NCBI GenBank assembly: GCA_964016885.1
Contig: OZ024746.1
Span: forward strand, 62,124,001-62,188,000
DNA length: 64,000 bases
Source of the DNA: Eledone cirrhosa
Lineage: Eukaryota
Direction of reading: 5' to 3'
Positions 1 to 64,000 of this stretch are shown here, in pieces (the stretch's first letter is position 1; every line of letters starts with the position of its first letter). Under the pieces are notes generated by a model. It was given only the letters and a program-made list of their open reading frames with translations. It searched no databases and was not told where the DNA came from. The translations under genes were made by a program, and so were the position numbers.

Positions 1-73
1 GTGTCTGTCCTTAGGGCATCAACATACGTTAACCTTGGTCTTCCTCTTCTATATATATATTTGAAAAGAAAAG

Positions 74-110
<37 letters not shown>

Positions 111-112
<2 letters not shown>

Positions 113-300
113 GGAAAAATTTGAACAGGAACAAAACAGAGAGGCAGTACAACGAATGTTTATTAATTTCACGCTCTGGAGAGTGGGGTGTTGGTGGGGA
201 ACGACGTTTCGGACGTAAGCCCTTCCTCAGGTGAGAAGTGTGTGGGAACAGAGTTCAAAGGGTGTGTAGGGGAGTGGTGGAGAGACATATAGCGAAAGGA
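111..300 (-). mobile_element. PLE-like terminal remnant with degenerate hammerhead, abutting (TA)n
   Basis: Minus strand ctgagga-agggc ttac gtcc-gaaa cg tc (~199-237), then aataaa and (TA)n; stem I weak. Related tails at 19040-19165 and 54393-54465. Confidence 0.6.
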
Positions 301-361
301 AACTGTGCGAATGAAATTAAAAATAAAAATAAAAATAAAAATAAAGATAAAAATAAAGATA

Positions 362-409
<48 letters not shown>

Positions 410-827
410 AGATTATTAGAGTAATTTTTCTTTCCATCGTCCCAACGTTCATTCCTTTCTGATGATGATCTCCACAATACTTCTGACAACTGGACATTGT
501 TTTATTACTTCAATAATTTACAGTGACGTTTTACACTCAGCGTTTTAATTCTTTCTTAAGGTGTTATCGTTTGATCCTACCCCCATCATCCGGACATTCT
601 CAGCTGACATTTTCATCCACTACTATTTACCTACACATATCTCTCAAGACTTCCTTCCTGCTGAGGGATTGGTAGAATCGGTAGAGCGACAGACAAATTG
701 GATTATGTTTAGTTGCTTCCCTTTTTGCACTCAGTTCAAATGTCGGTCGAGGTCACCTTTGCCTTTTATTCTTCTTAAAGGGCAACAAAATGAAGTACCA
801 ATGACTATATTGGAAATTTTAAAAAAA

Positions 828-1312
828 GCATATACGTACATATACATGCACATACATATACATACATATACATATGCATACACATATATACTCATACATA
901 TACATACAAATACACGTACATACACATACGTATGCATACATACACACATACATATACACATACATACACATATATATACATGCACATACAAATACATACA
1001 TATACAATCATATAGATACACATACATATACATACATATACATACACATACATATACACACACATACATACATATACATACAAATACACATACATACACT
1101 TACATATACATGCGCATACATATACACATACATATACATTCATACACATACATATACACATACACATACATATACATATACATACAAACACACATACATG
1201 CACATACATATACATGCACATACACATAGACATACACATACATACAAATACACACACACATACATATATACACATACATATACATATACACATACATATA
1301 CACATGCACACA
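828..1312. repeat. Degenerate (CATA/CA/TA)n microsatellite
   Basis: Low-complexity tract that produces the H/T/Y/I ORFs. Confidence 0.95.
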
Positions 1313-1593
1313 ATACGTTTGTAAAAGGCGGAACTCCCGTTTCAAAATGAATGCTCATCGCTTAATTAATTTTATAGATCGTAAAAAGTTCTTTTTAATT
1401 ATCTTAGGGAATTCATTTCACATTGGCGTCTAATTATTTATAGGGATATAAAATATAAAATCAATATAGCTGGGAGCCGCAATCAACAAAGTGAGGTGTT
1501 GTGATCGAGTTATATCTCTGATGAGACTTTCCATTCCTCCAGCGTCCATCATATTTCTTTATGGCTACCGTCTCCGACAGATAAGGGCGGATA

Positions 1594-1987
1594 ATTGTTT
1601 CTACTTTGGCGCCAAGGACAGCAATTATCCCCAGTGCATTACTGGTACTTTATTTTATCGACCCCCGTAAAGGATGAAAGGTAAAGTTAACCTCGACAGG
1701 ATTTGAACTCAGACCGTAAAGGGACATAACTGTGTGGGAAAGCATGGCGTCCGACCTTTTACTAATACTGCCAATTCACCGCCCCACTGCAGATCATTGT
1801 TTCTGCTTTTGGCACAAGGCCAGCAGTTATCCCAGTACATTACTGGTACTTTATTTTATCGACCACCGTAAAGGATGAAAGGCAAAGTTAACCTCGGCGG
1901 GATTTGAACTCAGAATGGCAAGGGCCGTAACTCCATGCGTCAAAGCATGGCGTCCGACCCTCTACCGATACTGCCAATCCACCGCCC
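1594..1987 (-). mobile_element. Two adjacent copies of tRNA-derived SINE family A
   Basis: Minus strand: head gggcggtggattggcagtatcggtagag (A box), gagttcaaatccc (B box), body gaggttaactttgcctttcatccttacggggtcgataaaataaagtaccag, tail gtagaaacaattat. Body resembles the Nin/Sauria-type central domain (from memory). Confidence 0.9.
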
Positions 1988-2039
1988 GTGTGCAGATAAT
2001 GTGCTTGGGTGAGATGTAAAGCGAGAAACTGGAATATAA

Positions 2040-2082
<43 letters not shown>

Positions 2083-2658
2083 GAGAGCGATAGACATACA
2101 GACAGACAGACAGACAGACTGACAGACTACAGACAGTACTGACAGGAGTAGTAAACATACGTAAACACACACATATATGCATACACATGCATAGATGTAT
2201 GTGTGTGTGTGTTTGTGTGTGTATATGCATAGTATACATACATTCACAAACATGTATTTATATGTATGTGCATATATATGTATGTATGTGTGTATGTATG
2301 TAGGAATGTGTGTATGTATGTATATATGTATGTATGTATATATGTATGTGTTTATGCATGCATATATGTATGTATGTGTGTATGTATATATATATATATA
2401 TGTGTATGCATGTATGTATGTATGTGTGTATGTATGTATCTATGTATGTATGTAAGTATGTATATGTATGTATGTATTTATGTATATGTATGATTATATA
2501 TATTTATGTGTGTGTATGTATCTATGTATGTATGTATGTATGTAAGTATGTATGTATGTATATGTATGTATGTATATATGTATATGTATGTATGTATATA
2601 TATTTATGTGTGTGTATGCTTGCATACATCTATGTATGTATGTATGTATGTATCTATG
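2040..2658. repeat. (GACA)n then (TATG)n microsatellites
   Basis: Direct inspection. Confidence 0.95.
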
Positions 2659-2659
2659 T

Positions 2660-2850
2660 CGGGTCACTCTTGAGTGCTACTGGTAACATGTAACCCAGTA
2701 CAACCTGTCGCATGGTCGGGTCGTCGGCGACTAAACCGGCAACCCACCAAGTTTCCTAGGTGAGAAGGGTGATTTTAGACACCCTGCAGGACAAAAAACA
2801 AAACCTGACAAAGGGCGGAAGAACTCATAAGAGTCAACGGCCATCCGAAA
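2660..2850 (+). mobile_element. 5' UTR fragment of the RTE-type LINE at 62.77 kb
   Basis: cccagtacaacctgtcgcatggtcgggtcg...ggcgactaaa...caaaggg closely matches 62776-62900 and 45541-45690. Confidence 0.85.
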
Positions 2851-2874
2851 GTGTGTAAATATGTATATACACAT

Positions 2875-3180
2875 GTACCGCGCGGTTAAACCACTGCGAG
2901 TGAAGGACCCCTAGCTTTTGTCAGGGCATACTTCTATGAGAAGGCAACTCAGGAAACTGGGATAACTCCGATATAAAACCTGCGGCTCAGTAGTTACCGA
3001 TGATGTTGATCTTTTCTTCTTTTCGGGTTATAGCTACTGTCGCTCAGGGAATGGGATTGGCTCAGTGCACAGTCTTTCCTCACTTTCCGCACAGGCATTG
3101 CACGATAGAATTAATTAATAATTATTAATAATGGTATATCGTGCAATGGCCATACTCGATAACGAGGGGGCAGCCATCAT
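2875..3180 (+). mobile_element. Non-autonomous RTE-like element ending in (GTAT)n
   Basis: Reverse-complement copy at 30756-31037; 3' tail ctcgataacgagggggcagccatcat; related tail near 12603-12640. Confidence 0.7.
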
Positions 3181-3794
3181 GTATGTATGTACATCATTTA
3201 ACGTCTACTTTACCTGCTAGCTAGGGTATATGGTGTTACGTCTATGTAGATGGGGAAGTCAACGTGTCAGAAACTTAGAGGAAGAGATACAGATTTGTGT
3301 GTGTGTGTGTGTGTACCGCCTATGTGTGTGAGTCTAGGATGTATGTGTGTATGTGTGTATGTGTGTGTATGTATGTGTGTATGTGTGTGTGTATGTGAGT
3401 ATGGATGCGTGTATGTATGTATGTATGTGTGTATGTGTGTATGTGTGTGTATGTATGTGTGTATGAATGTATGTGTGTATGTGTGTATGTGTGTGTATGT
3501 ATGAGTATCTATGTATGTGTGTGTGTTTGTGTGTGGAGGTCGGAAGATTTGGGATGTCAAAAAAAAAAAATTGCTAGTTTTAGTACATCTCCAAATGAAC
3601 CAATACGAAATGTTTTTATGGTAGCAATAAATACACAGCCTACACCTTTGACGTTGCCCTATATGATTTGATTAGGCAATTAACTTTAAATTAGTATCAC
3701 TGGTCACTTCTCTATAATAAACTGGTAATTATCTCGATGTTATTCACAGTAGTTACTAGATCGAACAACAATAACAACAATACTAATATTAGTT

Positions 3795-4098
3795 TCCATA
3801 TCCCACAAGGCCTGCAATTTGTGGAGGGGAGAAAATCAATAATATCGACGCTCTCCAGTATTGGGCTGGTACTTTATTTTATCGACCTCAGAAGTAAATG
3901 AAAGGAAAGGTTGACCTTGATAGGATTTGAACTCAGAATACAGAGAGAAGGAACAAATGTTGCAAAGCATTATATCTGACGCTCTACCGATTCACAATAA
4001 TAGTAATAATAATTGTTTCTACTTTTGGCACAAGGCCAGCAATTACCCAGTGCATTACTGGTACTTTGTTTTATCGACCCCGTAAGGATGAAAGGCAA
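3795..4098 (-). mobile_element. SINE family A: one diverged and one partial copy
   Basis: ctggtactttattttatcgac...gatttgaactcag motif. Confidence 0.85.
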
Positions 4099-4426
4099 AA
4101 AGTGTGTTTCTGTTGTGTTAGCGATTCGACAAATAGAGACCGATAAAAAATACTCGTCGATATGTTTGCCTGTGTGCATGCGGTTGTGTGTGTGTGTGTG
4201 TGTGTGTGTGCATGCGGTTGTGTGTGTGTGTGTATAATGCATTATGAACAGGTAGATATTTAAATCATTTTTTTTATTTATTTAAAGGATTGTTTAATGT
4301 TTGTTTGTTCTGCTCATCAATTTTTATAGTTCTGGTATCTCGAATTAGTACCATAGAACAACAATTATATTATAGACACCCTATATATCTCTATGGCTAC
4401 TTAGTACTCAGTGAGATATTTACCTC

Positions 4427-4480
<54 letters not shown>

Positions 4481-4665
4481 GTATATGTATATATATATAA
4501 TATATATGTGTGTATGTATATATGTATGTGTTTATGCATGCATATATATATGTATGTATGTGTGTATGTATATATATATAAATATATATAATAAATATAT
4601 ATATATATACATATACATATACATATACTGGTAATTATCTCTATTTATAAAACTGTTATATATTG

Positions 4666-4730
4666 TATCTTGTCTGATGAAGGCATACCATAATGTAACT
4701 TGGTATCCTTGAAATATATATAATGAAATA
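4666..4730 (+). ncRNA. Minimal type I hammerhead ribozyme (family H1)
   Basis: tatcttgt-CTGATGA(4674)-aggcatacca...tggtatcctt-GAAA(4711)-tatata-TA-atgaaata; stems I and II pair, stem III self-complementary. Confidence 0.8.
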
Positions 4731-4792
4731 AATATGGTTTTATAAATATAGCTTCCATTTATTAATATCGTATATATATATATATATATATA

Positions 4793-5779
4793 TCATCATT
4801 ATCAATAAAAGGCAGATTGTTGTTGTTGTTGTTGTGTGTGTGCATGTTCCATGTTTATACATTTGCACAATTTCAAACCGATTCGACTCAAGGTCTGTAA
4901 GAATGTTCTAAATGGTCTAACTTAGGTCAACGACTATTTATTTCATTCACACTCACCCACAATTACGGAAATAATCGATAAAACTAAATACATGACGCTT
5001 TACGCCTCTAATAGAATCTGATTATCTCTATCTACTCACCTTAAACTTTAAGAGAGAGAGAGAGACTGAGAGGGAAAGAGAGAGAGAGAGAGAACGTTTG
5101 TTTTTGAGTGTGGAACGGTCAAATATTTATTTACTTCAATGACAAAGAGAACTTATTACATTTCATAAGAAACAACAATTATTCAAAAGCAACAGATAAA
5201 TTTATTCAACAACAAAAAAAATAGCGATAAATCTTTTTTAAAACATCTATCAACGAACGTGGAAGAAAGAAGTATCAGTTCATTTACTATATACAATAAT
5301 ATCCTCTATGAGATCACTAAACCTGCTAGAAACAGCAGCTAACTCTCCCCTATATCACACCACTCTCTACTGTCTTAAATTTAGAAAACATATCCTCTAT
5401 GAGGTCACTAAACCTGGTAGAAACAGCAGCTAACTCTTCCCCATATCACACCACTCCCTACTGTCTTAAATTTAGAAAACACACATTAGACAACCATGCA
5501 GAACAACTCCATCGCAGCTCTGTTGTTCGGCTGGCATCGTCTAAGCGCGTGTTGCGCAAGTACTGTGAAACAATAATTTTCAACACTTCTTTGCACAGAG
5601 ATAATATCTATAGTCGAAACTACAATTGTCACTGCTGGCACAGCTCCTGCTTCGGCAGTCCAGGTCTGCAATTCATTCACCCAGTGCCTGGCAGACAAAA
5701 AAGTGCTGCCATAAAATGGGTGGTGCAAACTAACTTTGGTAACTTACTGACCCCGAGCAACGCCGGGCTTTAATGCTAG
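4793..5779 (+). mobile_element. Non-autonomous Helitron-like element, copy 1
   Basis: 5' TC..aaaaggcag with (GT)n; 3' hairpin cccg-agcaacgc-cggg then CTAG; sits in (TA)n. Confidence 0.8.
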
Positions 5780-7254
5780 TCATCTATAAAAGGCAGATTG
5801 TTGTTGTTGTGTGTGTGTGCATGTTCCATGTTTATACATTTGCACAATTTCAAACCGATTCGACTCAAAGTCTGTAAGAATGTTGTAAATCGTCTAACTT
5901 AGGTCAACGACTATTTATTTCATTCACACTCACCCACAATTACGGAAATAATGGATAAAACTAAATACATGACGCTTTACCCCTCTAATGGAATCTGATA
6001 ACCTCTCTCTACTCGCCTTAAACTTTAAGAGAGAGAAAGAACGTTTGTTTTTGGGTGTGGAACGGTCAAATATTTATTTACTTCAATGACAAAGAGAACT
6101 TATTACATTTCATACGAAACAACAATTATTCAAAAGCAACAATTAAATTTATTCAACAACAAAAAAAAATAGCGATAAATCTTTTTTAAAACATCTATCA
6201 ACGAACGTGGAAGAAAGAAGTATCAGTTCATTTACTATACACAATAATATCCTCTATGAGGTCACTAAACCTGCTAGAAACAGCAGCTAACTCTCCCCCA
6301 TATCATACCACTCCCTACTGTCTTAAATTTAGAAAACATATCCTCTATGAGGTCACTAAACCTGCTAGAAACAGCAGCTAACTCTCCCCCATATTCTAAA
6401 AGCAACAGATAAATTTATTCAACAACAAAGAAAATAGCGCTAAATCTTTTTTAAAACATCTATCAACGAACGTGGAAGAAAGAAGTATCAGTTCATTTAC
6501 TATACACAATAATATCCTCTATGTAGTCACTAAACTTGCTAGAAACAGCAGCTAACTCTCCCCTATATCACACCACTCCCTACTGTCTTAAATTTAGAAA
6601 ACATATCCTCTATGAGGTCACTAAACCTGCTAGAAACAGCAGCTAACTCTCCCCCATATTCTAAAAGCAACAGATAAATTTATTCAACAACAAAGAAAAT
6701 AGCGCTAAATCTTTTTTAAAACATCTATCAACGAACGTGGAAGAAAGAAGTATCAGTTCATTTACTATACACAATAATATCCTCTATGTAGTCACTAAAC
6801 TTGCTAGAAACAGCAGCTAACTCTCCCCTATATAACACCACTCCCTACTGTCTTAAATTTAGAAAACATATCCTATGTAGTCACTAAACCTGCTAGAAAC
6901 AGCAGCTAACTCTCCCCCAAATCACACCCCTCCCTACTGTCTTAAATTTAGAAAATACACATTAGACAACCATGCAGAACAACTCCATCGCAGCTCTGTT
7001 GTTCGGCTGGCATCGTCTACGCGTGTGTTGCGCAAGTACTGTGAAACAATAAATTTCAACACTTCTTTGCACAGAGATAATATCTATAGGCGAAACTACA
7101 ATTGTCACTGCTGGCACAGCTCCTGCTTCGGCAGTCCAGGTCTGCAATTCATTCACCCAGTGCCTGGCAGACAAAAAAGTGCTGCCATAAAATGGGTGGT
7201 ACAACCTAACTTTAGTAACTTACTGACCCCGAGCAACGCCGGGCTTTAATGCTA

Positions 7255-7255
<1 letters not shown>
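5780..7255 (+). mobile_element. Non-autonomous Helitron-like element, copy 2 (head-to-tail, internally expanded)
   Basis: Junction CTAG|TCatctataaaagg at 5779/5780; same 3' hairpin and CTAG|T at 7252-7256; internal tandem duplications ~6250-6960. Confidence 0.8.
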
Positions 7256-7311
<56 letters not shown>

Positions 7312-7314
<3 letters not shown>

Positions 7315-7395
7315 CGAAGGAAGTGTGGTAAAGAACCAGGTGGACCATAACGCACCAGAGTACTCTGCCGTCGGGGTCTTGAACATTTTCATTTT
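7312..7395 (-). mobile_element. Tail fragment of PLE-like family H2 in (TA)n
   Basis: Reverse complement matches gagtactctggtgcgttatggtccacctgg seen at 16.34, 19.96 and 21.33 kb. Confidence 0.75.
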
Positions 7396-7640
7396 TATAT
7401 ATATATATATATATATATATGAAAAAAAAAAGGAAAAGAATGACTTCACTTGTAGTTCTAAATAATTTGATTTAATTTTATAATATTATAATATTATGAG
7501 TTGGTAGATCTTGTAAGTTCTTTGTTAACTTCGGTGGGAAGAATTTTAAAGATTCCTGGTTAACTTTATTGGAGAACTTTCTCGCATTCGTCGGTGCCGA
7601 TTGAACCCGGGATAAACTTATATATATATATATATATATG

Positions 7641-7759
<119 letters not shown>

Positions 7760-7764
7760 GTATA

Positions 7765-8445
<681 letters not shown>

Positions 8446-8627
8446 TATATAAATATAACAATATATATATATATATATATATGTAGAAGTTATATTTAAT
8501 TTGTTGGGATACAACAAGCAAATATTTATATAACTGATATAAAGCACTCAACAAATTTTTGGAGTAAAAATACAATATATTAACAATATATTATGTCAAT
8601 ATTTGTTTATAAAACTGATCTATATTA

Positions 8628-8692
8628 TATTTTATCTGATGAAAGCGCACCATAATTTGCTTTGGTGTCCTTGAAATATGTATAATGAAATA
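8628..8692 (+). ncRNA. Minimal type I hammerhead ribozyme (family H1), preceded by its own inverted tail 8483-8580
   Basis: CTGATGA 8636, gcacca/tggtgt stem II, GAAA 8673, tatgta-TA, atgaaata. Confidence 0.75.
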
Positions 8693-8751
8693 AATATGGT
8701 TTTATAAATATAGTTTCCATTTGTTAATATATTGTATATATATATATATAT

Positions 8752-8936
8752 GTTTATCCCGGGTTCAATCGGGAGTAACCACAGTAAGCAAGGTACTCAA
8801 TACATAGCAGAGTATAAATATTTAATATAGAAATGGTTTCTACAGGACTAGAACTGTTTCATTCGCGAGAAGTCATTAGGAAGCCCTGATGATTTCTCCC
8901 GAATGAAACAGTCTTGTAGAAGCCATTTCTACATTA
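8752..8936. mobile_element. Fold-back PLE-like family H3 with hammerhead core
   Basis: Inverted arms around aggaagccct; ctgatga-tttc tccc gaat-gaaacag. Homologues at 26646-26810 and 56588-56782; tail fragment ~7595-7620. Confidence 0.75.
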
Positions 8937-9242
8937 TATATACATATATATGTGTTTGTGTGTGTGTGTGTACAGTCAACTCTCTCTTACACACTCACAC
9001 ACACAAGTATCTATACTCACACATACGCAATGCTTCTGTCCCATTTGCTATCATCTAAACATATGTGCTAAAATTGTTCTTTCCGCCTAACCTTATTTTC
9101 TACTTCTCTCCTTTCTTTCATTTGTTCTCAATCTATCTGTTTCGATGAAGCACTTATTCCGAAACGTCAAGAATATTTGCTGCTAACACAACGAAAGAAT
9201 ATATGATGTTCACAATATCACTATGGATTTGAGAATGTTTAC

Positions 9243-9308
9243 AAGAAGAAGAAGAAGAAGAAGAAGAAGAAGAAGAAGAAGAAGAAGAAGAAGAAGAAGA
9301 AGAAGAAG

Positions 9309-9386
<78 letters not shown>

Positions 9387-9397
9387 AACAGCAACAG
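9243..9397. repeat. (GAA)n(CAA)n trinucleotide repeat
   Basis: Direct inspection. Confidence 0.97.
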
Positions 9398-9901
9398 CCT
9401 AGGTAAAAAAGAAGAGCCATCACACCTGCAAATGTACTTCACAAACCAATCTAAACTATAATAAAGTAAGGAGTGCGGGACTGCGTCCAGAATATATATT
9501 TTTTTATCCCGTTTGTAAAATAAGTTGGATTACTTTGAATAAATAATGAATAAATATTACATAATTTATCTACTAAATTTCGTTATTCTTGATTAAATAT
9601 ATATAAATTTGTTGCCTATTTTAAGATTCACTTCTTTAAAATTTTCAAATGTCAACACTTCCGGTTAGCGATCGCTTAAATAAACATTCATATATTTCCG
9701 TCACTAATTTTCTCCTAATGCAGTTTATATATAATATCGTCTTGTTTTAATGTATCATGGATTATGTTACTGATTACATAAGAGAGTGCAACACAGTCTT
9801 CGTTCAATTTCTGTGTATATTGTCAATTACGATTTTATTTGATGTATCATATCTAGATGTATATATACTCGCGTATAATATCAATATGCACACTACACAT
9901 G

Positions 9902-9939
9902 CTAGCAGAAAACCACCCGAAGGGTGGTTTTTCTGCTAG
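9902..9939. other. Near-perfect hairpin ending in CTAG|T (possible Helitron 3' end)
   Basis: ctagcagaaaaccaccc-gaa-gggtggtttttctgctag. Confidence 0.45.
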
Positions 9940-10100
9940 TGAACTTAATTAGGAATTAAAAAGACCCATTAAAGGTTACAAAGCTCAATTTTAAAAGTAA
10001 AAACAAAAACTGTAACGGAAGCTCTGTAAATCAATGGTTAGACTTTTCCATCAAATCATACCATTAAACGAAAGACATATTGAAGAATATTGTTCTAAAT

Positions 10101-10391
10101 CAGTCGTAGGCAACCTGCGGCCCATGAACCTTTCAGAATGGCCCGCCTATGTCACCTAAGTGAAATATTTCTGATTTTTTTTACTCCAACTTTTCAGTCG
10201 TAATTTATCTTTCTATCATTTTAATGATCGTTGAAATCAACGTGTACGAATTCTGAAGAAACAAATCAAAGCAACCTGAGTTACCGCCCTTTTTTTAATA
10301 TGGTCTCGAATGCAAATTAGCGCTTGCAGTCCGCCTGATGATGAGTTATATCTCATGCAGCCCACTTCTCAAAAAAGTTTGCCCATGCCTG
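10101..10391. mobile_element. hAT (Charlie-like) MITE
   Basis: TIRs cagtcgtaggcaacct / agtttgcccatgcctg; 8-bp TSD ttctaaat / ttctagat. Confidence 0.75.
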
Positions 10392-10639
10392 TTCTAGATA
10401 CGCTAGGAATTAAAAATCGTACATACTCGATTAGATTGATTCTAGGTCTTTATTGGTGCCTATGTAATCGATCAGAAAAGGTTTAAAGGTTAAGTTTACC
10501 CTTCACTCCTCCTCCGATGATATTTAAATTTATAAGATAAAGAGAAGTAATCAAATATCGTTGAATATCACTGTGTCCGATGCTCTACCGATTTTAACCA
10601 TTTACTGCTTCTCGTATTTCATATTGTAGTGTATAATGT

Positions 10640-11004
10640 CAGACCTGCCAACCTCTAAACACCCAAACGGGGAGGTTGGTATGCATGGGCGACTGCTTGT
10701 CTTCCTAAAAACAAAACAAAAAAAACACCTTGCCTAGGCTTGTGGCTCGGAAGGAAAACCTTTACTCTCTGTAAGATGCTGACCTCTATGAGGTATTTTC
10801 CCCTGAGCCTTAATCAGACCTACCAACCTCTAAAACCCCAAACGGGGATTACCATGAAAAAAGTGTCCCAAAACGGAGAGAAATGAGGCAAAATGGGGAG
10901 ATTTTAGATAATGAAAGCTATACCCATTTTCACAAGAGAAGACATCTTTCACCTAAAGTGGGTGGGAGATCTCCCCTATCGGACGGGGAGAGTTGACAGG
11001 TCTG
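10640..11004 (+). mobile_element. MITE family M (TIR cagacctgccaac) fused with a SINE 3' segment
   Basis: Ends gttgacaggtctg; same SINE-MITE junction at 51690-51830. Confidence 0.75.
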
Positions 11005-11889
11005 TAATGTAGAATAACTATTGTGTAAAATGTAGAAAACTACATAATCAGTTAAAGCGTGAAATAGTCTTATGAAGTACTTACATATCTCATGTTGTTA
11101 GTGTGAATTATTAGTTACAGTGCGAAATATGCCACTAATACATTTTCACACTGGAGTGTAAAATATGGAACAAATAAAAACAACATATGGTGCCGAACAT
11201 TAACTTGTGATCTGATTATGTGTCATACTGACAGGGTGGTCGGCTTTCTGATCTAGTTGCTGATGATACCACGCCTTCTTTTTTTTATATGCTTTGCTTT
11301 CTTTCTTCTTTTTTCCACACCTTTTCTTTTTTCTTTTTTCTTTCTTTCACTCATATATTTCTGCCTTCATTCATTCATTTTTCTAAAGAACTTCTATCAA
11401 AACTTCACACTGTAAATAAAACGCTGGTTTTATTTGTAAAATCTAACAACTTTCAACTCTATATTCACACCTTGTAAAACTGCTTAAAGATACTTTGAAA
11501 TATTTCTATTTTCTTTTCTTTCCTTTATCGCTTAGTAAATGGAGGGGAGGGCTGTGTTTCTGGGGCTTGACGGAGATGGGGGGGGGGGGGAGTTATCTAA
11601 ATGATCATGAATCTGGTTTGAATGTTTGCAATAGAATGAACTCTACTGACGTCACTCAATGATCAGGTGATGGATCAGATGGATTAAGTATACCGCTCAA
11701 GTTAAATCTATATTGTTATTTAACCTCAGATCAACACTGACTGGGCAGATATATAATCAAAGGGGTTCCAGTAATGTTCTTCTCTCGTGCACAACATATC
11801 TAGGACTACATTATCCAATATACCCTACGGTTCATATTATATAATGTCACCCCTCCACTATTTATGGCTTTGTACTTATATTACAATTA

Positions 11890-12210
11890 TCTTCGATTTT
11901 GTATTTGTTTTACAAGATTCTTGATGTGAAATCGTGTATTGAAACAGATATCGTTCTAAATTGGGGTGGTCATGCTACCAGTAAAAACACACGCGTAGAT
12001 CAGGATCATAATAAAGAGGAGCAAGAATAATCATTGAGAAGGTCACAGGATGTGTGACGAAAGAGCTTTGACAATTAAGAATTAAACAACCTCCCGGTTA
12101 ATAAACTAACTGGTTAATGGATTAGTTACTCAACTAACAATAAACTGAACTGAAACTCAACTGGTGCCTGTGTTTTTATTGGCAGTATGACCTACCCAAA
12201 GTATAACAAT
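11890..12210 (+). mobile_element. Diverged fold-back family H4
   Basis: Reverse-complement homologue of 29091-29480 and 58143-58520; degenerate core ttgagaa-ggtcaca..tgtgac-gaaagagctttgac. Confidence 0.7.
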
Positions 12211-13020
12211 TACAAATCATTGTTATATCAAATAACAATAACATCCTTATTTTGTCAGATCTTCTAACTTCTACAGTCTAGATAGCGGTGGGTTGTTGAA
12301 ATCGGTAGAGCATCAGACACAGTGGTATTCAGCAATATTTAGTTACGTCCCTTTATATTCTTAATGAAAATACCCAAGGCATGCCGTATTTCACTACGAT
12401 GCCCCTACGAATCGATCAAGAATTACGAGTCTATTCATACATAGATGTTGATTGATACTTCTTTTCAGGAGTCATCTCTTCATTGATCATTGGACAATCA
12501 TGCACACGCAGGTGAATTTTCAGCCGAGCTTCTGTTCTGCAAGTTTCCTTGATCTATGATGTGGTCTTTCCCTCTGGTCAGCTCCCTACATACATACATA
12601 CATGGTGGCTGCCAACTCGTTTTCGAGTACGGCCACTACTTTATATCCAAGTAGGAGAACCCCTACCGATACGCTGAACGAGTGTGACTTTTTAGTCCAG
12701 CCAGCGACTTGAAAACTCTGGTACAAACACTACACTTGTGACAATTATTGACACATAGTGCTGGGCCCATGATACCATGTGACGACAAGTGCAGAGAGAT
12801 CTCCAGATATAAAGCAATGCCTGTGCCGTGAAGCTTTTATAGTGAGCAAAGGCTCTGCACAAAGCCAGCCCCACTCTCTTAACCAAGATGATATTTACCA
12901 AAAAGAAGAACAAGTCAACATACATACATACATACATACATACATACATACATACATACATACATACACACAGTCATACATGCTGATGCTACTTCTTGTC
13001 AGAAGAGTGTCATCCCTTCA

Positions 13021-13440
13021 TTGAACATTGCACAATTATGTGCACATAGGTTACTTTTCAGACCCGCTTTTGTTTTGCAAGCACGTTCACATATGTAAAA
13101 CTTGAACCGTCTGTCTTCTGGCAATACCAGCTGAGGTGTGTTCTCATGCATTCTACCATGTCTGGTCAGTCTATCCACTAACTTGCAAATTAAGCCACAC
13201 TTACTGTAAATGTACCGTGGGTATGTGGCGGTAGAACCATCTCACAGGTAGCTTGATTTCTCCTTGGCTCGTGTGATTTCAGATGGATGACAAACCCAAC
13301 TCTTGTTAGAAGAAATCGGCCACATACATTGCACCTCAATTCCTGCTGAATTTTTGCCAGCATTGCACTTACTTCCCGCTTATAAAGTGAACGCTTCAAA
13401 ACAGCATGCTCCACTTGCTTTTTCTCAAAGACATCAAATC
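13021..13440 (-). pseudogene. Probable RTE-type LINE 3' fragment with C2H2 zinc finger
   Basis: LRCNVCGRFLLTRVGFVIHLKSH, preceded by helical FEKKQVEHAVLKR similar to RTE C-termini; flanked by (TACA)n. Confidence 0.6.
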
Positions 13441-14588
13441 CACCCATCCAGCCATACAAACACACATACATAAATACATACATACAGTTATGATTTAAAG
13501 GAAATGTGACTTATATTTCAAGCAGTTCAATAAACTACGTAGAGATTCCATCCCTGGGCAGTTATGTTGCTATTATATTGATAATTACCACACGATCTGT
13601 ACCATCACCATCACCATCATCATCGCCACCACCACCCCCAGCAACCAGCACCAACAACCAGCATCATCACCAACACAACCACCACCATTACCACCATCGC
13701 CACCACCACTAGCAGTATCACCACCACAACCTATATCACCACCACAACCGCTATCACCACCACAAACGCTATCCCCACCACCACCACCATCACCACTGTC
13801 GTCGTCAACTTTATCCTTTTAGATAATTATTTAATTAGTTTAGCAATGATCTCAGAAGCTACTATATAGAATATATAAAGAAGTGTGTGACGTTTAGGCG
13901 GTAATAAACAAATATGGAACGTTAGCAGCCGACAGCGCGGCAGCAGCCGACATCAGCCGCCATTATAACCTACTGCATAAACACACAGTTGGAAACGTTT
14001 AACGGGAGAGTTTTTCTTACAAGGCAACTTCATCAAACCACCAATTAGGATAATGTAACCCCAAATTACCGACACCTATTGTCATTCGTTGGGCAGAAGG
14101 GGCCACCGTCTGCAGCCAAGTGTGAAGTCTACTATAGCTTGTTTTCTTTTCTTTTTTTTTTTATATATTGTATATTGTAATTTTATTCCCTTTTCTACCA
14201 TTAGTTTTTGTTTATTTACATTTCTTTTTCTATTTTGTTCTTAGTTGTTATTTTATTTAGCTTTATTTTTCTTTTGTTATTATTTTTTCCAATTTTGTTT
14301 CGGCCGTCATTGATGGTGTCGGTGTCAATAAGATAGCCGTTTTCCCGCTGATTGTGACAGAGGCTCGTATAATTATCTTCCCGTCTTTGCTATAATGGAA
14401 TCGGGTTTTGCGGCAGCGCTGTGGGATATTGCATTCATTTATTTATATGCTCTACAGTTATTTCTGTGCTGTCAATCAATGCTGCTTAAATTGCTGAATT
14501 AGAGACTTCTATTAAAGTAATCCGACCTCTGACCAGATAATATTTTTTTCCTTTGCTTGTTTTTTTTTTTGGTTTTTTAACTTACAAT

Positions 14589-14623
<35 letters not shown>

Positions 14624-14878
14624 TTATTATTATTATTTTTTATTTTTTGGATTCTATTTGCATCTGCAGATCTAGTCAACTGCCTTCCTCAGCTTCCTCC
14701 CCGTTCCCACTTGCAAAGGAGCGAGTTCAATTCCAGGTGGAATTTACCTGTCACTTGCCCATTACTAAGGTGTAACTGAAATGTCGTAAACACAACCAAC
14801 TGAGTGCAATTACTCAGGATCACGGTCCTTAACAGAAGATGTCATCTGCAATCTCGCTCTCTCTCTCTCTCGCTCTCG

Positions 14879-14998
<120 letters not shown>

Positions 14999-15075
14999 CT
15001 CTCTCTTTCTCTTTCTCTCTGTCAATATATATATATATACACACACACATATATATATATATTTATATTTATATT

Positions 15076-15168
<93 letters not shown>

Positions 15169-15174
15169 ATACAT

Positions 15175-15242
<68 letters not shown>

Positions 15243-15256
15243 CTATCTATCTACCT

Positions 15257-15288
<32 letters not shown>

Positions 15289-15563
15289 CTACCCGTCTAT
15301 CTAGATTTTACACACATATATGTGCCTACTCTACCTTTCGTCCACTTATCTAACGAACCATCTGCTTTATAGTTTGTCAGTATGTAAGTGTATCTGCCTG
15401 GCTGCCCACCTTTCTAGTTATATCTGGCTATCAATCTCTCCCTGTAAAGGAATAATAGAAACCTTTAAACTGATATTTGTATTCGACACAACCGAAACCG
15501 GATCTCACTCAACACTAGTTCAGTCAGGAGCACGTATACCCTTTTAGAATGTTTATACATACC

Positions 15564-15692
<129 letters not shown>

Positions 15693-15779
15693 CGGTACCC
15701 CGGCCGATTAACTCACTCGATATGAAAATTAAGCTGCTCAGCCGTTAATATGCATAAGGAAAGTATATACTTTCAGACG

Positions 15780-16105
15780 TTCAACCATCTGGCAGTAAGG
15801 TATACGCTGCTGACGATAGCTAATAAGCTTGAAACTAGTACAGCGTTCCTTTGTCAGTGTTGAACAAACGAGCAACGATGGTTGCTGGACACTACGGCTT
15901 AATACGGGATGTTTGTTTACAAACACACCGAGCATTATAATAAATGTTCGGTGAATCCATACGTACATATATATATATGTGTGCATGTATGTATATATAC
16001 ATACTACTGTACGTCTGTATACATATATGTATGTACGTATACATACTTATATTTAAGTAACAGCCGTACTAAGAGTGAGAAATGAAATTTCGTTTCATTT
16101 TTTCC

Positions 16106-16110
<5 letters not shown>
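15780..16110 (+). mobile_element. PLE-like terminal repeat family H5, copy 1
   Basis: Near-identical to 26895-27212; both end at ttccgtt(TA)n. Confidence 0.8.
15804..15846 (+). ncRNA. Minimal type I hammerhead ribozyme (family H5)
   Basis: acgctg-CTGACGA-t agct aata agct t-GAAA-ctag-TA-cagcgt; 6-bp stem I, palindromic ACUAGU stem III. Confidence 0.9.
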
Positions 16111-16193
<83 letters not shown>

Positions 16194-16213
16194 CTATGTG
16201 TATACGGTTATAT

Positions 16214-16390
16214 ATAGGAAAAGAGTCAGGACTCCGACGGCTGAGCTCCGGCCGTTTCGACAGCTAGATTTGGATCTAGCTGTCGAAACGGCCGGAGTCC
16301 TGACTTTTTCCTATTACCCACTCTACTACCTTAAGTATTGAGTACTCTGGTGCATTATGGTCCACCTGCTATCCTACTATACTCTCTTTG

Positions 16391-16392
<2 letters not shown>
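16214..16392 (+). mobile_element. Fold-back family H2; apex at putative hammerhead stem II
   Basis: ggactcc..ggccgtttcgacagctagat-ttgg-atctagctgtcgaaacggccggagtcc; the left arm reverse complement gives GAAA-cggc..gccg-TC. Confidence 0.75.
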
Positions 16393-16453
<61 letters not shown>

Positions 16454-16537
16454 GGAGGTGAGTTTTATTGTAGTACAATAAAGCAATGCAGATATCGGAT
16501 AAGAAGCACTCTACAGTTTGTAGGACTGGAGTATACA

Positions 16538-16761
16538 TAATATAAGATCAAAAGATGGTTAAAGGAGTTCCATGTATTTTATTATGCGCATTTCAAAAAC
16601 AATGTTGATTTAAAACTGCACTATCCACAAGTGTTTTTTAGCCTTCATATCATGTTCTCCTGTTTTATCTGATGAAAACACAAATATTATTGCATGATGA
16701 TGTTTGTTTTTGAAATGCGCATAATAAAATACATGGAACTCCTTTAACCATCTTTTGATCT

Positions 16762-16770
<9 letters not shown>
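16538..16770 (+). mobile_element. Fold-back PLE-like insertion
   Basis: Inverted arms ~16538-16602 and ~16705-16770, ending in (TA)n. Confidence 0.8.
16663..16729 (+). ncRNA. Minimal type I hammerhead ribozyme
   Basis: ttttat-CTGATGA(16669)-aaacacaaatattatt..gatgatgtttgttttt-GAAA(16712)-tgcgca-TA-ataaaa. Confidence 0.85.
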
Positions 16771-16824
<54 letters not shown>

Positions 16825-16868
16825 AATAACAGGAAGCTGGTCTGGTGTAAATCCTTGAAAGGTTTATT

Positions 16869-16926
16869 ATACTATGATCATTTCAATGACCGGGTTCAGT
16901 ATGAATCCGGTGACATCATCAGGTAT
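16869..16926 (-). ncRNA. Minimal type I hammerhead ribozyme
   Basis: Minus: atac-CTGATGA-tgtcaccggattc atact gaacccggtcatt-GAAA-tgatca-TA-gtat-AATAAA. Confidence 0.85.
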
Positions 16927-17053
16927 TCAAAATATAACAAAGGAATATAACAGATAAAATCCATGGTGCTGAAAATCAGAGACAAGAGGACGACTGACTA
17001 TTTAGCAGCTTCTATCTCGGTCGGCCGCCCTCATATGTATATATGAGTGTGTG

Positions 17054-17090
<37 letters not shown>

Positions 17091-17143
17091 GTGGGTTTTT
17101 TTTTACAAAATGAAAAATAACCGGTGTCCTACACGAGTGAAAG

Positions 17144-17415
17144 TATAAAGAAAAAGAGATGAAATCGAAAATGCAACTGAAGTCTTATTTTTTTTTTAAA
17201 TATATATATTTATTTGGTTCCTTTACCGGTTTCGCAGTTCTTCTGCTTTTCAAAAGGTGAGTTGAGATGGAGGGTCTGTGGTTTTTCTCACATCTCAACT
17301 CACCTTTTGAAAAGCAGAAGAACTGCGAAACCGGTAAAGGAAACAAATAAATATATATATTTTTTTTAAAAATAAGACTCCAGTTGCATTTTCGATTTCA
17401 TCTCTTTTTCTTTAT
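17144..17415. mobile_element. Fold-back PLE-like insertion with a variant hammerhead in each arm
   Basis: ~125-bp inverted arms around spacer ~17270-17290. Confidence 0.8.
17303..17340 (+). ncRNA. Hammerhead-like motif with variant core UUGAAAA
   Basis: cctt-TTGAAAA-gcag aagaa ctgc-GAAA-ccgg-TA-aagg; mirror copy ~17220-17257 on minus. Confidence 0.65.
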
Positions 17416-17539
17416 ATATATATATATATATATATAGTGGTAGAACACTGGAAGGTAATATCGCTAGTGGTAGAGCACTCAGTCCATGGGACGAGTTAGG
17501 TTAGGTAGAAGTGGTTACACAACAGTTAGTTCAACATAC

Positions 17540-17577
17540 CGAGAACAATTGTTTCACCTTAGCGGATCCTCAGCTCG
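17540..17577 (-). ncRNA. Minimal type I hammerhead ribozyme
   Basis: Minus: cgag-CTGAGGA-tcc gctaa ggt-GAAA-caattg-TT-ctcg. Confidence 0.75.
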
Positions 17578-18255
17578 TAATTATATATATATAGAAGTGG
17601 TTACACTTCTATATATATATATATAATTGGTGTGGGATGAGTACAGTGAGAGTGTGTAGATATGTGTATATTTATCAAAATTACCTTTGAATTAACCTTC
17701 TTGAAAGGCTATTTCAAGCATTCTTTTAAAAACGTTCTTTTTACAGGGTTTTTCTTTTTGAAATGTGTGTTTTTTAAGGTATTTTGAGGGTGTGTTTTTC
17801 TGAGACGTTCTGTTCAATGTCTTTCCATTTTTTTTTTTTAAATTCTTCCTAAGTATTCGCTGCACATTCAATATCTACTGTGATTGTCGCATATAATACA
17901 GTTGCGGGTGTGTACGTGATCGCTGTGGGTGTATAAGTGCCCGTATGTATTACGCCTGCGCGAAACATGGACATGGGTGAGGGCGTCTACAGGTTGAGAA
18001 GGCGGCGACTGGGCGCGAGCGGTTCAATCATACAACCCCTTACCTCCTACAGTAGTAATTCCGATTTAAGAAACAACTTTGATTGACAGGAGGTGAATGA
18101 AAGGAAGCAAATATAGGACGGCCATGAGTGGCCAAAAATACCGATGACGTGTACAATTCTTGACCACTCCATAGAATGACAACCACAGGATCTAAGCTGC
18201 CGAGTGAGGGCCGCGGGTGTAACTGAACATTTCGAAACTCTGCTCCGTAGAATCG

Positions 18256-18352
18256 AGACGTATCTGAGGACCTTGCGATTTCAGAGTCAGGTTCGATCAT
18301 TACATCGATTGTGCCTCGAGCTGGTCGCCAGAGAAACGATTGTAATATGTCT
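18256..18352 (+). ncRNA. Type I hammerhead with enlarged stem II (family H6)
   Basis: agacgtat-CTGAGGA(18264)-62 nt-GAAA(18333)-cgattg-TA-atatgtct-AATAAA; 8-bp stem I. Confidence 0.8.
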
Positions 18353-18559
18353 AATAAATTTTATTCGTCGCAACACTGATTCTCCGTTTCTTCTGTGATA
18401 TATATATATATATCAGTGGCGAAGGGTAACCTGGAAAGCAGGGCATGCAGTCCAATCGCCATGGCGGAAAGTGGGGCTGTGCAGCCCCCCCCCCCCCAAA
18501 AAAAAAAAAGAATTTCCTCAAAATGGCCCTCCCGGTCAAAGCCGCATGTAGTGTTATCT

Positions 18560-18935
18560 AGTGTGTGTGTGTTATCTTTTTATGTGTCTACGATTTAGCA
18601 ACCAGCCAAAATATTGATTGCTTCAACCGACGCTGTCGCGTGTCGCGTGTGTGGGTGTGTGTGTGTGTTATCTTTTTACGTGTCTACGGTTTAGCAAGCA
18701 ACCAAAATTCTGCTTGCTTCAACCGACGCTGTCGTGTGTGTGTGTGTGTATGTGTGTGTGTGTGTGTGTTATCTTTTTATGTGTCTACGGTTTAGCAAGC
18801 AACCAAAATTCTGCTTGCTTCAACCAACACTGTCGTGTGTTTGTGTGTATGTGTGTGTGTGTGTGTTGTCTTTTTATGTGTCTACGATTTAGCAAGCAGC
18901 CAAAATTCTGCTTGTTCAACCGACGCTGTCGTGTG
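18560..18935. repeat. ~100-110-bp tandem repeat x4 with (GT)n linkers
   Basis: ttatctttttatgtgtctacgatttagcaa...ttcaaccgacgctgtcg repeated. Confidence 0.9.
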
Positions 18936-18936
18936 C

Positions 18937-19024
<88 letters not shown>

Positions 19025-19125
19025 CGCGTATATGTGTGTACAAAAAGTAAACAGAAACAACAAAGCAAACAACACAGTACAATGAAGAAATATATTAGTT
19101 TAACGCTTGATATAGTAGGAAAGGT

Positions 19126-19163
19126 ATATTTACATTTCGGACACTAGTCCTTCATCAAAAGAT
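19126..19163 (-). ncRNA. Degenerate minimal hammerhead
   Basis: Minus: atctt-TTGATGA-a ggac tagt gtcc-GAAA-tg-TA-aatat; tail related to 111-300. Confidence 0.6.
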
Positions 19164-19255
19164 GGAATGATAAATAAAAGATGAAATAGAAAGATAGAGT
19201 GAAAAGATGTTTTATTTCAGAAAATAACCACTTGTGTGTTCAGTCACCCATATAT

Positions 19256-19822
19256 ATATATCAACTAGAAATTGATTGACATATATATCTAAAATAAACA
19301 TATGAAACAATCACAGGGAATAATTTGTAAAGTGTGTAAGCACACACAGCTAGGTAGGTAACTAATTAAAGTTTAATGAGAACTTCAAATATAGATACCT
19401 TTTAAAATGATTAATCTTCCTTGTATATATTTCAAATATATTTCTTTAATGAAATATATTTGAAATATATACAAGGAAGATTAATCATTTTAAAAGGTAT
19501 CTATATTTGAAGTTCTCGTTATACTTTAAATAGCTAGGTAGGTAACTAATTAAAGTATAACCAGAACTTCAAATATAGATACCTTTTAAAATGATTAATC
19601 TTCCTTGTATATATTTCAAATATATTTCATTAAAGAAATATATTTGAAATATATACAAGGAAGATTAATCATTTTAAAAGGTATCTATATTTGAAGTTCT
19701 CGTTAAACTTTAATTAGTTACCTACCTAGCTATGTGTGCTTACACACTTTACAAATTATTCCCTGTGATTGTTTCATATGTTTATTTTAGATATATATGT
19801 CAATCTATTTCTAGTTGATATA
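19256..19822. mobile_element. Double (nested) fold-back with flip/flop loops
   Basis: Apex loops tttaat (19445-19450) and attaaa (19629-19634) are reverse complements; each is followed by ttt-GAAA-tata-TA-caagg. Confidence 0.85.
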
Positions 19823-19930
19823 AAATGCTCGGATCTATGCATTGGAATCTTTGAGTATATTCTACAGTGGATATGGCGCATGTCTCTCGGACATGACACC
19901 CTTAATTTAATTTTGTATATATATATATAT

Positions 19931-20052
19931 AAATAACAAAGAGCGTATGGTAAGATACCAGGTGGACTATAACGCACCAGAGTACTCAATACTTAGGGTA
20001 GTAGAGTGGGTAATAGGAAAAAAGTCAGGACCCAGATGGCTGAGCTCTGGCC

Positions 20053-20057
<5 letters not shown>
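19931..20057 (-). mobile_element. Family H2 fragment, 5'-truncated at the hammerhead (G)AAA
   Basis: Minus strand starts aaacggccagagctcagccatc directly after (TA)n. Confidence 0.7.
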
Positions 20058-20088
<31 letters not shown>

Positions 20089-20134
20089 GGGATAACAATT
20101 ATAGGGACTAATTATAGGTAGTCCACTTCATTCT

Positions 20135-20251
20135 CGCATGCTCTGACGAATAGACTGGTTATAACAAAGTATTGGTGATCGATTGACGCAAAAACAGGCG
20201 GGTAGCGATCTCTAGACCTACCAGTTCAGAGAAACAATTGTCAGCAATGTG
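20135..20251 (+). ncRNA. Type I hammerhead with enlarged stem II
   Basis: cgcatgct-CTGACGA(20143)-..actggt...accagt..-GAAA(20231)-caattg-TC-agcaatgtg-AATAAA. Confidence 0.8.
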
Positions 20252-20294
20252 AATAAAGCCCTTATTGTATAAACCATGTCACTCTTCTTTCTTG

Positions 20295-20371
<77 letters not shown>

Positions 20372-20378
<7 letters not shown>

Positions 20379-20996
20379 GATCGAGTATCGAAAAATCGGC
20401 GCACGAGTTCACGATTAACAATATTCGAAATGAGCGGCAGAGGGCTCAATGGGCTCAATAATTCAGATGAATCAGAGCTATAACTATCGTTAAAATACCG
20501 TCACACATAGAACAAGTCTAAAATCAACCATACGATAAAAAATCGATAATAGAAGATTCGGGACAATCAGATAAAAAATATCAATAAAACAATACATCAA
20601 TAATTTAACTGAATGTAAAATCATACCCGGACCCACTAGAAAGGTGTTAAATCTAGCTTCTTGGGTTTCTGTAAATCCTTAGACTGTACTCCATCAGCTC
20701 ACATATAAATATATAAGACTTCTGGAGCAAGCGGAATGGAAGTTTACTTCATCAACGAGCTTTTTCCTAGCGGATAAGAGGCTAACTACAAGCGAAATAC
20801 GCACATGGAATCCGGCAAGGGAGATAACCTCTACATCCGCGAAAACTATTCGAGGAAATGTGGAAATACACATATCGAATAAGAGTGCTCAATAGACATG
20901 TTAAAATAAAACAGGAGCTATTCATCACTCAATAGAATCGACAAAAAATGAGCAATAAAATTAACTGGTGGATAGCTATGTCCAGAGCTAAAAATA

Positions 20997-21000
<4 letters not shown>
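20372..21000. mobile_element. ~630-bp (TA)n-embedded element, family S, copy A
   Basis: Colinear conserved blocks with 27684-28287 (attcagatgaa, acccggaccc, tgggtttctg, cggcaagggag, agctattcatca, aaaattaactggt). Confidence 0.7.
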
Positions 21001-21046
<46 letters not shown>

Positions 21047-21153
21047 AAAGAATAGAGGTGTATATATATATATATACAGTTAAAAGAATAGAGGTGTATA
21101 TATCGAGGGAGGGGGGGTTGAGAGATAAGTGTATAATCGGGGTCTTACTGGTT

Positions 21154-21484
<331 letters not shown>

Positions 21485-21570
21485 TCTAACCCAGAAAAAA
21501 AGAGAGTGAGAGACAAAAAAAAGGAAAAAAAAAATTTTTTTCTTCCTCATAATCGTCTCTTTCTCCCTGT

Positions 21571-21635
<65 letters not shown>

Positions 21636-21761
21636 CATGAATATAGACATAGAATATTCGAAAATATTCTGTATGTTTATAATAAACATTTTGAAGACCT
21701 AATCGCTATAGAATAGAATACGTCACGTATTACAATTAGATTCTCGATAAAAGAAAGGGAA

Positions 21762-21804
21762 GTAATCTACGCGTTTCATTCTTGTTAGAAATCATCAGGA
21801 CTAC
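21762..21804 (-). ncRNA. Minimal type I hammerhead ribozyme
   Basis: Minus: gtagtc-CTGATGA-tttc taacaa gaat-GAAA-cgcg-TA-gattac. Confidence 0.85.
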
Positions 21805-21894
21805 ATATCCAGTGCTTTTATCGAGAATGACACAGCTAGAGACTTATAGAATACTTAGCTGTGTACAGGAACTGGTTTGAAAGAGCGGTTGCCG

Positions 21895-22381
<487 letters not shown>

Positions 22382-22744
22382 TATATATATATATATGTAT
22401 ATTTATATAATTTTTATATAATTTTTATATAATTTTTCGGGTCTGTTGAATAACATTGAGCTATATCTTATACTGTCATTTCTCTAATACGACGAGTGTG
22501 TTTAGCTCTAATGCACTCAAGTATTTTTATCTTATATATATATATATATATACCCATCTATCTATTACCCATCTATCTATCTATTTATCTATCTATCTAT
22601 TCATATCCATCAATCTATTTATCAATCTACCTACCTACCAACCTACCTACCTACCTACCTACCTACTTACCTTCCTACATATCTACCTTCCTTCCTTTAT
22701 CCCTACCTACTTACCTAACTATCTATCTATCTATCTATATATAT

Positions 22745-22810
<66 letters not shown>

Positions 22811-23522
22811 CTTCCGGGGTTGGTAGAATAAAGAAGCCGCTCAATAAATATCGGTGCCAATCTTAATCATCCATTATATATCCAACTCCCGCCTGTAAAA
22901 TAAATTCTAGGACATGTGCAAATGCTGGAATTCCTGTATATTCTATTATACATGACACGCCAAAACCTAGCAAACTGACAAATCTTCATGGAATTACAGG
23001 GAAATATCGATTAATGAATCAATCACGCCTTCTCTAGATATGATCCAATAGAAAGTTTGAACTACAATTTCTAGTGAACAGCGAAACAGCAGGCCGGTTA
23101 GTGATAATAGCGACTATCATCGTGTTGATAAAGTAATTAATTTATATGATGCTGTGTATACCCCCCCCCCCCCCCCCCCCCGAACCATTCTCCCCCTATA
23201 TACCCCAGACATCAAGGTAAAAGTGAATGGTCAAAAGAGAAACGTTCACTCAATGAAAATATCTCTATAAATTGCTACTGAAATTTGCTGCTCATCGTTG
23301 AAACTTTGTAGTTTCCTCTCAAGAGTACAACGCTGCCTCATAAATAGAAGATAAAAATATATATGTGTATATATGTTTTGATCATTTACAATTACTTTCA
23401 TCAAGAAGCCATCCACACACACACATATATATATAATGTATATATAAATATGATGTATATATATAATATATATATATATATGTGATATATATATATATAA
23501 TGTATATATATATATAATGTAT

Positions 23523-23588
<66 letters not shown>

Positions 23589-23754
23589 TATATATGTATA
23601 TATATATATACACGTATATATATATAGAGATAATGTAATATATATATCTGATATATATATATATAATATATATGTATATATATATATATACATACACGTA
23701 TATATATAGAGATAATGTAATATATATATCTGATATATATATATATATATAATA

Positions 23755-23803
<49 letters not shown>

Positions 23804-24167
23804 GTTATATATATAGAGATAATGTAATATATATATCTGATATATATATATATAATATATATGTATATATATATATATATATACACGTATATATATAGAG
23901 ATAATGTAATATATATATCTGATATATATATATATTATATATATGTGTGTGTGTGATATATTATATATATATATATATATATGATATATATATCGAGGGA
24001 GGGGGGGGGGGGGTTGAGAGATAAAGGTACATGTGTACATACGTGTTTATGTATAATTATGTATAGCTATATTTGTACATATATGCATATATATATGGGG
24101 GGCGTGAGTCTGTATGTGTGTATGTATATATGTAAATATAAGTGCATATACATATATATGTGCGCAC

Positions 24168-24230
<63 letters not shown>

Positions 24231-24253
24231 ATCATCTCTCTCTCTCTCTGTAC

Positions 24254-24320
<67 letters not shown>

Positions 24321-25218
24321 ATACGTGTGTGTATTTGTGTGTGTGTATGTGTGTGTGTGGCTGTGTAGGTATATGTATGTATTCGTCTAAACACATCATG
24401 TTTGCTATTAAAAAAGCATTATTGCTCATGTTTTTGCTGATTACCGCATATAATTTGCTCCTTTGAAAATAAATTGTTGGATTGGAAAAAAATGAGAGAA
24501 AGTAGTGAGAGAAAAAGAAAGAAAAAAATGGAATATGAAGGATAAAAAGAGAAAAAGAAAATGAAGCGAGACAGAAGGTAAGTATGAAAGTAAGTCTATT
24601 CAGTTTAGGATTTGCGAAAAGTAAAAATAAAGGAAAAAAAAAAAAAAATCGGCAAAATAAAAAGCAGTGAATTTTCGTTAGATATGATATTAACTAAACA
24701 TAAAACAGCCATCTTTTCGCATATTAACGAAACATAAAACAGCCATGTTGCCCGTGTGAAATGACACTTTAAGTAAAGCTTGGTTAGTTAAACAACGATT
24801 GGCTTCTTACTCCATTGAATACTAAACTATATATAGTGAGGCTTTTTATATTATTGTTGTATATTTCATATCGTTTGCTGCCAGTGATTACCAGTCTTTG
24901 CTGTTGGTGGGTTGGCAATAAAAACATGACTTTTAATAGAAGAAAGTCTTTAGCTATTAACGTAACCTGCATTTGTCAGTGGTGGCGCTCTTCTTTCATG
25001 TTTAAATAGATTCCGACTGTTTATATATTACTGCAATCGTATCTGTGAGTGTGCGTGTGACGGGGAATGTTGGTGAGTGTATGTGTGTATGTGTGTATAT
25101 GTGTGACGGAGAATATTGGTGTGTCTTGTCTTTACCGGTATGTGTTAATGATGAGAGTGAATTGCGTTGGTGTGAAGGTACGCACACAGACGTTTGCATA
25201 ATTGAAAGAATGAATACT

Positions 25219-25249
<31 letters not shown>

Positions 25250-25252
25250 GTG

Positions 25253-25329
<77 letters not shown>

Positions 25330-25336
25330 GTATGTG

Positions 25337-25431
<95 letters not shown>

Positions 25432-25574
25432 GTGTGTGTATATATATATGTGTGAGTGTGTGTGTGTGTGGTTTGTGTGTATACATATATATACATATAT
25501 AAATATATATATATAATATATATTATATATATATATTTATATATATATATATGTGTGTGTGTGGGTGTGCGTGC

Positions 25575-25615
<41 letters not shown>

Positions 25616-25674
25616 TATATATATATTTATATATATTATATATATATATATTATATATATATATATATTATATA

Positions 25675-25790
<116 letters not shown>

Positions 25791-25791
25791 C

Positions 25792-25887
<96 letters not shown>

Positions 25888-25914
25888 TACGTGTGTTGTT
25901 TTTTCTCCCACTTT

Positions 25915-26518
25915 TACGTTCTGAGTTCAAATCCCACCGAGGTTAGCTTTGCCCTTCTCATCCTTGCGGGGTTGATAAAATAAAGTACCAGTAATACACT
26001 GGATATCCATTTAATCGACTTTCCCACCATCCCCACTCTCTCTCTCTCTCTCAAAATTGCTGGCCTTGACCCTAAAATATAAACCATTATAAATATTATT
26101 ATTTTTCTATATTTGCTGACTTTCATAGGCACGTTGTGATATTAGTGTTATGGCAAGGGTTGTTGTGCGACCTATGTGACCTATGCGACCTATGTGACAA
26201 GGATGAGGTTGGTAGCTAATTAGACTGCGTACTTAATGGTAAGAGTATGGAGCGGCAATGGTGAGCTGTTTTGGGAGGAGGAGGCGGAAGTTTCTAGGAT
26301 TAGCGCCCCTGACTTCAGCCACTTTTAGATGGGAACACGTGTGTATCGGTAGAGGGTCGGACGCCATGCTTTGCAGCAAAGAGTTACGGCCCTTTATGGT
26401 CTGTGTTCAAATCCCGCCGAAGTTAACTTTGCCTCTCATCCTTACGGGGTCGATAAAATAAAGTACCAGTAATGCACTGGTGTATTTGCTGGCCTTGTGC
26501 CAAAAGTAGAAACAATTA
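25915..26518 (+). mobile_element. Two SINE family A copies (25915-26090, 26343-26518)
   Basis: B box gttcaaatccc and conserved body. Confidence 0.85.
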
Positions 26519-26573
26519 TTATATCTAGGATTTATAACAAGCTTGATTCATTGCTGGGCATTCATATATATAC

Positions 26574-26645
<72 letters not shown>

Positions 26646-26647
<2 letters not shown>

Positions 26648-26802
26648 GTTTATCCCGGGTTCAATCGGAGGTATAACAGAGTATAAATATTTAATATAGA
26701 AATGGCTTCTACAGGACTAGAACTGTTTCATTCGGCAGAAATCATCAGGGCTTCCTGATTGTTTCTCCCGAATGAAACAGATCTAGTCCTGTAGAAGCCA
26801 TT

Positions 26803-26810
<8 letters not shown>
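26646..26810. mobile_element. Fold-back family H3
   Basis: Apex tcatcaggg-ctt-cctgat; minus arm reads ctgatga-tttc tgcc gaat-gaaacag. Confidence 0.75.
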
Positions 26811-26864
<54 letters not shown>

Positions 26865-26902
26865 ACACGTACATATATGCATACAGACGTACAGGAAGGT
26901 AT

Positions 26903-26945
26903 ACGTTGCTGACGATAGCTAATAAGCTTGAAACTAGTACAGCGT
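26903..26945 (+). ncRNA. Minimal type I hammerhead (family H5, copy 2)
   Basis: Same as 15804-15846; a C>T change in stem I keeps a U-G pair. Confidence 0.88.
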
Positions 26946-27208
26946 TCCTTTGTCAGTGTTGAAGAAACGAGCAACGATGGTTGTTGGACACTACGGCTTA
27001 ATACGGGATGTTTGTTTACAAACACACCGAGCATTATAATAAATGTTCGGTGAATCCATACGTACATATATATATGTGTGCATGTATGTATATATATGTA
27101 TGCATACTACTATACGTCTGTATGCATATATGTATGTACGTGTACATACTTATATTTAAGTAACAGCCGTACTAAGAGTGGGAAATGAAATTTCGTTTCA
27201 TTTTTTCC

Positions 27209-27269
<61 letters not shown>

Positions 27270-27346
27270 GTATATATTGCGTTAGGAACTCAAAATAGTC
27301 TCTTACAACAAAATAGCTCGAAGAAAGAGATATTTCTGAGCCGTAT

Positions 27347-27606
27347 ATTATAATAGAATATAAAAGAAAAACGAACTCAGATATATAGATATATGTGTTC
27401 AAATCGTAAGGGACCTGATTCGCTAAGGTGAAAAGAATACTAACTATAGACAATTGGGTTTGCTTGTCTCAAATTTTTCTTAAATTGAGACAAGCGAACC
27501 CAATTGTCTATAGTTAGTATTCTTTTCACCTTAGCGAATCAGGTCCCTTACGATTTGAACACATATATCTATATATCTGAGTTCGTTTTTCTTTTATATT
27601 CTATTA

Positions 27607-27610
<4 letters not shown>
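27347..27610. mobile_element. Fold-back insertion in (TA)n
   Basis: ~125-bp inverted arms, apex ~27472-27485; degenerate gaacc-caattg-tc next to the apex. Confidence 0.8.
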
Positions 27611-27683
<73 letters not shown>

Positions 27684-27687
<4 letters not shown>

Positions 27688-28489
27688 TAGCGAGAATCGT
27701 ATTTCGGCTTAGGAATTAACGAAAAACAACTTCCGAGATGTGTGGCAAGCGCTCAATGATTCAGATGAACCAGAGATACAACATACGTAAAGGCCAAACA
27801 CACTGAGACGATGGTTCAACAATCATCCGCACAGCCAAAGAAACGACCAAGTAATTCGGGTCAAACAAATAAAAATATATGTGATTGAAAATTTACCCGG
27901 ACCCCTGGATGGTTGGTAAAATCCAGCATTTGGGTTTCTGCCACTCCTAAATCAAGTACTGTCCGCTTACATAAATAATGTTAGGCTTCTGGTAAGATCA
28001 TTGAACAAGGAAGCCACTTTTTCAACAGGTTTTAGTTCGAGTGCTAATATAAGGAATGACTGTTACTGACCCCACGTAGAGTTCGGCAAGGGAGGCAACC
28101 CTTATTTTAGGCGAATGAATTCAGTTGTGTATATTATTGCAAGAATGCAAAACATCACAAATCGAATAAAGCTCTCAACAGAATGGTTAAAGTTAACATA
28201 AGCTATTCATCAGTCAATAGAATCAACTAAAAAAATCAAGAAAATTAACTGGTCAATAGCTAGACTCTGGAGATTAATACAAATATAAATTAGCGAGAAT
28301 CGTATTTCGGGTTAGGAATTAACGAAAAACAACTTCCGAGATGTGTGGCAAGCGCTCAATGATTCAGATGAACCAGAGCTACAACATACGTTAAAGACCA
28401 AACACACTGAGACGATGGTTAAACAATCATCCGCACAGCCAAAGAAACGACCAAGTAATTCGGGTCAAACAAGTAAAAATATAATATGA

Positions 28490-28497
<8 letters not shown>
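27684..28497. mobile_element. Family S copy B with partial tandem duplication
   Basis: 28288-28497 repeats 27684-27893; (TA)n on both sides. Confidence 0.75.
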
Positions 28498-28559
<62 letters not shown>

Positions 28560-28563
28560 TATA

Positions 28564-28989
28564 TGGGGCAGGGGAGACACAAAGCAGGCTTTGTTTATAA
28601 ACGGCTAGCGAATTTGAAAATTAGGTAGTAACATGTGCTTACGCCGTATTTGACTACATAGAATTAGTCTGTTAGTTGGGATTTAAAAAATCCTCTGAAT
28701 GGAAAAAAGGATAAGTATTGACGTGCATGGGACACGAACCCATATCTTCGGCTTCTAATTGAATGGAAGGAAGCATGGGTGGCTCGTTGGTGTAATGGTA
28801 ACACATTGGTCCGGCAAACCAAAGATGTAGGTTCGTGTCCCATGCACGTCAATACCCATCCTTTCTTCCATTCAGAGGATTTTTAAAAAATACCAACTAA
28901 CAGACTAATTCTATTTTGTCAAATACGGCGTAAGCACATGTTACTACCTAATTTTCAAATTCGCTAGCTGTTTGTAAATAAAGCCTGCT
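28564..28989 (+). mobile_element. tRNA-headed element with inverted duplication
   Basis: Inverted arms 28583-28751 and ~28819-28989 with scattered mismatches, tRNA-like head between them. Confidence 0.75.
28781..28851 (+). pseudogene. tRNA-like sequence (SINE head or tRNA pseudogene)
   Basis: A box tggtgtaatgg, anticodon arm ttggt-ccggcaa-accaa, B box ggttcgtgtcc; acceptor stem mismatched. Confidence 0.65.
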
Positions 28990-29057
28990 GTTCACCGGAG
29001 AAACAATTGTAACACACAATAAATTGAGTTCCGATACATCACTGATTTTTCGTTTTC

Positions 29058-29062
<5 letters not shown>
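28987..29062 (+). mobile_element. Family H6 3' fragment (hammerhead 3' half plus tail)
   Basis: gaaa-caattg-ta-acacac-aataaattgagttccgat matches 57499-57560. Confidence 0.75.
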
Positions 29063-29090
<28 letters not shown>

Positions 29091-29095
<5 letters not shown>

Positions 29096-29480
29096 ATACT
29101 TTGGGAGGGTCATGTTGCCAATAAGAAACGCACGCACCAGTAGCTTTCACTTCAATTTATTATAATAAATTTATAAATTTAGGAATTTATAAATTTCCGG
29201 TTGGTTGGTTGGTTCCACAACCAGATGGTTGTTTATATATTGTCAAAGTTCTTTCGTCACACATTCAGTGACTGGGGTTCTTTTCTTTGTTTTTTTGCCT
29301 CTCCTTTGTTCTGTCCTACGCCATCTTGTTTTTGTATAAATTTATTATAATACATTGAAGTGAAAGCAACTGGTGCGTGTGTTTCTTATTGGCAACATGA
29401 CCCTCCCAAAGTATAACAATATCGGTTTCAACACACGTTTTCAGATAAAGAATCTTGCTAAACAAATTCAGAAACGAAAT
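29091..29480 (-). mobile_element. Fold-back family H4
   Basis: Arms 29091-29178 and ~29335-29420; homologous to 58143-58520. Confidence 0.8.
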
Positions 29481-29501
29481 ATATATATATATATGTATAT
29501 A

Positions 29502-29596
<95 letters not shown>

Positions 29597-29678
29597 CATA
29601 TTTCGCAGGATTGAAAAGTACTTTTTTTTCTTTCACAATTTATTGTCATTAACTTTACATTATTTAAATTCATTATTA

Positions 29679-29780
29679 TCGAGGTTAACTTTGCCTTTCA
29701 TCCCTACGGGGTCGATAAAATAAAGTACCAGTAATACACTGCGTAATTGCTGGCCTTGTGCCAAAAGTAGAAACAATTAT
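29679..29780 (+). mobile_element. SINE family A, 3' half
   Basis: Body and tail match. Confidence 0.85.
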
Positions 29781-29826
29781 TACATATACTGTATATATAC
29801 CTCTGTGTATATATATATGTATATAT

Positions 29827-29904
<78 letters not shown>

Positions 29905-29906
<2 letters not shown>

Positions 29907-30297
29907 AAAGTTCTATTTAAAATTGTTGGGATACAACAAGTAAATATTTTTATAACTGATATAAAGCACTCGACAAGTATTTGGAGTAGATATACGATAT
30001 TAATAAATGGAAACTATATTTATAAAACCATATTTATTTCATTATACATATTTCAGGGATACCACATTAAATTATGGTATGCCTTCAACAGACAAAATAC
30101 AATATATAACAGTTTTACAAATAAGCTTTGACGTACCCTTTTAAAATGCAACCATTATTTTTGGAAGCCATCCGGATAGCTATATATATATTGTATTTTG
30201 TCTGATGAAGGCATACCATAATTTAATTTGGTATCCCTGAAATATGTATAATGAAATAAATATGGTTTTATAAATATAGTTTCCATTTATTAATATC

Positions 30298-30298
<1 letters not shown>
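29905..30298. mobile_element. Family H1 inverted pair with two hammerheads
   Basis: Minus copy (core CTGTTGA, ~30035-30099, with tail) and plus copy (CTGATGA 30202, GAAA 30239). Confidence 0.82.
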
Positions 30299-30381
<83 letters not shown>

Positions 30382-30440
30382 TTATTACATATTATATATA
30401 CCTCTCTATGCTGTTTATATATCATTCATATGGAAACCTA

Positions 30441-30563
30441 CAGTATGAATGTAACAGATATGGGCTTACTAGTACGTACTATGTTAGACGATCAACTTAC
30501 GAACAAATCAACTAACGAACGGCCTCTTAGAACGTAACTCGTTCGTAAGTAAGGGACTTACTG
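30441..30563. mobile_element. Tc1/Tigger-like MITE remnant
   Basis: TA|cagta...tactg|TA ends; internal acttacgaac / gttcgtaagt inverted motif. Confidence 0.55.
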
Positions 30564-30755
30564 TAGAGCATTGACGAGGTCTTCATGTCATTGAGGCTAT
30601 TTAATTGTCATGTTTATTTGTCAAAGCTCTTTCGTCACACACTGTAACCTTCTCAACGAGTATTCCTGATCCGCTGACTCCTCTTGGTTTCGATCTTGTG
30701 CTATTTACTTGATCTCGTATATGGGTACATATATAAATACATACATACATACATG

Positions 30756-31037
30756 ATGATGGCTGCCCCCTCGTTATCGAGTATGGCCATTGCTCGATAT
30801 AACATTATTAATAATTATTAATTAATGCTATAGTGTAATGCCTGTGCCTAAAGATTTTTTTTAAAGTGAGGAAAGACTGTCCACTGAGCCAATCCCACTC
30901 TCTGAGCCACAGTAGCTATAACCCCAAAAAGAAGAAAAGATCAACATCATCGGTAACTACTGAGCGGCAGGTTTTATGTCGGAGTTATTCCAGTTTCCTG
31001 AGTTGTCTTCTCCTAGAAGAATGCCCTAACAAAGGCT
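30756..31037 (-). mobile_element. Non-autonomous RTE-like element
   Basis: Reverse complement of ~2913-3180. Confidence 0.75.
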
Positions 31038-31163
31038 CCTTCACTCTCCTTTACTCTCCTTCACATACATACATAGATACATAGATACATACATGTATAT
31101 ATATATACATACATATATACATACATATGCGCACTCAAACACATTTATATATGTATATACTTA

Positions 31164-31215
<52 letters not shown>

Positions 31216-31392
31216 TATGGAATACTGTTAGCTTCTCGCTACAACAATTTCTATACTTTTCATTTATATATATATATTATATATATATATATATGTACAA
31301 ACACACACACCTACATATCTAAAAGTATGGATATATGTATATGTGTATGTATGAGTGCGTATGTTTGTGAGTGTATGTGTATACACATGTAT

Positions 31393-31468
<76 letters not shown>

Positions 31469-31737
31469 CATCGATCATTGGAACAAACAATATTTGCTAT
31501 GATATAAAACCATCGTCAGATGTTTTCGGAGCTCCTGGTAACTATTGCCTCATTTTTATAGCTTTTTCCTAACCCCCCCCCCTCTCTTCCTCTCTCTCAC
31601 CCTTCCTCTCTCTCTCACTTCTTTTCTCCCTCCTTCTCTCTTCTCTCCATCTCTTCTCTTCCCATCTTCTACACTCTCCCTTTCTCCTTCTGTCTCAAAT
31701 TCCTTCTTCCTCTCTCTCTCTCTCCTCCTTATCTCTC

Positions 31738-31784
<47 letters not shown>

Positions 31785-31785
<1 letters not shown>

Positions 31786-32447
31786 ACTCCCCAGCAAGTT
31801 TTATGAAAGGTGGGTGAAAGTGGCGAGAATGGCCCGAGTGAATGGGCCTTCTCTGTTTATAAGCCTGTAGGTTGAGGAAGAGAGCAAAAGGAAGAAAGGA
31901 GCACTTGCACAACACGCTCCTGGAGTTGAGGGTTGTTCTATCGACGGGGTATTAAACAACCCATTTGTGGCGCCTCCCCCCTATTGGGGATTTCGATTGT
32001 TGAAATTGTTTGTTTTTATATTTTTTACACGACTGTATGTAAAATCCCCGGCATGTCTTTGTATTGTCCCCTTTTCTTGTTGCGCCCTTGTGGCTAATAA
32101 AGAAATCTATCTATCTATCTATCTAACTCCCCAGCAAGTTTTATGAAAGGTGGGTGAAAGTGGCGAGAATGGCCCGAGTGAATGGGCCTTCTCTCTATAT
32201 CAGCCTGTAGGTTGAGGAAAAGGAGGAGGAGAGGAAAGGAGTACAAACTCTTCGTACTCCTGGAGATGAGGGTTGCACATTATTTCGGGGGTGTGTGTTA
32301 CCCATATAAACTGTCTCCCCCTATTGGGGAAAATCGACTAATTTTTTAAATTGCATTTGTGATAACATTTTACACGTTTTTATTGTATGTAAACTTCCCC
32401 CTTTGTATTTGTCCCCTTCTTTTGTGCCCCTGTGACTAATAAAGAAA
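31785..32447 (+). mobile_element. Two tandem 3' ends of an L1/Tx1-like LINE in (ATCT)n
   Basis: Units 31785-32104 and 32125-32447; each encodes LPSKFYERWVKVARMARVNGPSL(F/Y)ISL*, then a 3' UTR, AATAAA-gaaa and (TCTA)n. Confidence 0.65.
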
Positions 32448-32459
32448 TCTATCTATCTA

Positions 32460-32515
32460 ACTCCCCCTCTCTCTCTCTCTCTCTCTCTCTATTTATCTAA
32501 CTCTCCTTCTCTCTC

Positions 32516-32563
<48 letters not shown>

Positions 32564-32955
32564 TCTATTCATCTATCCCGCCTTCTCCCCCCTCTCTCAC
32601 TCTCTCTCTCTCTATTCATCTATCTCTTCTTCTCTCTATCTCCTTCTCTCACTCTCTCCATTCATCTATCTCGCCTTCTCCCCCTATCTCTCTCTCTCAC
32701 TCTCTCTCTATTCATCTACCTCTCCTTCTCTCTATCTCCTTCTCTCTATCTCCTTCTCTCACTCTCTCTATTCATCTATCTCTCCTTCTCACCCCCCCCC
32801 CCTCCCCCTCTCTCTCTCTCTCTCTATTCATCGACCTCTCCTTCTCTCTATCTCCTTCTCCCCCTCTCTCTATTCATCTATCTCTCCTTCTCACCCCCTC
32901 CACCTCTCTCTATTCATCTATCTCTCCTTCTCACCCCCTCCCCTCTCTCTCTCTG
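32460..32955. repeat. CT-rich minisatellite
   Basis: ctctctctattcatctatctctccttct variants. Confidence 0.9.
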
Positions 32956-33291
32956 CCTCAATTACACTTCGTATCTAGTTATTTTGTCATAAACACTTTT
33001 ACATCAGAGACGCCAATAACTCTACAACGCCCCCCACCCCCCGCCCCCCACCAGCACGATCACGCCACCACCACCACCACCACCACCACCAGCCCCACCA
33101 CCACCACCACCACCACAATCACCACCAGCGTCGTCGTCGTCGTTCTCGTCAATACCATCATACTTCTCATCATCATCACCACTATCATCATCATCATCAT
33201 CATCATCATCGTCACCAGCACACACCACCACCAACACCACAACCACGCCATCACCACTAGTACCACCACCACCACCACCACCACCACCAAT

Positions 33292-36200
33292 GCTGTTGTA
33301 GTACTGGTTGTTATTGCTGTTGTTGTAGTGGTTGTTATTGCTGTTGTTGTAGTTGCTGTTGTTGTAGTGGTTGTTATTGCTGTTGTTGTTATTGCTGTTG
33401 TTGTAGTGGTTGTTATTGCTGTTGTTGTAGTTGCTGTTGTTGTAGTGGTTGTTATTGCTGTTGTTGTTATTGCTGTTGTTGTAGTGGTTGTTATTGCTGT
33501 TGTTGTAGTTGCTGTTGTTGTAGTGGTTGTTATTGCTGTTGTTGTTATTGCTGTTGTTGTAGTGGTTGTTATTGCTATTGTTGTAGTTGCTGTTGTAGTA
33601 GTGGTTGTTATTGCTGTTGTTGTAGTTGCTGTTGTTGTAGTGGTTGTTATTGCTGTTGTTGTTATTGCTGTTGTTGTAGTGGTTGTTATTGCTGTTGTTG
33701 TAGTTGCTGTTGTAGTACTGGTTTTTATTGCTGTTGTTGTAGTTGCTGTTGTAGTAGTGGTTGTTATTGCTGTTGTTGTAGTTGCTGTTGTAGTAGTGGT
33801 TGTTATTGCTGTTGTTGTAGTTGCTGTTGTAGTAGTGGTTGTTATTGCTGTTGTTGTAGTTGCTGTTGTTGTAGTGGTTGTTATTGCTGTTGTTGTAGTT
33901 GCTGTTGTAGTACTGGTTGTTATTGCTGTTGTTGTAGTTGCTGTTGTTGTAGTGGTTGTTATTGCTGTTGTTGCTATTGCTGTTGTTGTATGGTTGTTAT
34001 TGCTGTTGTTGTAGTTGCTGTTGTAGTACTGGTTGTTATTGCTGTTGTTGTAGTTGCTGTTGTAGTACTGGTTGTTATTGCTGTTGTTGTAGTTGCTGTT
34101 GTTGTACTGGTTGTTATTGCTGTTGTTGTAGTGGTTGTTGTAGTACTGGTTGTTATTGCTATTGTTGTAGTTGCTGTTGTAGTACTGGTTGTTATTGCTG
34201 TTGTTGTAGTTGCTGTTGTAGTACTGGTTGTTATTGCTGTTGTTGTAGTTGCTGTTGTTGTAGTGGTTGTTATTGCTGTTGTTGTAGTTGCTGTTGTTGT
34301 AGTTGCTGTTGTAGTACTGGTTGTTATTGCTGTTGTTGTAGTTGCTGTTGTAGTAGTGGTTGTTATTGCTGTTGTTGTAGTTGCTGTTGTTGTAGTGGTT
34401 GTTATTGCTGTTGTTGTAGTTGCTGTTGTAGTAGTGGTTGTTATTGCTGTTGTTGTAGTTGCTGTTGCTGTAGGTGGTTGTTATTGCTGTTGTTGTAGTT
34501 GCTGATGTTGTAGTGGTTGTTATTGCTGTTGTTGTTGTTGCTGTTTTTGTAGTGGTTGTTATTGCTGTTGTTGTAGTTGCTGTTGTAGTAGTGGTTGTTA
34601 TTGCTGTTGTTGTAGTTGCTGTTGCTGTAGGTGGTTGTTATTGCTGTTGTTGTAGTTGCTGTTGTGTGTAGTGGTTGTTATTGCTGTTGTTGTTGTTGCT
34701 GTTGTTGTAGTGGTTGTTATTGCTGTTGTTGTAGTTGCTGTTGTTGTAGTTGCTGTTGTAGTACTGGTTGTTATTGCTGTTGTTGTAGTTGCTGTTGTAG
34801 TAGTGGTTGTTATTGCTGTTGTTGTTGTTGCCGTTGTTGTAGTTGCTGTTGTAGTACTGGTTGTTATTGCTGTTGTTGTAGTTGCTGTTGTAGTAGTGGT
34901 TGTTATTGCTGTTGTTGTAGTTGCTGTTGTAGTACTGGTTGTTATTGCTGTTGTTGTAGTTGCTGTTGTAGTAGTGGTTGTTATTGCTGTTGTTGTAGTA
35001 GTTATTGTTATTGGTGTTGTTGTAGTTGCTGTTGTTGTAGTGGTTGTTATTGCTGTTGTTGTAGTGGTTGTTATTGCTGTTGTTGTAGTTGCTGTTGCTG
35101 TAGGTGGTTGTTATTGCTGTTGTTGTAGTTGCTGTTGTTGTAGTGGTTGTTATTGCTGTTGTTGTAGTTGCTGTTGCTGTAGGTGGTTGTTATTGCTGTT
35201 GTTGTAGTTGCTGTTGTTGTAGTGGTTGTTATTGCTGTTGTTGTTGTTGCTGTTGTTGTAGTGGTTGTTATTGCTGTTGTTGTAGTTGCTGTTGTTGTAG
35301 TGGTTGTTATTGCTGTTGTTGTAGTTGCTGTTGATGTAGTGGTTGTTATTGCTGTTGTTGTAATGGTTGTTATTGCTGTTGTTGTAGTTGCTGTTGTAGT
35401 ACTGGTTGTTATTGCTGTTGTTGTAATTGCTGTTGTTGTAGTGGTAGTTATTGCTGTTGTTGTAGTTGCTGTTGTTGTAGTTGCTGTTGTTGTAGTGGTT
35501 GTTATTGCTGTTGTTGTAGTTGCTGTTGTAGTACTGGTTGTTATTGCTGTTGTTGTAGTTGCTGTTGTTGTAGTGGTTGTTATTGCTGTTGTTGTAGTTG
35601 CTGTTGTTGTAGTGGTTGTTATTGCTGTTGTTGTTGTTGCTGTTGTTGTAGTGGTTGTTATTGCTGTTGTTGTAGTTGCTGTTGCTGTAGTGGTTGTAAT
35701 TGCTGTTGTTGTTGTTGTTGCTGTTGTTGTAGTGGTTGTTATTGCTGTTGTTGTAGTTGCTGTTGTAGTACTGGTTGTTATTGCTGTTGTTGTAGTGGTT
35801 GTTATTGCTGTTGTTGTTGTTGCTGTTGTTGTAGTGGTTGTTATTGCTGTTGTTGTAGTTGCTGTTGTTGTAGTGGTTGTTATTGCTGTTGTTGTAGTTG
35901 CTGTTGTTGTAGTGGTTGTTATTGCTGTTGTTGTAGTTGCTGTTGTTGTAGTGGTTGTTATTGCTGTTGTTGTAGTTGCTGTTGTAGTAGAGATTGTTAT
36001 TGCTGTTGTTGTAGTTGCTGTTGTTGTAGTGGTTGTTATTGCTGTTGTTGTTGTTGCTGTTGTTGTAGTTGCTGTTGCTGTAGTGGTTGTTATTGCTGTT
36101 GTTGTAGTTGCTGTTGTAGTAGTGGTTGTTATTGCTGTTGTTGTAGTTGCTGTTGTTGTAGTGGTTGTTATTGCTGTTGTTGTAGTTGCTGTTGTAGTAG

Positions 36201-38325
36201 TGGTTGTTATTGCTGTTGTTGTAGTTGCTGTTGTAGTAGTGGTTGTTATTGCTGTTGTTGTAGTTGCTGTTGTTGTAGTGGTTGTTATTGCTGTTGTTGT
36301 AGTTGCTGTTGTAGTAGTGGTTGTTATTGCTGTTGTTGTAGTTGCTGTTGTAGTAGTGGTTGTTATTGCTGTTGTTGTAGTTGCTGTTGTTGTAGTGGTT
36401 GTTATTGCTGTTGTTGTAGTTGCTGTTGTAGTAGTGGTTGTTATTGCTGTTGTTGTAGTTGCTGTTGTAGTAGTGGTTGTTATTGCTGTTGTTGTAGTTG
36501 CTGTTGTTGTAGTGGTTGTTATTGCTGTTGTTGTAGTTGTTGTTGTTGTAGTGGTTGTTATTGCTGTTGTTGTAGTTGCTGTTGTAGTAGTGGTTGTTAT
36601 TGCTGTTGTTGTAGTTGCTGTTGTTGTAGTGGTTGTTATTGCTGTTGTTGTAGTTGCTGTTGTAGTAGTGGTTGTTATTGCTGTTGTTGTAGTTGCTGTT
36701 GTAGTAGTGGTTGTTATTGCTGTTGTTGTAGTTGCTGATGTTGTAGTGGTTGTTATTGCTGTTGTTGTAGTTGCTGTTGTTGTAGTGGTTGTTATTGCTG
36801 TTGTTGTAGTTGCTGTTGTTGTAGTGGTTGTTATTGCTGTTGTTGTAGTTGCTGTTGTTGTAGTGGTTGTTATTGCTGTTGGTGTAGTTGCTGTTGTTGT
36901 AGTGGTTGTTATTGCTGTTGTTGTAGTGGTTGTTATTGCTGTTGTTGTAGTTGCTGTTGTTGTAGTGGTTGTTATTGCTGTTGTTGTAGTGGTTGTTATT
37001 GCTGTTGTTGTAGTTGCTGTTGTTGTAGTGGTTGTTATTGCTGTTGTTGTAGTTGTTGTTGTAGTAGTGGTTGTTATTGCTGTTGTTGTAGTTGTTGTTG
37101 TAGTAGTGGTTGTTATTGCTGTTGTTGTAGTTGTTGTTGTAGTAGTGGTTGTTATTGCTGTTGTTGTAGTTGCTGTTGTAGTAGTGGTTGTTATTGCTGT
37201 TGTTGTAGTTGCTGTTGTTGTAGTGGTTGTTATTGCTGTTGTTGTAGTAGTGGTTGTTATTGCTGTTGTTGTAGTTGCTGTTGTAGTAGTGGTTCTTATT
37301 GCTGTTGTTGTAGTTGCTGTTGTTGTAGTGGTTGTTATTGCTGTTGTTGTAGTTGCTGTAGTAGTAGTGGTTGTTATTGCTGTTGTTGTAGTTGCTGTTG
37401 TATTAGTGGTTGTTATTGCTGTTGTTGTAGTTGTTGTTGTAGTAGTGGTTGTTATTGCTGTTGTTGTAGTTGCTGTTGTAGTAGTGGTTGTTATTGCTGT
37501 TGTTGTAGTTGCTGTTGTTGTAGTGGTTGTTATTGCTGTTGTTGTAGTTGCTGTTGTTGTAGTGGTTGTTATTGCTGTTGTTGTAGTTGCTGTTGTAGTA
37601 GTGGTTGTTATTGCTGTTGTTGTAGTTGTTGTTGTAGTAGTGGTTGTTATTGCTGTTGTTGTAGTTGCTGTTGTAGTAGTGGTTGTTATTGCTGTTGTTG
37701 TAGTTGCTGTTGTAGTAGTGGTTGTTATTGCTGTTGGTGTAGTTGCTGTTGTAGTAGTGGTTGTTATTGCTGTTGTTGTAGTTGCTGTTGTAGTAGTGGT
37801 TGTTATTGCTATTGTTGTAGTTGCTGTTGTAGTAGTGGTTGTTATTGCTGTTGGTGTAGTTGCTGTTGTAGTAGTGGTTGTTATTGCTATTGTTGTAGTT
37901 GCTGTTGTAGTAGTGGTTGTTATTGCTGTTGTTGTAGTTGCTGTTGTAGTAGTGGTTGTTATTGCTGTTGGTGTAGTTGCTGTTGTAGTAGTGGTTGTTA
38001 TTGCTGTTGTTGTAGTTGCTGTTGTAGTAGTGGTTGTTATTGCTGTTGTTGTAGTTGCTGTTGTTGTAGTGGTTGTTATTGCTATTGTTGTAGTTGCTGT
38101 TGTAGTAGTGGTTGTTATTGCTGTTGGTGTAGTTGCTGTTGTAGTAGTGGTTGTTATTGCTGTTGTTGTAGTTGCTGTTGTTGTAGTGGTTGTTATTGCT
38201 ATTGTTGTAGTTGCTGTTGTAGTAGCACTTGTTATTGCTGTTGTTGTAATTGCTGTTGTAGTAGTAGTTATTGTTATTGGTGTTGTTGTTGCTGTTGTAG
38301 TAGTGGTTGTTATTGCTGATGTTGG
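33292..38325. repeat. ~5-kb minisatellite, 39-bp unit gttgttattgctgttgttgtagttgctgttgttgtagtg
   Basis: 13-codon periodicity in the ORF track (VVIAVVVVAVVVV / AITTTTTTATTTT). Confidence 0.95.
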
Positions 38326-40303
38326 TGGTAGTGGTTGGTAGTGGTAGTGGTGGTGGTGGTGGTGGTGGTGGTGATGATGGTGGTGATGGTGATGGTGGTG
38401 ATGATGGTGGTGATAGTGGTGGTGAAGATGGTAGTGGAGGTGGTGGTGGTGATGGTGGTGGTTAGGGTGGTGGTGGTGATGATGGTGGTGATGGTGATGG
38501 TGGTGGTTATGGTGGTGGTGGTGGCTATGGTGGTGGTTGTGATGATGGTAGTGGTAGTGGTGGCGGTGGTGGTGGTGATGGTGATGGTGGTGATGATGGT
38601 AGTGATGATGGTGGTGGTGATGAAGGTGCTGATGGTGGTGGTGGTCGTGATGACGGTGGTGATGATGGTGGTAGTAGTAACAATAATAAAGAAGAAAAAG
38701 AAGAAGAAGAAGAAGAAGAAGAAGAAGAAGAAGAAGAAGAAGAAGAAGAAGAAGAAGAAGAAGAAGAAGAAGAAGAAGAAGAAGAAGAAGAAACAACAAT
38801 AACAACAACAACAACGGTAATGAAAATAATTGGTGGTGGTGGTGGTGGTGATGGTGGTGGTGGTGGTGGTGCTGGTGGTGGTGGTGCTGGTGCTGGTGGG
38901 GATGGTGATGGTGGTAGTTGTGGTGGTGGATGGTGGTGGTGGTGATGGTGGTGATGGTGATGGTGGTAGTTGTGGTGGTGGTGGTGATGGTGGTGGTGGT
39001 GGGGGGGGGTTAGTTGTGGGGGGGGTGATGATGGTGGTGGTAGTAAATTAATGATGAGGATGAGGATGGTGATGATGATGACGACGACGACGACAATGAT
39101 GATGATGATGATTACGATGATGATGGTGATAAATGGCGATTATGCTGACGATAGTAACAGTAAATAATTGTTTCTACTTTAAGCACAAGGCCAGCAAATA
39201 CCCAGTGCATTACTGGTACTTTATTTTATCGACCCCGTAAGGATGAAAGGCAAAGTTGACCTCGGCGGGATTTGAACTCAGATCGTAAAGGGACGTAACT
39301 ATGCTGGAAAGCATGGCGTCCGACCCTCTACCGATACTGCCAATCCAGTAAATAATGGCGACTATAACTTTTGCTACAGAGCAGGAAAAGTTTATTTAAA
39401 AACAACAAAAAAGGCCATAAATGAAAATAAAAAAACCTACAAAGAACACCACCATCACTCCCACCACCATCACTTCCATCACCACCATCACCACCACCAT
39501 CCCCACCACCATCACCACCACCATCACCCCCACCACCATCACCACCCCCACCATCACTTCCATCACCACCACCACCATCAATTCCACCACCACCACCACC
39601 ACCACCACCACCACCACTACTACCACCACCATCACCACCACCATATCACCACCACCATCACCACCACCACAACTACCACCATCACCATCACCACCATCAC
39701 CACCACCACCACCACCATCACCTCCATCACCATCACCACCACCACCATCACCACCACCACAACTACCACCATCACCATCACCACCATCACCACCACCACC
39801 ACCACCACCACCATCACCTCCATCACCATCACCTCCATCACCACCACCATCACCTCCATCACCACCCCACCATCACTTCCATCACCACCACCACCATCAA
39901 TTCCACCACCACCATCACCACCACCACCACCACCACCACCACAGCTACCACCATCACCATCACCACCATCACCACCACCACCATCACCACCACCACCACC
40001 ACCACCATCACCTCCATCACCATCACCATCACCACCACCACCATCACCTCCATCACCACCACCACCACCAATTCCAGCACCACCATCAATTCCATCATCA
40101 CGACCACCACCACCACCACCACCACCACCACCAAGGTGAGATGAAATCAATTAGCACAAGTGCTATAAAATATTTTATTGTCATATACAATAATCGACAC
40201 AACTAACTATAGTTGGAACATCATCATCATCGCTATACTCACCACCACCACCACCACCACCACTGTCACCACCACTGCCACCACCACCATCACTGCCACC
40301 ACC

Positions 40304-40337
<34 letters not shown>

Positions 40338-40340
40338 TTA
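38326..40340. repeat. (GGT/GAT)n, (GAA)n and (CAC/CAT)n trinucleotide fields
   Basis: Direct inspection. Confidence 0.95.
39169..39345 (-). mobile_element. SINE family A with target-site duplication
   Basis: TSD cagtaaataat at 39158-39168 and 39346-39356. Confidence 0.92.
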
Positions 40341-40826
40341 TTCAGTGTGAAAACCGTCACTATTAAACATCAATATTGTCGACATCATTGCCAACATTTG
40401 AAGTAACAATAAAAGCCACAACCATATTCTATCTACAACAACAGCAGCAGCAGCTGCTGCTATAAAATAGCAAAAGCAATAAAATATATATTTATAATTA
40501 AAAAAAAAAAAAAAAAATTTGAAATAAAAATCAAAGCCAACTGGCTGATAATATGTGATAAATTTCATGTTGAATATGTGTGTTGTCTGTTCACATGGAC
40601 TAATTCACCATAGTCAATAAGACAGCCAACTTCAAAGACAGACTGTTTAATTCTAAATAAAGTGCTGAGCAGAATTCGTCATTTAAAGATGATGAAGACA
40701 AATATTACTGTTATTTGAATTTGGTTGTGTAGATGGTGTAGGTGTTTAGGTAGGAATTAATTAATCTCCTGCCACAGAGAGAGACGACGAGTTCAAATAT
40801 CACAATGTCCACGGCTACTCTTTTAA

Positions 40827-41562
40827 CCCTTTAGCATTTAAACCGGCTGTATCCGGCCAGTATTCGCTCACCTCTTTCTGTTCAAACTGGCTGTAACTGG
40901 CCACGCAAACTGATGTTAAGGTATTGTTCTCAAAATAAATAATTGTTTCTTCTTTTGGCACAAGGCCAGCAATTACCCAGTACATTACTGGTACTTTATT
41001 TTATCGACGCCGTAAGGATGAAAGGCAAAGTTAACCTCGGCGGGATTTGAACTCAGACCATAAAGGGAGGTAACTCTTTGCTGCATATCAAAATCTCATA
41101 GGTATGATATTATGTGAGATAATTATGTGGGGTAAAACCTCTTTCTGTTCAAACTAGCTGTAACTGGTCACTCATACTGATGTTAAGGTATTGTTCTCAA
41201 AATGAATAATATCAAAATCTCATAGGTATGACATTATGTGAGATAATTATGTGAGGTAAAACCTCTTTCTGTTTAAACTAGCTGTAACTGACCACTCATA
41301 CTGATGTTAAGGTATTGTTCTCAAAATGACTAATATCAAAATCTCATAGGTATGACATTATGTGAGATAATTATGTGGAGTAAAACCTCTTTCTGTTTAA
41401 ACTAGCTGTAACTGGCCACTCATACTGATGTTAAGGTATTGTTCTCAAAATGACTAATATCAAAATCTCATAGATATGATATTATGTGAGATAATTATGT
41501 GGGGTAAAACCTTTACTGTGAAAATATAATAGTAAATATATAGTAATGTAAATGCTAAAGGG
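40827..41562. mobile_element. piggyBac-like MITE with internal 124-bp tandem repeat and nested SINE (40943-41085)
   Basis: TTAA|ccctttagcattta...taaatgctaaaggg|TTCA; repeat phase 41138, 41262, 41386, 41510. Confidence 0.8.
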
Positions 41563-41589
41563 TTCACTCATTATCATATCCTTCCGTAA

Positions 41590-41862
41590 AAGTCTGTCTC
41601 GAGCTCAGAGGCTCATCAGACCGGTGCTTATCCCCAGTTTCCGTGGGGTGAAGCGGCTGAGAGTACAAGACTCACCCCTGGACAAGAAGCCAGTCATTCA
41701 CATGATTAAACCCCCAGATACTTTTTATACACGTTTTCAGCTGAGTATACTGGAGCAACGTGAAATGAAGTGTTTTGCTTAAGAACACAACACTCAACTC
41801 AGTCCAGGAATCGAACCCACGACATTATGATTGTAAGTCCAACACCCTTACCACTAGGCCAC
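41590..41862 (-). mobile_element. tRNA-derived SINE family B
   Basis: Minus head gtggcctagtggtaagg...gggttcgattcc; homologues at 60995-61264 and 62605-62725. Confidence 0.85.
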
Positions 41863-41987
41863 GACCCTCCACAACATCCTACTAACAAGGTCACGTGATC
41901 TGCTAGAAGTATAACAAGCATAACTTTGTGTGTGTGTGTGTGTGTGCGTCCGTGCGTGCGTGCGTGCGTGCGTGTGTGTGTGTGTGT

Positions 41988-42099
<112 letters not shown>

Positions 42100-42903
42100 A
42101 GGAAGTGCAGGTATGGGTTTTTGGTTAAGAATTTCGCTTCAACACCACGTGGTTTTAGGTTCGAGTGTATTGTACTACACCTAGGGCAAATGTTTTCAAC
42201 CGTAATCTTGTTGTGGGTGGAGTTAGGGAGACGGAAACTATGTGAACACCCGTAAAATATAAATATTATTAACGTCTGCTCGACAAAGTTGATCGCTACC
42301 TTAGGCTTCAAAGCCTGTCCCTGTATTAACCATAAAGTTTTGGCCGGAAATCCTTTGGTCATAGACCTACCCAATCAGAGCTGACATGGAGAATAAACAA
42401 CAATAACAACAACTTAATCAGAAAAACGCCTATGAAGGAGTCTCTATGTTGTTTGATCCGCTAGAAATAGCAACCAAATATTCCTCCAAAACAGAAGCTA
42501 CTGTCGTTAAATCAGAGACACGAGATAATGTAGCTCAGATTACTATATACATAGTGGAAACTAGATTGAATTGTAGCTTAAATACTTTTGATGGTGGGTT
42601 TACTTGATCAAGGTTTATCTGGAGCTAAACAACCACAACGACAATCACAAAACAACAAACCATATATACATCATCAACAACAACATCACAGCCAGTCAAC
42701 GATCCAACTAGGGAGTCTCTAAGTGATCATTCTTGATACAAGGAAGGATACATTGGGGAACATAGTCCTAGATAGACTGTGGTTGAATAAAAGATTGGAT
42801 GTTCATGACTAGAACGTATTTGATGGGAGCTCGATCAGAATTAACTTAGAATAAGCAACAAAAACATCATCACAAACATGCCAGATTCACCACTATCATC
42901 ACA

Positions 42904-43050
42904 GGTTAACTTTGCCTTTCATCCTTGCGGGGTCGATAAAATAAAGCACCAGTAACGTACTGGGGTCGATTTAATCGACTCCACACCACACCACACCCCC
43001 ACCCCACCCCCTCAAACAAATTTACTGGCCTTGTGCCTATACTAGAAATC
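42904..43050 (+). mobile_element. SINE family A (long-tail subfamily), 3' half
   Basis: Extra ggggtcgatttaatcgac segment. Confidence 0.85.
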
Positions 43051-43743
43051 ATTATTATTACCAAAAAAGAAAAAAAAATGATTATTACCACCGCTGAAAC
43101 CACAATAATAAAATCAAAACCTCAACTATAACCACCATTACCACATACAACAGAACCACACTAACAGAAGAGGAACCCAGCCAACACCTACAAAAAAAGA
43201 AAAAAATAGAAACACGATCACAGATACCACCACCACCACCACCACCACCACTGTCAACACAACAACAACAATAAAACCCGATATCAACACTACCACCAAT
43301 GTTGCGGTTGCCGACGAGATTATCACAACACCAATGCCACTTGATATGAAAACAAAAATAACACCTTAATGTGTGTGTTTAGAACTTTAACAAACACCAT
43401 TCAATAAAGAAAACAATAACAATGACAAACACAACAATTACAATAACAACAAATATAACAATAATCAACGTTACCGATAAATTGATGTCAGTATATTTAA
43501 TGGCGAGGACGGTTAAACAATAATGGCGGTGAATAAAGCAGCACAGCGTTTAGCAGACGATCGCACAAAACTTCATGTTTACATCTTTTTTTTTATTGTC
43601 TCCTGTTTAATTTTTCTTTGTTTACTTTTCATTTGTTGTTTTTGATCTTCTTTATCGGCTTTCAATGCCGATGGTGTATCGCGGGACTACAAGGAGCTAT
43701 ATGACAGAACAGACGAAATAGCTAAAGTATGCTATGTCCCTTG

Positions 43744-43832
<89 letters not shown>

Positions 43833-44041
43833 AAATGTTGATCAATTTTGTTGGGATTTTTTTTCGATATTTTTCACAATTTTATATTTACACATTAACA
43901 CTAGGCACTCCCGCACTCATATACAATAAACTATAACACAATAGCATTCATATATGCACACACACACACACACACACACATACACAGATACACATACACA
44001 CACAGACACACAGAAACACACACACACAAACACGCACACAA

Positions 44042-44085
<44 letters not shown>

Positions 44086-44202
44086 GTATATATAATTAAA
44101 GAATAAACGTGACAAACACAGATGCAAAAACAAAGTTGTATTAGGTTCACGCTTGATTCCTTTGTATGTGTGTATGTACATATATATATACATATATATA
44201 CA

Positions 44203-44242
<40 letters not shown>

Positions 44243-44867
44243 CTTGTATGTGTGTGTGTGGTTGTGTGTGTGTGTGTGCAAGTGACTCGGGTGTCTGCAA
44301 TCCGTACGGTCGTGTGTACAATGCTATGGCTGTAACTGCTCCATAGCCATTTTTAGCTATCTATTTCATTTTCTATATACCTCACACTCTATCACATTTC
44401 CACGCATAACTTATGCTTCTTATTGTTGACTAATTGTCCGACCACCCAAGCCTGAATTCTTTGCAGCCGAAACATTATATATAACAAATAAATGACGGAG
44501 GGTCTCCATGGTATGATTCTCCATATACGATAGAATATACTACCAAATGCCGTAGCTAACTAACTCGAAATGGTCATCAGAGGTTGATATGTTGCCATAA
44601 AAGCAAACAAGCAAGACAATCGCCATGTTTTTCTATATAACCGTAGTCTGTACAGCAGAACTGTCAAGAGAGTAGAAAAGATACAATTTAACGTAAGGTT
44701 TGTAAATAGGCTTTTAACCTATTCAATTGTGATTTCTTGTCAAAGAGGTTTTCACCAACATTATAGGGTTCTCTTATTGTTGACCCCTCCACCAGAATAA
44801 TTCTCTAGGAAATACTCCTGTAGCTGAACCCACTGAAATATCTACAATTAACAAGGAAGGAAGAAAC

Positions 44868-45296
44868 GCACCACCACCACGATTACCACCACTATCACCA
44901 CCACCACCATCTCCACCACCACCACCATGACCACCACCATCACTACGACTACCACCGCCATCACCACCCTCACCACCTGCACCACGACTACCACCACCAC
45001 CACCTCCACCACGACTACCACTACCTCGACCACCATCAACACCACCACCATCATCACCACCACCACCATCACCACTACCACCACCTCCACCACCACCACG
45101 ACTACCATCACCATCATCACCTCCACCACGATTACCACCATCCTCACCACCACGACTACCACCGCCATCACCACCACCTCCACACCACCTCCACACCACC
45201 ACCTCCATCACCACCACCTCCACACCACCTCCACCACCACCAGCTCCATCACCACCACCATCACCACTACCACCACCTCCATCACTTATCAACTAC
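44868..45296. repeat. (CAC)n-derived repeat
   Basis: Direct inspection. Confidence 0.95.
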
Positions 45297-45334
45297 CAAC
45301 TTTTCCTTCTGATACTCAACATTTATTACATTAA

Positions 45335-45463
45335 TTGTTTCTACTTTAGGCACAAGGCCAGCAATAACCCAGTGCATTACTGGTACTTTATTTTATCGAC
45401 CCCGTGAGGATGAAAGGCAAAGTCAACCTCGGCGGGATTTGAACTCAAGTCAACCTCGGCGGG
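45335..45463 (-). mobile_element. SINE family A, partial
   Basis: Body match, with a short internal duplication. Confidence 0.85.
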
Positions 45464-45540
45464 AACATTAATATATTTAGAAACACTCATATTTAAACAT
45501 ATTTATATATTAAACAGCTCAAAATCGACTTTGGTTCTCT

Positions 45541-45690
45541 GTAACCCAGTACAACCTGTCGCATGGTCCGGTCGTTGGCGACTAAACAAGCAACCCCACC
45601 AAGTTTACTTGGTGAGGAGGGTGATTTTGGACACCCTGTAGGACAAAAAACAAAACTTGACAAAAGGCGGAAGAAGAGTCCACGTCCATC
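45541..45690 (+). mobile_element. RTE-type LINE 5' UTR fragment
   Basis: Matches 2689-2850 and 62776-62900. Confidence 0.8.
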
Positions 45691-46289
45691 TAAAGAAAAA
45701 AAAAATCCTGCCAAATCAACGGGTGGCAGTAGTTCCAGCTGCGCGCATCGAAAGACTGGTGTAGTGGTTCTGAGAACAATGTGGCTTTGCAGATGATCAA
45801 TGCAAATTGACAATGGAAAGGCGCTCCTGCTCAAGTTAGAAGAGAACTATTGACCTTCAGGAGAAGCAGTGACTCCTGATTGTATTCAGCAACTGAAACA
45901 AATATGAAGTACACCAAATCCAATGCTCCTAGGGACGGTCCTGGTTCTTCTTATTTGCCAGTGAAAACTCGGCCAGATTAGATTAGATTTATTGTATATA
46001 AGCCAATAAATTATTAATAATTCTAGAAAATCTCTCAAAATTCTTTTTCAATTAATAGAAATAAAGTGAAATTAATTAGAAATATAATCACGAAAGGGTT
46101 AAACACACCCATTTCATTGAATGTTTCGAAAAGAGCCAAAGAAGACTTAGATTATTATATAACACAAGGATCTTAAATTCAAAGACTGAAAGGTCCATTA
46201 CGTCCTGGAGTTGAGGCACAGCGGGCTGAAAGTGAAATGAGGGATGGGAACGTGATTTCTACCAGTTATAATGTCAATCTACAATCGAG

Positions 46290-46600
46290 CTCCTCAGCAA
46301 GATCGGAGCATCGGCGGCCCATCTGAGGAGAAAGGAGCCCAACGGGTGTCACTGGCCATCGTCTCGGGGAATGCTTTTGCCGTCTTGTCTGCGGGGCGCA
46401 GTACTCCTGCCCCCTTGCCCTAGGCGCAAAGCCCAATCAACCTCCCCCTCACCCCCTCTCCGCTCTTCTGCGACACCAGAGCTCTCGCCATACCCTCCAT
46501 TTTCCGTTCTTTTTCTTCTTTCTTGCTCTTTTTTTCTATATTTCCCTATTCTTTCTTTCCTTTTGTTTTCCCTTTTTATTTTTTTTCTTACTAAATAAGG
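46290..46600 (+). pseudogene. 3' end of a CRE-like (RLE-endonuclease) non-LTR retrotransposon
   Basis: 46337-46423 reads AQRVSLAIVSGNAFAVLSAGRSTPAPLP*, resembling the QRxSxAxxxGNA C-terminal motif. Confidence 0.55.
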
Positions 46601-47607
46601 TTTGTTTTTTGTTTGCCTTTGAATAACTTCATTTATGTGTTATCCAAAAATGTAACAATTCATTTGTTGGGCTGATAATTATTTCACATGAAAATGACTA
46701 CACATAGATAACACGTGGGATATTTTAGTTTGTACAAAATGTAGGAGGATAAATTCTCCGTTTCAAATTTTCCTTGATTCCGTTTTTACTTTTGATAAAT
46801 TCCATGTTTTCCATTTTATTGTATTTCATGGGTAAATGACAATAAATAATATTATAAATATCTATATAAAAATTTAAGCGACTTCCGTCCGTCACGCAAT
46901 GTGTGTGTGTGTAAAAGGAAGGAAGGGGATGGTGAAAAATCTATAACAAAACAGCGGCTGACGTTTCATTTGCTTCGCTGTCAGTGAGTGTATGTTTATG
47001 TGTATGTTTGTGTAAATGTATGTGTGTATTTGTGTGAATGTATGTGCGTGTTCGTGTGAATGTATGTGTGTGTATTTGTGTGAATGTATGTGTTTATTTT
47101 TGTAAGAGTGTCTGCGTTTGCGCATTTATATTTATATACTCATACATATAAATGTATGCATATGCACATACACACACGTACGTACATGTACACATAGGTG
47201 TCAGCGTGTTTAAAAGAATTCTAGTTGTTAAAACAGGGAAAATAAAATAGTTGCAAGCTATAGAAAAGTAGTTTGCGGGCCACGTATTTGAAACCCCTGA
47301 TATAATACATAAGTGGTCTGTTCTGAATATTTTAACTATCACCAACACCAACACTAACACTACAACAACAGCACAAACATACTAGAAACATCAACTTCAC
47401 ACAATTTTTAAACATCCACCTGGGCTTGTTTTTCTTCCATGAATAAAGGTTAGCAAAACAGCTGTTAAGGAAGATGCCGCATCTTTCGAACCTAGAGGTT
47501 CTTTGTAACTAAAATACCTGTAAGCTGTTTCATATATCTCAAATTAACACTTAATTAACTGCTTATCATCAATAATTAATTATTCCTCTGAAATGGAATA
47601 GAATGAA

Positions 47608-47859
47608 ATGGACTTCCATCGGTTTCGCCGATGAGCGTTCCAATTGTTCATGGACCTCCATCGGTTTCGTCGATGAGCGTTCCAGTTGTTCATGGACCTC
47701 CATCGGTTTCGACAATGAACGATCCAGTTGTTAATGGACCTCCATCGGTCTCGACGATGAACGTTCCAGTTGTTCATGGACCTCCAACGGTTTCGACAAT
47801 GAACGATCCAGTTGTTAATGGACCTCCATTGGTTTCGACGATGAGCGTTCCAGTTGTTC
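47608..47859. repeat. 42-bp tandem repeat x6, probably an expanded SINE tail
   Basis: atggacctccatcggtttcgacgatgagcgttccagttgttc; continues into SINE-like sequence to ~48120. Confidence 0.9.
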
Positions 47860-48242
47860 GATCAACAGAACAGAACTGCATCCTCGTGAAATCAACGTGT
47901 ACGTGACTGAGCATTCCACAGACAGGAATGCTCAGTCACGTACACATGTGACATGGCTGACCATTTGAATTACAGATACAATTCATTCGTTGGGCTTCCA
48001 CACAGTTTCGGTCTATCTAATTTTACTCACAGCGTATATATTGATCCCAAGGCGCCACACAATGGAATCGAACCCTGAACCTAATGATTGCAATGTAAAC
48101 TTCTTTACTATTCAGCCATGTTATGTCCATTTATTGTTCTTCCACTTCATCGACTCAAATGTAGATCGAGAAAAAGCGATCTACTTCATAAGCCAATCGA
48201 ATCTGACAAAAAGAAGAAAAGAAGCAACATTTATATTTATTG

Positions 48243-48302
<60 letters not shown>

Positions 48303-48303
48303 G

Positions 48304-48372
<69 letters not shown>

Positions 48373-48400
48373 ATATATGTACGTATGCATATATATGTAT

Positions 48401-48556
<156 letters not shown>

Positions 48557-49274
48557 TGACGTGTGTGTATGTGTGCGCATGTGTACGAATATTTGCACTC
48601 AAATGTACACGCGCAGTCACACACCAAAGGCATACATGTGTATACAATTCCATACATAGTCATGTAAATAGCTCCAGACCATGTGTTTCACGGCAGTTCA
48701 TTCAATACAGCTTACAACATGTCTTTTATAAACATCTGCCACTGGGAACAATACAAACATTTTATCTTGCATCTTTACCATTCAAATTCCATTATTCTGT
48801 GTATTGAAACACCCTCATCTTTTGTGGATAAGAAGGTAAGATAAATTTCAATACCTTCAGGATTGGCTGGCGACCCGTTCAAAAGAGAAAAGAGTTTAAG
48901 TTCTCTGAACATTAAAGTTCCGCTATTATTTACATATTTTACTCTAAAGAGCTTCTTTATACTTTTATATCTTCATCTCTCGTCTCATAAACATATTCCT
49001 CCTTTCTTTCATCGCTCTCAACTTCTTTCTTATCCCACCCCACCAATTTCAAGCCTTTGCCTCTTTACTTTTCTACTTTGCTTTATCGACATCCTTCTTA
49101 AATACCTCATTTCTCTCAAGTACCTATTTTCTTCCTATTTTCTCCAACTCATCTTTCTTATGCTACCATCTTATGCTACCCATCACCCTCGTTTCCAACA
49201 CAAATTATGCTCACTCTCTATTCTTACGTCTTTACCTTTGACTAATATTGTTATCCCCCAACTTCCTCAGTCGT

Positions 49275-49498
49275 CATACATACATATATACCTACATACC
49301 TACCTACATACATACATACATACCTACCTACATACATACATACATACATACATACATACATACATACACACACATCACACATACATACATACATACATAC
49401 ATACATATCTACATACATACATATCTACATACATACATACATACATACATACACATATACATACATACATACACACACATCACACATACATACATACA

Positions 49499-49532
<34 letters not shown>

Positions 49533-50083
49533 CCTACATACCTACCTACATACCTACCTACATACATACATACATACATACATACATACATACATACATA
49601 CATACATACATGCATATCTACATACATACATATCTACATACATACATACATACATGCATATCTACATACATACATATCTACATACATACATACATACATA
49701 CATACATACATACACATATACATACATACATACACACACATCACACATACATACATACATACATACATACATGCATATCTACATACATACATACATACAT
49801 ACATACATACATACATACATACATACATACATACATACACACACATCACACATACATACATACATACATGCATATCTACATACATACATATCTACATACA
49901 TACATACATACATACATACACATATACATACATACATACATACACATATACATACATACATACACACACATCACACATACATACATACATACATACATAC
50001 ATGCATATCTACATACATACATATATACATACACACATACACACATACATACACACACACATACATACTTACATACACATACA
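49275..50083. repeat. (TACA)n microsatellite with higher-order subunits
   Basis: Direct inspection. Confidence 0.95.
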
Positions 50084-50259
50084 CGATTGAATAACAGATG
50101 CGGCCAATAATCATCAAAGGTTTTTATGTGGGTGTTAGATATAACAATCTGCTATGAAGTATTTTTGATCTATTTCATAAAGTTATTATTCTGCTGAGAT
50201 TGTCACCAGAATCTTCTCACAAAACCACTAACTTAAGAACTCCACCTCACATAAACCAA

Positions 50260-50530
50260 GTGAACCGGAAGACTTCTGAAACAACACTATCACAGTATCT
50301 ATTGATGAAACTTCAGTATTTTGATCATATCGTCAGGGCCCAAAATTTGACTATCCACATCATTGACGGAAGAATAGAAGGGAAAAGGGCCAGGAGACAG
50401 CAAGGAAGGAGATGGACAGATGATATTAAGGAATGGACAAGAAGGACATTGGCAAGAGACAGGAAAAGATGGAGAATGCTGATCCATAAGTTCATGACCT
50501 CCAGCCCTCAGATATGAGGAGGGGATGAGA
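50260..50530 (+). pseudogene. RTE/BovB-type LINE ORF C-terminal fragment
   Basis: KLQYFDHIVR...IIDGRIEGKRARRQQGRRWTDDIKEWT...ARDRKRWR. Confidence 0.8.
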
Positions 50531-51307
50531 GTGACCGAGCAATTGCTGAAGTTGTATTCGAACATTCAATCTATCAAATCGGGTACACTTCAAATCCCAA
50601 CATCTTAGCTTCACTGCCTTCCTTACATCAATGATCTAGCCGTATCTCCACCAACCATATATCTGCCTCTATGCTATTTCAAAAATAATATTACTTCCCT
50701 CCATATCTACTAGCTTCCTTCTTACACAACCACAACCACAACCTCTTCTCGTTGGATATATATAACAAAAAGTGAAGACTTGACAGAATAAAGAAACTAA
50801 AGAAAACAAACTTATAACAATCTAACTCAAAATATAGGCACATGTAACAAGGACAACGGGAAAATACAGACATATCTCATGTCATCAGCCAACAACTGGT
50901 GATCATCATGGTTTCAGTATATTAAAGTTGCTACCATTCCCTCAAATTTACCTCCTCTAATTAGAAACAAATCATACCTGGAGTTATTACAATCTCTAGA
51001 AATAACTATATACAGCGACCTTCACATTCTTTACAATAACAATACTCTACTAGACCTAATGCAGCTTTAGTAAATTGACCTTTAGTAAATTGCGAAAAAA
51101 TAATAGCACAGAGTAACATTTGAAAGTTTGAAAAGGCTAAAAGACACGAGACAGAAATAAGGTTATGGATGAGGTGTCAGCGTTTTATATGAAGAATTAG
51201 TGTGTTCATATCATGTCGCAAATATTGTACTGGACCTAAACCTCTGTGTAAACTACTAAACCAGCAATATATGTGTTTATTACGCAACGTTCGATTACAA
51301 AGTGACA

Positions 51308-51348
<41 letters not shown>

Positions 51349-51352
51349 ATGT

Positions 51353-51442
<90 letters not shown>

Positions 51443-51539
51443 ATTAAAAACAATTTAATACAAAAAATATATAGATTGAGAAGAAAGAATAGAATGTAAA
51501 ATAAGAAAATATAAAAATAAAACGGAAAAGGGGATAGCC

Positions 51540-52185
51540 CCTCACCCACTTGAGCAAGACACTTTATTTGACGTTCCACCATTTCACTCAGCTGTAGAAA
51601 TGAGTTGCAACGTCACTGGTGCCAAGCTGTATTAACTTTCGCCTTTCCTTTGGGCAACATCGGTGGTGTAGGGAGGGGAGACCGGTATACATGGGCGACT
51701 GTTAGTCTTCCTAAAAAAAAAAAACCTTGCTTAGGCTTGTGGCTCGGAAGGAAAACCTTTACCCTCTGTAGGATGCTGGCCTCTATGAAATATTTCCCTC
51801 TGAGCCTTATTCAGACCTACCAACCTCTAAAACCCTAACGGGAGTACCATGAAAAGATGCCCCAAAACGGGGAGAAATGAGGCAAAATAGGGGAGATTTT
51901 ACATAATTGTTTCTACTTTTGGCACAAGGCCAGCAATTACCCAGTGCATTACTGGTACTTTATTTTATCGACCCCGTAAGGATGAAAGGCAAAGTTAACC
52001 TCGACGGGATTTGAACTCAGTCCGTAAAGGGACGTAACTATGCTGCAAAGCATAACGTCCGACCCTCTACCGGGGAGATTTTACATAATGAAAGCTATAC
52101 CCATTGTCCCAAGAGAAGACATCTCTCACCCACCCCAAAGTGGGTGGGAGATCTCCCCGTCGGACGGGGAAAGTTGACAGCTCCG
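51540..52185 (+). mobile_element. SINE body fused to MITE family M, with nested SINE A (51908-52071, minus)
   Basis: 18-bp TSD ggggagattttacataat at 51890-51907 and 52072-52089. Confidence 0.8.
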
Positions 52186-52942
52186 CTTATTATCGATAAT
52201 ATTATCGATAATGAACCCTATTGTTTCAGGAAAGAGTGAGAGAGGGGAAGCTTATTATATCATTCATCATTTTTCTCCGGTGAAATAGCGAAGTGAAGTG
52301 AAATAGCTACACCTGAGATGGAAACTTTGTCAGAAACTCAGTTCATTGAAAGTTTACTTTTCTCATCAGTGATCATCAGTTCAACAAGCTATCAATAATT
52401 CATTTAAGAGCAGATATTGATTTTTATCAACTACGTTAAAAATGAATTTTTTTAAATTATTATTTTTAGTGTAACGAAATTGATTACTAATCATTCCAAT
52501 TTAAAAATAAAACCCATCTTTAATGAGTTCTTATATAGACATGAAAATTTGTTTTTTATATATCTCTGTGGTGGAGTAATAAGAAACGTTGTGGTTTTTA
52601 CACTTCTCTCAAGAGTCTTATCGGCGAAAATGAAGCGAATTAGCTTCAACCAGGACTAGAAGCCGGCTCGCCAGTTATAAGTATCATGAATGGGAGAGTT
52701 TACGTGGTCACTCGACCTGCTAAACATAGAAGTTAAATTCTCTCGAAACACTCTATTTTGAATACTACGCATATGGCTCTCTAGTATCTACTTCGGCTGA
52801 AACACATATTAACACCTTTCATAAGATAGAAAGGTCACGTTGGACAATGAGGTTTTTAGTCCTCTATTTTGAATACTACGCACATGGTTCTCTAGTATCT
52901 ACATCGGCTAGAAATTTGTGCAGTTGCTCTTTCATCGGCATG

Positions 52943-53136
52943 CAGACCGGTCAACACTTCCCGTCCGATGGGGAGATCCTCCACCACTTTGGAGTGGGCG
53001 AGATATGTCTTCTCTTGTGAAAATGGGTATAGCTTTCATTATCTAAAATCTCCCCATTTTGCCTCATTTCTCCCCGTTTTGGGACACTTTTTTTCATGGT
53101 ACTCCCCGTTTGGGTTTTTAGAGGTTGGCAGGTCTG
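52943..53136 (-). mobile_element. MITE family M, uninterrupted
   Basis: cagaccggtcaac...gttggcaggtctg. Confidence 0.8.
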
Positions 53137-53783
53137 AAAAGTTGACCTCAGCAAGATTTGGACTCATAGTGCTGAGAGTTGGAAAAGATACTGCAAAGCA
53201 TTCTAACTGACATTCTAACAACTCTGCCAGTCCGTCGCCTCTTTATACATCTAGAATACCATTATAAAATGTCCGCGGAAAAACTACAAAATTAACTAGT
53301 AAAAAAAAACAATGGAAACTAATAAAAAATATTTCAAAAGACGAACAAAACAAAAACTATAATTTTGATGGCCACAGGCTGATCTGGGCTAAGCAACAAT
53401 AACAACAACAATAGCAACACATTTGTGTAGCTAAAGAAATTAACTTTGAACGATAGTGAAACAACAATCTCACTTTTCTATTGGGAAGTAGAATTACGTC
53501 AACACTGGCTTCCGGTAACACGAAATTGATAGGAGAGCAAATATCAGAACGTCAATATTTTCGTCGAATTAATCTCACTGGCTTGTTGAGACGAATGAAC
53601 TCTTATTAGCAAACAATTAATGCTGTTGCCTTGAAGAACAATTAGGGAAATTTGTAAGAGAGCAAATGTCGAGAAGAATTTTAAGGTGATTAATATTAAT
53701 CTAGACTGGTTGGCCATCAGCTGTACTGACCTCACGAGAAAAGAAAGTAAAAAGGAAAGAGAGAGAGAGAGAGTAGAATAGAC

Positions 53784-53846
<63 letters not shown>

Positions 53847-53911
53847 TATTTATACATATATATATATTTATACATATATGTGTGAGTGTGTGTATATATA
53901 TATATTTATAT

Positions 53912-54015
<104 letters not shown>

Positions 54016-54123
54016 TTATACATATATGTGTGAGTGTGTGTATATATATATATTTATACATATATATATATATATTTATACATATATGTGTGAGTGTGTG
54101 TATATATATATATTTATATATAT

Positions 54124-54187
<64 letters not shown>

Positions 54188-54346
54188 TTATATATTCATA
54201 TATATTTATATATATTTATATATATTTATATATATTTATATATAAATATATATATTTATATAATTATCTATGTATATACATATATTTATATATACATGTA
54301 TATACATGTATATATATATGTGTGTGTGTGTGTAGGTGTATATATA

Positions 54347-54396
<50 letters not shown>

Positions 54397-54470
54397 AAAA
54401 TGTAACGGGAACAAAACAGAGAGGCAGTACGAACAAAGGTTTATTAGTTTCACGCTCTTGAGAGGGGGGG

Positions 54471-54560
<90 letters not shown>

Positions 54561-54788
54561 ATATATATATATATATATACATATATTGGGACTGGCATTT
54601 TGTATACAGCTTTCAGTCGGTGTTTAACCTCATAACATTTACTGAGTATGTATGTGTGTATGTATGTATGTTTGTATGCATATTTATATATATATATATA
54701 TGTGTATGTATAGAAATGTCTATATATATATATAGTTATGTATATAGTCATGTATATATATATGCATACATACATATACATAGGTATT

Positions 54789-54863
<75 letters not shown>

Positions 54864-55093
54864 ATTGACACGTGTGTCTACTGGGATTAGTGTACACGGT
54901 GATTATTAATCCTAATCTAGTAACGTCAGTTAGTGATGTTAGGTTTTGCAGCAGAAAATTGCTTCAAGTCGAATAGTTAATGGTTGAACACAAATAGTGG
55001 GTGGACTGACTATTGGAGGGGGCGGAGTTATAGAAGTAGAAAATGGGAGGAGTTTGCAAAGGAGGTGGAGTTGAACGTAGGAGGTACGGCTAG

Positions 55094-55118
55094 AGTCTAG
55101 AATAGCGTTATGTTGTGA

Positions 55119-55156
<38 letters not shown>

Positions 55157-55176
55157 TCACAACATAACGCTATTCT

Positions 55177-55214
<38 letters not shown>

Positions 55215-55234
55215 TCACAACATAACGCTATTCT

Positions 55235-55272
<38 letters not shown>

Positions 55273-55292
55273 TCACAACATAACGCTATTCT

Positions 55293-55330
<38 letters not shown>

Positions 55331-55350
55331 TCACAACATAACGCTATTCT

Positions 55351-55355
<5 letters not shown>
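55094..55355. repeat. Inverted then 58-bp-period tandem copies of an element end in (TA)n
   Basis: aatatattcacaacataacgctattctagac at 55150, 55208, 55266, 55324; reverse complement at 55095-55125; further copy ~55642. Confidence 0.9.
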
Positions 55356-55387
<32 letters not shown>

Positions 55388-55427
55388 AAATGAAAATCCG
55401 AAGGCAAGGTAAAATTCCAATCATTTA

Positions 55428-55502
55428 ATCACGAGACATGTTTCAATAAGAGATAGATCGATTGTGAAGCCATGATCGATTATCACTGATCTCATCGGGT
55501 GA
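55428..55502 (-). ncRNA. Degenerate hammerhead candidate
   Basis: Minus: tcac-CCGATGA-long stem II-GAAA-catg-TC-tcgtga; stem I register uncertain. Confidence 0.5.
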
Positions 55503-55572
55503 AAATGAATTGTCTTCAAATTCTTGATACGAGGGAGAAAAAATAACGATGTTCTCTCACAGAATTCATTCC

Positions 55573-55620
<48 letters not shown>

Positions 55621-55950
55621 AATTATATATATATAATTTGTAATATATTCACAACATAACGCTATTCTAGAATCTAGCCGTATATATACACATACTAGCC
55701 GTATATATACACATATATATATATATATATTGATATATACAATATACACATATATAATATATATACATATGAGTATATGCGTGGATCATTGCATGTAGAT
55801 ATGTGTGCATGCTATTGCGTGTGTGTGTGTGATTATATGTGTCCGTATATTTGTAAGCATGTATATACGTTTGTGTGTGCGTGTCTGTGACTGTAAGTGT
55901 GTGAGAAAGAAAACAAAATGAATAGGTGTAATTACACACACACGCACGTG

Positions 55951-55981
<31 letters not shown>

Positions 55982-56196
55982 ACACACGTATGCGTGTGTC
56001 TCGCGTGTATGTGTGTATGCATATATGCGTACGTGTGAGTTTACACACATACGCATACGTATACATAAATATATTTATGTGTATCTGCATGTTTGTATTA
56101 TATATATATTATATATATATATATATATAATAAATAGAGAGAAAGACAAAAGTGAGAGAGAGAGATGGGAGGGCGGGAGAGAGAGCGATAGAGAGA

Positions 56197-56264
<68 letters not shown>

Positions 56265-56587
56265 CCATGTTTTTGTGCTTGTACTGCTACCTTTGAGAAT
56301 GTGTGCGCATGCAATTAATGATGAATGTGATGTGTGTGTGTGTGCGTGTGTGTGCGTGTCTGTGTGAGCGTGGGCATGTGTGTGTGTGTGTGTGTGTATA
56401 CACCTCTGTATATCTAATTGTATGTATATGTGTGCGTGTGTGAATGTTGGAGAATTTGTCTGTATAGGTTTATGCGTCACCACCACCCGACTCTCTTCTT
56501 TAAAGATATGAAACGAAGAAAGAAGTATATATATACATATATACATATATACATATATACATATATACATATATATATACATAGTAC

Positions 56588-56782
56588 GTTATTCCGGGTT
56601 GAATCGGAGGTAACCACAGTAAGTAAGGTACTCAATACATAGCAGAGTATAAAAGTTTTAATATAGATGAGATTCTACAGGACTAGAACTGTTTCATTCT
56701 TTAGAAATCATCAGGATTCCTGATGATTTCTAAAGAATGAAACAATTCTAGTCCTGTAGAATCTCATCTATATTAAAACTTA
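56588..56782. mobile_element. Fold-back family H3
   Basis: Palindrome centred on tcatcagga-t-tcctgatga (~56718); core ctgatga-tttc taaa gaat-gaaac on both strands. Confidence 0.8.
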
Positions 56783-56790
56783 TATACATA

Positions 56791-56846
<56 letters not shown>

Positions 56847-56889
56847 CATATACACATATATATATATACATATATATATATACATATAC

Positions 56890-56960
<71 letters not shown>

Positions 56961-57005
56961 TATAGATATATAGATATATAGATATAGATATATAGATATA
57001 GATAT

Positions 57006-57101
<96 letters not shown>

Positions 57102-57334
57102 GCGATTTAAAATATACCTCATTTAGAACCTTAATTTAATCTAGATATTTCAGCCGATATTTCAAACTTTTGCGAAGCGCTGGGGGGATAAAGTTATTAT
57201 TAAGAATGGTGTGATCCTGGGCAGAGATGCTATAATATAGCTTACAAATATATATATGTGTCTAATGGTAGCGAAGATGCTTCCATGGGCGGTATGCCGG
57301 TTGAGCACTCTATGCACCTACGGAGCAGAGTACG

Positions 57335-57565
57335 ATAGAAGGGAAAACGAAAAATCAGTGATGCATCGGAACTCAATTTATTGCGTGTTACAATTGTTTC
57401 TTCGGAGCATATCCTCTTTCAGAAAGAGGATATGCTCCGAAATCAACAGACGTGTCCGAGGAACCACACACAGATCGCACCTCGAGCTGTTCGCCGTGGA
57501 AACAATTGTAACACGCAATAAATTGAGTTCCGATGCATCACTGATTTTTCGTTTTCCATTTTATA
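57335..57565 (+). mobile_element. Fold-back family H6 with inner hairpin 57400-57440
   Basis: Left arm stops at the reverse complement of GAAAC. Confidence 0.8.
57451..57515 (+). ncRNA. Hammerhead, family H6 (core CCGAGGA)
   Basis: cgtgt-CCGAGGA-...-GAAA(57499)-caattg-TA-acacg-c-AATAAA. Confidence 0.7.
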
Positions 57566-57765
57566 TATTTTTCCTGAGTTCAGTTTTTTTCGTCGCTATG
57601 GCAATGCGGCCCGATTATCGATCGTTGTATTTGATTTGCAAAGCTGTCTAAACGTAATGTTATAACTCTGGGGTAATAATCTCCATTGAGTGCTTAGCTG
57701 CACACCGAATCTGCATTCGTTAGCTTGGCTGCTGCCAAAAGCTTCGTTGATGCTGTACTAAAATT

Positions 57766-58520
<755 letters not shown>

Positions 58521-58552
58521 ATATATATAATATATATGTGTGTGTGTGTGCG

Positions 58553-58642
<90 letters not shown>

Positions 58643-59100
58643 GGAAGAAGCAATAACAGCGTGGTTTATGACAAAGGTGCATATGAAGGTATCGACGCGG
58701 GAAAGATCAAAAGCAAAGTTAACCTATGCTGTATTTGAAACCCAGAACCTAAGGAACTGCAACTAAATTACCACGAAGCTATTTCGATGATTAACGGCTC
58801 TGCCAATCTATCGATCTTCTATGTGTATTAATTGATTCCTATTCACGAAGACGTGACATGTTCGAATGGGTAAGAAGTTCGCGTCGCAATCATGAAGGTC
58901 TAGGTTCAATTCCATTGCATGGCAACATGAGCAAGTGTCTTTTACCGGTGCCTCCTGCCAATTCAAAGCTTGTGAGTGTATTCGGGTAGACAGAAACTGT
59001 GTGGAAGCCTACCAGATTAATTGCATCTATAATTCAATGATCCAATCTTTTCACACTCTGTGTCACATTGAGGATTTCGTTAAAAATAGACGTGCCTGTG

Positions 59101-59515
59101 GCAGACTTGTCAAATCTCCCCAGTCCGACGGGGAGATCTCCCACCCACTTTGGGGTAAGTGAGAGATGTTTTCTCTTGCGAAAATGGGTATAGCTTTCAT
59201 TATGTAAAATGTCAGTACGGTGGATTGGCAGTATCGGTAGAGAGTCGGACACCATGCTTTGCAGCACAGAGTTACAGCCCTTTACGGTCTGAGTTCAAAT
59301 CCTGCCGAGGTTAACTTTGCCTTTCATCCTTACGGGGTCGGCAAAATAAAGTACCAATCACGCACTGGGGTCGATTTTATCGACTTTCCCCTCCCCCAAA
59401 TTACTGGCCTTGTGCCTATACTAGAAATCATTACGTAAAATGTTGCCTCATTTTTCCCCGTTTCGAGGCACTTTTTTTCATGGCACTCGCTGTTTGAGTT
59501 TTTTAAAGGTTGAGA
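59101..59515 (-). mobile_element. MITE family M with nested SINE A (~59217-59430, plus)
   Basis: TSD cattatgtaaaatgt / cattacgtaaaatgt. Confidence 0.8.
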
Positions 59516-60037
59516 TGACTGCTATGGAATCCTCAGACATATACACGATCATTTAAAAAGCAGATATTTCAGTTAATTGAAAAACTGAATACCTATCAAC
59601 CAAACCGGAAAAGATTCTTTTATATATTCCCTACAATCTTTCAGTTTACTCAAGCATCTAAGTTCACCCCTACCCCCTTTCAATGTTTACTTACATTTTG
59701 TTTTAGCTATTAAATTACAGGTTTTATGTGTAAAATAGCAAATGTTCCCGCTACAACTTAGATGGAATGCATTATAAAGGTATTAAAATTGAGTGATACT
59801 TAAATTGAATTTAAAACAAGTACACACACACACACATACATATATATTATATATATATATGTATGTATGTATGCATGTATATATGTATGTACATGCACTT
59901 ATATATAACATATATATATATGTATGTATATATATATATATATATGTATATATATACTCATATATATACTCATATATATATATATATATATATGTAGGAT
60001 GTGAGTTTTATTGTAGTACATGTTCTGAAATATGTAC

Positions 60038-60083
<46 letters not shown>

Positions 60084-60341
60084 GTACATATTTCAGAACA
60101 CAGCGGTTTCCAAAGGCATTTTGAAGTAACAAATATATGCCAAGTTAAATCAAGTATACACACAAATAAAGGATCTTTGCAAATATACATACATGTTAAT
60201 ATTGAAATTTAAAGAGCTAGTCAATATATACACCCGTAACAGCCAAAGTATTCTTTAGTTGTTCCTTTCAACATTTCTCCCTTTCTCCTTCCATTTACTC
60301 AACATTGATATAACCCTTGCATAAAAATCTATAATAGATAA

Positions 60342-60945
60342 TTCTTTCTACTTTTGGCACAAGGCCAGCAATTATCCCAGTGCATTACTGGTACTTTATT
60401 TTATCGACCCCGTAAGAATGAAAGGCAAAGTTAACCTCGGCAGGATTTGAACTCAGATTATAAATGGCCATAACTCTATGCTGCAAATCATGGCGTCCGA
60501 CCCTCTACCAATACTCCCAATCCATCGCCTTCATTTACAATAACAATAATAATGGTTTCTTATATAGGCACAAGGCCAGTAATTGGGGGGAGGGGAAAGT
60601 CGATTAAATCGACCCCAGTACGTTACTGGTGCGTTATTTTATCGACCCCGTAAGGATGAAAGGTAAAGTTAACCTCGGCGGGATTTGAACTCAGAATGGA
60701 AAGGACCGTAACTCTATGCGCCAAAGCATGGTGTCCGACCCTCTACCGATACTGCCAATCCACCGCCCCTATCGATAATAGATAATGGCTTTTGATTTAG
60801 GGTCAAGGCCAACAAATTTAGAGGTGGAGGAAGTCAATTATATCGACCTTGGTACGTTACAGGTACTTTATTTTATCGAAGGATGAGAAACCAAGCTAAT
60901 CTCGGTGGGATTTGAACTCAGAACTTAAAGGGCCGTAACTATACC
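60342..60945 (-). mobile_element. Three consecutive SINE family A copies
   Basis: 60342-60530, 60553-60768, 60787-60945. Confidence 0.88.
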
Positions 60946-60994
60946 CTAAACGCTGCCCTAACCACGAAGTCACGTGCTTATAAAAAATGTCTAA

Positions 60995-61455
60995 AGTCTG
61001 TTTTAAGCCAGAAGGCTCATTTGGCCGGTACTTATCGCAGTTTTATGGCGTGAAGCGACTGAGAGTACAAGACCTCCCCCTGGACAGGACGCCAGTCCAT
61101 AGCAGGGTTAAACCCTCAGTTATTGCTGGTACTCATTTTCAGCTGAGCATACTGGAGCAACGTGAAATGTAGTGTCTTGCTCAAGAACACAACACACAAC
61201 CCAGGAATGGAACCCACGACATTATGATCGTAAGTCCAACACCCTTACCACTAGGCCACGTGCCTATGTGTGGATTGGCAGTATCGGGAGAGGGTCGGAC
61301 GCCATGCTTTCCAGCATAGTTACGTCCCTTTACGATCTGAGTTCAAATCCCGCCGAGGTTGACTTTGCCTTTCATCCTTACGGGGTCGATAAAATAAAGT
61401 ACCAGTAATGCACTGGGTAATTGCTGGCCTTGTGCCTAAAGTAGAAACAGTTATT
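60995..61455. mobile_element. SINE B (minus, 60995-61264) head-to-head with SINE A (plus, 61270-61455)
   Basis: Both tRNA heads visible. Confidence 0.85.
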
Positions 61456-61809
61456 ATTACAGAAGTCTAAATATCTGTGACAAGATATTGATTATCAGAT
61501 GATCATTTTCTAGATAGTTCACATCATCTTTACAGATCGAAACTGTTTTGATATTTATGTCTGTATGTGTGGAGGTGAGTGTGTATGTGTGTGTGTTTGG
61601 GGGGTGGGGGGTTAGCTGTGTGTGTGTGTGTATGTGTGTATTTGAGCGTGTGTTTATCTCTCTGTGTGTATGTGTGTCTGAGTAGGTTTGTGTCTGTATC
61701 TGTCATTCTGTGTGTGTAGGTGTTTGTGAGTATATGTGTGCGCGTGTCTATGTGTATCTGAGCGTATGTTTATCTGTGTGTGTCTGTATCTGCCTGTCTG
61801 TGTGTGGAG

Positions 61810-61867
<58 letters not shown>

Positions 61868-62157
61868 CTGTGTGTGTGCATGTATACATGTATGTAAGTA
61901 TGTAAAGGTATATATATGCATTACTTTTCCCTTCCCACAACTGGTATTTCTCTGTCTTCATCACCTCACTTAACTTATTCTTCTGTCATGGCCCCTGTCC
62001 GCCATGTTTTTGCGCCCTCTTAAGAAACCGTAATGTTCCTTGATTGACAATCGCTAGTAGGACAACACAATTGGGTCGAAATTATCCAAACAACTCATTC
62101 ATGTCCTATTGCCCTCTTTTCAATGAAAAAAAAAACTTCCTCTTCGTTGCATTCATA

Positions 62158-62216
<59 letters not shown>

Positions 62217-62238
62217 ACACACACACACACACACATAT

Positions 62239-62274
<36 letters not shown>

Positions 62275-62764
62275 TTCTAATACAATCCTCACTGCTTTCC
62301 TTTATATATTTTATTTTGTTTTCATTCAATCACTCCTCTGTTCATTCTGTATACCTTCTGCAGATACTTCTACTTCTTTGCTTTCTACCTTTTATCCGTT
62401 CACTATGCCACTGTAGAGTTTTTGTGTGTGTAAATATATCTATCATACACACATTAAATATATACATGTGTGAGTGTGAATGTATATATATATATGTACG
62501 CACATACGCACATACATACATGCATGCCCGCGCACCCCGCCTATATATCCAGGAGAAGTATCTTTCTAATTGCTAATACTATCTATCGGTTGCAACTCCA
62601 GGTAGAAGGAGCAACGTGAAATAAAGTGTCTTGCCCAAGGACATAACGCATTGCCTGGTCCTGGAATTGAACTCACAACCTCACGATTGCGAATCCAATT
62701 CTCTTACCAGTCAACCACGGGCATTTACTCCTATATATATATGAAGGTGTTTAACTATGTACCC

Positions 62765-64000
62765 GACAATGTATCCCAGTACAACCTGTCTCATGGTCGG
62801 GTCGTTGGCGACTAAACTGGCAACCCCACCAAGGTTTCTTGGTGAGGAGGGTGACTTTGGACATCCTGCAGGACTAAAAATAAAACCTGTCAAAGGGCAA
62901 AGGAACTCCTGGGAGCTCTTAAGAGCTCTTGGAGTCAATGGCCATCCAAAACCAGCACGGCCCGCCGAAAGGCGCTGCAGTGCCGGAAAAGTCAACTTCC
63001 TGCTACTAGTATGCTGGTAAGCTAGTACAACGTATCTCCAGACGGATAGAGTGGGTCCGTAGCTTTGGTTAGCGACTACTCTAGTGCTTGCAACACGAAC
63101 AATTAGGGCGAGGGTATAAATGCGAGGTTGGTATCTGGCGCCGGGTAACCCACCACACGGAGGAGAAAGCACCTTCTTCAAGACTTGGCTGTCAAATTCT
63201 TTCACATGTGTGTAGTAGTGGCGCCCACACACATTATTAGCTATTTGAAAAGATGATGGATTTCACAACTAACTGCACCAGGGTTCCTGTTCCTCAGGGA
63301 ACCACACTATATAGTATACCTGTTGATATAGGTCCAGCCCCTGCTTTCCCGGGTCCTGTTTCTGATCATAATGCACCTATAAAGGCATCGAGTGATGATG
63401 AATCCTCAAATCTCAAGGGATGGGGTTCATCTGATGGAGAAGAAACAGGTCCTAACCAAACAACAAGCAAATCTCGCTTAGTTAGCTGTAAAAAGCAAAT
63501 AATAGTTAGCTCCTTGAACACCAGAACCCTCCTTCCAACAGGTAGACTCCAGGAGCTGGCAGAGAATGCCAAACTTCAGAACATTGGCATCCTTGCGGTC
63601 CAAGAACACCGCTTTTTCCACCCAAAGGATGATCTCAAGTATCACACCCTAGGATCCTACCAACTTGTCACCTCTTCAGCCACCAAGAACCCTGTCAATG
63701 CCTCCGTCGGAGGAGTCGGCTGCCTTCTCTCATCTAAAGCCAGCAATAATCTTCTGGGGATTGAAACAATCTCTCCCAGAATCTTGGTGCTTATACTAGA
63801 GGGCAATCCTAGAACCACTGCGATATGTGTATACAGTCCTCATAACGCCTCTCCTGAGGATGAGGTAAGAGAATTCTACACGACCCTTCGCACAGTTGTT
63901 GAGCAAGTACCCTTACACAACTTTCTTATCACTGGAGACCTCAACGCTCAACTTGGCCCGGATGAAGTAAAGTTCACATACAATAGGGTTACTAACCGAA
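62765..64000 (+). mobile_element. RTE-type LINE, 5' portion (runs off window)
   Basis: 5' UTR shared with 2.7 and 45.5 kb fragments, followed by an APE ORF. Confidence 0.9.
63253..64000 (+). CDS. LINE ORF, AP-endonuclease (EEP) domain, 3'-partial
   Basis: ATG 63253, open to the end: SSLNTRTL, ILAVQEHR, GGVGCLL, ISPRIL, CVYSPH, FYTTL, ITGDLNAQLG, TNR. Confidence 0.92.
   Translation, partial: MMDFTTNCTRVPVPQGTTLYSIPVDIGPAPAFPGPVSDHNAPIKASSDDESSNLKGWGSSDGEETGPNQTTSKSRLVSCKKQIIVSSLNTRTLLPTGRLQELAENAKLQNIGILAVQEHRFFHPKDDLKYHTLGSYQLVTSSATKNPVNASVGGVGCLLSSKASNNLLGIETISPRILVLILEGNPRTTAICVYSPHNASPEDEVREFYTTLRTVVEQVPLHNFLITGDLNAQLGPDEVKFTYNRVTNR

Follow-up and report, generated by a model that had tools for sequence, protein, structure and literature searches.

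A nested palindrome with two mirrored hairpin loops in a probable Penelope-like insertion of Eledone cirrhosa

Penelope-like retroelements leave insertions of a recognizable shape, in which an inverted and truncated pLTR is joined to the element through a palindrome and a tail occurs on one side only, and self-priming has been proposed as the origin of this arrangement (PMC3846280). The same combination of inverted pLTRs, junction palindromes and one-sided tails was described in PMC8557442, the available text of which treats the building of these inverted ends as an open question. Two reverse-transcription start sites bound the tail and the targets are AT-rich (PMC11167929); published tails measure 30–40 bp. 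The minimal hammerheads of Penelope elements possess a small palindromic stem III, include a U3-A8 variant and occur as opposite-strand pairs 100–700 bp apart (PMC4209133). Outside the retroelements, mention is made of rolling-hairpin replication and of flip-and-flop telomeres (PMC9415595). In the main text of open-licence papers, no report was found of a Penelope insertion with a nested double fold-back and both loop orientations, and supplementary consensus files may hold some. Head-to-head Penelope stumps are already published, and the locus described here is a single-locus variant of that known structure, a curiosity inside an established class rather than a system of a new kind. Its nested copy nevertheless carries strand-diagnostic letters, from which the turning strand and the sequence of the turns can be read, and provides a signature that can be counted genome-wide.

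The locus lies in a stretch of 64,000 nucleotides (hereafter the window) from Eledone cirrhosa, at positions 19257–19822. It is a nested palindrome of 566 bases in which two hairpin loops mirror each other. A double fold-back with reverse-complementary loops had been proposed here in a first-pass annotation made from the sequence, and inverted-repeat and exact-match mapping bear this out. The outer inverted repeat pairs 19257–19536 with 19543–19822 (280 nt, 98% identity). Inside it, exact matches place one hairpin around 19447.5 with the loop TTTAAT (19445–19450) and another around 19631.5 with the loop ATTAAA (19629–19634), both given on the plus strand; the two loops are reverse complements and differ at only two of six positions (T-TTAA-T and A-TTAA-A). 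The annotated span holds for the palindrome, whereas the element itself continues to 19915 as a 93-nt tail on the plus strand (19823–19915), which belongs to the same repeat family and is present on the right side only (0 nt on the left).

Exact-match mapping and a four-way register show that the element consists of four copies of a single sequence in alternating orientation, with lengths of 188, 79, 99 and 281 nt. From left to right these are the outer antisense arm a1 (19257–19444, minus strand, 188 nt, tail-less), the inner sense arm s1 (19451–19529, plus strand, 79 nt), the inner antisense arm a2 (19530–19628, minus strand, 99 nt) and the outer sense arm s2 (19635–19822, plus strand, 188 nt), which runs on into the tail. 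One substitution confined to the inner arms lies at 19522 in s1 and at 19557 in a2. The outer arms that truly pair are 19257–19529 and 19550–19822, with four mismatches in 273 nt. Because s1 ends after 79 nt while a2 has 99 nt, the palindrome centre is a one-sided spacer of 20 nt (19530–19549) belonging to a2; it is asymmetric and forms no third clean hairpin. The spacer carries a weak inverted repeat of 5 of 6 bp (19531–19536/19543–19548) and is the likely site of a second fold-back on the bottom strand. The predicted central fold there has an energy of 0 kcal/mol and ranks 104th among 247 possible 3′ ends, and on this rank a preferred hairpin was rejected as the reason for the second site. 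As a whole, the palindrome has a DNA folding energy of −281.7 kcal/mol (z −55.9), and none of 100 shuffled sequences was equally stable.

An extra segment of 11 nt at 19635–19645 (plus strand), found also at 19451–19461, 19434–19444 and 19618–19628, perfects the hairpins. Because of this duplication, which is absent in relatives, the motif GAAA-TATA-TA is present twice per arm. The first-pass annotation had each loop preceding GAAA-UAUA-UA; the motif does fit the 3′ portion of a hammerhead of Penelope type, and of the two copies in the arm it is the second, at 19646, that is hammerhead-like. This putative minimal hammerhead 3′ half occupies 19646–19655 (plus strand) with a predicted cut at 19655/19656, and further copies of the motif start at 19462 (plus strand) and at 19433 and 19617 (both minus strand).

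The ends of the element resemble those of EN+ Penelope-like insertion units. An inverted, 5′-truncated copy stands in head-to-head arrangement and a palindrome occupies the junction, with the tail at one end, as described in PMC3846280, PMC8557442 and PMC11167929. The AT-rich or (TA)n target, a hammerhead-like motif beside the junction and many dispersed copies are further points of likeness to the units in these sources. On the left, an (AT)6 run (19250–19261) overlaps the arm end by 5 nt, and a (TA)8 run (19916–19931) follows the tail on the right; inside such (TA)n flanks a target-site duplication is not discernible. Unlike the published units, as far as the available text of these papers describes them, the element turns around twice more and shows its loop in either orientation, its tail measures 93 nt against 30–40 bp, and the locus holds no ORF and no complete hammerhead. 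The end signature, with a microsatellite on one side and an extension of 36–93 nt on the other, recurred in 13 of 16 head-to-head palindromes of the window, a hand-picked, non-microsatellite set, and this one is among the 13. The window is rich in microsatellites (153 tandem-repeat rows), and 2.9% of random positions lie within 6 nt of one.

No ORF of at least 90 aa overlaps 19257–19915. A stump of such an element is not expected to hold an ORF. Of the 152 ORFs listed in the window 39 were scanned, and none reached a Pfam cut-off; three sub-threshold matches were ignored. Since neither of the enzymes looked for in an EN+ Penelope-like element or its family, a telomerase-like reverse transcriptase and a GIY-YIG endonuclease, was found, the assignment is made by anatomy, from the ends and the neighbours, and on this basis the element is very probably Penelope-like, with no clade assigned. 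The insertion is likely dead and non-coding, and no function is expected of it.

In addition to its ends, the element retains a candidate ribozyme remnant. Eight full hammerhead matches occur in the window, six of them in head-to-head palindromes, and each of 20 shuffles gave 0–1, with a descriptor that had been broadened after a U3-A8 variant had been seen. The complete hammerhead of a neighbour at 17307–17336 combines GAAA-CCGG-TA with a U3-A8 core. The element keeps the putative 3′ half only, namely GAAA, a palindromic stem III and UH at 19646–19655. In this it is like the metazoan Penelope minimal hammerheads, in which GAAA and UA enclose a short palindromic stem III, and it is unlike them, as they appear in the available text of PMC4209133, in that the core, stem II and a partner for stem I are not seen. 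Neither CUGANGA nor a U3-A8 core was found in 19250–19930 on either strand, and Rfam gave zero hammerhead matches in the window at the gathering score, the only match being a tRNA-like one elsewhere. By a post hoc test the half-hammerhead motif arose in 61 of 2,000 shuffles, in four of these 2,000 within the first 20 nt, and 38 such motifs occur in the window, so that taken by itself the half-site is weak evidence. A retrozyme preprint (10.64898/2026.07.22.740005) held, in its available part, nothing specific to the element.

Relatives of the element were sought in four of ten listed sequencing runs, aligned to 19030–19900 at 85% likeness; upstream of GAAA, the sequence read in relatives comprised 17 nt. 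Run X1, not established as coming from the species of the window, contributed 11,376 contigs aligning to this stretch, which includes a neighbouring element too. Its summed depth, which is not a copy number, reached about 1e5 over the arms and the tail and 55 in the unique flank at 19210–19239, and the family-level depth carries on through the tail to 19900. The element belongs to a very abundant, dispersed, multi-copy repeat family. At the tail-less end, 42 contigs of X1 and two of X6 among the matches listed enter TA repeats before 19250, which indicates a family-level stop there. A second copy of the element within the window was not found by BLAST, and a pattern scan of genome contigs for the element gave no matches. 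The sole metagenome-contig match was attributed to chance, with about 20–24 nt shared and unrelated flanks.

Beside the loops, the depth of X1 drops to 23–26 (19452 and 19604–19609) and to 220 (19627). The 11-nt segment is missing in 61 of 75 reads of run X8, which have seven different starts and come from reduced-representation data with few loci, and in the sole X6 contig there, and in none of a depth of 23.1 in X1. A contig of run X5 (19394–19620) shows the un-duplicated form, with sequence that has diverged just downstream of the core. From these relatives without the duplication it follows that TTTAAT is the native sense sequence immediately 5′ of GAAA, and that the other loop is the inverted copy. 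One X1 contig among the matches listed reverses exactly at the predicted hammerhead cut (19604 to 19659), a single case that bears on self-cleavage of the putative hammerhead and is suggestive only. Joints of X8 reads on opposite strands (19558–19560 to 19706–19707) were considered as fold-backs and were read instead as indel-bearing family reads split between copies.

None of the contigs or reads among the matches listed spans the whole structure. This would suit an assembly or library artefact, in which a fold-back chimeric read or an amplification chimera doubled a single hairpin, and palindromes are known to be difficult to assemble (PMC8557442). The four copies, in the four-way register, vary at five columns, all of them substitutions with zero indels, whereas a chimera would leave near-identical copies. 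These substitutions indicate that the locus is real and slightly aged, and the artefact is a very improbable explanation. Columns 67, 68, 98 and 172 are either private to one copy or separate the outer arms only, and two of them fall at the sole CpG. A homogenization of the hairpin stems, considered for the lack of private changes there, is unneeded, since two of the four private changes lie at this CpG outside the stems.

The relation between the two hairpins is resolved by the same letters. Over the same 184 nt, hairpin 2 differs from hairpin 1 at three positions when inverted and at seven when read directly, and four of the seven (19373, 19445, 19450 and 19522) fall precisely where an inversion would put them. 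Hairpin 2 thus repeats hairpin 1 in inverted and not in direct orientation. A direct tandem duplication of the 184-nt unit through slippage or unequal crossing-over agrees with the output of TRF (period 184, 2.0 copies, 96%), but it would need four coordinated substitutions and its probability is close to nil. The first-pass annotation is thereby upheld in its view that synthesis across hairpin 1 gave rise to the other loop, in at least two turn-arounds, and a substitution found in the inner arms only points the same way.

Hairpin termini of viruses were also considered as a model for loops in two orientations. In parvoviruses and poxviruses, an asymmetric hairpin loop that is copied through turns into its reverse complement, and the AT-rich perfect hairpins of the present element, with their reverse-complementary loops, resemble such termini. 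The likeness is one of geometry only. The element is internal to a chromosome and part of a host repeat family, without viral genes, signs of terminal resolution or repeated rounds, and the flip and flop forms are not diagnostic of a virus, because both result whenever an asymmetric loop is copied in inverted form. The first-pass annotation had inferred a hairpin-ended intermediate, with parvovirus and poxvirus termini as the known example. Against the integration of such a terminus, from a DNA replicon with hairpin ends of the parvovirus-, densovirus- or poxvirus-like type, stand the high copy number of the family, its depth decreasing towards the hairpin, the one-sided tail and (TA)n ends of Penelope type, the rarity of the hairpin form within the family and the lack of an ORF of at least 90 aa noted above. 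Exact patterns of the element gave no match among viral contigs, a collection mostly of prokaryotic viruses. That part of the annotation is not sustained, and such an origin is extremely improbable.

Column 72, one of the five variable columns, separates the outer copies, which have A, from the inner ones, which have T. This T is likely derived, because relatives seldom carry the inner form (at most about 68 of a depth of 1,275 at 19557 in X1) and because 19706 is absent from the best 40 of 215 difference rows. At column 67 (19701) the family letter in X1 is A (130,532 of a depth of 132,100, a sum over contigs and not a copy number), while C is found in three of the four copies and G in one; in run X5 A is the minority at this position (32 of 454). 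That all four copies lack the A of the family points to one shared template.

The reading we prefer, with a probability of about 0.5, is that the element is a fragment from the 3′ end of a Penelope-like retroelement, that it entered a (TA)n run, and that its bottom strand turned back twice in one episode of integration. Reverse transcription of the right cDNA would be primed at the tail end from the right (TA)n and extend to GAAA, while a second, tail-less cDNA would be primed from the left. The right cDNA may then have joined the 3′ end of the left cDNA and copied 26 nt, after which it could snap back where TTTAAT is enclosed by a native stem of 9 bp (about −4.3 kcal/mol), giving both the 11-nt extra segment and the perfect hairpin. 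Self-copying would continue for 99 nt with one error. A second fold-back on the weak 5-of-6-bp repeat would follow, with extension of the mismatched end, and copying back through the loop would produce its reverse complement before the strand re-annealed to the left arm. We assign the central turn to the bottom strand, as it is the only strand where native sequence continues without a break into the spacer and finds a partner to pair with, and the mismatched 3′ base together with a T-G pair would suit a polymerase without proofreading.

Three arguments favour placing these events at integration. A single episode would account for the perfecting of the hairpin as well as for the second copy, extension from a mismatch fits a non-proofreading enzyme, and a second multi-switch junction occurs at 57401–57441. 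Nevertheless, the double turn-back at integration is weakened in that it presupposes that the polymerase erred within a stretch of 79 nt, for which rival explanations use ordinary mutation. It is also weakened by a tail longer than those published and an unstable central hairpin, and by the lack of a hammerhead core in 19250–19930 and of a reverse transcriptase or endonuclease among the 39 scanned ORFs. The frequency of the half-hammerhead motif in shuffles and the lack of a spanning read or contig among the matches listed count against it too. If the reading is true, the locus would be a fossil of the order of events and the inner-only substitution a dated polymerase error. It would further imply that a Penelope-like reverse transcriptase can perform serial synthesis resembling a rolling hairpin, priming itself, displacing 100–200 nt, priming itself again from a mismatch and copying back through a loop. 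We put this forward tentatively, at a little less than even odds.

The inner-only substitution needs no polymerase error if it is an ordinary older mutation, as it would be were the second hairpin added later by the host. A single-hairpin Penelope-like insertion would then have come first, and a replication slip, a small inverted triplication, would have followed, in which the growing strand turns back, is extended on its own sequence and rejoins its course via the long palindrome arm. The layout A-B-B′-B-C with inverted repeats at both junctions agrees with this, and so do the dimensions, with a spacer of 20 nt, a junction of 5/6 bp and an inverted part of at least 157 nt beside reported medians of 30, 6 and 160 bp (PMC13334657). 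The element is thus like these triplications and ODIRA-type events in its DUP/INV/DUP order, its spacer, the short inverted repeat at one junction and the similar sizes. It is unlike those in the available text of PMC13334657 in that its other junction is a long retroelement palindrome and that the event is inherited and aged, the published data coming from yeast mutants and cancers. Moreover, a separate earlier event is required to perfect the hairpin with the 11-nt segment in both arms, and extension of a mismatched end would poorly suit a proofreading polymerase. An allele with matching flanks, from which such a slip could have started, was not seen among the matches listed. A later host slip of this kind is rather unlikely.

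The identical hairpins and the inner/outer site could be accounted for without error in yet another way, if a read-through RNA of a hairpin-bearing palindromic source was inserted head-to-head in a second generation of retrotransposition, so that the central junction would be a normal one. The centre does resemble other junctions of the window, in several of which a spacer of 21–159 nt lies in the longer arm. Such a source finds little counterpart in X1, where the loop-adjacent depth of 23–26, which is not a copy number, compares with about 10–16 for most contigs listed, and no hairpin-bearing sub-family is evident. Reverse transcriptase would also have to traverse an RNA hairpin of about 99 bp, and this second-generation insertion appears improbable.

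Several other elements of the window share features with the nested palindrome. A head-to-head element at 57335–57564 has arms that end exactly at GAAA, and its spacer opens with a perfect 20-bp hairpin (57401–57441), another multi-switch junction. The palindrome at 17223–17337 carries a complete hammerhead of the U3-A8 variant on both arms. To the left of the locus, the minus strand at 19041–19210 carries part of another high-copy family, one that has a canonical minimal hammerhead; the core of this copy has decayed, and its letter at 19158 differs from 128,167 of a depth of 135,720 in X1, where summed depth is not copy number. Two copies of one family (16214–16314 and 21201–21304), with a related partial copy at 19948–20055, turn around inside a putative stem II. 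The copy at 21201 forms a perfect palindrome, and across a (TA)24 run it has a third inverted piece, a short one, at 21137–21158. One hammerhead-bearing family is represented by four copies (4630–4770, 8606–8730, 22016–22300 and 29987–30306) with differing turn-around points. A tiny family with three members (8818–8941, 26682–26821 and 56647–56787) has back-to-back hammerhead cores and a one-sided tail each, and the turn falls just 5′ of CTGATGA. The palindrome at 28583–28989 is centred on a tRNA-like sequence (28781–28851; Rfam RF00005, 41.4 bits) and may be a tRNA-headed element that owes its insertion to Penelope-like machinery. Besides these, a 39-bp tandem array of 128 copies with strong strand skew and long open frames occupies 33307–38324, and a 58-bp unit containing (TA)n is repeated 4.4 times between inverted 40-nt ends at 55085–55680.
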